This document shows, one piece after another, positions 1 to 64,000 of a DNA stretch of 64,000 nt. The position numbers and the translations under genes are program-made. The notes under the pieces are model-generated. The model was not told where the DNA came from. It did not search any database and saw nothing but the letters and a program-made list of their open reading frames with translations. Where the stretch lies: positions 1 through 64,000 of the forward strand of contig CAXHJY010001625.1 in NCBI GenBank assembly GCA_964016885.1, read 5' to 3'. Position 1 is the stretch's first letter, and each line of letters begins with the position of its first letter. This stretch comes from Eledone cirrhosa (Eukaryota).

Positions 1-3000
1 TGTTGAGAAAGGTGGGTAGATAGAGAGACAGTGTTGAGAAAGGTGGGTAGATAGAGAGACAGTGTTGAGAAAGGTGGGTAGATAGAGAGACAGTGTTGAG
101 AAAGGTGGGTAGATAGAGAGATAGTGTTGAGAAAGGTGGGTAGATAGAGAGACAGTGTTGAGAAAGGTGGGTAGATAGAGAGATAGTGTTGAGAAAGGTG
201 GGTAGATAGAGATAGTGTTGAGATAGGTGGGTAGATAGAGAGATAGTGTTGAGATAGGTGGGTAGATAGAGAGATAGTGTTGAGAAAGGTGGGTAGATAG
301 AGAGATAGTGTTGAGAAAGGTGGGTAGATAGAGAGATAGTGTTGAGAAAGGTGGGTAGATAGAGAGATAGTGTTGAGAAAGGTGGGTAGATAGAGAGACA
401 GTGTTGAGAAAGGTGGGTAGATAGAGAGATAGTGTTGAGAAAGGTGGGTAGATAGAGAGATAGTGTTGAGATAGGTGGGTAGATAGAGAGATAGTGTTGA
501 GAAAGGTGGGTAGATAGAGAGATAGTGTGGAGAAAGGTGGGTAGATAGAGATAGTGTTGAGATAGGTGGGTAGATAGAGAGATAGTGGGTAGATAGAGAG
601 ATAGTGTTGAGATAGGTGGGTAGATAGAGAGATAGTGTTGAGAAAGGTGGGTAGATAGAGAGATAGTGTTGAGAAAGGTGGGTAGATAGAGAGATAGTGT
701 TGAGAAAGGTGGGTAGATAGAGAGACAGGTGGGTAGATAGAGAGATAGGTGGGTAGATAGAGAGATAGTGTTGAGATAGGTGGGTAGATAGAGAGATAGT
801 GTTGAGATAGGTGGGTAGATAGAGAGATAGTGTTGAGAAAGGTGGGTAGATAGATAGATAGTGTTGAGATAGGTGGGTAGATAGAGAGGTAGTGTTGAGA
901 AAGGTGGGTAGATAGAGAGATAGTGTTGAGAAAGGTGGGTAGATAGAGAGATAGTGTTGAGATAGGTGGGTAGATAGAGAGATAGTGTTGAGAAAGGTGG
1001 GTAGATAGAGAGATAGTGTTGAGAAAGGTGGGTAGATAGAGAGATAGTGTTGAGATAGGTGGGTAGATAGAGAGATAGTGTTGAGATAGGTGGGTAGATA
1101 GAGATATAGTGTTGAGATAGGTGGGTAGATAGAGAGATAGTGTTGAGATAGGTGGGTAGATAGAGAGATAGTGTTGAGATAGGTGGGTAGATAGAGATAT
1201 AGTGTTGAGATAGGTGGGTAGATAGAGAGATAGTGTTGAGAAAGGTGGGTAGATAGAGAGATAGTGTGGAGAAAGGTGGGTAGATAGAGATAGTGTTGAG
1301 ATAGGTGGGTAGATAGAGAGATAGGTGAGGGTAGATAGAGAGATAGTGTTGAGATAGGTGGGTAGATAGAGAGATAGTGTTGAGATAGGTGGGTAGATAG
1401 AGATATAGTGTTGAGATAGGTGGGTAGATAGAGAGATAGTGTTGAGATAGGTGGGTAGATAGAGAGATAGTGTTGAGATAGGTGGGTAGATAGAGATATA
1501 GTGTTGAGATAGGTGGGTAGATAGAGAGATAGTGTTGAGAAAGGTGGGTAGATAGAGAGATAGTGTTGAGAAAGGTGGGTAGATAGAGAGACAGTGTTGA
1601 GAAAGGTGGGTAGATAGAGAGACAGTGTTGAGAAAGGTGGGTAGATAGAGAGATAGTGTTGAGAAAGGTGGGTAGATAGAGAGACAGTGTTGAGAAAGGT
1701 GGGTAGATAGAGAGATAGTGTTGAGATAGGTGGGTAGATAGAGAGATAGTGTTGAGAAAGGTGGTTAGATAGAGAGATAGTGTTGAGATAGGTGGGTAGA
1801 TAGAGAGATAGTGTTGAGATAGGTGGGTAGATAGAGAGATAGTGTTGAGAAATGTGGGTAGATAGAGAGATAGTGTTGAGAAAGGTGGGTAGATAGAGTG
1901 ATAGTGTTGAGATAGGTGGGTAGATAGAGAGATAGTGTTGAGAAGGTGGGTAGATAGAGAGATGTGTTGAGAAAGGTGGGTAGATAAAGAGATAGTGTTG
2001 AGAAAGGTGGGTAGATAGAGAGATAGTGTTGAGAAAGGTGGGTAGATAGAGAGATAGTGTTGAGATAGGTGGGTAGATAAGAGATAGTGTTGAGATAGGT
2101 GGGTAGATAGAGAGATAGTGTTGAGATAGGTGGGTAGATAGAGAGATAGTGTTGAGATAGGTGGGTAGATAGAGAGATAGTGTTGAGATAGGTGGGTAGA
2201 TAGAGAGATAGTGTTGAGAAAGGTGGGTAGATAGAGAGATAGTGTTGAGATAGGTGGGTAGATAGAGAGATAGTGTTGAGATAGGTGGGTAGATAGAGAG
2301 ATAGGTGGGTAGATAGAGAGATAGTGTTGAGATAGGTGGGTAGATAGAGAGATAGTGTTGAGAAAGGTGGGTAGATAGAGAGATAGTGTTGAGAAAGGTG
2401 GGTAGATAGAGAGATAGTGTTGAGAAAGGTGGGTAGATAGAGAGACAGTGTTGAGAAAGGTGGGTAGATAGAGAGATAGTGTTGAGAAAGGTGGGTAGAT
2501 AGAGAGACAGTGTTGAGAAAGGTGGGTAGATAGAGAGATAGTGTTGAGATAGGTGGGTAGATAGAGAGATAGTGTTGAGAAAGGTGGGTAGATAGAGAGA
2601 TAGTGTTGAGATAGGTGGGTAGATAGAGAGATAGTGTTGAGATAGGTGGGTAGATAGAGAGATAGTGTTGAGAAAGGTGGGTAGATAGAGAGATAGTGTT
2701 GAGAAAGGTGGGTAGATAGAGAGATAGTGTGGAGAAAGGTGGGTAGATAGAGATAGTGTTGAGAAAGGTGGGTAGATAGAGAAGAGGTGGTAGATAGAGA
2801 GATAGGTGGGTAGATAGAGAGATAGTGTTGAGATAGGTGGGTAGATAGAGAGATAGTGTTGAGATAGGTGGGTAGATAGAGAGATAGTGTTGAGAAAGGT
2901 GGGTAGATAGATAGATAGTGTTGAGATAGGTGGGTAGATAGAGAGGTAGTGTTGAGAAAGGTGGGTAGATAGAGAGATAGTGTTGAGAAAGGTGGGTAGA

Positions 3001-6000
3001 TAGAGAGATAGTGTTGAGATAGGTGGGTAGATAGAGAGATAGTGTTGAGAAAGGTGGGTAGATAGAGAGATAGTGTTGAGAAAGGTGGGTAGATAGAGAG
3101 ATAGTGTTGAGATAGGTGGGTAGATAGAGAGATAGTGTTGAGATAGGTGGGTAGATAGAGATATAGTGTTGAGATAGGTGGGTAGATAGAGAGATAGTGT
3201 TGAGAAAGGTGGGTAGATAGAGAGATAGTGTGGAGAAAGGTGGGTAGATAGAGATAGTGTTGAGATAGGTGGGTAGATAGAGAGATAGGTGGGTAGATAG
3301 AGAGATAGTGTTGAGATAGGTGGGTAGATAGAGAGATAGTGTTGAGAAAGGTGGGTAGATAGAGAGATAGTGTTGAGAAAGGTGGGTAGATAGAGAGATA
3401 GTGTTGAGAAAGGTGGGTAGATAGAGAGACAGTGTTGAGAAAGGTGGGTAGATAGAGAGACAGTGTTGAGAAAGGTGGGTAGATAGAGAGATAGTGTTGA
3501 GAAAGGTGGGTAGATAGAGAGACAGTGTTGAGAAAGGTGGGTAGATAGAGAGATAGTGTTGAGATAGGTGGGTAGATAGAGAGATAGTGTTGAGAAAGGT
3601 GGTTAGATAGAGAGATAGTGTTGAGATAGGTGGGTAGATAGAGAGATAGTGTTGAGATAGGTGGGTAGATAGAGAGATAGTGTTGAGAAATGTGGGTAGA
3701 TAGAGAGATAGTGTTGAGAAAGGTGGGTAGATAGAGTGATAGTGTTGAGATAGGTGGGTAGATAGAGAGATAGTGTTGAGAAGGTGGGTAGATAGAGAGA
3801 TGGTGTTGAGAAAGGTGGGTAGATAAGAGATAGTGTTGAGAAAGGTGGGTAGATAGAGAGATAGTGTTGAGAAAGGTGGGTAGATAGAGAGATAGTGTTG
3901 AGATAGGTGGGTAGATAAAGAGATAGTGTTGAGATAGATGGGTAGATAGAGAGATAGTGTTGAGATAGGTGGGTAGATAGAGAGATAGTGTTGAGATAGG
4001 TGGGTAGATAGAGAGATAGTGTTGAGATAGGCGGGTAGATAGAGAGATAGTGTTGAGAAAGGTGGGTAGATAGAGAGATAGTGTTGAGATAGGTGGGTAG
4101 ATAGAGAGATAGTGTTGAGATAGGTGGGTAGATAGAGAGATAGTGTTGAGATAGGTGGGTAGATAGAGAGATAGTGTTGAGAAAGGTGGGTAGATAGAGA
4201 GATAGTGTGAGAAAGGTGGGTAGATAGAGATAGTGTTGAGATAGGTGGGTAGATAGAGAGATAGGTGGGTAGATAGAGAGATAGTGTTGAGATAGGTGGG
4301 TAGATAGAGAGATAGTGTTGAGAAAGGTGGGTAGATAGAGAGATAGTGTTGAGAAAGGTGGGTAGATAGAGAGATAGTGTTGAGAAAGGTGGGTAGATAG
4401 AGAGACAGTGTTGAGAAAGGTGGGTAGATAGAGAGATAGTGTTGAGAAAGGTGGGTAGATAGAGAGATAGTGTTGAGAAAGGTGGGTAGATAGAGAGATA
4501 GTGTTGAGATAGGTGGGTAGATAGAGAGATAGTGTTGAGAAAGGTGGGTAGATAGAGAGATAGTGTTGAGATAGGTGGGTAGATAGAGAGATAGTGTTGA
4601 GATAGGTGGGTAGATAGAGAGATAGTGTTGAGAAAGGTGGGTAGATAGAGAGATAGTGTTGAGAAATGTGGGTAGATAGAGAGATAGTGTGGAGAAAGGT
4701 GGGTAGATAGAGATAGTGTTGAGAAAGGTGGGTAGATAGAGACAGAGGTGGGTAGATAGAGAAGAGGTGGGTAGATAGAGAGATAGGTGAGGGGTAGATA
4801 GAGAGATAGTGTTGAGATAGGTGGGTAGATAGAGAGATAGTGTTGAGATAGGTGGGTAGATAGAGAGATAGTGTTGAGAAAGGTGGGTAGATAGAGAGAT
4901 AGTGTTGAGATAGGTGGGTAGATAGAGAGATAGTGTTGAGAAAGGTGGGTAGATAGAGAGATAGTGTTGAGAAAGGTGGGTAGATAGAGAGATAGTGTTG
5001 AGAAAGGTGGGTAGATAGAGAGATAGTGTTGAGAAAGGTGGGTAGATAGAGAGATAGTGTTGAGAAAGGTGGGTAGATAGAGAGATAGTGTTGAGATAGG
5101 TGGGTAGATAGAGAGATAGTGTTGAGAAAGGTGGGTAGATAGAGAGATAGTGTGGAGAAAGGTGGGTAGATAGAGATAGTGTTGAGATAGGTGGGTAGAT
5201 AGAGAGATAGGTGGGTAGATAGAGAGATAGTGTTGAGATAGGTGGGTAGATAGAGAGATAGTGTTGAGAAAGGTGGGTAGATAGAGAGATAGTGTTGAGA
5301 AAGGTGGGTAGATAGAGAGATAGTGTTGAGAAAGGTGGGTAGATAGAGAGACAGTGTTGAGAAAGGTGGGTAGATAGAGAGACAGTGTTGAGAAAGGTGG
5401 GTAGATAGAGAGATAGTGTTGAGAAAGGTGGGTAGATAGAGAGACAGTGTTGAGAAAGGTGGGTAGATAGAGAGATAGTGTTGAGATAGGTGGGTAGCTA
5501 GAGAGATAGTGTTGAGAAAGGTGGTTAGATAGAGAGATAGTGTTGAGATAGGTGGGTAGATAGAGAGATAGTGTTGAGATAGGTGGGTAGATAGAGAGAT
5601 AGTGTTGAGAAATGTGGGTAGATAGAGAGATAGTGTTGAGAAAGGTGGGTAGATAGAGTGATAGTGTTGAGATAGGTGGGTAGATAGAGAGATAGTGTTG
5701 AGAAGGTGGGTAGATAGAGAGATGGTGTTGAGAAAGGTGGGTAGATAAAGAGATAGTGTTGAGAAAGGTGGGTAGATAGAGAGATAGTGTTGAGAAAGGT
5801 GGGTAGATAGAGAGATAGTGTTGAGATAGGTGGGTAGATAAGAGATAGTGTTGAGATAGATGGGTAGATAGAGAGATAGTGTTGAGATAGGTGGGTAGAT
5901 AGAGAGATAGTGTTGAGATAGGTGGGTAGATAGAGAGATAGTGTTGAGATAGGCGGGTAGATAGAGAGATAGTGTTGAGAAAGGTGGGTAGATAGAGAGA

Positions 6001-9000
6001 TAGTGTTGAGATAGGTGGGTAGATAGAGAGATAGTGTTGAGATAGGTGGGTAGATAGAGAGATAGTGTTGAGATAGGTGGGTAGATAGAGAGATAGTGTT
6101 GAGAAAGGTGGGTAGATAGAGAGATAGTGTTGAGAAAGGTGGGTAGATAGAGATAGTGTTGAGATAGGTGGGTAGATAGAGAGATAGTGTTGAGATAGGT
6201 GGGTAGATAGAGAGATAGTGTTGAGAAAGGTGGGTAGATAGAGAGATAGTGTTGAGAAAGGTGGGTAGATAGAGAGATAGTGTTGAGAAAGGTGGGTAGA
6301 TAGAGAGACAGTGTTGAGAAAGGTGGGTAGATAGAGAGATAGTGTTGAGAAAGGTGGGTAGATAGAGAGACAGTGTTGAGAAAGGTGGGTAGATAGAGAG
6401 ATAGTGTTGAGATAGGTGGGTAGATAGAGAGATAGTGTTGAGAAGGTGGGTAGATAGAGAGATAGTGTTGAGATAGGTGGGTAGATAGAGAGATAGTGTT
6501 GAGATAGGTGGGTAGATAGAGAGATAGTGTTGAGAAAGGTGGGTAGATAGAGAGATAGTGTTGAGAAATGTGGGTAGATAGAGAGATAGTGTGGAGAAAG
6601 GTGGGTAGATAGAGATAGTGTTGAGAAAGGTGGGTAGATAGAGACAGAGGTGGGTAGATAGAGACAGAGGTGGGTAGATAGAGAGATAGGTGGGTAGATA
6701 GAGAGATAGTGTTGAGAAAGGTGGGTAGATAGAGAGATAGTGTTGAGATAGGTGGGTAGATAGAGAGATAGTGTTGAGAAAGGTGGGTAGATAGATAGAT
6801 AGTGTTGAGATAGGTGGGTAGATAGAGAGGTAGTGTTGAGAAAGGTGGGTAGATAGAGAGATAGTGTTGAGAAAGGTGGGTAGATAGAGAGATAGTGTTG
6901 AGATAGGTGGGTAGATAGAGAGATAGTGTTGAGAAAGGTGGGTAGATAGAGAGATAGTGTTGAGAAAGTTGGGTAGATAGAGAGATAGTGTTGAGATAGG
7001 TGGGTAGATAGAGAGATAGTGTTGAGAAGGTGGGTAGATAGAGAGATGGTGTTGAGAAAGTTGGGTAGATAGAGAGATAGTGTTGAGAAAGGTGGGTAAA
7101 TAGAGAGATAGTGTTGAGAAAGGTGGGTAGATAGAGAGATAGTGTTGAGATAGGTGGGTAGATAGAGAGATAGTGTTGAGAAAGATGGGTAGATAGAGAG
7201 ATAGTGTTGAGATAGGGGTGGGTAGATAGAGAGATAGTGTTGAGATAGGTGGGTAGATAGAGAGATAGTGTTGAGATAGGTGGGTAGATAGAGAGATAGT
7301 GTTGAGATAGGTGGGTAGATAGAGAGATAGTGTTGAGAAAGGTGGGTAGATAGAGAGACAGTGTTGAGATAGGTGGGTAGATAGAGAGATAGTGTTGAGA
7401 TAGGTGGGTAGATAGAGATATAGTGTTGAGATAGGTGGGTAGATAGAGAGATAGTGTTGAGAAAGGTGGGTAGATAGAGAGATAGTGTGGAGAAAGGTGG
7501 GTAGATAGAGATAGTGTTGAGATAGGTGGGTAGATAGAGAGATAGGTGGGTAGATAGAGAGATAGTGTTGAGATAGGTGGGTAGATAGAGAGATAGTGTT
7601 GAGATAGGTGGGTAGATAGAGAGATAGTGTTGAGATAGGCGGGTAGATAGAGAGATAGTGTTGAGAAAGGTGGGTAGATAGAGAGATAGTGTTGAGATAG
7701 GTGGGTAGATAGAGAGATAGTGTTGAGATAGGTGGGTAGATAGAGAGATAGTGTTGAGATAGGTGGGTAGATAGAGAGATAGTGTTGAGAAAGGTGGGTA
7801 GATAGAGAGATAGTGTGAAGAAAGGTGGGTAGATAGAGATAGTGTTGAGATAGGTGGGTAGATAGAGAGATAGTGTTGAGATAGGTGGGTAGATAGAGAG
7901 ATAGTGTTGAGAAAGGTGGGTAGATAGAGAGATAGTGTTGAGAAAGGTGGGTAGATAGAGAGATAGTGTTGAGAAAGGTGGGTAGATAGAGAGACAGTGT
8001 TGAGAAAGGTGGGTAGATAGAGAGATAGTGTTGAGAAAGGTGGGTAGATAGAGAGACAGTGTTGAGAAAGGTGGGTAGATAGAGAGATAGTGTTGAGATA
8101 GGTGGGTAGATAGAGAGATAGTGTTGAGAAAGGTGGGTAGATAGAGAGATAGTGTTGAGATAGGTGGGTAGATAGAGAGATAGTGTTGAGATAGGTGGGT
8201 AGATAGAGAGATAGTGTTGAGAAAGGTGGGTAGATAGAGAGATAGTGTTGAGAAATGTGGGTAGATAGAGAGATAGTGTGGAGAAAGGTGGGTAGATAGA
8301 GATAGTGTTGAGAAAGGTGGGTAGATAGAGACAGAGGTGGGTAGATAGAGACAGAGGTGGGTAGATAGAGAGATAGGTGGGTAGATAGAGAGATAGTGTT
8401 GAGAAAGGTGGGTAGATAGAGAGATAGTGTTGAGATAGGTGGGTAGATAGAGAGATAGTGTTGAGAAAGGTGGGTAGATAGATAGATAGTGTTGAGATAG
8501 GTGGGTAGATAGAGAGGTAGTGTTGAGAAAGGTGGGTAGATAGAGAGATAGTGTTGAGAAAGGTGGGTAGATAGAGAGATAGTGTTGAGATAGGTGGGTA
8601 GATAGAGAGATAGTGTTGAGAAAGGTGGGTAGATAGAGAGATAGTGTTGAGAAAGTTGGGTAGATAGAGAGATAGTGTTGAGATAGGTGGGTAGATAGAG
8701 AGATAGTGTTGAGAAGGTGGGTAGATAGAGAGATGGTGTTGAGAAAGTTGGGTAGATAGAGAGATAGTGTTGAGAAAGGTGGGTAAATAGAGAGATAGTG
8801 TTGAGAAAGGTGGGTAGATAGAGAGATAGTGTTGAGATAGGTGGGTAGATAGAGAGATAGTGTTGAGAAAGATGGGTAGATAGAGAGATAGTGTTGAGAT
8901 AGGTGGGTAGATAGAGAGATAGTGTTGAGATAGGTGGGTAGATAGAGAGATAGTGTTGAGATAGGTGGGTAGATAGAGAGATAGTGTTGAGATAGGTGGG

Positions 9001-12000
9001 TAGATAGAGAGATAGTGTTGAGAAAGGTGGGTAGATAGAGAGACAGTGTTGAGATAGGTGGGTAGATAGAGAGATAGTGTTGAGATAGGTGGGTAGATAG
9101 AGATATAGTGTTGAGATAGGTGGGTAGATAGAGAGATAGTGTTGAGAAAGGTGGGTAGATAGAGAGATAGTGTGGAGAAAGGTGGGTAGATAGAGATAGT
9201 GTTGAGATAGGTGGGTAGATAGAGAGATAGGTGGGTAGATAGAGAGATAGTGTTGAGATAGGTGGGTAGATAGAGAGATAGTGTTGAGAAAGGTGGGTAG
9301 ATAGAGAGATAGTGTTGAGAAAGCTGGGTAGATAGAGAGATAGTGTTGAGAAAGGTGGGTAGATAGAGAGACAGTGTTGAGAAAGGTGGGTAGATAGAGA
9401 GATAGTGTTGAGAAAGGTGGGTAGATAGATAGACAGTGTTGAGAAAGGTGGGTAGATAGAGAGATAGTGTTGATATAGGTGGGTAGATAGAGAGATAGTG
9501 TTGAGAAAGGTGGGTAGATAGAGAGATAGTGTTGAGATAGGTGGGTAGATAGAGAGATAGTGTTGAGAAATGTGGGTAGATAGAGAGATAGTGTGGAGAA
9601 AGGTGGGTAGATAGAGAGATAGTGTTGAGAAAGGTGGGTAGATAGAGAGATAGTGTTGAGATAGGTGGGTAGATAGAGAGATAGTGTTGAGATAGGTGGG
9701 TAGATAGAGAGATAGTGTTGAGAAAGGTGGGTAGATAGAGAGATAGTGTGAAGAAAGGTGGGTAGATAGAGATAGTGTTGAGATAGGTGGGTAGATAGAG
9801 AGATAGTGTTGAGATAGGTGGGTAGATAGAGAGATAGTGTTGAGAAAGGTGGGTAGATAGAGAGATAGTGTTGAGAAAGGTGGGTAGATAGAGAGATAGT
9901 GTTGAGAAAGGTGGGTAGATAGAGAGACAGTGTTGAGAAAGGTGGGTAGATAGAGAGATAGTGTTGAGAAAGGTGGGTAGATAGAGAGACAGTGTTGAGA
10001 AAGGTGGGTAGATAGAGAGATAGTGTTGATATAGGTGGGTAGATAGAGAGATAGTGTTGAGAAAGGTGGGTAGATAGAGAGATAGTGTTGAGATAGGTGG
10101 GTAGATAGAGAGATAGTGTTGAGAAATGTGGGTAGATAGAGAGATAGTGTGGAGAAAGGTGGGTAGATAGAGAGATAGTGTTGAGAAATGTGGGTAGATA
10201 GAGAGATAGTGTGGAGAAAGGTGGGTAGATAGAGATAGTGTTGAGAAAGGTGGGTAGATAGAGAGATAGGTGGGTAGATAGAGACAGAGGTGGGTAGATA
10301 GAGAGATAGGTGGGTAGATAGAGAGATAGTGTTGAGATAGGTGGGTAGATAGAGAGATAGTGTTGAGATAGGTGGGTAGATAGAGAGATAGTGTTGAGAA
10401 AGGTGGGTAGATAGATAGATAGTGTTGAGATAGGTGGGTAGATAGAGAGGTAGTGTTGAGAAAGGTGGGTAGATAGAGAGATAGTGTTGAGAAAGGTGGG
10501 TAGATAAAGAGATAGTGTTGAGATAGGTGGGTAGATAGAGAGATAGTGTTGAGAAAGTGGGTAGATAGAGAGATAGTGTTGAGAAAGGTGGGTAGATAGA
10601 GAGATAGTGTTGAGATAGGTGGGTAGATAGAGAGATAGTGTTGAGAAGGTGGGTAGATAGAGAGATGGTGTTGAGAAAGGTGGGTAGATAGAGAGATAGT
10701 GTTGAGATAGGTGGGTAGATAGAGAGATAGTGTTGAGATAGGTGGGTAGATAGAGAGATAGTGTTGAGATAGGTGGGTAGATAGAGAGATAGTGTTGAGA
10801 AAGGTGGGTAGATAGAGAGATAGTGTGGAGAAAGGTGGTTAGATAGAGATAGTGTAGAGATAGGTGGGTAGATAGAGAGATAGGTGGGTAGATAGAGAGA
10901 TAGTGTTGAGATAGGTGGGTAGATAGAGAGATAGTGTTGAGAAAGGTGGGTAGATAGAGAGATAGTGTTGAGAAAGGTGGGTAGATAGAGAGATAGTGTT
11001 GAGAAAGGTGGGTAGATAGAGAGACAGTGTTGAGAAAGGTGGGTAGATAGAGAGATAGTGTTGAGAAAGGTGGGTAGATAGAGAGACAGTGTTGAGAAAG
11101 GTGGGTAGATAGAGAGATAGTGTTGAGATAGGTGGGTAGATAGAGAGATAGTGTTGAGATAGGTGGGTAGATAGAGAGATAGTGTTGAGAAATGTGGGTA
11201 GATAGAGAGATAGTGTGGAGAAAGGTGGGTAGATAGAGAGATAGTGTTGAGAAATGTGGGTAGATAGAGAGATAGTGTGGAGAAAGGTGGGTAGATAGAG
11301 ATAGTGTTGAGAAAGGTGGGTAGATAGAGAGATAGGTGGGTAGATAGAGAGACAGGTGGGTAGATAGAGAGATAGGTGGGTAGATAGAGAGATAGTGTTG
11401 AGATAGGTGGGTAGATAGAGAGATAGTGTTGAGATAGGTGGGTAGATAGAGAGATAGTGTTGAGAAAGGTGGGTAGATAGATAGATAGTGTTGAGATAGG
11501 TGGGTAGATAGAGAGGTAGTGTTGAGAAAGGTGGGTAGATAGAGAGACAGTGTTGAGAAAGGTGGGTAGATAGAGAGATAGTGTTGAGAAAGGTGGGTAG
11601 ATAGATAGACAGTGTTGAGAAAGGTGGTTAGATAGAGAGATAGTGTTGAGATAGGTGGGTAGAGAGAGAGATAGTGTTGAGATAGGTGGGTAGATAGAGA
11701 GATAGTGTTGAGAAATGTGGGTAGATAGAGAGATAGTGTTGAGAAAGGTGGGTAGATAGAGTGATAGTGTTGAGATAGGTGGGTAGATAGAGAGATAGTG
11801 TTGAGAAGGTGGGTAGATAGAGAGATGGTGTTGAGAAAGGTGGGTAGATAAAGAGATAGTGTTGAGAAAGGTGGGTAGATAGAGAGATAGTGTTGAGAAA
11901 GGTGGGTAGATAGAGAGATAGTGTTGAGATAGGTGGGTAGATAGAGAGATAGTGTTGAGAAAGATGGGTAGATAGAGAGATAGTGTTGAGATAGGTGGGT

Positions 12001-15000
12001 AGATAGAGAGATAGTGTTGAGATAGGTGGGTAGATAGAGAGATAGTGTTGAGAAAGGTGGGTAGATAGAGAGATAGGTGGGTAGATAGAGAGATAGTGTT
12101 GAGATAGGTGGGTAGATAGAGAGATAGTGTTGAGAAAGGTGGGTAGATAGAGAGATAGTGTTGAGAAAGGTGGGTAGATAGAGAGATAGTGTTGAGAAAG
12201 GTGGGTAGATAGAGAGACAGTGTTGAGAAAGGTGGGTAGATAGAGAGATAGTGTTGAGATAGGCGGGTAGATAGAGAGATAGTGTTGAGAAAGGTGGGTA
12301 GATAGAGAGATAGTGTTGAGATAGGTGGGTAGATAGAGAGATAGTGTTGAGATAGGTGGGTAGATAGAGAGATAGTGTTGAGATAGGTGGGTAGATAGAG
12401 AGATAGTGTTGAGAAAGGTGGGTAGATAGAGAGATAGTGTGGAGAATGGTGGGTAGATAGAGATAGTGTTGAGATAGTTGGGTAGATAGAGAGATAGGTG
12501 GGTAGATAGAGAGATAGTGTTGAGATAGGTGGGTAGATAGAGAGATAGTGTTGAGAAAGGTGGGTAGATAGAGAGATAGTGTTGAGAAAGGTGGGTAGAT
12601 AGAGAGATAGTGTTGAGAAAGGTGGGTAGTTAGAGAGACAGTGTTGAGAAAGGTGGGTAGATAGAGAGATAGTGTTGAGAAAGGTGGGTAGATAGAGAGA
12701 CAGTGTTGAGAAAGGTGGGTAGATAGAGAGATAGTGTTGAGATAGGTGGGTAGATAGAGAGATAGTGTTGAGAAATGTGGGTAGATAGAGAGATAGTGTG
12801 GAGAAAGGTGGGTAGATAGAGAGATAGTGTTGAGAAATGTGGGTAGATAGAGAGATAGTGTGGAGAAAGGTGGGTAGACAGAGATAGTGTTGAGAAAGGT
12901 GGGTAGATAGAGAGATAGGTGGGTAGATAGAGACAGAGGTGGGTAGATAGAGAGATAGTGTTGAGATAGGTGGGTAGATAGAGAGATAGTGTTGAGATAG
13001 GTGGGTAGATAGAGAGATAGTGTTGAGAAAGGTGGGTAGATAGATAGATAGTGTTGAGATAGGTGGGTAGATAGAGAGGTAGTGTTGAGAAAGGTGGGTA
13101 GATAGAGAGATAGTGTTGAGAAAGGTGGGTAGATAGAGAGATAGTGTTGAGATAGGTGGGTAGATAGAGAGATAGTGTTGAGATAGGTGGGTAGATAGAG
13201 AGATAGTGTTGCGATAGGTGGGTAGATAGAGAGATAGTGTTGAGAAAGGTGGGTAGATAGAGAGACAGTGTTGAGATAGGTGGGTAGATAGAGAGATAGT
13301 GTTGAGATAGGTGGGTAGATAGAGAGATAGGTGGGTAGATTGAGAGATAGTGTTGAGATAGGTGGGTAGATAGAGAGATAGTGTTGAGAAAGGTGGGTAG
13401 ATAGAGAGATAGTGTTGAGAAAGGTGGGTAGATAGAGAGATAGTGTTGAGAAAGGTGGGTAGATAGAGAGACAGTGTTGAGAAAGGTGGGTAGATAGAGA
13501 GATAGTGCTGAGAGAGGTGGGTAGATAGAGAGACAGTGTTGAGAAAGGTGGGTAGATAGAGAGATAGTGTTGAGATAGGTGGGTAGATAGAGAGATAGTG
13601 TTGAGAAAGGTGGGTAGATAGAGAGATAGTGTTGAGATAGGTGGGTAGATAGAGAGATAGTGTTGAGATAGGTGGGTAGATAGAGAGATAGTGTTGAGAA
13701 ATGTGGGTAGATAGAGAGATAGTGTGGAGAAAGGTGGGTAGATAGAGAGATAGTGTTGAGAAATGTGGGTAGATAGAGAGATAGTGTGGAGAAAGGTGGG
13801 TAGATAGAGAGATAGGTGGGTAGATAGAGAGATAGGTGGGTAGATAGAGAGATAGTGTTGAGATAGGTGGGTAGATAGAGAGATAGGTGGGTAGATAGAG
13901 AGATAGGTGGGTAGATAGAGAGATAGTGTTGAGATAGGTGGGTAGATAGAGAGATAGTGTTGAGAAAGGTGGGTAGATATAGAGATAGTGTGGAGAAAGG
14001 CGGGTAGATAGAGAGATAGTGTTGAGATAGGTGGGTAGATAGAGAGATAGTGTTGAGATAGGTGGGTAGATAGAGAGATAGTGTTGAGAAAGGTGGGTAG
14101 ATAGAGAGATAGTGTTGAGATAGGTGGGTAGATAGAGAGATAGTGTTGAGATAGGTGGGTAGATAGAGAGATAGTGTTGAGATAGGTGGGTAGATAGAGA
14201 GATAGTGTTGAGAAAGGTGGGTAGATAGAGAGATAGTGTTGAGAAAGGTGGGTAGATAGAGAGACAGTGTTGAGATAGGTGGGTAGATAGAGAGATAGTG
14301 TTGAGATAGGTGGGTAGATAGAGATATAGTGTTGAGATAGGTGGGTAGATAGAGAGATAGTGTTGAGAAAGGTGGGTAGATATAGAGATAGTGTGGAGAA
14401 AGGCGGGTAGATAGAGAGATAGTGTTGAGATAGGTGGGTAGATAGAGAGATAGTGTTGAGATAGGTGGGTAGATAGAGAGATAGTGTTGAGATAGGTGGG
14501 TAGATAGAGAGTTAGTGTTGAGAAAGGTGGGTAGATAGAGAGATAGTGTGGAGAAAGGTGGGTAGATAGAGATAGTGTTGAGAAAGGTGGGTAGATAGAG
14601 AGATAGTGTTGAGATAGGTGGTAGATAGAGAGATAGTGTTGAGAAAGGTGGGTAGATAGAGAGATAGTGTTGAGAAAGGTGGGTAGATAGAGAGATAGTG
14701 TTGAGAAAGGTGGGTAGATAGAGAGACAGTGTTGAGAAAGGTGGGTAGATAGAGAGATAGTGTTGAGAAAGGTGGGTAGATAGAGAGACAGTGTTGAGAT
14801 AGGTGGGTAGATAGAGAGATAGTGTTGAGATAGGTGGGTAGATAGAGATATAGTGTTGAGATAGGTGGGTAGATAGAGAGATAGTGTTGAGAAATGTGGG
14901 TAGATATAGAGATAGTGTGGAGAAAGGTGGGTAGATAGAGAGATAGTGTTGAGATAGGTGGGTAGATAGAGAGATAGTGTTGAGGAAGATAGGTAGATAG

Positions 15001-15190
15001 AGAGATAGTGTTGAGATAGGTGGGTAGATAGAGAGATAGTGTTGAGAAAGGTGGGTAGATAGAGAGATAGTGTTGAGATAGGTGGGTAGATAGAGAGATA
15101 GTGTTGAGATATGTGGGTAGATAGAGATAGTGTTGAGAAAGGTGGGTAGATGAAGAGATAGGGTATTGAGAAAGATCAGTAGATAGAAGA
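1..15190. repeat. 31-bp tandem satellite, consensus TGTTGAGA(A/T)AGGTGGGTAGATAGAGAGA(T/C)AG, roughly 490 units, open at the window start
   Basis: The unit recurs at 1, 32, 63 and onward. There are occasional 20-, 29- and 30-bp variant units, and the array decays over ~14980-15230. Confidence 0.99.
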
Positions 15191-15299
15191 TGATGGAGGG
15201 GAGATTAGTGATGGAGAAGATAGGAAATGAAATTATACAAGTTAGTAAGGAAGAAGAGGTGTATTGTCGTAGTTAAGCATTTTGTTACTTGGAGACCCA

Positions 15300-15830
15300 C
15301 ATAGCCGAGTGATTAATAGGTTTGCTTTGCAATCACGATGTTCTGGGTTCAATCCCACTGTTTGGCCTATTGGGCAACTGTTATTTACTACAGCCTTGAG
15401 TTGACCTATGTCTTGTGAGTGAAACTGAATAGACAAACTATTTGGAAGCTCATCAGTTGGACTGTACCTGTAATCCAAAAGGCCAGACATGTCAGACACA
15501 GTGTCATGCTGAATCTTCCTGAGAATTACATTTAAACTGGCTGTATCCAGCCAAAATTCCCTCAAACTGGCTGTAACTGGCCACTCATACTGATGTTAAG
15601 GTATTGTTTTCAAAATAAATAATATCAAAATCTCGTAGATTCAATATTATGTGAGGTAAAGCTTTTACAATCAAAATACAATAGTATATATAGAGTAATG
15701 TAAATGGTAATGGGTTAAGTGTACACATGTTTGTGGAATACTCAATCATTTTTATGTTAATTCATGAGGCAGACATTCAGTTGATCTAAACAACTGAATG
15801 TTTGTAAAAACCAATAGAGGATCCATCACC
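15300..15830 (+). mobile_element. Old tRNA-derived (CORE-like) SINE interrupted by a piggyBac-like MITE
   Basis: B-box-like GGTTCAATCCC at ~15346 is followed by TTGGGCAA. The body resembles 57150-57290 and resumes after the MITE at ~15719. Confidence 0.6.
15528..15714. mobile_element. piggyBac-like MITE, left end lost
   Basis: The body is near-identical to 41930-42149 and 50808-51018, and it ends ...TAATGGG|TTAA. Confidence 0.8.
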
Positions 15831-16050
15831 ATCATAGTAGACAAAAATTCTGAGAAAGGGAAGCTTCTAAACCTGATAAAATGCAGGAATATTGGGATGA
15901 AGAGAGAGGTACTAAAGAGAGAAAATTAGAATAACATTTTTTGATACCAAACAGCCTAAAACTGCCTCTTGTTCTACAATACAAACTGTTTGTTTTTAAA
16001 GTGTTTATATCTATATAAAAACTTTCCATCTTTATTTTATATCAGAACCA

Positions 16051-16270
16051 GGACGGTGGATTGGCAGTATCGGTAGAGCGCCGGACAACATGCTTTGCAG
16101 TATAGAGTTATGGCCCTTTACGATCTGAGTTAAAATCCCGCTGAGGTTAACTTTGCCTTTTATCCTTATGGGGTCGATAAAATAAAGCACCAGTAATGTA
16201 CTGGGGTAGATTTAATCGATTTTCCCCTCCCCTCAAATTACTGGCCATGTGCCTATACTAGAAATCATTT
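16051..16270 (+). mobile_element. tRNA-derived SINE family A, full-length long form
   Basis: A-box-like TGGCAGTATCGG, degenerate B-box GAGTTAAAATCC, central TTTGCCTTT.ATCC..GGGGTCGATAAAATAAAG.ACCAG and tail TGGCC.TGTGCC..AGAAA. More than 20 related copies occur in the window. Confidence 0.9.
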
Positions 16271-16539
16271 TATATCAGAACTTTTATGTTCTAAAAACCA
16301 TCTTAATAATGAGAAAGTTAGTTATATTTCTAAATCCCTTCAAATTTTCAATCCTTCTCAAAATTATTTGAAAACCATAGGCAATGACTTTCATTAGAAA
16401 TATAGTAATGAAAGGGTTAGCATGTCACAAAGAGGAAGTGAATGTTAGAGTGAGAGTAGAAGTATTTGAGAAATATACAATCAGACAATAAGACAATAAA
16501 ATGAATAAATGAATGGTTTGTGGTATTCATCCCAGCTCT

Positions 16540-16810
16540 CTGCTCTCTGAGTTCAAATCCAACTGAGGCCAACTTTGCTTTTCATCCTTTTGAGGTTGAT
16601 AAAAAAAGTGCCAGTCTATTACTGGAGTCGATTCTTCCTCTATATCTCTTTCTCACCTCCTTTCTCTCACTCTCTCTATCATTCTCTGGAAGAAATCTGC
16701 TGTATTCAAACCTGGAGAAGGAAGGGCTCTGTCAGGCTTAAAATGCCCAAGAAATACCATGTGTCACTATGGCAGCACTATGACTCCATCAGGAGTTACA
16801 GGACCATGCC
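16540..16810 (+). mobile_element. SINE variant: family-A core with a different 3' tail
   Basis: GAGTTCAAATCC and the core are followed by a tail (CTGT.TTCA.ACCTGGAGA.GGA.GGGCTC...) also seen at ~39995-40200. Confidence 0.65.
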
Positions 16811-16922
16811 ATACCATACCAGAGTCATATGAATTAAAATTTGGATAAAAAGAATAAAATGAAATGAATACAATAAAAACAAATAAATAAGTGTATGTAT
16901 AAATAAATTAATAAACAAATAA

Positions 16923-17102
16923 TCGTTTCTACTTTTGGCACAAGGCCAGCAAATACCCAGTCCATTACTGGTACCTTATTTTATCGACCCCGTAAGGATG
17001 AAAGGCAAAGTCAACCTCGGTGGGATTTGAACTCAGATTGTAAAGGGACGTAACTATGCTGGAAAGCATGGCGTCCGACCCTCTACTGATACTGCCAATC
17101 CA
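16923..17102 (-). mobile_element. SINE family A, short form
   Basis: Reverse complement of the family-A head, core and tail. Confidence 0.9.
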
Positions 17103-18784
17103 TAATGACAGTACGTAAGCAGGATACAGACTCCTTGGCCTGTATGGGAAGTCAGCAGCTTCGCTTCAGTACTAATTTGATCTATGTAGACTCATCCAAC
17201 CTTGCTAGCTGGGAAAGTGAATGTTAAATGATGATGATAATATCTGTCAAAAACGATCAGTTTTATGCAATATTTTTTTTATTCTTTAAGGTGAGTGGGG
17301 AAGTGTTTAAATATGGCATGAGCCAGTTTAACTGTTTTACTGAGAGGATATAGAATGAACTCACCCAAACTTTGGATGCACAAAAGAAGTGGTCTTGTCC
17401 CTCATCAAATCCTTCCTCTCTCTCTCTCTCTTAAATTTACATCCACATACTGAAGAGGTCATAAAAAGGGACTTGAAGTTTAGATTAGTGAGGAAAATAC
17501 AAAATTTTCTCCCAATTCTATGCTAGTTACAATCCATATCCATGTATATGATAGTGCACGTACTTAAATATGGAATGTTACGCAATGGGAAGCTTTTACC
17601 TGTCAATGATTCTTTATGCTAAATATATTCTTCTAGGCACTAAGATTGACATGTAATGGATACAAAGAATTATACATACTCTAATAAGATATTTATACTT
17701 CTATTCCATGTTTATATATAAACATGCATATGTCACAGTTTGTTTTCTCTGTAATTAATATTAGATAGAATATACATGTCATTTGTTTCTATCTCATTAT
17801 GTTAATCTGTTATTCTACAACATGTTCCAGCCGGCAGGCTGAGGCCATGCTGGGGCACCACTATTAAAAAAGGATAAAACAATGTGTCTCTCCTCCAATG
17901 AGATATCCATTGATAGAGGATGCATTGTTTTTTGCAACGTGAAGTACTCAACGTATCACCTTACTCAGGAACTCAACGTATTGCTTCGTTTGGGAATCAA
18001 ACTCATAATGCAATTGTGAATCGACTTTCTAACCACTAAGCCACATGACTGTTAATCTTATTTTTAAAATGTGAAAACATTTACTGTTTAAAATCTTACA
18101 CCTGAATAAACTTCTACTTCTTACCAAGTGAAGCGATGAAGAGATCTCAATTTTTTTTTTAAGATTGATAAAGAAGACAAACATTTTTTGTATACAACAT
18201 CATATATGCAATGAAGTCTGCTAGAAGGATGAAATGGAGGTGTGGGTTTGCATTGGGTTTGCTGGCCCTAGTTTGCTGAACATGGCCAAGTATCATTAAA
18301 TCCCCACCACATTTATAGTTGTCTAAAGACAACCTGTTGTTTTCCATTCTGTTATCACACACACTAACACATGCTTTGGTGTGTGTGTAAGAGAGAGAGG
18401 GAGGGGGTGAGGGAGTAAATATTTATTCTAAACAAATTAAAATATATTTTTTTATATCTAGATAATCATTTAATTATGATGTTGAAAAGAGAATAGTAAA
18501 GTGATAATGAAAATGTTTCCAATTTCAAAATGGAGAACTTTAGCGTAGTTAAATAAAACTAATTTGTGCAGATCACCATAGAAATTATACAAATCAAATT
18601 TAAATTCATCTGAGAAATTCTTTAATATTTTCTGTTGAAATTGAAATTGCTCATGAATGTATTATTTTATGATATTATTTTATATTATTTTATATAAAGC
18701 ATTGAAAGATAATTAGTAAATTTGTTTTTAACATGGAAACATAGGCATTAACTAATGATGGTATATGGAATATTAGGAACATTT

Positions 18785-19400
18785 CTTCTTCTGCTGCTTC
18801 TTCTTCTTCTTCTGCTGCTGCTGCTGCTTCTTCTTCTTCTGCTTCTTCTTCTTTTTCTTTTTTTTTCTTTTTCTTTTTCTTCTTTTTCTTTTTTTCTTTT
18901 TCTTTTTCTTCTTTTTCTTCTTTTTCTTTTTCTTCTTTTTCTTCTTTTTCTTCTTTTCCCTTTCTTCTTCTTTTTCTTCTTCTTCTATGCTTGCACAAGT
19001 CTTCCTCAGCATAGCATCTCTCCATTCGCTGCATTCCTTCATCATCCCCTCAGTGAGTCTCAGCAATTTGAGATCAGCCCTCACCACTGCTGCCCAGGTC
19101 TTTCTTGGTCTACCTCTATTGTGATTCCTGGTAATTCTTCACTCATCGATCATCATCCATGCACATCATATGTCCATACCAATGCAGTCTTCTCTTCTGC
19201 ACATCACTTCGGATTTCTCTTAAACTCAGTTTCTCCCTCACTTCATCCAGGCTCAGCCTTTCTCTCACATTTACATTGCACATCCAACGGAGCATGGCTG
19301 CTTCATTTCTCTCCTGTCTATATGTCTTTTGTAGTCACAGTCCATGTTTCACTACCATGCAACATCGCTCTTTGCATACAGGTGTCATACTGTCTTTTGT
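18785..19400 (-). mobile_element. Degraded RTE LINE 3' fragment with an expanded (GAA)n-type tail
   Basis: 18986-19400 resembles the RT C-terminal region of the RTE copies (CATGTTTCACTACCATG = HGSETW on the minus strand). 18785-18985 is a CTT/CTTT tract. Confidence 0.8.
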
Positions 19401-20364
19401 TGTCAACAGTGTTGTCAAATAACTCAAACAAAATAAATCAGAGGAAAAGCCACAACGAAATACAATGGTTAATTATTTAAACATTCTGCATTTGAAAAGA
19501 TAATTTTACTTTTGGTGTTTCATAAATGTGAGAAAAACTGTTGTATTCAAAAGTTTAGGTGGAATAATCTTATTCACAAAGCATAAGCATAAGAAAAATA
19601 TTTTGGATGTATTATAAACTCAGATGATTTAAAGATTTTAATGGATAGAAAATTGGATTTGAGTGTGAATTATAGGGAAGGAGAAAGATAAACTAGTTTA
19701 AATATCTTCAGAGACAATAGTTCTACTTCAGTGGCTTCTGAAATACCGAAAATATATTTATTATAAGTTTATCTGTCTACATACAACATAACACATTTTC
19801 AGCCTCCTTCTAAATTGAACATCTTTCCCATTAAATATTTCTAACTGGAGCTTTTATCTCGTGGCTGTTTTTGATAATTTATAATCTCTATAAGTTTTCT
19901 ATTTTATTTCTATGATATAAATGTAAGGACCTTTGTTTGTCCAAGTAATAGTGCATCCTTTATATACAATAGCATGTATTGTATGAACCTCTATCAGTTA
20001 TGACTGAGTGTTTCAGTTTTCTGTTCAACAGAACAACCCTCTCATGAAATTAATGTGAATATGGCTGAACATTTTATAGGCACATGTTCCTGACAAGACT
20101 GGCTATTAGAATTACAGGTATTGTCCATCAGACAGACTTCTGAATGGTTTCTGTCTACCTAATTTCACTAAAGGCATGGGTTGACCAAAGATATGATAGA
20201 TAACTCAATGGGGTAAATAATGGTTTCCAATTTAGGCATAAGGCCAGCAATTTGGGAGGTAGGGAAAGTTGATTAAATCAACCATAGTGTGTTACTGGTA
20301 TTTCATTTTATTGATTCTATAAAGATGAAAGGCAAAGCTAACCTTGAAAGGGCCATATTTTCAT

Positions 20365-21450
20365 CTCAATGCAATCTTCTATACTAATAAAACCTCTCCT
20401 CTCCCTCCTTCCATGATAGGTAAAACCTGTCAATATCTTTTTTGTTTAACCCTGTGAACATCGTTAGCATTTTCATTGTCTTTCAATCCATTTCTTCTAA
20501 TTCATTCTTTTTCCACCACACTATTCTTACACCATGCCTCACAACAGCTACCGCTCTGGAGTTTAATGCTGAAATGAAGTTTCCTGCAATCAATTTTGAA
20601 TTCAGAATTGTTTTCATCTTTTTGAAACTGTCTTTATTTCTGTTTAGTACTGTCTTTCATTCTCCTGATTTTTAATCTTGTCTGCTTTAATAATTCCCAG
20701 ATATTTGTATCTCTTTTTCTGGTCTATTTGTTGTACTTCCATGTTATTTGGCAATAATGTCCTTCTACTTCTACAAATTTTCCTTTTAATTTCTTAACCA
20801 GTGTGTCATATTTCTGTATTACAAATTTCATACCAATATCTTTGTTGAAAACCCTGACTGTGTTCACTAAATCATCAAGTTGTTTTTCATTCTTTCCATA
20901 TAATTTAAGATAATCCATATCTTAAATTATCATAAGGTGATTTATGGTACCGTTTCCTTTTCTTAACTCATATCCAGCTGTGGTTCATCTCAAGATCATT
21001 GTGAGAGATATCAGGGTAATTACAAATAATTATTTCTGATTTAAGCACGAGGCCAATAATTCTAGTGGGAGGGGAAAGTTAATGAAATTGACCCCAGAGC
21101 ATTACTGGTACTTTATTTTATCAACCTGTTAAAGATGAAAGGCAGAGGTAACCTTGGCAGGATTTGAACTCAGAACATAAAGGGATGTGACTCTATACTG
21201 CAAAGCATGTTTCCAGACACTCTACCAATACTGCCAATCCAATAGCAATGAAAGGTTATCTCCTAGGAAAATACCTCACTTTATGCTCACTACTTCTAAT
21301 GATTGATCACCAGTAACAGGTTCCATTTTCCATTTTTTCATACTCTTTCTATCATTTCTGTTACATTATCTGCCACTCTCACTATATATTCATACTTTCA
21401 ACTATCCAGGAGTAGGCAGCAATACCATATGCCTTTTGATAATCAATCCA
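20365..21450 (-). pseudogene. Decayed reverse transcriptase of an R4/Dong-like non-LTR retrotransposon
   Basis: Minus-strand peptides include WIDYQKAY..SWI, GIFLGDNLS, MDYLKLYGKNEKQLDDLVNTVRVFNKDIGMKF, ILNSKL..GN..SALNSRAVAVVR and DIDRFYLS. There are many stops and frameshifts. Confidence 0.75.
21030..21242 (-). mobile_element. SINE family A (long form) nested in the R4-like relic
   Basis: Head, core and tail are all present. Another partial copy lies at ~20220-20347. Confidence 0.85.
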
Positions 21451-21674
21451 TCCTATGTAAAATGTGTTACTACTACTAATACTACCACCAACAATACAAG
21501 GTGGAGTGGCTGTTCTAGTGTGTCCCCTCGCCATCCTCTGGAGCAATGTATTATCCATCCTGTCAGCCAGGTCCAAGAGGCAGAGGGAGAGTCAGTTGGA
21601 AGTAAAAGATACTCATTCAGATATCACACACATACTCGACATATTCAGTACAATATTTTACATTTTTTTATTTA

Positions 21675-21826
21675 CCCTATTTCCCGGCACCGAAAACACT
21701 TCATCCGCTTTTGACAACCAAAAATTTGAAAAAAAAAATAAACAGCTTTCAGCTTCCAGGATGCATGGTAGATTTTTGAGAGTTATTTTAGGAAAAAAGT
21801 ACCGTCTTTGATGCCGGGAAATACGG
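21675..21826. mobile_element. Tc1/mariner-pogo type MITE, 152 bp
   Basis: TA|CCCTATTTCCCGGCA ... TGCCGGGAAATACGG|TA: terminal inverted repeats with a TA target-site duplication. Confidence 0.85.
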
Positions 21827-21967
21827 TATTTACTTTTGATTTACTGACTTTAAATTTTAAAAAATAAATAAATAAAATAGATATCTGTCAGTAGTATCTG
21901 CTAAAAATACTTAAGAAAAGACAAATATTTAAATTACTTAAATCTAATATAATCTAGCATATAATAA

Positions 21968-22146
21968 TGGTTTCTGATTTAGGCACAAGGCCAGCAATTT
22001 GGGGGAAGGGGAAAGTTGATTAAATCAACACCAGTACGTTACTGGTACTTCATTTTATCAACTCTATAAGGATGAAAGGTAAAGCTAACCTCAGCAGGAT
22101 TTGAACTCAGAATGTAAAGAACCGTAACTCTATGCTGCAAAGCATT
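21968..22146 (-). mobile_element. SINE family A long form, 5'-truncated
   Basis: Tail, core and B-box match 16051-16270. Confidence 0.85.
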
Positions 22147-22312
22147 CTTCTTCTTCTTCTTGTTCTTCATCTTCTTCTTCAAGCCTTTCCAGCATTTCCA
22201 AGGGTGCACTCCTCTGGAAAGGTTTACTGAATACAAACTGAAATTGCAAGGCATCGTGGTCTGGTTTTTACCTTCCTCATATATATATAAAATTAATCTC
22301 CCATGATTAACG

Positions 22313-22420
22313 AATCAAGAGTCTGATCAGCTATTGATTCCAGAGTCTGGCTCAATTGATACAGATTAAACTTTGAGCTGATCAATAGCGAAACAGGTGT
22401 CACACCTGAATAAACTTGAT
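22313..22420 (+). ncRNA. Degenerate type I hammerhead-ribozyme-like motif
   Basis: CTGATCA, stem II GCTATTGAT/ATCAATAGC, GAAA, stem III CAGGTG/CACCTG, outer ATCAAG/CTTGAT. It has two core deviations. Confidence 0.55.
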
Positions 22421-22436
22421 GATGATAATCTGACAC

Positions 22437-22612
22437 GGCAGTATCAGTAGAGGGTCAGACGCCATGCTTTCCAGCATAGTTACGTCCCTTTACGATCTGA
22501 GTTCAAATCCCGCCGAGGTTGACTTTGCTTTTCATCCTTACGGGGTCGATAAAATAAAGTACCAGTAATGCACTGGGTAATTGCTGGCCTTGTGCCTAAA
22601 GTAGAAACAATT
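22437..22612 (+). mobile_element. SINE family A short form
   Basis: GGCAGTATCAGTAGAG head, GAGTTCAAATCC B-box, core and tail. Confidence 0.9.
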
Positions 22613-22825
22613 ATTAATATTACACTCTGCTTATGAAGGAAACCGACCATTGTATAACACCACATACTATACTTAAATGGACCCACCTACACATTGTGTG
22701 CTCAAGTTGGTGAACCAATAGTAATATAAGGTTAGAGCACATGAAGCTATATATGTATGTGTGTATGTGTGTGTGCATATGTATGTGTATGTATGTATGT
22801 AAGTATCTGTGTGTGTGTATGAAAG

Positions 22826-22865
<40 letters not shown>

Positions 22866-23329
22866 CACGTACACATTAGATGTGAAATGATGTTTGTCTT
22901 TCATCATTTATATGTTGTCAAGCATGTGTGGGAGATGTCATATTGTTTTGTTTTAATAAAGTTGAAGGAAAGGAAGAGAAAAGAAAAAGATGGATGTAGA
23001 AAGAATGACATAGATTTTGCCAGTACAAATTCATAATCCTACCAACTTTTTCTTATTCTTTTTCCTACTCCCACTCCCTTACAACTTTCAGTTTTTCTCT
23101 GCCTTCTTTATAAGAGCTCCTTGTTTTAATGGATAGGCACCTAGAATCAGCCATTTTCTTGTACTTGGATTATTCTGAGAAAATTTGCATTATGTTTTGA
23201 ATACTTTTGTTTGTTTGTTTGATTATAAATATATTTATACATGTAGCCAAATTCACATGCATATAATTAAGCACATACACACACATAGAGTGTATATCAT
23301 TATTATCATAGTTTAACGACTGCTCTCCC

Positions 23330-23338
23330 TATATATGC

Positions 23339-23372
<34 letters not shown>

Positions 23373-23504
23373 CTGTGTGTGTATGTATATATATATACAC
23401 ATATCTGTGTGTGTATGTATATATATATATACATATATGTGTGTATGTATATATATATATACATACACACATATATGTATATATATATATACATACACAC
23501 ACAG

Positions 23505-23558
<54 letters not shown>

Positions 23559-23953
23559 ATGTATGTATATATATATATATATGTATATATATATGTATAT
23601 ATATATGTATGTATATATATGTATATATATATATATGTATATATATATGTATGTATATATATGTATATATATATATATGTATATATATGTATATGTATAT
23701 ATATGTATATATGTATATATATGTATATATATATATATATGTATATATATGTATATATAGATATATATGTATATATATGTATATATATGTGTATGTATAT
23801 ATATATACATATATATTTGTGTATGTATATATATATACATATATATATGTGTATGTATATATATATACATATATATATGTGTATGTATATATATATACAT
23901 ATATATATGTGTATGTATATATATATATACACATATATATGTTTATGTATATA

Positions 23954-23991
<38 letters not shown>

Positions 23992-24011
23992 TATATGTTT
24001 ATGTATATATC

Positions 24012-24043
<32 letters not shown>

Positions 24044-24532
24044 TATATGTGTATGTATATATATGTATATATATATATATATGTGTATGTATATATATGT
24101 ATATATATATATATATGTGTATGTATATATATATATATGTGTATATATATGTGTATATATATATATATATGTGTGTGTGAATACATATATATATATACAC
24201 ATATATACATATATATATGTGTATGTATATATATATATGTATATATATATGTGTATATATATATATATATATGTGTGTGTGAATACATATATATATATAC
24301 ACATATATACATATATATATGTGTATGTATATATATATATGTATATATATATGTGTATATATATATATATGTGTGAATACATATATATATGTGTGTGTAC
24401 ATATGATGTTTGTCTATATATATATACACACACATATATATATATACACATATATACACTATATATGTAGGTATATATGTATATAAATATATTTATATAT
24501 ATATATATATATACACATATATACAATATATA
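23330..24532. repeat. Compound (TA)n/(TATG)n/(CA)n microsatellite
   Basis: Seen directly; it explains the Y/I-rich ORFs here. Confidence 0.97.
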
Positions 24533-24779
24533 TATTCGTAATTCATATTAATAGACAGGAGCTTTCAGTCATGTTCTGCCAAAGGGAATAATTAAATGAA
24601 ACATGATGAAATATATATTTATATTTATTTTATTTTTATATTTTCTATCTTCCTTTCTTTCTCCTCCCTTTTATTTAACTTTTTAATTTTTTTTGTTTTT
24701 GCTACAGATTTTCATCTTGTTGAATTTTCTCTTTTGGTTATCTTCTTCAGTCCTTTTTGGTTTTTGCTTTCCTCTCCCT

Positions 24780-25082
24780 CCTTTTTTTCCCCCTCCTCCT
24801 CAGCAGCAGCACTCCTCCTCAGCAGCAGCACTCCTCCTCAGCAGCAGCACTCCTCCCCTTCCTCCTCCTCCTCTTCCTCCTCCTCCTCATCATCACCATC
24901 AGCAGCACTCCTCTTTTTCATTGCTACTCACTTTTCTTTCTCATCATCACTATCTCTCTGCTTCCCCTCCTCTTTATCATCATTTCTCCTTCTCTTTCTT
25001 TTCTTTCTTTTTCTTCTTCTTTCTTTTTCTTCTTCTTTCTTCTTCTTCTTCCCTCTTCTTCTTCTTCCCTCTTCTTCTTCTT
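24780..25082. repeat. CCT/CAG/CTT low-complexity tract
   Basis: Includes three copies of CAGCAGCAGCACTCCTCC(T). Confidence 0.9.
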
Positions 25083-25204
25083 GGGAGTGTCATGGGAGAG
25101 CCAGAGTCCTCAAACACGCCTCCTTATGGGTCGATAAAATAAAGTACCAGTAATGTACTGTGTAATTTTCTGGCTTTGTGCCAAAAGTAGAAACAATTAT
25201 TTTT

Positions 25205-25580
25205 GTTGTTGTTGTTATTTTGTTTCACCTGAAGAAAAAATCAGGATGGAGAAGGATATGAGTTTCAACAAGTTTGTTGAAAGGTGGGTGAGAGGGGCGA
25301 GCATAGTTCCAGTGATTGGGCCTGCTCTGAGTATACACCTGTAAAATGGAGAACATCTGAGAGAGAGCACTTACCCTAGCAGTCAAGGTTACCGTTGCTT
25401 TTTGTTGATCTTTTCCACGAGTGACCCTCGGAGGTTTCCCCACCTTTGGAAAATTTATGTTTTATTTTCAAATGTTTATTTTTTTAGTCATCCTTTGCAC
25501 AAAAATCACACACTGTATCATCCTGTACCACACTGTACCATCCTCTTAATGTAAGCTCTGTGTGGCTAATAAAGAACCTA
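25205..25580 (+). mobile_element. 3' end of a LINE (possibly L1/Tx1-like)
   Basis: An ORF end (..EKIRMEKDMSFNKFVERWV..) is followed by a 3' UTR ending CTAATAAAGAA. A homologous minus-strand copy lies at ~60930-61237. Confidence 0.55.
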
Positions 25581-25582
25581 TT

Positions 25583-25985
25583 CGGTGGATTGGCAGTAGA
25601 AGGTCGGACGCTATACTTTGTAACATAGAGTTATGGCACTTTACGTTCTCAGTTCAAATCCCGCCGAGGTTAACTTTGCCTTTCATCCTTATGGTGTTGA
25701 TAAAATAAAGGAACAGTCACGCACTGGGGTCAATTTAATCAACTTTCCCCTCCCCTAAAATTGCTGGCTTTGTGCCTATATAAGAAACCAGAGGGCGGTG
25801 GATTGGCAGTATCGGTAGAGGGTCGGAGGCCATGCTTTGCAGCAAAGAGTTACAGCCCTTTATGGTCTGAGTTCAAATCTCGTCGAGGTTAACTTTGCCT
25901 TTCATCCTTACGGGGTCGATAAAATAAAGTACCAGTAATGTACTGAGTAATTGCTGGCCTTGTGCCAAAAGCAGAAACAATTATT
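25583..25985 (+). mobile_element. Head-to-tail SINE family A dimer (long form 25583-25790, short form 25793-25985)
   Basis: Two consecutive head-core-tail units. Confidence 0.9.
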
Positions 25986-26309
25986 ATTGTTATCATCATT
26001 ATTTTCTTGAATAACCATATGCGATAAGAAGAGAATTTATTTCAAAGTCTAGCGTAACAAGTTATTTTGCTTTAAATCCAGCTGTGTTATTCTACTTAAA
26101 AAGCAATCTGCATCGACTATATCATTAAAATGGAAAATGAACACACACTTTAAGTAGTGTGGTGCTCATTAAGTAGAAGGATAAATCTCAGAAGATACAC
26201 GATATTGCATACTTTTGGATAAAACCCAGTTTAGATTCATATGAACATATAAAGCCATAGATATATCATCAGTGAAACAACCACAGAGACAGTTGGTTAG
26301 CAATATATA

Positions 26310-27148
26310 TCATCATCATCGTCGTTTAATGTCCATTTTCCACGCTAGCATGGGTCTGGACGGGAATTGTCCCACTTGAGGCAAGATTGGTTGTCTTGCT
26401 CAGGACTGTCTGGCGGGTTTTCTACGGCTGGATGCCCTTCCTAACACAAACCACGTTTACAGTGGTGGGGTAGGGTTAGTGGGACGGGTGTGTATTTTGG
26501 TTAGGAGGTGCCTACTTAAGCAAGGCGGGTCTTCTGTATTACTACGTAGCGCCAAAGATCTCAGTTCAGTGACATTGTCTTGGAGAGGTGTAAGTGTGTG
26601 AGGTCGGATTTTATCAAGTCGTCCCAGGTTTTTCTGGGTCTGCCTACTCCGTAGCTACTGTCTATTTTGATCGCCCTGCACTTTTTTATACAGCTGTCAT
26701 CTTTCATGCACATCACGTGACCATACCAACATAGTCTTCTCTCGAGTAAACAGCATCTGATCCCTCTTATTCCTAATTTCTCACTTAGTTCATTTATGCT
26801 TTGCCGTTCGCGTATATTACTATTACACATCCAACGGGGCATGCAAGCTTCGTTCCTCTCCAGTCTGCGTAGATCCTCTGCACACAAGGCCCATGTCTCA
26901 CTGCCATGTAACATCGCTGTTTGTATGCAGGTATCATACAGCCTGCCTTTTATTTTTAGAGAGAAACCTTTAGTGGCCAATAGTGGTATAAGCTCTCTGA
27001 ACTTTGTCCATCCCGTTCGGACTCTAGCTACAGTAATTTCGGAGCACCCGCCACTGCTGATTTTGTCATCCAGGTAACGGAAGGTGTCCACTATTTCTAT
27101 AGAACCATCTGGGCAATGGAATGAGCTAGTATTGTGTGGGCATTTGCA
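26310..27148 (-). mobile_element. RTE LINE 3' fragment (RT C-terminus, 3' UTR and (TGA)n tail)
   Basis: ORF 26561-27199 closely matches ORF 29858-30580 (FRYL.DKISS..ARVR.GW.KFREL..HGSETW..WYGHVM..GRPRKTW). Confidence 0.92.
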
Positions 27149-27249
27149 TATATATATATATATATAAGGTAAACAGAAATGACAAAAATAACAAAACAAA
27201 TGGCACAGTACATGGAAGAAATATATTAGTTTAACACTTGGAATAGCAG

Positions 27250-27296
27250 AAAGATAGTCTTAACGTTTTGGACACTAGCCCATCATCTGAAGATAG
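27250..27296 (-). ncRNA. Degenerate minimal hammerhead-like motif (Penelope type)
   Basis: Minus strand reads TCTT CAGATGA TGGGC TAGT GTCC AAAAC GTT AAGA. Stems I and II are present, with two core substitutions. Confidence 0.4.
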
Positions 27297-27418
27297 TATT
27301 AGAAATAAAAGATAAATAGAAAGTAAATAATGATGAGGAAGGAACAGGAGAAAACGAGAAAAAAAAATTGAGGAGTAAAAAAACGTTTGTATTCAGTCAA
27401 CCATCTTGGAGATATATA

Positions 27419-27592
27419 TCATCATCATCACCGTTTAATGTCTGATTTTCCATGCTTGCATGGGTTAGATGGGTCATCCATATTAAGATACAAATCTGGT
27501 CAGTTGGCAGCATCATACCTTGCTCAAACAGAACTGTATTTTGGCTGGTATTTTTACAGCTGGATACCCTTCCTAATACCAACCACATTTAC
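27419..27592 (-). mobile_element. RTE-tail module (short non-autonomous element or 3' UTR fragment)
   Basis: (CAT)n-CCGTTTAATGTC..CATGCTTGCATGGGTT..CAGCTGGATACCCTTCCTAA, followed by (TA)n. Confidence 0.75.
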
Positions 27593-27598
27593 AATATA

Positions 27599-27675
<77 letters not shown>

Positions 27676-27851
27676 ACATTTCGGGTGGGTTATATTGTTA
27701 TAATATTACCAGAAATAATAATAAAACACACTTACTGTTTGGTTTTGGTTGGTTTCCGCTTCTGTATATTTTATATCCCTATAGTTAATTTAGTTGGCAA
27801 TCAATGTTTATCATTGATTGACCAAACGTTAAAAATATAGATATAAATATA

Positions 27852-30580
27852 TATAAGCTTTTCTGGGTGGGAAATGACAATGGGCTGGGTGGGGTAGGAA
27901 TCATGGTAGCAGAAAAGTGGGCAGATAAGATAATAGACGTAAATAGAGTGAACGACAGAATAATTAAAATAAGACTTGTCCTCAATAAAACTACGGTGAC
28001 AGTAATATCTGCGTACGCACCCCAATCCGGACTGCCCGGCGCTATAAAAGACAGATTCTATGAGACACTGATGCTCGCTACCTCCTGTGACGCAAATAAC
28101 CTAACCATCTGTAACACTAACTTCAAAAAACGAGACAATCACCTGATCACCTATAGATCGGGGGAACACACAAGCCAGGTAGATTATATCCTTACCAGAA
28201 GACGTGACAGAGTGTCTGTTGTTAACACTAAATCCCTCCCCCATGAAGAATGCACCTCCCAACATAGACTGATAATTAGCGACCTCATAGTCAGGACGAG
28301 ACGTACTAGACAGCGGAAGAGGACTATCCTCAGGAGAAAAATATGGAAGCTAAAGGACCCCATAGCCAGAAATAAATTTCAAAGCATATTACTTGATGTA
28401 AGGAAGAGCAATTAGAGTGGTATAATATAGAGGAACAGTGGGAATTCCTGAAAGCAAACCTGCTGACGGCGGCAGACGAAGTCTGTGGCTGGAGCAGGCC
28501 TGTAGGTAGGAGGAGAGTAACATGGTGGTGGAACAGTAAGGTGGAGGAGTCAATTAAGGCCAAAAAGCAGGCTTGGAAAGTATGGCGGGATGGGGGAAGT
28601 AGAGAAGACTATCAAGTGGCCAGGAGGGAAGCTAGGAGACAAGTGTACTTCGCAAGAAGGGAAGCAGAGGAAAGAAAGTTCAAGCATGTTATACAACGTG
28701 AGGACCAAAAACGTGAGGTGTTCAGGATTGCTAGGCAATGTGTCAAGGAAAACCGTGATATTGTCGGGGAGAAGTGTGTACTTAATGATGATGGCATACT
28801 TGCCATCACTGACACTGATAAGAAGGTAGCTTGGAAGTGTCACTACGAAAGGCTTCTAAATGAGAACAAATGGGAGAAAGACAGTCTCCTCCACATCGAC
28901 CCAATAGAGGGACCAGCAGTGTTAGTCGAAGGTAGTATAATAAGTAAGGTAATCAAAGATATGAAGACGGGTAAGGCAGCTGGGCCTTCGGAAATAGTTG
29001 CTGAGATGCTGAAAGCCTCTGGAACGGTGGGACACACCATGGTCACCCGGATAGTAAACCAAGTCATACAGAATGGGGTCGTTCCGAAGGACTGGCATAG
29101 CAGCATCATCATGAACTGTTACAAGGGTAAAAGAGATGCCCTAGATAGGTGTAACTATAGAGGCATTAAATTAATCGACCAGGTCATGAAGGTCACGGAA
29201 AAAGTAATAGCGCAACTAATCAGAGAGAGAATTGATATAGATGAAATGCAGTTCGGGTTTGTGTCAGGAAAAAGTACCACAGACGCTCTTTTCATTGTAC
29301 GACAACTACAGGAGAAGTACCTAGCTAAAAGTAAACCCCTATACTTAGCTTTTGTTGACTTGGAGAAAGCCTTCGACAGAGTCCCCCGTCCCATTATCTG
29401 GTGGGCTCTTAGAAAACTAGGTGTTGATGAATGGCTTGTGAGAGCTATACAAGCCATGTATAAAGAAACAGTCAGCAAGGTTAGAATTAACAACGAATAT
29501 AGTGTAGAGTTTAGCGTAAAAGTTGGTGTCCATCAGGGCTCCGTTCTTAGCCCCCTACTATTTATTATTGCCCTTCAGGCTATAACAGAGGAGTTCAAGA
29601 CTGGCTGCCCATGGGAACTCCTATACGCAGATGATCTAACGCTCATAGCTGAATCAATGACCGAACTAGAGAAGAAATTCCAAACATGGAAGCACGGCCT
29701 AGAATCAAAAGGCCTTAAAATTAACCTGGCTAAGACTAAAGTTCTAGTTTGTAGGAAATAAAATAAGGCGGCGGTCCCTTCCGGGAAATGGCCATGCTCA
29801 GTATGTAGGAAAGGCGTAGGGAGAAACTCCATTTTATGTCCCAAATGCAAAGTATGGGTGCATAAAAGATGTAGTGGGATCACAGGTAAGCTAACTAAGA
29901 ACATAGATTTTACATGTGGCCGGTGCTCTGGTGCAATAAGTAGCAGCAAGTGCCCACAAAATACTAGCTCTTTCAATTGCGCAGAGGGTTCTATAGAAAT
30001 AGTGGACAGCTTCCGTTACCTGGGTGACAAAATCAGCAGTGGGGGAGGGTGCTCTGAAAGTACAGTAGCTAGAGTCAGAATTGGATGGAAAAAGTTCAGA
30101 GAGCTTATACCACTATTAGCCGCTAGAGGGTTCTTCCTAAAAATGAAAGGCAGGTTATATGATGCCTGCATACGAACAGCAGTGCTGCATGGCAGTGAGA
30201 CCTGGGCATTGTGTGCAGAGGATATACGCAGACTAGAGAGGAACGAAGCTTGCATGCTCCGCTGGATGTGCAATAGTAATATACGTGAACGGCTAAGCAT
30301 AAACGAACTAAGGAAAAAATTAGAAATAAGAGGGATCAGATGTTGTTTACTCGAGAGAAGGCTACGTTGGTACGGTCACGTGATGCGCATGAAGGACGAT
30401 AGCTGTATAACAAAGTGCAGGGCAATAAAGATAGACGGTAGCCACGGAGTAGGCAGACCCAGAAAAACCTGGGACGACATGATAAATTCCGACCTCACAT
30501 GCTTACACCTCTCCAAGACAATGTCACTGGACCGAGACCTTTGGCGGTACTCAGTAATAGAGAAGACCCGCCTTACCTAA
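27852..30580 (+). pseudogene. Disrupted RTE ORF: APE endonuclease, RT, PHD-like finger, C-terminal domain
   Basis: EN motifs GVGIMV, SAYAPQ, QVDYIL, SQHRL. RT motifs NYRGIKL, QFGF, FVDLEKAFD, GVHQGSVLSPLLF, YADD. There is a frameshift near 28400, an in-frame TAA at 29759-29761, and the GDFN region of the EN is missing. Confidence 0.93.
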
Positions 30581-31078
30581 ATACAAAGTAAAAACCTACT
30601 ACAGTCAGTAGGCATCTCTATCAAAACACCCCCCCGTCCCACCACCTCCACCTCCACCCACACCGCCCCTTTCAATGTAAAGTTATGTTGGTGCCACAAC
30701 ATCCAGGCCGAAACAAATGAGATCGTGTAGGTGTCACGACAAAAAAAACACAGTCCACGCTGTAATGTGGCCGTGTAGGCAACACGGTAAAAACCTCCCA
30801 GCCCCACACTGTAAATGTGGTTGGTGTTAGGAAGGGCATCCAGCTGTAGAAAACCCGCCAGACAGTCCACGCTGTAATGTGGCCGTGTAGGCAACACGGT
30901 AAAAACCTCCCAGCCCCACACTGTAAATGTGGTTGGTGTTAGGAAGGGCATCCAGCTGTAGAAAACCCGCCAGACAGTCCTATGCGAGCAAGACAACCAC
31001 TCTTGCCTCAAGTGGGAAAACCCCCGTCCAAACCCATGCAAGCGTGGAACACGGACGCTAAACCTTGATGATGATGAT
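27852..31078 (+). mobile_element. RTE-clade LINE, 5'-truncated, with 3' UTR and (TGA)n tail
   Basis: APE-endonuclease and RT reading frames run in order, followed by a 3' UTR ending GGACGCTAAACCTTGATGATGATGAT. Confidence 0.95.
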
Positions 31079-31211
31079 AGACCTTCCCCAAATATTACAA
31101 TATTTGTTTCAACACACGATTTCATATCAAAAACCTTGCAAAACAAATTCATCACCATGTTTATATATATAAATGCATGGAAGATAGACGTTAAATGATG
31201 ATGAGGATGGT

Positions 31212-31850
31212 GAGCATCACTCAGCAAGACCTTTGTCAGCCACTCTCCAGCTATCAATTTAAAGCTGTATACAGCTATGGTGCAGCCACACTTAGAATTT
31301 GTATCACCCCTATCTTGCTCAGAACATTGACCACCTGGAAACTGTTCAGGGACGTGCAACCAAGCGAATACCCTCCATCAGACATCTACCATACTCTGAA
31401 CACCTTACTTCCCTGGGCATGGATACATTGAAGCCCCGACATCTGGTAACTGACTTGGTAAACACCTACAAAATTATTAACCATCTTGCCAACAACAACC
31501 CTGAGTACCTTTTTGATTTCCATGTGTCTAACACACGTGAGCATGCCTACAAAGTCAGAAAACAGCACAGTTCCCATGACTTTTGGAAACATTTTTTTCA
31601 CGCTCAGAGTTGCTGAAGCATGGAACAAACTAGCTGCATCAGTTATTAGCTGTCAAAACACTGCATCCTTTAAAACCTCCATGCTTCCTGAGATTCACCA
31701 ACACTACACCTAATATTCCCCCTCCATACACATGTATATCATGACTCATACACTATTCACTTCCCTGACATTTGTATATTATTCTATGTACTATACATGC
31801 ACCTTTGATGAGTTGTAGTGCACCTGAGCACTTTACACAATAATTTCATT
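31212..31850 (+). mobile_element. CR1-clade LINE 3' fragment
   Basis: PYLAQNIDHLETVQGRATKRIPSIRHLPYSE..., homologous to 54590-55290. Confidence 0.88.
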
Positions 31851-31891
31851 CCCGTGGATTTTGTCTATTGTATTCCTTTGTTGTATTTCGA

Positions 31892-31949
31892 ATGCCTGAT
31901 GATGTCATCCGATTCGTGCTGAGCCCGGTCGCTGAAATGATCATGGTAT
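31892..31949 (+). ncRNA. Hammerhead-like relic
   Basis: ATGC CTGATGA ... GAAA TGATCA TG GTAT. Stem III is palindromic and stem I has 4 bp, but stem II is irregular and the cleavage position is G. Confidence 0.35.
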
Positions 31950-32094
31950 AATAGACCTTTTGGGGAATTGCACCAATCCAGTCTCCTGTTATTTTATAAT
32001 ATATATCATCATCATCGTTTAACGTCCATCGTCCACGCTTGCATATGTATATATGTATATATATATATATATATGTATATAAAAAATAATAAAA

Positions 32095-32390
32095 TACAGT
32101 CCACGCTGTAATGTGGTCGTGTAGGTAACACAGTAAAAACCTCCCAGTCTACACTGTAAATGTGATTGGTGTTAGGAAGGGTATCCAGCCGTAGAAAACC
32201 TGCCAGATAGTCCTATACGAGCGAGACACGATCACCCAACCAATCTTGCCTCAAGTTGTACAATTCCTGTCTTAAACCCATACTAGCGTGGAAGATAGAC
32301 CTTAAACGATGATGATGATGATGATTATTATATATATATATATATATATATATTTATTGGTAATAATACGACATGACCCTCCCCAAATAT

Positions 32391-32425
<35 letters not shown>

Positions 32426-32670
32426 GAGGTGCCACAGCAAAAAAGCACCCAGCCCACACTGTAAAGTGGACGTGTAGGCACCATGAAAAAAAGCACCCAG
32501 CACTCACTGTAAATGAGGTTGGTGTTAGGAAGGGCATCCAGCTGTAGAAACCAAGCCAAAATAAGTTCCTGTATGAGCAAGGCATGGTCAGCCGACCAGA
32601 CACTGTCAACAGGACAACCCGTCTAACCCATGCTAGCATGGAAGAACGGACGTAAAACGGTGATGATGAT
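32095..32670 (+). mobile_element. Two RTE-tail modules (about 32095-32325 and 32425-32670)
   Basis: GGTGTTAGGAAGGG.ATCCAGC.GTAGAAA ... GC.TGGAAGA..GAC.T.AAACG(ATG)n. Confidence 0.8.
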
Positions 32671-32677
32671 ATATATA

Positions 32678-32884
32678 ATGAAGGAAGTGTGGTAAGGAAC
32701 CAGGTGGACCATAACGCACCAGAGTACTCAATACTTAGGGTGGTAGAGTGAGTATTAGGAAAATGTTCAAAACCCCAACGGCAGAGCTCAAGCCATTTCG
32801 ACGGCTATTTCTGGACTATTTCAGTCCAGAAATAGCCGTCGAAATGGCTTGAGCTCTGCCGTCAGAGTTTTGAACATTTTCCTA
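32678..32884 (-). mobile_element. Short repeat-element end with a 62-bp-arm fold-back palindrome containing half a hammerhead
   Basis: 32678-32760 is the reverse complement of ~35341-35425. 32778-32817 and 32823-32862 are perfect 40-bp inverted arms. Confidence 0.8.
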
Positions 32885-32968
32885 TATGATAAATTAACGG
32901 AGCCATAGACTCTCGCTATTCCCTGTCATTAATGTGCTCAAAGGAGAAGGAATCCCGAGCCCTTTATA

Positions 32969-33198
32969 ATACAATATGTAGAAAAGATAACACACCAGAG
33001 AGAGAGATAGTGCGCCATCAGTCAAACAGGGAAAAACCACCACTGTATGGCATCTATAACCCATGGAAGGGAAAGTAGACACACAATAATTAAAAGTATA
33101 AATCAAAGTGCAAATACGTACCACTGGTAGCTTTTCCCTGTTTGACTGATGGCGCACTATCGCTCTCTCTGGTGAGTTATCTTCTCTACATATTGTAT
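32969..33198. repeat. Inverted repeat with ~73-bp arms and an ~82-nt spacer
   Basis: Perfect 30-bp core 33006-33035 versus 33132-33161, extending outward with few mismatches. Confidence 0.9.
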
Positions 33199-33253
33199 CA
33201 TCATCATCATCATCATTTTACGTCCGCTTTTCCCTGCTTGCAAGGGTGGGACG

Positions 33254-33292
<39 letters not shown>

Positions 33293-34002
33293 AAATATAT
33301 ATATATGTATATATGCGAAAGGTAAACGGATAAACAACACACCAAAACAAGAGCCTGTAACACTTAATGGAGTCGTCGGAGCAATGTACTGACACACAGT
33401 ATATCTTAGATATTTGAAGTCTGGCAGAACCCATTTCTTCTTCTTCTCCTTCTTTGAGAGAGTGAGTGAGTGTGGAGGAATCTACCCCAATACTGAACTG
33501 GTAATTTATTTATCAACCCTGAAAAGATGAAAGGCAAAGATGATTTTGGATTTGAACTCTGACTACAGTGAACCAGAACAAATACCAAGACACTTTTAAT
33601 CTGATGTCCTAATTATGCTGCCAATTTGCTTTATATATATATCATTATCATCATCAACATTTTTACATTCAATTTTCCACGCTTGGGTTGGACAGGTCCT
33701 TTTCTGCACACAATCCCTCCACTTGCTGCATCTCTTTATCATCTACTTTGTGAGCTGAGTGGACTGGCGTAACATGAAATATAGTGTCTTGCTCAAGGAC
33801 ACGTGCTACTAAGAATTAAACACAACCTTATGGTTGTGAGCTAAACATTAGAGTTGGGAGTATATAGAATTTCAGAGAGCTACTACTTCTGTAAAAGTTG
33901 AAGGTGAAAATGCACAGAAGTATTATTTTTTCTTTAATCCAACAGATTGAATAATTTTATAATTGTTGCATTAAATATAACCAGTTTCAATTGATATACC
34001 AA

Positions 34003-34354
34003 TCATCACCGTTTTACGTCCGTTCTTCCACGCTAGCATGGGTTAGACGGGTTGTCCTGTTGTGGACAGTGTCCGGTTGGCTGACCTTGTCTTGCTCATA
34101 CGGGAACTGATTCTGGCTTGATTTCTACAGCTGCATGCTCTTCCTAACACCAACCTCATTTACAGTGAGTGCTGGGCGCTTTTTTTCCATGGCGCCTACA
34201 CGTCCACTTTACAGTGTGGGCTGGGTGCTTTTTTGCCGTGGCACCTCCACGACCACTTTGCAGTGGGAGGGGGTGGGGGCATATTGTCTATATGCTTCAG
34301 CTTCGGCTTGTACCCGTGGGAAGTCGGGTCTTCTGTATTACTGCGTGATGCCAG
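34003..34354 (-). mobile_element. RTE 3' end (last codons, 3' UTR and tail)
   Basis: GGGTCTTCTGTATTACT matches the RTE ORF end at ~26527. The UTR matches 32425-32670 in inverted orientation. Confidence 0.8.
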
Positions 34355-34358
34355 TGGC

Positions 34359-34464
34359 CGCGGTCATGTGTTATATATATATATATATTTTTGTTTCACA
34401 CACACATACAAACACAAGTGTGTGTGTGAAACAAAAATATATATATATATAACACATGACCGCG
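34359..34464. repeat. Fold-back palindrome
   Basis: CGCGGTCATGTGTTA(TA)nTTTTTGTTTCACACACACA ... TGTGTGTGTGAAACAAAAA(TA)nTAACACATGACCGCG. Confidence 0.9.
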
Positions 34465-34652
34465 ACACAAACACAAGTGTGTGTGTGTGTGTACGTGTAT
34501 TGTACAATGTGAGTGTACAATACATATATGTTAGGAGAAATTTGTATCAAAAGAAAAAATAGAATGGTCAAATTTGAGGTTGCTCAAATGAAACAGGCTT
34601 CAGTTGCGTTCAATATTTAAAGTTATTATCTATTATTTTTTTTATGTCTGAT

Positions 34653-34690
<38 letters not shown>

Positions 34691-34763
34691 TGTGTGTGTA
34701 TCCTGGGTTCAATCGAGGGTAACTCAATACATAGCAGAGTATGAATTATTAATATAGAAATGG

Positions 34764-34810
34764 CTTCTACAGGACTAGAACTGTTTCATTCAAAGGAAAT
34801 CATCAGGATT
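34764..34810 (-). ncRNA. Type I hammerhead-like motif with intact core nucleotides
   Basis: Minus strand reads TC CTGATGA T TTC CTTT GAA T GAAA CAG TTCTAGTC CTG TA GA. Stem I is only ~2 bp. Confidence 0.5.
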
Positions 34811-35097
34811 TTCTCTATACCATGCATGTTTTCTTAGTTATCTGATATATCTATTTACAAGTGTTGATCGTATTGCTAGGCACCCGCCGACGCACTACAT
34901 CTACAATATGGATTCTTCACTTTTTATAGTGAAACATACTCTTATTTGAGCATGTCTGGATGTTATTGTTATAATCGGTTGGTTAATATTCTTTTTATTG
35001 ATTTGTATTCACCATTCCTTCCGTAGGTAATATGTTTGTCACTCTGGTGGTTTTTGATCCCCTATGATTGAACTCATATCTCTGTGTACCTCTCTCT

Positions 35098-35275
35098 ATC
35101 ATCATCATCATCATCATCATCGTTTAACGTCCGTGTTCCATGCTTGCATGGGTTTGGACGGAGGGTTTTCCCACTTGAGGCAAGAGTGGTTATCTTGCTC
35201 GCATAGGACTATCTGGCGGGTTTTCTACAGCTGGATGCCCTTCCTAACACCAACCACATTTACAGTGTGGGGCTG
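35098..35275 (-). mobile_element. RTE-tail module
   Basis: Near-identical to the reverse complement of 30910-31078. Confidence 0.85.
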
Positions 35276-35282
35276 GATGTTG

Positions 35283-35331
<49 letters not shown>

Positions 35332-35427
35332 AAAAAGTACTTTTTCCTATTACCCACTCTACTACCCTAAGTATTGAGTACTCTGGTGCATTATGGTCCA
35401 TCTGGTTCCTTACCACAATTCCTTTGT

Positions 35428-35562
35428 CCCTTTACAGTCTGAGTTCAAATCCCGCTGAGGTTCACTTTGCCTTTCATCCTTACGGGCTCGATAAAATAAA
35501 GTACCAGTAATGCACTGGCATTACCAGTAATTGCTGGCCTTATGCCAAAAGTAGAAACAATT
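35428..35562 (+). mobile_element. SINE family A short form, 5'-truncated
   Basis: B-box, core and tail. Confidence 0.85.
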
Positions 35563-35616
35563 ATATATATATATATATGTAGTAAATATCTGTAACTGTG
35601 AAAAAGTAAAGTATTT

Positions 35617-35656
<40 letters not shown>

Positions 35657-35756
35657 CATGCTAGCATTGAAAATGGATGTTAGATGATGATGATCATCAT
35701 CATGCTAGCATGGAAAAGCAGACGTAAAAATGATGATGATGATATATATATATATA

Positions 35757-36025
35757 ATAATGAAAATTATTGTGTACAGTGCTCAGGTGCACTACAACTC
35801 ATCAAAGGTTCATGTACAGTTCATAGAATAATGTACAAAAGTCAGGAAAGTGAACAGTGTATGAGTCATGATATACACGCAGGCAGACAGGCATGCACAC
35901 ACACACACATACACACTCACGTGAGTGCGTGTGTATGGAGAGGGAATATCAGGTGTAGTGTTGGCGAATTTTGGGAAGTATGGAAGTTTTGAAGGATGCA
36001 CTGTTCCAAAAGCTAACAACTGATT
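35757..36025 (-). mobile_element. CR1 3' end fragment
   Basis: Reverse complement of ~55065-55290 (ASFKTSILPKIRQHYT plus UTR). Confidence 0.85.
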
Positions 36026-36034
36026 GTATGTATG

Positions 36035-36097
<63 letters not shown>

Positions 36098-36098
<1 letters not shown>

Positions 36099-36485
36099 CA
36101 TCATCATCATCATCATCATTTTACGTCCGCTTTTCCCTGCTTGCAAGGGTGGGATGGGTCTTATTCAGCACAGCATCTCTCCACTCGTCACGGTCCTTCG
36201 TCATCTCCACCGTGAGCTTCAATGATCTGAGGTCTGTTCTCACCACCTCCGCCCATGTTTTTCTTGGTCTACCTCTACCACGTCTTCCCTCAACTGACAT
36301 TTCCTGGCACTTCTTCACCCATCGGTCATCCTCCATGCGCATCACATGTCCATACCACCTCAGTCTCCTCTCCCGTACACTACATTCTATCCCTCTCAGA
36401 CACAGTTTCTCTCTCAACACATTTATGCTGGGTCGTTCACGCACATTGACACTGCACATCCAACGGAGCATGCTTGCCTCATTTC
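36098..36485 (-). mobile_element. RTE 3' fragment of a second subfamily with a very short 3' UTR
   Basis: RNEASMLRWMC..RRLRWYGHVMR..GRPRKTW..DRDEWR is followed directly by GCAAGCAGGGAAAAGCGGACGTAAAA(TGA)n. Confidence 0.9.
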
Positions 36486-36791
36486 TATATATATATATAT
36501 CCATATAATCATGGAAAATGTATGTATGATATTGATGATGATATATATACATGTGTTATCTTCAGTTGTGTCAAAGCCATCCAACCTCCATATTGGTGGT
36601 GCCACAATTAATTGCTCTTAGTAAAGCATTGTTATGCATATAACTAAGATGCAGGTCTCCAACCTATCTGGGAGGTCAGTAGCTACACCTGTGTACTGAC
36701 TCGGTCTGTCATGATCTATCCAACCCTTACTAGGGAAAATGGACGTCAAATTTAGATGATATATCATTCATTATCATTTTGCATCCACTTT

Positions 36792-36833
<42 letters not shown>

Positions 36834-36964
36834 AGACTGTGGTTGTGTGGCTCTGTGGTTGTATGTATGTGTGTGGATGTATATCTCTGTGTGTCTATGT
36901 TTGTGTCTGTGTTTGTGTCTGTGTCTTTGTGTGTGCCTGTAGCTGTGTGTCTGTTGCTGTGCTT

Positions 36965-37350
36965 GTGTGTGTGGGCATGTATGCGTGTCTGTGTATGTGT
37001 GTGTGGGCATGTATGCGTGTCTGTGTATGTGCGTGTGGGCATGTATGCGTGTCTGTGTATGTGTGTGTGGGCATGTATGCGTGTCTGTGTATGTGCATGT
37101 GGGCATGTATGCGTGTCTGTGTATGTGTGTGTGGGCATGTATGCGTGTCTGTGTATGTGCGTGAGGGCATGTATGCGTGTCTGTGTATGTGTGTGTGGGC
37201 ATGTATGCGTGTCTGTGTATGTGCATGTGGGCATGTATGTGTGTCTGTGTATGTGCGTGTGGGCATGTATGCGTGTCTGTGTATGTGTGTGTGGGCATGT
37301 ATGCGTGTCTGTGTATGTGCGTGAGGGCATGTATGTGTGTCTGTGTATGC
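36965..37350. repeat. 32-bp minisatellite GTGGGCATGTATGCGTGTCTGTGTATGTGYRT, ~12 copies
   Basis: Direct periodicity. Confidence 0.93.
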
Positions 37351-37542
37351 ATGTGTGCCTTTGACTGTGTGTGTGTGTAAGCACGCCATTGCTGTGGGCC
37401 TTGGTGGTGATAGGAAACATTTTACACATAAATTTTACCATTAATGATAGTATTATGATGATGATGATGATTTATATCAGTGTTTATATCTATGGTGTGG
37501 CATTTCTAATTTTGAAACACATTGGTCTTCAGTTGTAGAGCT

Positions 37543-38807
37543 GCACATACACACACACACACATACATACACACACGCACACATACATACACACACACAT
37601 ACATACACACACACATACACACGCACACATACATACACACGCACACATACATACACACACACACACACATACACACATACATACACACACACACACATAC
37701 ATACACACACACACACACATACATACACACACATACATACACACACACACATACATACACACACACATACACACACACACATACATACATACACACACAC
37801 ATACATACACACACATTCATACATATTTACAACACATACGTACATAGACACATACATACATATATGCATGCACACACATATACACATGCATACATACACA
37901 CGCATACATACATATATACAACACATACGTACATAGACACATACATACATACATATATGCATGCACACACACACACGCATGCATACATACATATATACAA
38001 CACATACGTACATAGACACATACATACATATATGCATGCACACACATATACACATACGTACACACATACATGCACACATACACACATATATTGCCAGGCA
38101 TAAATCTGCCTGCGTAGACTCCCACTAGTAAATGACAATACCACCCACCTCTACACACATACATGCATACATACATATATACAACACATACGTACATAGA
38201 CACATACATGCATACATACATATATACAACACATACGTACATAGACACATACATGCATACATACATATATACAACACATACGTACATAGACACATACATG
38301 CATACATACATATATATACAACACATACGTACATAGAGACATACATGCATACATACATATATACAACACATACATAAATACATATATGCATGCACACACA
38401 TATACACATACATACATACATACACACACATACATACATACACACATACATACACACATACACACACATACATATATATGCACACATACACACATATTGC
38501 CAGGCATAAATCTGCCTGTGTAGACTCCCACTAGTAAATGACAATACCACCCACCTATACACACACACATACATACATACACACATACATACACACATAC
38601 ATACACATACATATATATGCACACATACACACATATTGCCAGGCATAAATCTGCCTGTGTAGACTCCCTCTAGTAAATGACAATACCACCCACCTATACA
38701 CACACACATACATACATACACACATACATACACATACACACATATTGCCAGGCATAAATCTGCCTGTGTAGACTCCCTCTAGTAAATGATAACAATACCA
38801 CCCACCT
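37543..38807. repeat. CA/CATA microsatellite with a 45-bp minisatellite and four copies of a ~64-bp unique block
   Basis: The block TATTGCCAGGCATAAATCTGCCTG.GTAGACTCCC.CTAGTAAATGACAATACCACCCACCT occurs at ~38087, 38493, 38633 and 38741. Confidence 0.9.
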
Positions 38808-39341
38808 TTGTTGTCATGCTCAAGTAATTGATGTCATACAAATCACACACATTTTTCAGTCACAACTATTCCAACATTGCATGTACAGGAGACATTACAA
38901 ACAGCTGGAGGGATAAGAAAAGACATCAATGCTTTAAAACGTTAATTGACTTTTTATTATATTATAGATTAAATTTCTCAGTGAATTCAAATCTAAGAAA
39001 ATAAATTAATCACTTGCATTCTTTAAATGGCATGAAACAAAATCATAAAATTTTACTGTAGAAATGAAGTGGTGAAGTCGGATAGAGTAACTTAAAAACA
39101 TGGTCATACGGAGATTCTGTATAGTTTAGTGAAGACTTTTGTAGATGGCTAAGACTAAAGATATTTTTTTTTCTAATTAGAAATGAAACCTTGGGCAAGT
39201 AGAATTATCTTTTACAGAAATACAATGCCTAATTTATAAATTAAATATCATATCGTCATTGTCTTGAAATTAATTGTCTTTTTTTGTTTTTGTTTTTTGG
39301 TCAGTTTGGGTTTTTATTTGTTTTCTTTTTTTGTGGTTGTT

Positions 39342-39380
<39 letters not shown>

Positions 39381-40750
39381 ATGGTCAATGGTTGGATATA
39401 TTGTTATATCACCATTTGTCTCTGTGGAAATTTGAAACAAAATGAATTAATTCAGTGAAATCCAGCAGTTTTGATAGCATAAAGGATGTTAGAAATGTAA
39501 TATATTCCTAACTAAATGATAAAATATGTAATTAAGAATAACCCATTATTTTCTATAAGATTTACAGTTAGTCTTCTTGTGTGTTGTGTTGTCAGTTTAT
39601 CTGAATTATTTCAAATACATTATTAATAATCTTGACAAAATGATAAACAATACAGATTCTTGATTCTGCTCAATTATAAATCACACATTAATGTTTAGCC
39701 ACTGGTCAGCTGCCTGCTACTGGACAGAGCTATGATCAAAGACAATTCAACCGTGACAACTTTCCTTGTCCTCTTGGGTATTGTGGATCTCAGACTAAAT
39801 TGTCCAATGTGTCATTTCCTTCTTCAGGCAATGGAGTTAGCCTGTCCCATTCGAGACATTTGGGGGAGTCAGGCTGCTAACTGTGAGGTTCTTGTTTTCA
39901 CTGGTGGCTTGCTTAACCAATGTAACTGGTGTTGCTCGTGAGGCTCTTGGTTGTTCCAGTGCATCAGCCTCGCCATCATCCAAGGTAATGCTGCGACCAA
40001 CTGCTGTGGTCAACTTTGCCTTTAATATTTTTGAGGTCGATAAAAAATGTACCAGTCCTGTACTAGGGTTGATTCTTCTTCTATAGAAAAAAATCCGCTG
40101 TGTTCAGACCTGGAGAGGGATGGGCTCCACTAGCTTTAAATGTGCTCTAGACGTGCCATATGACAGTGCCTCTATGGCTCTACAGGGAGTTATGGGATCT
40201 TTATCCTTATCTTTTAAGAAAAAGGGGAGAGGGTGTAAATGGTTTTATCTTTGCTATCTTGTTCAGAAATATTTTCTGCTATTTCTAGCCGTTTGAGTTA
40301 CTACTCCTTTTCAACTTTTGTAGATCAATATCAAACACTGGAACACATATTGCATTGAAATTATTTTGCTATTTTATAGCTTTCCAACTAATACATTTTT
40401 TTGAAGTGATTTCACAATCTATTTATTTCGACCTTATAAATGTTAAAATATTATTTTATAAAAAGACTTCACCAAAGTGATTTTGTTTTTATTTTGACAA
40501 ACTATAAACATTAGGTCAGCAGTTTGTAGGTAGACATAAAATGAAAGTGTAAAAAAACGGTGTTGTTGTGTGGCTGGTTTATGTAACTGAGAAGTTGAAG
40601 TGCAAATGTAACGAACAAATTTGTTTTGGTGCAACATGTTCATAAATGAAATAGTTGTATTTGGTTTGAAACTGTAGTCATGCCAAATTTATATAAAACT
40701 ACCTTCACAGTATTTTTAAAAGCTGTATTATGAAATTGAGATGGTTAACA

Positions 40751-40910
40751 TGTTCAGAATTTGACCCCAAACATATTCAGAATTTGACCCCAACCCCAAA
40801 CATATTCAGAATTTGACCCCAACCCCAAACATATTCAGAATTTGACCCCAACCCCAAACATATTCAGAATTCGGCCTCAACCCCAAACATATTCAGAATT
40901 GGACCCCAAT
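40751..40910. repeat. 29-bp minisatellite ATATTCAGAATTTGACCCCAACCCCAAAC, ~6 copies
   Basis: Period 29 (40802, 40831, 40860). Confidence 0.92.
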
Positions 40911-41242
40911 ACACACTGGCTTGATGAGCCTCCAGACTTAGTACAGACTTTTAACATTTATAAGATGCAAAATGATAAACTTTTGGCACAAGGCCAGCAA
41001 TTACCCAGTGCATTATTGGTACATTATGCCCCAAAAGTCTTTTAGTGCCAGAAGGTTTGACTCTCAGTTCCTTAACCCCAATGCAACTGAGATAAGTACC
41101 AACCTGATGGGCTTGGGATAGATTTTCACTTCAACTTTTTAACATTTATAAGATGCAAAAGTGTAATGAGAATAATGTGAATAATGATTGTGATGTTGCA
41201 GATTTTAAAGAGTATATTTATGTATATTTTAATCTTTTTCAG

Positions 41243-41297
41243 AAATCCTAATTTGGAGAACCTGTATTGATTAGACCCCAAAACTAAAAGGTCTGAG
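41243..41297 (+). other. Candidate 55-nt non-coding internal exon
   Basis: TTTTAATCTTTTTCAG| acceptor and GAG|GTAAGT consensus donor in non-repetitive DNA. All three frames contain stops. Confidence 0.5.
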
Positions 41298-41346
41298 GTA
41301 AGTTATTACTTATTTAATATTAATAATTATTGGAAAACGAAAGCTT

Positions 41347-42215
41347 ACAGTGGTCAACAACATTTTTGGTGCATTGATGCTGACACTTGATGTTACCTAA
41401 TTTGAGTGTGCTGAATTCAAAAGTTAGTTTTCCTCTGATAGCTCCAAACTTTTTGCAATTAATGAATGTTTCTTGTATGATGATTCAATCCATTTGAATA
41501 TTTTATAATTATACCATCTTCATAATAGGTTAAAAACAAATATCTTTGCATTCTATTCATAAATACGAGTTAGGCTATAAAAATAATATTTAACATTCCT
41601 ATAAATGTTACCATTTGCCAATACAGAAACATAACATTACAATAAGGGAGTGTACTGATTTTCAGTGGAAAACATACATCATATACAATTAATAAGTAGC
41701 TAGGTCAGAAACGGAAAAGTATTGAAGGCAAAACAAAAATAGTTCTTATTGAAGCAAGAATTAGCGCTTGTAGCTCTCGCGTTGAAGAATCCATGATTAG
41801 AAGCAATGATTAGATCTGAAACATAAGCACAATTGTGAATTTTAAGTATGATATATCTTAAAATCGCCAGAAAACCAGAGCATGTAGAACAAAACTAATT
41901 TCAAAGTTGAAATCAGCACAAACAATTAACCCTTTAGCATTTAAACCGGCCATATCCAGCCAGAGTTCTCTCACCTCTTTCTGTTCAAATCGGCCATAAC
42001 CAGCTGTTCATACTGATGTTAAGGTATTGTTCTTAAAATAAATGATATCAAAGTCTCACAGATTCGATATTATATGAGATATTTTGCAAGATAAAGCCTT
42101 TACCATGAAAATATAATAGTATATATAGAGTAATGTAAATGCTAAAGGGTTAAGCTAGAAACAGTGAAAAAATCTCATGCACCAGAAAAAAAGAAAAAAG
42201 GTTGTTGCCCAGTGT
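41347..42215. mobile_element. Non-autonomous DNA transposon remnant with terminal inverted repeats
   Basis: ACAGTGGTCAACAAC..GGTGCAT and ATGCACC..GTTGTTGCCCAGTGT, plus subterminal GTGCTGAATTCAA and TTGAAATCAGCAC. Confidence 0.7.
41930..42149. mobile_element. piggyBac-like MITE nested in the above element
   Basis: TTAA|CCCTTTAGCATTTA ... TAAATGCTAAAGGG|TTAA. Confidence 0.92.
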
Positions 42216-42809
42216 TATCTGATCAAATCAATTTTCTGACTGTTACCACCTGGGATGTTTATGTCAGAGTTCAATAAATATTTGAGATAAAGAGTTAAGA
42301 ATTGAATTTCAAATCATAATATATCTAATATAATATATTTGAATGAGAAGATATTTCTATTTATTTTATTTATGGTTTTCTTTTAATATATATTTTTTAT
42401 ATGTTTTCCTATCTTTGTATTACTGAGAAGTTCCTGAAAATTCTAACCACTACATGAATTTTTAGGTTGACTTTTGTTGTTAGTCCTTGTTAAGCCTGTC
42501 TGTACCATATATCTAATGAATGTCACCTTATATTCATTGTTAAATAATCAAGAATTTGGAGGAATTTAGTAAAATGATTTTCTCATTATTTAGTTGGTGT
42601 TTAGAACATAACTTAAAAGGTTCTTATATAAAATTATAGTGAGGTGTTTTAAAATAAATCTGAACATTTAAAAATAAACAGCTTGTATTGTAGAACCATG
42701 GTCAGTTTCAGGCAGTTTGGAATCAAAATATTAAATTGATAGAACTCAAACATACATCTAGTAGACACCTCTTAACCGCTATACCCCATCCACCCACTCC
42801 TGCCACCCT

Positions 42810-43103
42810 TACACTGTGAACAAAACATATTCAGCCCATACTGTAAAGTGGCCATGTAGGTGTCATGACAAAAAATACCCAGCCCACACTGGAAAGTGGT
42901 CATGTAGGTGTCACAACAAAAAGCACTCAGCACACACTGTAAATATGGTTAGCATTAGGGAGGGCATCCAACTGTAGAAATCTATCCAGAAAGCGTTCTA
43001 TATGAGCAAGACACAGTCACCTGACCCAACTTGCCTCAAACGGGACAACCCATCTAACCCATGCTAGCATGGAAAATGGATGTTAAATGATGTTGATGAT
43101 GAT
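42810..43103 (+). mobile_element. RTE-tail module with ~3 internal subrepeats
   Basis: CCCA.ACTG.AAAGTGG.CATGTAGGTGTCA repeats, then GGGCATCCAACTG and CCATGCTAGCATGGAAAATGGATGTTAAA(TGA)n. Confidence 0.8.
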
Positions 43104-43189
43104 AGACTGAAGAAGATTTTATAAATAGTTTTTATTTAGACAAAATAAAAATGAAATGTTGAAGCATGAGAGTCTTTGTAATATAATAA

Positions 43190-43302
43190 TTGTTTCTACT
43201 TTTGGCACAAGGCCAGCAATTACCCAGTACATTACTGGTACTTTATTTTATCGACCCCGAAGGATGAAAGGCAAAGTTAACCTCGGCGGGATTTGAACTC
43301 AG
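43190..43302 (-). mobile_element. SINE family A short form, partial
   Basis: Tail, core and B-box. Confidence 0.85.
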
Positions 43303-43739
43303 ATATTATTATTGTGTAATACAATAATGTGTTGTTCTTTGCATATTTTTGGCGAGGTTTTACCCTTCCTATCACCAACCACTTTATAGTGGGGACTGGG
43401 TGCATTATTTGTGCCACTAACACTAGTGAGATTGTCTTACTGGACTGAAGGATGATCTCTAGTCTATATTGGACCCGTTGAACCCATGCTGACATAAAAT
43501 GATGATGATGAAATGTACTGTACTCCTTGAAGTACTTGTATTTTCAATATTTTTACATGTTTAATGCTGAGTCAACTCTGATCAAACAAACATGATCAGA
43601 GGTACTCTAGCAATGACAATCATAGCTTTTATTTCTGACTTAGTGTATCTAGGACTACATTATGCAATCTCCTTCGTTTTAAAGATGGATGGGTGTGATT
43701 TGAAAGGGATCTAGCATCTTTTATTGTAAACTGACTAAC

Positions 43740-44080
43740 TATGAGGGTCGGCTGGAAAGTTCAAAGTCTGAAAAGTTCATTGACTGACCAAGATGCTCTC
43801 ATAGAATGACCAAATGGTGTTTATTTTTCAACATAGTCCTTCGAAAGAAACAATACAGTTATTAATAAGAAGGGTTGAAATTAATTCATGGAAGATTTCA
43901 CAGCTCTAGCATCACTCCTTCATAGGCTGACCAAGATACTCTCATGGAATGACTAAATGAGGTTTACTTTTCAACATAGTCCCTGGAAAGAAACAATGGA
44001 TTTATTAATAAGAAGAGTTGATATTTATACATGCAAGATTTCACTGCTCTAGCATCACTCCTTCATAGTCAGCATATAAA
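43740..44080. mobile_element. mariner-like MITE remnant with a ~143-bp internal tandem duplication
   Basis: Starts TATGAGGGTCGGCTGGAAAGTTCA. The segment ~43783-43925 is duplicated at ~43926-44068, and a related end occurs at ~63015-63060. Confidence 0.65.
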
Positions 44081-44163
44081 GAATCCTTCTTTCACTCCTG
44101 TTTTAAATTGGTAACATTTCATGTGACAAGGTCAAAACTTAAATAATCCAGACTTGAGGCTAT

Positions 44164-44208
44164 ACTTTACTGATGAAGTCAGATTAAGACCAAAAACATG
44201 TCTGAAGT
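44164..44208 (+). ncRNA. Degenerate minimal type I hammerhead-like motif
   Basis: ACTTTA CTGATGA A GTC AGATTAA GAC C AAAAAC AT GTC TGAAGT: 6-bp stem I, 3-bp stem II and a GTC triplet, but GAAA is mutated. Confidence 0.5.
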
Positions 44209-44400
44209 TGTTTCCTGTATTTACTGGGAAAATTAAAACATTATTATGTAGTTATGACTAATAAGATTTATCTTTTAATTGCTTATTTATTTCTAATAAT
44301 CTTTTAAATGTTCCGTGTTTTAAATATGTTAGCACTAACATAGCTAGTTATTTAATTAACTTCAAATGGAACATTTTGCCTCATCCGAATTAACTCTTAA

Positions 44401-44432
<32 letters not shown>

Positions 44433-44901
44433 TCCCTGTCTCGCCTTTTCTCTCTCTCTCTCTTTCTCTTTCCCTTTCTCGCCTTTTCTCTCTCTCTCTC
44501 TTTCTCTTTCCCTGTCTCGCCTTTTCTCTCTCTCTCTCTCTCTCTTTCCCTGTCTCGCCTTCTCTCTCTCTCTCACTCTCTCTCTCTCTCGCCTTTTCTC
44601 TCTCTCTCTCTCTCTCTTTCTCTTTCCCTGTCTCGCCTTTTCTCTCTCTCTCTCTCTTTCTCTTTCCCTGTCTCGCCTTTTCTCTCTCTCTCTCTCTCTT
44701 TCTCTTTCCCTGTCTCGCCTTTTCTCTCTCTCTCTCTCTCTTTCTCTTTCCCTGTCTCGCCTTCTCTCTCTCTCTCTCTTTCTCTTTCCCTGTCTCGCCT
44801 TCTCTCTCTCTCTTTCTCTTTCCCTGTCTCGCCTTCTCTCTCTCTCTTTCTCTTTCCCTGTCTCGCCTTCTCTCTCTCTCTCTCTCTCTTTCCCTGTCTC
44901 G

Positions 44902-44933
<32 letters not shown>

Positions 44934-44935
44934 GT
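44401..44935. repeat. (CT)n minisatellite punctuated by TTCCCTGTCTCGCCTT
   Basis: About 13 recurrences, separated by CT runs of variable length. Confidence 0.93.
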
Positions 44936-45108
44936 CATGAAGAATCTTAAAAGTGCCCAATACTGTGTGTAATAGAAGTAATATTTGTGAGATACATGGG
45001 TAGATGTGTAGATCTGGTGAATGTGAATGAAAACATACAACAGTTTTATTTCACAAGTTGTTAAAGCATTAGAAATGGAATCCTAGGAGAGAAATGTTTA
45101 GCTATATG

Positions 45109-45679
45109 GTATATATATATATATATGTATGTGTATATGTATGTGTGTATATATATATATGTATATGTATGTGTATATATATAACTATATATATGCGTGT
45201 ATGTATATGTATGTGTATATATATATATATGTGTGTATATATATGTATGTGTGTATATATATGTATGTGTATATGTATGTGTGTATATATATGTATGTGT
45301 ATATATATATATATATGTTTATGTGTATATATATGTATATGTATGTGTATATATATATGTATGTGTATATATATGTTTATATGTATGTGTATATATATGT
45401 ATATGTATGTGTATATATATATGTATGTGTATATATATGTATATGTATGTGTATATATATATGCATGTGTATATATATATATGTATGTGTATATATATGT
45501 ATATGTATGTGTATGTATATATGTATGTGTATGTATATATGTATGTGTATGTATATATGTGTGTGTGTGTATGTATATGTGTGTGTGTATATATATATGT
45601 ATATATTGTGTGTGTGTATATATATATATATATTGTGTGTGTATATATATGTGTGTGTGTGTGTATGTGTGTGTGTGTG

Positions 45680-45710
<31 letters not shown>

Positions 45711-45941
45711 ACTCTACACATACATGTGAGTGTATTAAGGCAAATTCTTGTCAACAATATATAAACCGTCAATAAATAAAAGAGCAACACTAATACAATG
45801 GAAACACATAAATATTTAAATCTCTCTCTCTCTCTCCCCTTCTCTTCCCCCTCTGTTCCCTTCTTTCCCTCTCTCCTTCTCTTCCCCCTCTCTTCCCTTC
45901 TTTCCCTCTCTCTCTCTTACTCTCTTTCTCCCTCTCTGTCT

Positions 45942-46024
<83 letters not shown>

Positions 46025-46025
46025 C
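45109..46025. repeat. (TA/TG)n tract (45109-45711) and (CT)n tract (~45820-46025)
   Basis: Seen directly. Confidence 0.93.
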
Positions 46026-46093
46026 CTTACTTTGGCACAACCATACTTTCACCTTTGAATCGTTGTTTACAGGGCCATACTGTTTAATGTATA

Positions 46094-46124
<31 letters not shown>

Positions 46125-46244
46125 TCATCTTTTTATGTCTGTTTTTCCATGCTGGTAAACATACATACATACATACATACATACATACATACATCTCTAT
46201 CCTGTTTGTACTTATTCTTGTATATCTCATTTAATCACAGTCAT

Positions 46245-48125
46245 GCACATACACACATGCATCTTCACAGGCACCTATATAACACATACATTCATACATA
46301 CATATACACACATACATGTATATATACATGTATAGACACTCACATACGTACATGCATCTTCACAGGCACAGATATAACACATACATTCATACATACATAT
46401 ACACACATACATATATACATGTATAGACACTCACATACGTACATGCATCTTCACAGGCACAGATATAACACATACATTCATACATACATATACACACATA
46501 CATATATATATACATGTATAGACACTCACATACACACATGCATCTTCACAGGCACATATATAACACATACATTCATATACACACATACATATATATATAC
46601 ATGTATAGACACTCACATACACACATGCATCTTCACAGGCACCTATATAACACATACATTCATACATACATATAATAAACACATACATGTATATATATAC
46701 ATGTATAGACACTCACATATACACATGCATCTTCACAGGCACCTATATAACACATACATTCATACATACATATACACACATACATGTATATATACATGTA
46801 TAGACACTCACATATACACATGCATCTTCACAGGCACATATATAACACATACATTCATACATACATATACACACATACATGTATATATACATGTATAGAC
46901 ACTCACATATACACATGCATCTTCACAGGCACCTATATAACACATACATTCATACATACATATACACACATACATATATATATACATGTATAGACACTCA
47001 CATACGTACATGCATCTTCACAGGCACAGATATAACACATACATTTATACATACATATACACACATACATATATATATACATGTATAGACACTCACATAC
47101 ACACATGCATCTTCACAGGCACAGATATAACACATACATTTATACATACATATACACACATACATATATATATACATGTATAGACACTCACATACACACA
47201 TGCATCTTCACAGGCACAGATATAACACATACATTCATACATACATATACACACATACATATATATATACATGTATAGACACTCACATACGTACATGCAT
47301 CTTCACAGGCACAGATATAACACATACATTTATACATACATATACACACATACATATATATATACATGTATAGACACTCACATACACACATGCATCTTCA
47401 CAGGCACATATATAACACATACATTCATACATACATATACACACATACATATATATATACATGTATAGACACTCACATACACACATGCATCTTCACAGGC
47501 ACATATATAACACATACATTCATACATACATATACACACATACATATATATATACATGTATAGACACTCACATACGTACATGCATCTTCACAGGCACAGA
47601 TATAACACATACATTCATACATACATATATATATACATGTATAGACACTCACATACACACATGCATCAGCTTCACAGGCACATATGCACCTATGTATACA
47701 CATGCATACATACACATGTACAGACACTCACACACACACATACATGCATCTTCAGAGGCACATATGCACACATATACACATAAATACATACATACACTCA
47801 CACATACACACACACACGTACATACATACACACACACATGTACATACACTCACACATACATATACATACACATGTACATATACACACACATGTACATACA
47901 CTCACACATACACATGTACAGACACTCACACACACATACATGCATCTTCAGAGGCACATATGTACCTATGTATATACATACATACATAAATACATACACA
48001 TGTACATAGATACACACTCACATGTACATACATACACTCATACATACACACACATACGTACATACATACACTCACATATACACTCCCACATACACGCACA
48101 CATGTAATGATGCACATACATACAG
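46245..48125. repeat. 95-bp minisatellite (~15 copies) decaying into a CA-rich tract
   Basis: The anchor CATGCATCTTCACAGGCAC recurs every ~95 bp; ORF starts at 46986, 47081, 47176 and onward show the period. Confidence 0.95.
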
Positions 48126-48894
48126 ACATACCTTACGTGACTGCATGTCTTGAACAACAGAACAACGTTAGAAAAGACTGAACCTAGATGTTAAAGGTCA
48201 CCAAAATCAGTAAAGTGATGGGAAATTTTTCTTAGTTCAATAGAATCATAATGGAAGCTAGAAAAATAAGCTAAAGGAGAAAAAATAATGACTATAAAAA
48301 ACTACAAAACCCAACTACAAAAATAAAAAATATATATATGTATATTAACAATGTAAGAAATATTGTATAAATGTCCAGCTAAATAAATGTATTTTATCAT
48401 GGAGAAAGGTCAGATGGAAAATACTCTTCTCTTCTGATGTAAAAACAAGAAGTTGCTTAAGTTGTTTCAAATGATTTGTTGCCTTATGCAGAATTAAGTC
48501 TGGAGAGCTGGTTATAATATTTTCTGCAGATCTGAATGTGCAGAGGTCATATAAAGACAGGCTGTAATGTCAAGTGTATTGTAGACTGACCAGAGAAGAT
48601 TGATGAAGTGTAACATTAACTATAAATGGCATCAACAGAAGTGAGAAGTAGGAGTAAAAAAAATTATAAAATAATAATAATAAAAGCTGCAAGAAAAAGA
48701 TTACTAGAATTTACTAGAACTTTATTTTGGTGACTATTGAAATAGATTATATAATTTTGTGGTAGTGTTTTTTGGTTTAGCTCCAGGTCAGCGCTGATCA
48801 AGCACACCTATAATCTGAGGAATTTCACCTATGATTACCCCATCCCATCCTATCTTTTTCCTATGTGTAGAGAACCCAGGGCAGCATTATTCAA

Positions 48895-49125
48895 TAGCTT
48901 AGTTAGTGGTTAGGGTGTTGGACTTATTATTGTTCGATTCTTGGACCAAGTGGTGTGTTCTGTTCTTGAACAAAGCATTTTATTTCACATTGTTACTTCA
49001 GTACACTCAACTGAAAGGGCAAAGTAGCAGTATCGAGGGTTAAGTTTGCAATGGACTGGTACCCTATCCAGGGAGCAGTCATACTCTATGTCACTTAATG
49101 ACAATGATAAACACTGGCCTCTTTG
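48895..49125 (+). mobile_element. Degraded tRNA/CORE-like SINE family B
   Basis: TAGTGGTTAGGGTGTTGGACT..GTTCGATTC..TGTTCTTGA.CAA.GCA.TTTATTTCAC..GATGGACTGG..CC.TCCAGGG. Related copies are at ~51105-51305, ~57010-57290 and ~62520-62810. Confidence 0.7.
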
Positions 49126-49189
49126 CAGAAGGAATTCACTTCACCAATCAACTGTGGCTAACAGAGAATATGCTAGTGTTGTTATGGTA

Positions 49190-49500
49190 GAGGGATTGGG
49201 GTTATTATGGTAATGATGCTGTTGTGTTGGGGTTGGAGTTGGTATGGTGGTAAGTTGTTGTGTTGGGGTTGGTGTTGTTATGCTGATGTTGTTGTGATGA
49301 TGTTGGAGTTGTTATGGTGGTGATGTTGTGATGGGGTTGGAGTTGTTATGGTGGTGATATTATGATAGGGTTGGAGTTGTTATGGTGGTGATATTATGAT
49401 AGGGTTGGAGTTGTTATGGGGTTGATGTTGTTGTGATGGGGTTGGAGTTGTTATGGTGGCGATGTGGTAGTGAAAGGGGTGGTGGTGTTGTTATGGTGGT
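49190..49500. repeat. GT-rich ~32-bp minisatellite (GGGTTGGAGTTGTTATGGTGGTGAT...)
   Basis: Direct repetition. Confidence 0.85.
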
Positions 49501-49864
49501 GAAGGGGATGACGGCATAATGGTAATATTGTATCGGTAGTGGGGTTGGATGAGGGTGGCAATGGTAGCAGTACAGTTGTTACTGTAGTTGTTGTTGTTAT
49601 TATTCTGGTTGTTGTTGTCCATAACCATATTTAGAGAAAATCCTACAGTATTAAATGTCCAGACTGAGAATAAGGATAAGAGTTTAGTCTGATCTTATTC
49701 CAGTCTGAGAATTTAATAATATATTCTTGATATAGTAGTGGTAGTAGTAGCAGCAGTGGTAATAGTAGTGGTAGTAGCAGTAGTAGTAGTAGATGTGCTT
49801 GTGGTGTTGGTGGCAGTAGTGGTTGAGGTATAGGTAATAGTAGTAGTTGTTGTTTTTTTAACAT

Positions 49865-50515
49865 TGAACAAAATGCAGTATTTGTTACAGTCCTTTATGT
49901 TCTGAGTTCAAATCCTGCCGAGGTCAACTTTGCCTTTCATCCTTCTAAAATAGAGTACCAGTAACACACTGGGGTTGATCTAATTGACTATCCCCTGACC
50001 CCAAATTGTTAGACTTGTGCCTAAATCAGAAACCAAATTCCGCCGAGGTTGACTTTGCCTTTCATCCTTATGGGGTCGATAAAATAAAGTACCAGTAATG
50101 CACTGGGTAATTGCTGGCTTTGTGCCTAAAGTAGAAACAATTATTACTTACCTATTGGATTGGCAGTATCGGTAGAGGATTGGACGCCATGCTTTCCAGC
50201 AGAGTTACACCCCTTTATGGTCTGAGTTGAAATTCCACCGAGGTTAACTTTGCCTTTCATCCTTACAGGGTCGATAAAATAAAGCACCAGTAATGCACTG
50301 GGTAATTGCTGGCCTTGTGCCAAAAATAGAAGCAATTATTACTTACCTAGCTGTAAAGTATTGGACAACATGCTTTGCAACATATTGTCACGGCTCTTTA
50401 TGTTCTAAGTTCAAATCCTACCATGCGGGAGTCAATAAAAGAAAGTACTGGTGTTGATCAACTCCCCCTCTCTTTCATTTAAACTGCTGGCCTTGTACCA
50501 AATGTAGTAATAATT
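49865..50515 (+). mobile_element. Cluster of four co-oriented family A SINEs
   Basis: Units at ~49865-50035, 50036-50145, 50155-50340 and 50350-50515. ACTTACCTA flanks the third unit on both sides. Confidence 0.88.
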
Positions 50516-50807
50516 ATTAATGGCCATAACCAAAATATTGGAAACCATAAAAGATGTATCATTCTGTCTGTTACTCTCATTCTTCTTTGTCAGATGAATA
50601 TATTTGATTACATTTTTTACAATTTGTCAGATTCCTTGCCAATCCTAGTCTCACTGAGTTGCTATCACAGGACTATTATTTTTACTGTCTTTTTATTTAT
50701 ATAATGGCAGTGATTCAATGTTAACTTTAACTGCGATAGAATCACCTTACCCTCACAGTCTTATGCACCAAGGAAACCATCAGAGTCTAGAAGTATAGTC
50801 CTTTTAA

Positions 50808-51018
50808 CCCTTTAGCATTTAAACTAGCCATATCCGGACAGAATTCTCTCACCTCTTTTTGTTCAAACTGGTCGTAACTAGCTTCTCATACTGATGTTAA
50901 GGTATTATTTTCAAAATAAATATCAAAATCTCATAGATTCGATATTATGTGAGGTAAAACCTTTACCACAAAAATACAATTATATATATATAGAGAGAGT
51001 AATGTAAATGTTAAAGGG
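50808..51018. mobile_element. piggyBac-like MITE
   Basis: TTAA|CCCTTTAGCATTTA ... TAAATGTTAAAGGG|TTAA. Confidence 0.9.
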
Positions 51019-51672
51019 TTAAACCTTTTTCTGTGAAATGAATTCATTCATACAGTTCAAATAATTAGTTATCTAAAGCACTAAAAAATTAATAGTATTT
51101 GCTGGGTGTTGGGCATGCAATCATAATGTCATGGGTTCAATTCATATCCCATTGCTCTAGTATACTCAACTGAAAATGAATAGCTGGTGGTTTAACCCTG
51201 TTGACATGTCCAAGGAGTAGTGTTGTACTCTTAGTCCCTTAACACCAATGAAACCAGTATAAACACCAACCTAATGAGCCTCTGAGTTTGAAACAAACTT
51301 TAGACTTTTATTGCCAGATTTCTATCTCATAAAATACATTGTCTATGATTTTCTAGTAATTTTTAAAATAATCAAGAATTTGGCAGGATTTAGTAATATA
51401 AATTTGGCAGGATTTAGTAATATAAATTTTTATATTACTAAATCCGTTTTTATGACTAAGCTAGTGTTTGGTGCATAACAAAAATATCTTACATAACATT
51501 ATGATAAATGGTTTATTTAATAAGACCAATCTTAACCTACAATTTCAGGAAAATCTCTGAACCTTAAAATGGATCCAACTTTATATATATTTGCTTGGGG
51601 ATTGTAGGCACAGCATAATGAGTTCAGGAATTTTAACATTAGCAAATAAAAACAAATGTAAGTGGCTAGATA

Positions 51673-52035
51673 CATCATCATCATTATCACTGTTTAATGT
51701 CCATTTCCCATGCTAGCATGGGTTAGACGAGTTGTCCTGTTGTGAGACAAATCAAATCAGGTAACTGTGTCTTGTTCATACAGAACTGTTTCTGGCTTGG
51801 TTTCTATGGCTGGATGACCTTCCTACCACATTTACAGTGTGGACCGGGTGCTTTTTATCGTGTCACCAGCATGACCACTTTATAGTGTGGACTGAGTGCT
51901 TTTTGTCATGGCACCAAAACAAACACTTTACACATGTTGTGACACCAACATGACCACTTTACAGTGTGAACTGGCTGCTTTTTGTCATATCACCATCATG
52001 ACCACTTTACAGTGTGGACTGGATTCTTTTTGTCA
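51673..52035 (-). mobile_element. RTE-tail module with ~5 tandem subrepeats
   Basis: (CAT)n tail and repeated ATGACCACTTTACAGTGTGGACTG..TGCTTTTTGTCATG.CACC. Confidence 0.8.
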
Positions 52036-52389
52036 TGTTACCACTACAACCACTCCACCCAGTAATTAATTATTATGTTAGTTGTAATCAATAAGTTAAT
52101 TCTACTTCAACAACAGAGAAGGAAAAATATGTCCAATAATAATTTAACCTTACTTAAGCTTTGGGTTTTATTCATTCAGTAATATGAGAACAATCTCATA
52201 GTAATATGAAATGGACAGTATATATATATATATATATATATATAATCATCATTATCATCTAACCATGAAGCCATGCGCCTTCATATATATATATATGAGT
52301 ATAGCTATATATAAATAAATATATAATATGGGTAATAAACCAGGAAACTAAACCAGAACAACCTGCCACCCTCTACACACCATCATAAA

Positions 52390-55300
52390 CTGCGAGCAGG
52401 GTACAAATTGTTGTCCTTAAATGCTCGCAGTTTATGCATCAAGATACATCTGTTTGAATCCTACGTCAGAAGCATCGACCCTGACTTCATCACAGTCACA
52501 GAAACATGGGCACATTCCTTACTCTGTGATGGGGTTTTCAGCATTACTGGGTACAACCTTTTCCGCAAGGACCGCATTAATCGCCGTGGTGGTGGTGTGA
52601 TGGTCTACGTTCGTTCAAACTTTTCGGTAATTCCTTGCGTTGATTTGAACGAATCACAGGAAGAAGTTTTTTTCTGTGACATACGTATGACCATCTCAAC
52701 ACTTCTGCTTGGTGTTGTTTATCGCCCCCCAAACTACCATCAGGACACACAGCTTTGCGATATCCTCAGAGTTGCTGCCAAGAAAACAGCCACTTATGTG
52801 TTTATTGCAGGTGACTTCAATCATCCTGAGATCGATTGGGAAACCTTTCGTTGGCCACAAGGTGCAACGATTTCCTTGAACTAGTGCTGGACTCAAACTG
52901 GTCACTACTAGTTGTACTACTGAGGAACCTCTAGGCGACTCTGATCATGCTATGATCATTGCCAATCTGGCACTTGAGGGCAGCAACAAAAACCAGAGCC
53001 ATCTCCAATCTGCTTGCTTTGATTGGAAGAGGGCGGATTGGAACTTGTACTGCACTGAGCTACAGCGCCCAAACTGGCATGAGATGTATAACTCTGGAGA
53101 TGTGAACACTATACTCCAGAGCATCCTGGACTCAATATGGATAGCGTGTGCAGCATCGGTGCCATGTAAGCAGAAAAAAAACCACCCCAAAAGTGCAATT
53201 TGGGAAACTTCAGCGGTCCGACTTGTCAGGAAAGAACGTCGGAACGCTGAACGGGAATATAAACTGCATAAATCAGATGCCAACAGAAAAAAGCGGAATA
53301 AATCTTCTAACCATCTCAAGCAAGTGACAAAGAAGGCAGTGCTTGAATTTGAACAGTGCATAGCAACCAATCCTGACAGTAAGGTGTTCTGGAAATATGT
53401 TCATTCAAAGCAGAGGCCTCACTCTCCAGTTGGTCCTCTTCGCAATCCCCACACAAGCCAGATCACTGACGATCCCAAAGAATGCGCAGAACTCATTGCT
53501 GAGTGCTATGCAAGTATTTTTACTGTTGAAAACCAGAATGTACCATCTCCACCATCTCTAACATCAAATTCCATAACAACTATGGAATTTACCTGCAATG
53601 TTGCGACGTCACCTTAAGAATAAGCGTAACTATGCCTCCCCTGGTCTTGATGGTGTTACATACCTGCTTCTCAAACGTGGCGGGTATTTCCTTTTGCGCC
53701 AGCTTTCTTTCTTCTTTCAATACTGTCTCAACAATGGTGCTACTCCGGAGCAGTGGAAAACTGCCATTGTCATTCCCCTGTTCAAAAAGGGCAACCGCAT
53801 GTCACCTGTCAACTATCGTCCAGTCAGTCTTACTAGCTGTATGGCCAAACTGATGGAATCCTGTGTCAGAGAAACACTTTGGAACTTCTGGAGCTCTCAC
53901 AGCCTCATCTGGTCCTCACAGTTTGGATTTATCCCTAACTCCAGCTGCTGTGATCAGCTTATCGAGTTCCTTGAAGGCATCACCCGGATCACTGACAGCG
54001 GCTCATGGGTGGATGTTGTTTACCTTGACTTTGCTAAGGCTTTTAATTCTGTGCCACACAAAAGACTTATGGCAAAACTCTCTGCAATGGGTGTGAGGGA
54101 TGATGTTTTCGACTGGTTGAAATCCTTCATTCTCAGCTGAAAAGAAGTAGTCACGGTTCTAGGACAGCATTCTTCACCATATGAGATGTCATCTGGTGTA
54201 CCACAGGGATCTGTTCTTGGTCCCCTTTTGTTTGTGGCATATATTAATGACATAGATGCCAACTTACAGAATGCCACGGTACTGAAATATGCAGATGACA
54301 TCAAGCTGTACCTTGAAATCAAAAGGACTGATCCTGAAATCTACAACTCTTTCCTACAATCAGACCTGGACACAATGCAGCAATGGATCACAGACTGGCA
54401 ACTGAAGCTGGCTGTGGACAAGTGTACCACCATGCATTTTGGGAGGAAAAATCCAGCGTCCACATACTCCCTCCACAACACTGATATCAAGAAGTCCTCT
54501 TGTGAATGTGACCTGGGCATTACTGTCAGCAGCGATTTGCGTTGGACAAAGCATGTCTCTAAGATTGTCAAGAAGGCTTAGAGTGTCTTGGCATCACTCA
54601 GCAAGACCTTTGTTAGCCGCTCTCCAGCCATCTATTTAAAACTGTATACAGCTATGGTACGACCACACTTGGAATTCGCATCATCAGTCTGGAACCCCTA
54701 TCTTGCTCAGAACATTGACCTCCTGGAAACTGTTCAGAGACGTGCAACCAAAATGAAAACAAAAATATATATATATACAGTTGGCAGCTAGAAGGGATTT
54801 CATCAGGCATCTACCATACTCTGAATGCCTTGCTTCCCTGGGCATGGATTCATTGAAGCTCCGACGTCTGGCAATGGACTTGGTAAATACCCACAAAGTT
54901 ATTAACCATCTCGCCAATTGCAGCCCTGAGCACCTTTTTGATCTCCATGTGTCTAACACACGTGGACATGCCTAGAAAATCAGAAAACAGCACAGCTCCC
55001 ATGACTTTCGTAGACATTTTTTCACGCTCAGAGTTGCTGAAGCATGGAACAAACAGCCTGCGTCAGTTGTTAGCTGCCGAGACACTGCATCCTTTAAGAC
55101 ACTCATGCTTCCCGAAATACGCCAAAACTACACCTGATGTACCCCTTCCATACACATGCTCACGTGTGTATCATGACTCGTGCACTGTTCATTTTCCTGA
55201 TGTTTGTGCATTGCCCTATGTACTGTACATGCACTACTTTTTGATGAGTTGTGGTGCACCTGGGCACTGTACACAACATTTCATTATTATTATTATTATT
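52390..55300 (+). mobile_element. CR1-clade LINE, near-complete ORF2 (EN-RT) disrupted, with an (ATT)n tail
   Basis: EN motifs LNARSL, VTETW, GYNLFRKDR, GGGVMVYV, YRPP, GDFN, SDH. RT motifs SPGLDG, PLFKKG, NYRPVSLTS, QFGF, YLDFAKAF, SGVPQGSVLGPLLF, YADD. There are several stops and frameshifts. Confidence 0.95.
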
Positions 55301-55302
55301 AT

Positions 55303-55552
55303 ATCATGACTCATACACTGTTCATTTTCCTGACATTTGTACATTATTCTATGTACTATACATGCACCTTTGATGAGTTGTAGTGCACCTGAGCACTGTA
55401 CACAATAATTTCATTATTATTATTATTATTATTATAATTGTTTCTACTTTTGGCACAAGGCCAGCAATTATCCCAGTGTATTACTGGTACTTTATTTTAT
55501 CGACCCTGTAAGGATGAAATGTAAAGTTAACTTCGGCGGGATTTGAACTCAG
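55303..55552. mobile_element. Second CR1 3' UTR end (+, 55303-55437) abutting a partial family A SINE (-, 55438-55552)
   Basis: Repeat of ATCATGACTC..GTGCACCTG.GCACTGTACACAA..(ATT)n, followed by a SINE tail and core. Confidence 0.85.
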
Positions 55553-55646
55553 CCTCGGAGGGAATGAATATTACCCAGTTACAAGTATGAAAATAGCTCA
55601 ATGTAGAATAACAAATATACTACAGAGCCAAAATTGTCATTTACAT

Positions 55647-55852
55647 TGTATATATATATCATCATCATCAGGTTTAGCGTCCGTGTTCCACGCTTGCATG
55701 GGTTTGGACGGGGGTTTTCCCACTTGAGGCAAGAGTGGTTGTCTTGCTCGCATAGGACAACCACTCTTGCCTCAAGTGGGAAAACCCCTGTCCAAACCCA
55801 TGCAAGCGTGGAACACGGACGCTAAACCTGATGATGATGATATATATATACA
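55647..55852. repeat. Near-perfect palindrome (97-bp arms, 12-nt loop) made from an RTE 3' tail
   Basis: 55647-55743 versus 55756-55852 with one mismatch. The sequence matches 30983-31078. Confidence 0.95.
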
Positions 55853-55947
55853 TATGTGTGTGTGTGTGTGTGTGTTTATATATATATATATATATATAAT
55901 TGGTGCTGGATGCTTAAAGCGTCCGTATGCGGTAGGCCGTATGAGCA

Positions 55948-56000
<53 letters not shown>

Positions 56001-56019
56001 ATATGTATGTACATATATA

Positions 56020-56232
56020 TCTTATGGTGTGAGTAGGTTATGCCTGGAAGGAAGGTTGGCTGGTAAGAGAAGCAGAGTCCGGCAGCCAAAACGATGGTTT
56101 GATAATGTCAACTTATGGACTGGACTTGATCTTTGCTCTTTAAACTCTGCTGTTGGTGATCGAACTTTGTGGAGAAAAATATCTCATGTTGATGCGCAGT
56201 TTGCAACTGGCGGAGTTTAGCATCAAATCCTT
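56020..56232 (+). mobile_element. 3' fragment of another RTE-like LINE between (TA)n tracts
   Basis: LEGRLAGKRSRVRQPKRWFDNV..W..DRTLWR, typical of RTE C-termini. Confidence 0.7.
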
Positions 56233-56277
56233 CTTATATATATATATATATATAATATATATATATATATAATATAT

Positions 56278-56349
<72 letters not shown>

Positions 56350-57489
56350 TTTTCTGGAGGGATCATCATCATTGTGGTGAGTTGTTGTTGGTGGTGGTGG
56401 TTAGTGGTGGTGCAGTTATACATATAGAATAAAAAAATTAATTCTACCTCAAATTCAAGAAAGAGAGAATGCAATAGAAATAGGGGAAGAATGAGTTGTT
56501 TAATGATATGACCATTCTCAAGCTATAGAAAGAATGAAACAGCAATTGTATTTGATACAAAGGCAGATCTGCTTTTTAAGCCAACCTTTCTCTAGCTAGG
56601 TACACAAACCACAAATGTCTAGCTTTGCTCAGTAAAGCAACTCTACTTCGAATTATTAACATAGAAAGCTTTATCAGTTCCCCTGGTAATATATGTGAAA
56701 ATATTACAAAATTTATGAAATGTAGAAGTCTATTTTCCTTAGATAACTCACATATACAACTACATCTGCTTCTTATGATATAGAATTGTATTATTCTGTA
56801 GTTAATTCGTTTTTGTTTTTTTTTTTACCTTTTAAAGTAGATTCAGGCCTTACAGTAAATACTATGGCAGAAACCCTCTTTAATTGTTGTTGCTTCAAAT
56901 GTGCACAGCTGTTAGTCAACTTTGCTCAAGTAATTCTGTCTCGTTTTAACTGCACACAAGATAAAAATTATTATATCAAATATTTCAAATCCACCCTCTT
57001 AATAATAGAGTAGCATGACTTAGTATTTAGGGTGTTCAGCCTACAATCATGAGGTTATGAGTTCGATTCCTGGCCAGGTATTGTGCCCTGAAGTAAGATA
57101 CTTTATTTCACATTGCTTCAGTCTATTCAGCCAGCAGAAACAAGTTGTACCTGTAATTCAATGGGCCAACCTTGTCACTTACTGTGTCACACTGAGTCTC
57201 CTTGACAACTACATTAATGGTACATGTTCCTATGGAATGCTCAGCCACTTGCATATTAATTTTGCAAGCATACTGTTCCATTATCCGAACAATTGTAACA
57301 CTTGTTGTCAGAAGCAATCGAGGTTCAACTCCCAGGCATATTCTAGAGTTTATCTCTACCTCAGTTTGTCCAATAGACCAATTCATTTGAAAGCTGCCCC
57401 TATGTTTTACAATAGAACCATTGATCTTCTTGGAAGTTTAATCCTATGTTAACTGTATGTTGTATAAGCTTAGAACTTTCTTTCTCCCT

Positions 57490-59545
57490 TGTCAACACAC
57501 ATGCACCCTCATACATGCACTCACGTGCATCTTCACATGCACTCACATGTATATTCCTGCATGAAGCTTCAAACATACACATACATCCTCACACATACAC
57601 ACACATACATCCTCACATGCACACATACATCCTCACATGCACTCATACATGCATCTTTACATATACACACTCATGCATCCTTATACATGCAAATACATGT
57701 ATCTCCTCACATGCACACACATACATGCAAAACATGCACACACATCTATCCTCATACATGCACACATCACATATATCTGCTCGCACATACATCTATCCTC
57801 ACACATACACACATGTACACAGATGTGTCCTCACATGCACACATATCTATCCTTACACAACACATGTACACATGTCTCTTCTCTCTCTCACACACATTTA
57901 TCCACACACATACACACACATATATCCACACAAACACACACATGTATTGTCTCTCACACACATGTCTATCCTCTTTCACACATACACACATCTATCCTCT
58001 CTCGCGCACACATCTATCCACACACATACATGTGTCCACACATATATACACACACACACATCTATCCACACATACACACCTATCCTCTCTCACACACACA
58101 TCTATCCACACACAAATGTACACACACATCTATCCTCTCTCACACACACATCTATCCTCTCTCACGCACACATCTATCCACACACATACATGTGTCCACA
58201 CATATACACACACACACACATCTATCCACACATACACACCTATCCTCTCTCACACACACATCTATCCACACACAAATGTACACACACATCTATCCTCTCA
58301 CACACATATCTATCCACACACACACACACATCTATCCACACACACACACACAAATGTACAGACATCTATCATCTCACACACACATCTATCCATACACACA
58401 CACACACACACATCTATCCTCTCTCACACACACATCTATCCACACACACACATGTACACACACATCTATCCTATCTCACACACACACACACATGTACACA
58501 CACATCTATCCTCTCTCACACACACACATCTATCCACACATACACACCTATCCTCTCTCACACACACATCTATCCACACACACACATCTATCCTCTCTCA
58601 CACACACAACTATCCACACACACACATCTATCCTCTCTCACACACACATCTACCCCCCCCCCCACACACACACATCTATCCACACACACACACACACTTC
58701 AGAGCTAGTTACATTATTCTCTATTTCACTCTGTTTCACCAGCTGTTGTTGTCTCTTTCTCTTTCATTGTTTTTCTACTCTGTTTTCATTAACTTCAATT
58801 CTGGCTCTTGTCTCTTTTGTCCTCTCTCTCCCACTCTCCATTCTCCCCCCCCCCCCCCCCCTCTCCTCCTCCTCTCTCTCTCTCTTTCTCTCTCCCAGTC
58901 TCCGTTCTCTCTCCATCTCTCCTCTCTCTCTCTTCTTTCTCTCTCCTTCTTTCTCACTCCTTCCCTTGCTCTCTCCTCTCTCTCCTTCCCTCTTTTCTTT
59001 CTCCCTTTCTTGACCTTGCCTTCTTTGTCTCTCCCTCTCTCTCTCTCTCTCCCACTCTCCATTCTCTCTCTCCAATCTCTCTCTCCCACTCTCCATTCTC
59101 TCTCTCTCTCCCACTCTCCATTCTCTCTCTCTCTCTCTCCAATCTCTCTCTCCCACTCTCCATTCTCTCTCTCTCTCCCACTCTCCATTCTCTCTCTCTC
59201 TCCCACTCTCCATTCTCTCTCTCTCTTCCACTCTCCATTCTCTCTCTCTCTCCCACTCTCCATTCTCTCACTCTCTCTTGCTCCCTCTCTCCCACTCTCC
59301 CACTCTCCATTCTCTTTCCATCTCTCCCTTTCTCTCTCTCTCCATTCTCTTTCCATCTCTCCTTTTCTCCCTCTCTCCATTCTCTTTCCATCTCTCCTTT
59401 TCTCCCTCTCTCAATTCTCTTTCCATCTCTCCTTCCTTTGCTCTCTCCTATCTCTCTCCTTCTTCCCTCTCCCCTTTCTCTCTTTCTTGACCTTGCCTTC
59501 TTTGTCTCTCACTCTCTCTCCTTCATCTCCCTCCACTCCTCTATC
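57490..59545. repeat. CA-rich minisatellite (CACATCTATCC units, to ~58700) and CT-rich minisatellite (CTCTCCCACTCTCCATT units, ~58820-59545)
   Basis: Seen directly; source of the spurious 420-699 aa ORFs. Confidence 0.93.
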
Positions 59546-59749
59546 TTTCCCCCATAAAGATGTACACACATATGTACTCTATAGATGATATAACACATTT
59601 CTGAAGCAGGTGTTTTGCTGTAGTGGCATTGAGGAAGTATCCTCAACAATAGTATTTCAGGTGTTCACAGGTTGTGTTGATATTTCTAGGAGAATACTAT
59701 AATAATAGTAGTAGTAGTAGTAGTAGTAATAATATTAATAGTAATAATA

Positions 59750-61405
59750 ATTGTTTCTACTTTTGACACAAGGCCAGCAAATTACCCAGTACATTACTGG
59801 TACTTTATTTTATCGACCCCATAAGGATGAAAGGCAAAGTTAACCTAGGTGGGATTTGGGGCAATTTAGACTCGGAACGTAAAGGGCCATAACTCTATGT
59901 TGTAAAGCATGGTGTCTGCCAAATAATAATGATAATAATAAATAAAACTCTATTGCCCTAGGTTCAAGACCTAAACCCAGCAGTAGAGAAACTGAACAGA
60001 TCTATAAAAACAATACTATTATTACTAATAATAATTGTTTCTACTTTTGGCACAAGGCCAGCAAATTACCTAGTGTATTACTGGTACTTTATTTTATTGA
60101 CCCCACAACGATGAAAGTTAACCTAGACAAAGTTAATGCTATACTGCAAAGCATAATAATAATAATATAGTAGTAATAATGATAGGCACAAGACCAGTAA
60201 TTGGTGGGGAAGGGAAAGTCGATTAAATAGTCCAGTATGTTACTGGTACTTTATTTTATCGACCCTGTAAGGCAAAGTTAACCTCAGCAGGATTTTATCA
60301 ACCCTGAAAGGCAAAGTTAACCTCAGCGGCATTTGAACTCAGAACGTAAAGGGCTATAACTCTATGCTACAAAGCATAATAATAATATTATAGTAGTAAT
60401 AATAATAAATAAAACCTCTATTGCCCTAGGTTCAAGGCCTTAACCCAACAGTAGAGAAACTAACAGATAAGAATAATGGTTTCTACTTTAGGCACAAGGC
60501 AAGCAATTTGAAGGGGGAAGGGAAAGTCAATTAAATTGACCCCCAGTGCATTACTGTTGCTTTATTTTATCGACCCCGTAAGGATGAAAGGCAAAGCTAA
60601 CCTCAGCGGGATTTGAACTCGAAACGTAAAGCTTATTAACCATATGCCACAAAGCATTCTGTTCGACACTCTACCAATACTGCCAATCCACTGCCCTACA
60701 ACAACAACAACAACAACAACAACAATAATAATAATGTTTATACTTTTGGCACAAGGCCAGCAATTATCTCAGTACATTACTGGTACTTTATTTTATCGAC
60801 CCCGTAAGGATGAAATGTAAAGTTAACCTCAGACCATAAAGGGCCATAACTCTTTGCTGCAAAGCCTGGCGTCCGACCCTCTACCGATACTGCCAATTGA
60901 CTGCCCTTAATAATATGATAGTAATAATAATAATGATTTCTTTATTAACCACAAGGGTTGACACAAAACATAACATTAAGGACAGCACAGGACAGTACAA
61001 ATGGGAATTTCTACATATAAAAACAAAAACAAAGGAAAATTCCCCAATAGGGGGAAGACTTCCAACGGTCACTCATGGAGAAAGCCCACAAAAAAAAACA
61101 CAGTGACCCTGACCACCGGGTCAAGTGACTTCTCCCAGTTTTCAACCTCCAGTCTACAGGCGCATACTCAGAGCAGGTCCATTCACTCTGGTCACGCTTG
61201 CATCTCTCACCCATCTTTCAACAAATTGCTGGAAAAGTAATAATAATTGTTTCTACTTTTGGCACAAGGCCAGCAATTATCCCAGTGCATTACTGGTACT
61301 TTATTTTATCGACCCCATAAGGATGAAAGGCAAAGTTAACCTCGGTGGTTTTTGAACTCAGAATGGCAAGGGCTGTAACTCTATGCGTCAAAGCATGGTG
61401 TCCGA
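59750..61405 (-). mobile_element. Cluster of six co-oriented family A SINEs plus a LINE 3' end (~60930-61237), separated by (AAT)n
   Basis: Units at ~59750, 60035, 60184, 60477, 60735 and 61247. Confidence 0.88.
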
Positions 61406-61664
61406 ATAATGGTTATGACAAAGATATCTAATTACAATAGTTCATCTGGGGTATTATATTACATATGTGAAGGTTATGGAACAGTTCAGTATTGTATGTT
61501 AAGAGAGATATTAAGGAAATAGTAATCAGAATTTATATAAATTATTGTGGTATAGCAGCGTAAAGGTTGCTAGAGTAGACTTGATTGGTATAGACGTTAT
61601 TGCTGTTTAACACCAGGTCAACCTTGATCTAGTAAACCTATGATGAAAGGTCTTCCAGCTATGA

Positions 61665-61749
61665 TCTTCTTTTTCTTCTCCTTCTTCTTCTCTTTCTTCT
61701 TCTTTTCTTCATCTTCTCCTTTTTCTTCTTATTTTTCTTCTCTTCTTCT

Positions 61750-61782
<33 letters not shown>

Positions 61783-62080
61783 TCTTCTTTTTCTTTTTCT
61801 TTTTCTTTTTCTTTTCTTCTTTTTTTTCTTTTTCTTCTTCAGCATTACACTGTCTGTACCCATGGTTAACACATAACCCAAACTCTTAACGCTTCTTCTT
61901 CGCCCACTTATTCCTAAGGGCAGAGTCATCAAACCCTCCTTCCAGCAAGTTCTGTCAGAAGCAACCATCTCCAACAGATCCAGCTGGATCCGCAAGCTAG
62001 ACCAGCCAAACTCATAGATGTTAGCCCTGGGTCTCCTGCCAGTGGATTTTGCCCGTAAAATCTGTCCAGAAGCTGTGATT
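61665..62080 (-). mobile_element. CTT tract plus a degraded RTE-like 3' fragment (~61890-62080)
   Basis: GRRPRA..LEMVASDRTCWK on the minus strand with a (GAA)n tail. Confidence 0.55.
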
Positions 62081-62519
62081 ATCATGTCTTTTATTCAGTC
62101 ATGCTGTGTCATCATCATCGTCATTATGCATTCATTTTCCCTGTTAGCATGGGTTGGATGTGTTGTCACAGCCCAATTCAGTACTTTATCAGAAGAAATA
62201 CTGATCCCCTAGATAGGCTGGGAGCCCACATTTTGCTTACAATATATCTCCACATGTCTTTGACACAGCTGAAGAGTCCTCCTTATTTTTTCTAAGATAG
62301 TAAGGTGTGATTTGATTAAGATTTTGCTACTATTTCAGGCAGGTTGAGTAAGCTGGAGATTTATGTTTGGCTAAAGCTCTTTCATTGGTTCATTATGTGG
62401 TAACTATCATTGCTGCTGTTGTTGTTGTTGTTGTCTAGCTCCAAGTTAGCATTGATCAAGCAGATTTATGGCCATGACTATACCTTCTTTATTTTTCAGA
62501 CAGTATATCTAAGATCAGT

Positions 62520-62810
62520 GAAGGCACATGACCTTGTGGTAAGGGTGTTGGACTTACAATCATAATGTTGTGGGTTTGATTTATGGATTGGATTGTGTGT
62601 TATGTTTTTGAGAGAAACACTTCATTTCACGTTGCTCCAGTAGACTCATTTGAAAATGGGTACCAGCATTAGCTGGGGGTTTAACCTAGTAATAGACTGA
62701 CATCCTCTCCAGGGAGGAGGCATATATTCTCAGATGCTTCATGTCATGGAAACCAGAATAAGCACTGGTCTGATGAACCTCCAGGCTCCAGGCTCATGAC
62801 AGACTTTAGA
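62520..62810 (+). mobile_element. tRNA/CORE-like SINE family B, near full length
   Basis: GTGGTAAGGGTGTTGGACTTACAATC head, CACTTCATTTCACGTTGCTCCAGT, ATGGGTACCAG, CCAGGGAGG..GAAACC..GATGA.CC..GGCTC tail. Confidence 0.75.
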
Positions 62811-63191
62811 TATCTAAGATGACATTCTCCTCTGTTTTTTTTTTTTAAAGATGTGGTGTCATTTGGAAGAGATTTGGCTACTATTTCTAGCAGATCGAGC
62901 AACCATACTGTAGTAGGTGTATCTAAAATAGAGAGAAAGATCAAAATAGCCAGCACAGATGATTGAGAATGTTGACCATAATATGAGGTTGAACTGACTG
63001 AAGGATGTTTTAACAGTCCTTCATAGTCAGCATATGAACATTTTAGCTGACCTTCGTAGAAGGATGAAATATGAAGTTGACCTCAAGGATATTTGAGCTC
63101 TGAATTCAAGGATATTTTGTCTGATGCTCTATCACTTCTGCTGATTTCCCAAAAGGGACAGAGGAAAGATTATGATGGTGAAAATAATTTA

Positions 63192-63902
63192 CAGTGGAAC
63201 CTCAATTCACGAACTTAATTTGTTCTTGAAGGTCATTCGTTACCTGAAATGTTCATAAAGCAAAACTATTTTTCCCATACGAAATGTTGAGAGAGAAATA
63301 CATTGAGAGAGAGACACAGACAGAGATTGTGTGTGGAAGACAGATAGATATCATCATAGAAACTAACTACAGAGCAAGTGACACTTTCCTGCCGGGACTC
63401 CCAGCTTGTCGCCAGTGGATTGGCAGTATTGGTAGAGGGTCGGACACCATGTTTGCAGCAAAGAATTACAGCCCTTTATGGTCTGAGTTCAAATCCCGCC
63501 GAGGTTAACTTTGCCTTTCATCCTTACGGGGTCGATAAAATAAAGAACCAGTAATACACTGGGATAATTGCTGGCCTTGTGCCAAAAGTAGAAACAATTA
63601 TTACCAGCTTGTGGATTGGCAGTATCGGTAGAGGGTCTGACGCCATGCTTTGCAGCAAAGAGCTACGGCCCTTTATGGTCTGAGTTCAAATCCCGCCAAG
63701 GTTAACTTTGCCTTTCATCCTTACGGGGGTCGATAAAATAAAGTACCACTAATGTATTGGGCCTTGTGCCAAAAGTAGAAACAATTATTACCGGCTTGCG
63801 TGTTTGTTACTCAAAGCACCATTCATCACCCGAGACATTTTATGTTTGGATGTGAACCAATTTGTTCATGATGAGAGGCGTTCATGAACCAATATTCCAC
63901 TG
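63192..63902. mobile_element. Tigger/pogo-like non-autonomous DNA transposon carrying two SINEs
   Basis: TA|CAGTGGAA ... TTCCACTG|TA with internal GTTC.T repeats. Confidence 0.8.
63412..63790 (+). mobile_element. Two tandem family A short-form SINEs
   Basis: Units at ~63412-63603 and ~63611-63790, bracketed by CC(A/G)GCTTG three times. Confidence 0.92.
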
Positions 63903-64000
63903 TATTCTGGAACAGTGTTATGATGACATTTTCTCTCGTCATATTTAGATTGATTACTATTTATAGTTTAAAGTGATCTATTATTTACTAGATTAATAAT

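Follow-up and report, generated by a model that had tools for sequence, protein, structure and literature searches.

A Hydra-clade Penelope-like element (PLE) leaves inverted insertions, and hairpins of the type found in the window (the whole 64,000-nt stretch of Eledone cirrhosa DNA analyzed here) are the shortest among them. The copy under study occupies approximately 207 bp within (TA)n and is composed of a 78-bp tail and two 62-bp arms, with the hairpin at its end. With moderate confidence, we interpret it as a minimal inverted insertion into (TA)n, for which two run-off cDNAs, one per target end, were probably joined head to head.

The hairpin itself has the dimensions originally described. 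Its 40 perfect pairs (32778-32817 with 32823-32862) surround a loop of 5 nt (32818-32822), and with three mismatches allowed, each arm measures 62 bp (32756-32817 and 32823-32884). GAAA occupies 32841-44 and the GTC triplet 32861-63, as in the original prediction. The fold reaches -107.1 kcal/mol (z -20.9), and none of 200 shuffles was equally good. The earlier description covered the hairpin only and contained nothing on the very high copy number of its repeat or on the other ribozyme half in the tail-bearing, minus-strand arm; the 78-bp tail at 32678-32755 and the flanking TA are also part of the element. On the left side, a (TA)n target remnant (32670-32677), recognized by its sequence and by other copies that also lie in (TA)n, adjoins the end of a SINE-like repeat. 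The tail comes next, on the minus strand and at just one of the two ends, and is supported by alignment to parent elements and by the tandem junctions L167 and L168. The tail-bearing arm (32756-32817, minus strand) aligns with the hammerhead 3′ half of the parents L278, L120, and L119 and comprises the 3′ strand of stem II, GAAA (32798-32795), stem III with a palindromic loop, and a cleavage triplet that has decayed to GTT (32779-32777), its 5′ end falling exactly at AGTCC. The five bases inserted at the apex (32818-32822) match neither parent upstream sequence and repeat the left-arm bases 32807-32811, which suggests local re-copying. The tailless arm (32823-32884, plus strand) is the second copy of the ribozyme half, starts exactly at AGTCC as well, and ends at TA; directly after the right-hand target remnant (32883-32887), a second, unrelated tail-plus-inverted-arm repeat begins. 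Missing from this copy are the 5′ core of the hammerhead and the 5′ strand of stem I; its arms both start farther downstream, at the AGTCC of loop II. A second copy of the family is located at 35330-35424 (minus strand), where the tail and a 22-bp perfect palindrome of the arm end lie in (TA)n. The Rfam scan of the window gave no hammerhead among 150 of its 201 matches and microRNA models on repeats only, and three contig sets of one sample contained no contig spanning the locus.

A search of the 3.0-Gb genome returned 1,677 candidates, 40 of which were scored. The scored copies share the extent 32669-32887, in which (TA)n lies at either end of a unit made up of the one-sided 78-bp tail and the hairpin; within the family, tail lengths range from 75 to 78 bp. 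A 22-mer of the arm has at least 54,367 exact matches in the genome, and the two-armed hairpin pattern was found at no fewer than 12,478 exact loci, both counts being lower bounds. The majority of copies read GAAAC-GGC-loop-GCC-GTC and are better hammerhead halves than the window copy, which shows CpG decay. At L102-L104, an identical hairpin occurs three times at a spacing of 2,908 bp, a tandem segmental duplication.

The parents of these hairpins are coding elements. On contig C1, 7 of the first 30 arms extend upstream into shared sequence; in this set, two pairs in inverted orientation have a Penelope ORF between their arms. The L120 frame encodes 710 aa with DKT (residue 109), YRDD, a CxCX5C linker, and a GIY-YIG-like motif (AYIGLT); CxxC at 662 and CxH at 690 are placed around the EN, RWR replaces RWK, and the start of the ORF is frameshifted in that copy. 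These motifs match the definition of the Hydra clade (PMC8557442). The element has a single ORF with RT and C-terminal GIY-YIG, the change of DKG to DKT, the CxCX5C, CxxC, and CxH motifs, and insertion into (TA)n, and its 3′ region carries a hammerhead with a U3-A8 or C3/A8 core rather than the canonical one. A Pfam scan and a PDB sequence search of the ORF gave no hits; among its look-alikes in the Atlas (0.97-0.99), HTH_animal occurs in 25-99% of members, and GIY-YIG is present as well. At loci of the window subfamily, most hits contain ORF pieces that are 72-95% identical to L120, with up to 95% over 470 aa. The parent element is approximately 3.6 kb long, and at the tandem loci L167 and L168 (two only), the tail continues into the 5′ UTR and the start codon of the next unit.

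These parents, with a full ribozyme and an ORF, bear out the original assignment of the window hairpin to the 3′ half of a PLE hammerhead in an inverted terminal arrangement, but the detail of the core did not hold. Instead of the expected CTGANGA-GACGGCTA, parents of the window subfamily carry the core TTGANAA (U3-A8), a stem II of 9 bp, and a 31-nt loop. Genomic copies linked to a PLE ORF exist as had been anticipated, but with an upstream core other than CTGANGA. The absence of CTGANGA upstream of the stem, named as grounds for rejecting the assignment, would be a misleading test if taken literally, because the 30 inspected of the 37 CTGANGA matches are apex junctions or foreign partners and include no parent. 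A second CTGANGA-based search yielded 8 matches versus 2 in a reversed control, and all 8, when viewed, comprised no parent and one chimeric arm.

The 5′ core of the ribozyme is YTGANAA, and the parent pattern has 1,864 matches in the genome. Among the first 100 of these, read by eye, position 8 is invariably A, position 7 varies (G 81, T 16, A 3), and position 3 is T in 61, C in 37, and another base in 2; C at position 7 was seen in three rows of a further set of matches. In the 37 parents with C3 opposite A8, the 3-8 pair is expected to be absent. Of the 74 matches in the window subfamily, 67 are parents with the whole hammerhead (by eye). The consensus fold of 18 parents contains stems I, II, and III around an unpaired core. 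Single-sequence folds often depart from this consensus, the ribozyme stems of the 18 parents covary weakly (2 of 15 pairs), and at the Rfam gathering score, no hammerhead was found in six loci. Judging by its stems, GAAA, NUH triplet, and free position 7, the parent motif is a predicted type I hammerhead, which in 37 of 100 parents is without the 3-8 pair. Loop III includes a palindrome of 6-8 nt, which could pair two RNAs and would, in this case, suit a two-template enzyme.

Other repeats and hammerheads were noted along the way. The unrelated repeat that adjoins the element (32888-33201) is of like build, with a tail of approximately 78 bp, a 235-bp arm, and an 80-bp inverted arm; it has 2,533 genome candidates, longer copies run past its junction, and one locus weakly matches the PLE protein. 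From position 1 to approximately 15000, at the contig start, the window consists of some 480 tandem units of 31 bp, whose GC skew is extreme (about 0.98), and a 547-bp inverted repeat (26513-27059 and 30037-30583) is 88% complementary, its copies lying 3 kb apart. Elsewhere in the genome, L017, L023, L028, L035, L037, and L042 harbor no fewer than three additional hammerhead families, which have canonical cores and an A/T-rich stem III and in part form inverted pairs. L023 holds the 3′ part of another PLE (700-1500, minus strand), whose GIY-YIG region is 29% identical to the L120 protein and which includes a minimal CTGAAGA hammerhead; this part is fused head to head with an arm of the hairpin family.

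The arms of the family have two sharp ends. The first is AGTCC in loop II. Beyond the stem, the longer arm of an apex covers 19 nt at most, and its commonest end is at 11-12 nt (53 of 139 apices). A G precedes AGTCC in 29 of 115 hairpin arms versus none of 96 parent arms, in a set of loci that was chosen by patterns and is non-random; 12 of these 29 extra G residues could equally belong to the opposite arm, as its last base. Among 2,019 matches, the first 100 (by eye, ambiguous contexts excluded) have a non-parental C behind the arm end in 74 cases and a non-parental T in 26, as the copying of a cap G would predict. The extra G is likely to be such a copied cap, and AGTCC the capped transcription start. 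This reading of AGTCC draws on the initiator consensus. The sequence restored at +1 by the commonest apex junction (29 of 115), TCAGTC, resembles this consensus, and some of these junctions derive from parents in which TCAGTC is already present. Penelope promoters are placed in the pseudo-LTR by PMC2377424. At the apices of L004, L019, L182, L210, and L237, the last 6-11 template bases recur as one to three re-copied pieces, which resembles a telomerase-style realignment at the template end.

The second end coincides with the predicted ribozyme cut. Small hairpins that close near this position were found at 311 loci. The first 50 of them, classified by eye, divide into 9 that extend past the cut, 13 without an insert, and 28 whose short inserts depart from the parent sequence (1 ambiguous), and the 13 insert-free loci could be deletions at CG microhomology. 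When arm ends followed by an untemplated A or T were counted at the cut, at -1, and at +2 in subfamilies other than that of the window, the tally was 293, 33, and 3, respectively. The cut-site hairpins that were viewed had a tail and TA flanks in 7 of 7 cases, and the spacer is often as short as 0-1 nt. Trimming to a stable clamp explains this end poorly, because G+C-rich pairing runs on past the cut. This second arm end likely marks the predicted ribozyme cut.

In the proposed mechanism, the endonuclease of the element would cut (TA)n, and the RNA would start within the upstream pseudo-LTR, at the AGTCC of its loop II, and would therefore have only the 3′ half of the ribozyme at its 5′ end. 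Each target 3′ end would prime at one of two internal RT start sites flanking the tail. As these sites lie approximately 62 and 140 nt from the RNA end in the 5′ pseudo-LTR copy, run-off products of approximately 62 and 140 nt would result. Both cDNAs would run off the same fixed RNA 5′ end, and their 3′ ends would be joined head to head via microhomology, untemplated bases, or short re-copied pieces. Priming on the downstream pseudo-LTR copy would lead to the long inverted insertions, and with the 3′ cleavage product of the ribozyme as the template, both arms would stop at the cut and form a smaller hairpin. For Poseidon, cutting and extension of both target strands were observed with purified protein, a predicted dimer, which used two internal start sites on either side of the tail (PMC11167929).

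Arm lengths are symmetric with respect to the tail. In 22 long inverted pairs, the tail arm was longer in 9, the tailless arm in 10, and 3 were unclear; in 41 short hairpins, the respective numbers were 16 and 15, with 9 ties and 1 two-tailed case. The many longer tailless arms contradict a simple self-copying of a tail-primed cDNA, by which the tailless arm would never be the longer one. A single cDNA could also run off, fold back, and be copied to a hairpin-capped duplex, which a nick in either strand at the tail-side TA would unfold (flip/flop). This route would account for the symmetric apex orientation and the one-sided tail, and PMC8557442 attributes the tail to endonuclease resolution. 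It would also account for the subfamily concordance of the arms, as approximately 98.5% of the hairpins tested have both arms from one subfamily (3,749 concordant versus 56 mixed hairpins at two sites). At a further site (AATT/AAAT), which separates a different pair of subfamilies, 30 of 163 candidate mixtures were viewed, and all 30 turned out to be single point changes; the concordance and this absence of mixtures are equally compatible with one template and with two. Rare variants were shared by both arms in 6 cases versus 0.74 expected, with 3 of the 6 in one locus and 93 one-arm variants, in a count that leaves out L001-L020 and 26 of 142 hairpins (gapped or divergent), and this excess leans slightly toward self-copying or later repair of the arms. 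However, flip/flop yields neither mixed subfamilies nor foreign partners. Of 30 mixed hairpins viewed, 15 involve a transversion and 4 have two tails, and arms of the family are also fused to other Penelope families (L023, L021, L035, L042). The mixed and two-tailed hairpins could themselves stem from deletions between neighboring copies, and L185 was discarded as a two-template hairpin, its tail and apex belonging to one subfamily. Further points against flip/flop are the spacers of 0-1 nt at cut-site hairpins, which leave no room for a priming loop, and the long pairs, which would need loops of up to 2.7 kb. In contigs from one study and one sample, moreover, a cut-short tail is directly joined to a full tailless arm in 14 of the 15 joints shown, 10 of them within 32822-32828. 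Overall, we regard flip/flop as unlikely.

The hairpins could also form a non-autonomous family that is copied whole from hairpin masters, with the apex remodeled later by cruciform DNA repair. They outnumber the long copies (12,478 versus 1,864 exact matches), some apices are common to many copies, and palindromes are unstable, all of which would suit such masters. Against them stand the identical subfamily variants of the long copies and the apex boundaries on RNA landmarks, which at the ribozyme cut are defined to a single base despite the G+C-rich pairs beyond; the untemplated A/T and the extra G, too, suit the ends left by a reverse transcriptase, and we judge the existence of such masters to be rather improbable. 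For the palindromes at inverted junctions of head-to-head rotifer Penelope elements, self-priming on an antisense RNA template is proposed in PMC3846280, and antisense RNA could come from the hairpin copies. This proposal appears improbable to a high degree for the present family, since its arm ends match landmarks of the sense RNA (ribozyme cut, extra G) and the longer arm can be either. The original prediction had the cDNA snap back on the ribozyme's own stem II, which the 9-bp stem II of the parent would permit, and one loose contig end (run X3, at 32818) looks like such a loop. As a snap-back predicts that the whole loop II is retained at the apex, it finds no support in the 139 apices, none of which reaches more than 19 nt past the stem or contains the whole loop II, nor in the sequences that match the predicted junction (573), of which the first 100, read by eye, all lack loop II. 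Both window arms stop at AGTCC, and this very improbable route fails for the bulk of the copies. A MITE or another DNA-transposon derivative with a hammerhead likeness by chance would be short, high-copy, TA-flanked, and built of inverted repeats, as these insertions are. Here, the tail lies outside the inverted repeat, which is thus non-terminal, and the long copies continue into the Penelope ORF of a retroelement; these parents refute a MITE, and its probability is negligible.

In L1 twin priming, two primers from two target ends give rise to a joined inversion, and two non-overlapping parts of the RNA are copied. The preferred reading, i.e., two run-off cDNAs joined head to head, shares with L1 the two target-end primers and the joined inversion, whereas one and the same RNA stretch would be copied twice here. 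Poseidon PAc of the green anole (PMC11167929) is comparable in its two RT start sites that define the tail, in the cutting and extension of both strands, and in a tail that is the start of the next unit. It belongs to another clade, and its start sites are non-homologous to the target, whereas both are at TA in the present family. In the Poseidon study, RNA-seq gave no reads at the cut of the ribozyme, and head-to-head joining was left unmodeled (PMC11167929).

Within the Hydra clade, including Hydra-1_Obim of Octopus bimaculoides, PMC8557442 describes the same DKT, RW(K/R), CxCX5C, CxxC, and CxH motifs, the C-terminal GIY-YIG, the (TA)n target, the 3′ hammerhead, and inverted truncated copies with a one-sided tail. 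In comparison, the present element is longer (approximately 3.6 kb versus "generally <3 kb"), as is its tail (75-78 bp versus 30-40 bp), and it differs in the U3-A8 or C3/A8 core, the long stem II and loop, and the dominance of mini-hairpins with fixed ends. It is a different family from Hydra-1_Obim, whose core is listed as CTGAAGAG, the likeness being judged by eye from the supplement of PMC8557442. The Cercyon PLEs of Schistosoma (PMC4209133) likewise have a type I pseudo-LTR hammerhead with U3-A8 covariation, a palindromic loop III, and opposite-strand pairs. Unlike their minimal stem III, the one found here has 5 bp and a 9-nt loop, and the present family adds a genomic footprint at the cut site; for other motifs, only weak in vitro cleavage is reported in the Results and Discussion of PMC4209133. 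Non-LTR retrozymes (PMC7229834; bioRxiv 10.64898/2026.07.22.740005) are non-coding, hammerhead-bearing, and derived from pseudo-LTRs, as the hairpins are. They are head-to-tail tandems with whole ribozymes, whereas half ribozymes stand head to head here, and the hairpins were not assigned to this class.

Earlier publications cover the class and clade of the element, its (TA)n targeting, the U3-A8 core, and inverted copies tailed on one side; the new observation is the pair of fixed-end footprints. Our search of openly accessible papers, outside repeat databases (Repbase/Dfam) and closed journals, retrieved no paper on the family or its end footprints. As a wider and tentative interpretation, which we hold to be possible rather than probable, a two-site enzyme would copy one short RNA from both target ends and join the copies, and tens of thousands of insertions would form a single-base fossil record of the capped start and of the in vivo cut. 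Each hairpin would start at +1 and retains the two RT start sites, so it might be transcribed at half length. This half-length RNA would then perhaps be rebuilt as a palindrome with each insertion, which would make the hairpin a SINE-like parasite with twice as much sequence in its DNA as in its RNA.

The field has yet to settle by what route Penelope elements come to insert head to head and whether their hammerheads are cleaved in vivo. With thousands of independent products whose ends lie on exact RNA landmarks, both questions become testable by counting and simple assays. For the organism, a genome with more than 12,000 near-perfect hairpins of approximately 60 bp may provide substrates for RNA editing or small-RNA production, if these hairpins are transcribed.

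What the first reader, a model, noticed from the sequence alone, without database searches (positions are those of the whole stretch)
55647..55852. 97-bp-arm palindrome from a young RTE tail, with a visible self-priming point
Seen: the arms differ at one base (G-U compatible on the plus strand) and include the (CAT)n tail and flanking (TA)n. The parental sequence (rc of ~30970-31000) continues GTC-TTGCTCGCATAG-GAC-TGTCTGG; here it switches after GAC into the reverse complement, so a GTC/GAC mini-stem primed the fold-back. Established: long hairpins are Dicer and ADAR substrates, and coleoids gained many new miRNAs. Inference: a LINE tail converted in one step into a MITE-like hairpin locus that could yield anti-RTE small RNAs.
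Basis: partly seen in the sequence, partly recalled or inferred. Interest (0 to 1): 0.7.

Follow-up and report, generated by a model that had tools for sequence, protein, structure and literature searches.

The report
Snap-back hairpin from a LINE insertion
A 206-base mirror-image DNA hairpin is the short tail end of a young jumping gene joined to an inverted copy of itself, likely made when the new DNA copy folded back during insertion; it is a rare but recurring accident in this genome, and nothing shows that it has a job.

Summary
The palindrome is as described: 97-bp arms, a 12-nt loop, one mismatch (a CpG transition) and a junction that occurs once in the 3-Gb assembly. It is the last ~100 nt of a young, ~4-kb single-ORF endonuclease-RT (RTE-like) LINE, followed by its own inverted copy. 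It is not alone. Of 47 tail-out pairs examined, 13 have the same fold-back layout, each with a different junction, and 7 more fold back at (TA)n; several also mirror 11-47 nt of host DNA. Best reading (0.62): the first-strand cDNA snapped back during target-primed reverse transcription and the return strand was joined to the (TA)n target. A later DNA-level fold-back is the main rival, because opposite-polarity events exist. The GTC/GAC stem is a 3-nt microhomology with no predicted stability. MITE status fails (single copy). Small-RNA production is untested, and independent reads have not confirmed the locus. Snap-back is known from engineered R2 insertions, and fold-back layouts from Penelope elements; the scan noted Penelope fold-backs in other genomes. 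My searches found no report for natural RTE-like LINE insertions. Modest interest.

The parts
55647..55659 (+). TG(TA)n host target, mirrored on the other side; inferred primer end for reverse transcription
   Evidence: left flank unique in the assembly
55660..55758 (-). Long arm: last ~99 nt of the LINE (3' UTR plus GAT tail), element on the minus strand; the plus strand reads as the inferred first-strand cDNA
   Evidence: 101/101 identical to family copy L012; 102/103 to the window copy 30977-31079
55741..55743 (+). GTC, inner 5' side of the stem
55744..55755 (+). 12-nt loop, unduplicated element sequence
55756..55758 (+). GAC, 3-nt microhomology shared by the element's continuation and the return strand
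   Evidence: MH 3; junction 30-mer single copy
55756..55839 (+). Return arm: sense copy of the 3' UTR end and the GAT tail
55789..55789 (+). Only arm mismatch, CpG to TpG in the return arm
55840..55852 (+). (AT)nACA: either copied target DNA or a target-site duplication in a self-complementary repeat
27852..31079 (+). Long copy of the same LINE family in the window (frameshifted ORF 27852-30577, 3' UTR with a 107-bp duplication, tail); a relative, not the direct parent
   Evidence: tblastn 79% and 95% to the L059 ORF

Best explanation
The hairpin is a 5'-truncated copy of a young RTE-like LINE joined to an inverted copy of itself, likely made in one insertion event when the new cDNA folded back and primed synthesis on itself. 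Shown: the long arm is the element's last ~99 nt; the return arm starts at a 3-nt microhomology and runs back through the tail; the same layout recurs at other loci with different junctions. Inferred: the element's endonuclease nicked a (TA)n tract; its RT copied ~100 nt from the tail and stopped; the cDNA 3' end (GAC) paired briefly with GTC 12 nt upstream; a polymerase (the RT or a host repair enzyme such as Pol theta) copied the cDNA back into the target; and the return strand's (AT)n end was joined to the other target end, which a self-complementary (TA)n tract would ease. It is most likely a functionless by-product.
For: Family: single ORF with endonuclease, RT and PHD domains, copies up to ~4.0 kb and 98-99.6% alike in the young subfamily, 31,835 matches to a tail 15-mer. 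Recurrence: of 47 tail-out loci, 13 have an element-sequence loop of 6-30 nt with near-identical arms and 7 fold at (TA)n; classes were assigned by eye. Arm differences are 14/757 columns in the 13 against 190/2593 in the 27 other pairs. Mirrored host flank that cannot be a direct target duplication: 14, 15, 18, 19, 34 and 47 nt at L044, L036, L034, L099, L041 and L090; none of the 27 other pairs mirrors more than 2 nt of non-(TA)n flank, 25 being scorable. A second, deeper anchor gave 8 more loci, of 50 examined out of 56, with an intact tailed long arm and a shorter return strand, the layout of R2 snap-back junctions (PMC11371274, passages). Microhomology of 3 nt at 4 of 13 junctions against 5% expected (p = 0.003; about 0.02 by hand without this locus). 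The sole arm mismatch at L001, L036, L038 and L090 is a CpG transition, as expected of ageing in vivo.
Against: Polarity is not exclusive. The reverse-orientation search gave 31 pairs. By eye 2 are true opposite-polarity fold-backs that first-strand snap-back cannot make (L124; L136 mirrors ~210 nt including host DNA), and 4-5 more are tight tail-less fusions; 8 against 2 gives only p = 0.055. The stem is not stable. The script scored 3-nt microhomology at 3 of 13; L038 was rescored by eye because loop mutations broke the seed. Five of 13 junctions have none or are unclear. Arm identity partly defined the classes, so that contrast is not independent. No empty target site was found, so a target duplication is not shown.
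Confidence: 0.62

Rival explanations
1. DNA-level fold-back after insertion: an ordinary copy was already there, a break or stalled fork in its 3' UTR left a 3' end that self-annealed, copied back through the tail and rejoined beyond the element.
For: Opposite-polarity fold-backs L124 and L136 exist. L038 and L046 return into element sequence after the fold-back. Self-annealing of resected ends with 2-bp homology is proposed for L1-linked inverted duplications (bioRxiv 10.1101/2024.12.14.628481, passages).
Against: It needs a separate loss of the element's whole 5' part; 11 of 13 loci rejoin to non-element DNA. The polarity count leans 8 to 2 towards the cDNA orientation.
Confidence: 0.22
2. 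Twin insertion: both ends of one break each primed a cDNA from the same young subfamily, and the two cDNAs annealed through GAC/GTC. The product would be the same.
For: Direct head-to-head fusions of two different subfamily copies occur here (L032, L035, L068, L073, L077, L097). Half of the sampled copies (15 of 30) carry this tail variant, so identical arms are not unusual.
Against: Both tails have the same short length; only 1 of 15 sampled copies of the variant has so short a tail. The flanks mirror each other. Those fusions have large length asymmetry, not 12-nt loops. Mirrored unique flank at other loci cannot arise this way.
Confidence: 0.1
3. Library or assembly artefact (fold-back chimera) on a small contig of 76,980 bp.
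For: The window lies on a small contig, and so do L050, L099 and L100.
Against: Two template switches 97 nt apart would be needed; the mismatch is a CpG transition; 9 of the 13 loci lie on contigs C2-C24, and those whose lengths were returned are tens to hundreds of Mb.
Confidence: 0.06

Closest known systems
R2 'snap-back' 5' junctions in PRINT transgene insertions (PMC11371274; PMC11331408; passages read)
   Same: The cDNA 3' end primes synthesis complementary to the cDNA before the 5' junction forms, leaving antisense element sequence joined to the target; low frequency.
   Different: Those are engineered, site-specific R2 insertions in cultured human cells. Here they are natural, assembly-fixed copies of an APE-type LINE, and in several the return strand runs through the tail into host DNA to give a fully symmetric palindrome.
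L1 insertions with fold-back inversion or inverted duplication (PMC10191854, passage; bioRxiv 10.1101/2024.12.14.628481, passages)
   Same: Short inverted duplication at a TPRT site, primed by a small hairpin with 2-bp homology; rare (3 events, 0.3%, in the first paper).
   Different: In the passages read the duplicated DNA is genomic sequence at the target's other end, in somatic cells; here it is mainly the element's own cDNA.
Endonuclease-bearing Penelope-like elements with inverted 5'-truncated copies (PMC3846280, passages)
   Same: Head-to-head inverted repeat with a palindrome at the junction, read as self-priming.
   Different: In Penelope elements it is the usual layout; in this LINE it is about 1 in 2,900 copies (11 loci against 31,835 anchor matches, a lower bound), and the junctions fall at different points.
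LINE-2-derived microRNAs (PMC6433296; search listing and start of abstract only)
   Same: LINE-derived sequence as a possible source of small-RNA hairpins.
   Different: Those have small-RNA evidence; this locus is young, single copy and has none.

Membership tests
RTE-clade LINE (parent element) | Single ORF with APE endonuclease and RT, no separate ORF1 | tested here: met
   986-aa and 1022-aa ORFs with PF03372/PF14529 and PF00078; the coding frame begins ~200 nt from the 5' end of the longest copy
RTE-clade LINE (parent element) | Short (3-4 kb), 5'-truncated copies, tail of short tandem repeats | tested here: met
   Copies of 163 to 4,055 nt with a (GAT)n tail
RTE-clade LINE (parent element) | RT groups with named RTE elements in a tree | not tested
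   The 120 listed homologues carried no clade name and no named references were on hand. A PHD finger follows the RT core; the published octopus RTE-2_OV has a C2H2 finger instead (PMC9115989, passages).
cDNA snap-back insertion | Tailed long arm plus inverted copy of its own end, joined to target DNA | tested here: met
cDNA snap-back insertion | Formed during insertion (empty site converts directly; strict polarity) | tested here: inconclusive
   No empty site in the assembly; polarity 8 to 2, p = 0.055
MITE | Many copies of one unit with the same ends | tested here: not met
   Junction 30-mer found once; other loci have different junctions
MITE | Termini derived from a DNA transposon | tested here: not met
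   Arms are LINE 3' UTR and tail
miRNA or endo-siRNA hairpin locus | Forms a long hairpin if transcribed | tested here: met
   (prediction only)
miRNA or endo-siRNA hairpin locus | Transcribed and processed into small RNAs with defined ends | not testable with these tools
   No small-RNA reads on hand; Rfam matches all below gathering score, best 42.1 against 92 bits

The most novel reading that the evidence does not exclude
Microsatellite-targeting RTE-like LINEs routinely survive cDNA snap-back because a self-complementary (TA)n target lets the return strand pair with the far end of the break. The genome thus keeps a dated natural archive of second-strand self-priming in germline LINE insertion, and gains perfect hairpins of the family's conserved 3' tail, some of which are transcribed and feed small RNAs or ADAR against tens of thousands of copies.
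Probability: 0.1. Interest if true: 0.65.

Novelty: new variant of a known kind. Interest (0 to 1): 0.33.

Why it matters
How LINEs finish insertion (5' joining and second-strand synthesis) is still open, and snap-back has mainly been seen in engineered R2 insertions. A set of natural, aged examples with different junctions makes the step countable: loop size, microhomology, how far the return strand runs, and whether self-complementary targets favour it. It is also a one-step route from a LINE tail to a perfect RNA hairpin. The single locus has no shown function.

Tried and rejected
Read support. Logan contigs of runs X1-X4 (at most 2 samples, 1 study) were laid on 55000-56250 (swamped by repeat contigs) and on 55726-55788 at 100% identity. 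No listed piece spans the loop junction; listed pieces cover at most 33 nt and fit family sequence. The table was cut, records are filtered, contigs drop rare branches, and the samples may not be the assembled animal, so this shows neither presence nor absence. A DNA search of the own genome with the arm returned nothing because common words are skipped. No empty-site paralogue was found. A check of 25 ordinary copies with visible 5' ends found no snap-back; the 2 flagged inversions are old, 68-77% identical neighbours. The homologue search gave no clade name. PMC3849965 was irrelevant. PMC13282606 has no 'palindrom' or 'hairpin' in its main text. ADAR editing as the cause of the mismatch was rejected (C>T at a CpG, in the arm that departs from the family). 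ORFs in L102 and L108 did not identify the second palindrome family. A stable pre-formed cDNA hairpin was rejected.

Full report
Observation. The palindrome is real in the sequence: arms 55647-55743 and 55756-55852, 97 bp with one mismatch, loop 12 nt; as RNA it folds at z = -27.8. The window is C1652:1-64000 of a 76,980-bp contig in a 3.0-Gb assembly. That the animal is an octopus rests on my recall of this tail motif and on unchecked scan notes, not on a call. The junction 30-mer and the left flank each occur once.

Parent element. A 31-mer of the arm has 4,906 + 4,916 exact matches and a 15-mer 15,903 + 15,932. Ten longer stretches show 5'-truncated copies up to about 4.0 kb, 98-99.6% alike in the young subfamily. 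The ORF (986 aa in L059, 1022 aa in L065) has endonuclease, RT and PHD domains, then a 3' UTR of about 485 nt and a (GAT)n tail. This is RTE-like architecture; clade placement by tree was not done, and homologues bore no clade names. RTE LINEs are reported as active in octopus (PMC9115989 and PMC13282606, passages). The window's own long copy (27852-31079) is a relative with one extra base; L012 matches the long arm 101/101.

Anatomy. On the plus strand the locus reads: TG(TA)n, the element's antisense from the tail for 99 nt to GAC, then the reverse complement from the GTC 12 nt upstream back through the tail, then (AT)nACA and unrelated flank. GAC fits both the family's continuation and the stem. 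Folded as DNA, the 24-nt end is unstructured and the 99-nt arm is no better than shuffles, so this is a transient microhomology, not a built-in hairpin. The one mismatch is CpG to TpG in the return arm.

Recurrence. Two gapped searches for tail-out pairs gave 21 matches at 20 loci (gap up to 300) and 43 (gap up to 500), 47 loci in all, each inspected. By eye: 13 have an element-sequence loop of 6-30 nt (L001, L036, L038, L039, L042, L044, L046-L050, L099, L100); 7 fold at (TA)n or host DNA (L034, L040, L041, L043, L074, L089, L090); 27 are pairs of different copies. Arm differences are 1.9%, 3.3% and 7.3%, though arm likeness helped define the classes. Six loci mirror 14-47 nt of flank that is not self-complementary, L090 with 47 nt of unique DNA; independent insertions do not explain that. 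Three-base microhomology occurs at 4 of 13 junctions (3 by script, L038 by eye; p = 0.003 against 5%), one base at 4, none or unclear at 5. With the first anchor the rate is 11 in 31,835, a lower bound. Tail-to-tail pairs are about ten times commoner (246) and, in the 50 listed, look like separate insertions into shared (TA)n tracts.

Polarity control. With a deeper anchor, shared with other repeat families, there were 56 tail-out pairs (50 examined) and 31 tail-in pairs (all examined). Eight tail-out loci have an intact tailed arm and a shorter return strand. Among tail-in pairs two (L124, L136) look like true fold-backs of the opposite polarity, and four or five look like tail-to-tail pairs fused by central loss. 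Eight against two gives p = 0.055. This leans towards cDNA snap-back but shows that DNA-level fold-back also happens here.

Mechanism. Most likely (0.62) reverse transcription primed at a (TA)n nick stopped after about 100 nt, the cDNA end self-primed, a polymerase copied back into the target, and the (AT)n end joined the far side of the break. The enzyme, the timing and the role of the self-complementary target are inferred. Rivals: fold-back after insertion (0.22), twin insertion (0.10), artefact (0.06). Independent reads have not confirmed the locus.

Known systems. Snap-back 5' junctions are defined for engineered R2 insertions (PMC11371274 and PMC11331408, passages). L1 insertions carry rare fold-back duplications of target DNA (PMC10191854, passage; bioRxiv 10.1101/2024.12.14.628481, passages). 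Penelope elements show head-to-head palindromes read as self-priming (PMC3846280, passages). Five searches (listings only, apart from the papers named) showed no report for natural RTE-like insertions; the library lacks most subscription papers and no supplements were read, so absence from print is not established.

Function. The locus is single copy, so it is not a MITE. No Rfam family reaches its gathering score, and the ORF scan nearby showed only LINE pieces and low-complexity frames. If transcribed it would be a perfect double-stranded RNA (established knowledge of Dicer and ADAR substrates), but 246 tail-to-tail pairs could supply such RNA too. The small-RNA idea stays untested.

Verdict. 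New variant of a known kind, interest 0.33.

Noticed in passing
window 32757-32885 (perfect core 32778-32862): A second palindrome from another family (911 matches to a 27-mer). Fold-back is common there: 4 of 8 fetched loci are hairpins, each with a different apex, one arm ending at (TA)n and the other running on. The layout resembles Penelope-like elements; identity not shown.
   Followed up: partly
L032, L035, L068, L073, L077, L097: Two different subfamily copies fused directly 5' end to 5' end with tails outward: possible simultaneous insertions at both ends of one break, or insertion with target deletion.
   Followed up: partly
L038 (C3:200380974) and L046 (C20:10644897): Fold-back followed by a return to the element's own continuation; L046 has several alternating arms, suggesting repeated template switching.
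   Followed up: partly
L136 (C7:74877636): Tail-less inverted duplication of about 280 bp per arm that includes host flank; opposite polarity to cDNA snap-back.
   Followed up: partly
L059:4196-7153: The LINE ORF carries a PHD finger right after the RT core, also annotated in many unnamed homologues at 44-54% identity.
   Followed up: no
window 30764-30977; L002, L003, L012: The youngest subfamily carries a 107-bp tandem duplication in its 3' UTR.
   Followed up: no
window 1 to about 15000: A 31-bp satellite array, about 480 copies.
   Followed up: no
window 26303-31079: The young LINE copy (plus strand) lies next to an older copy in the opposite orientation, giving a 547-bp, 88% inverted repeat 3 kb apart.
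   Followed up: no
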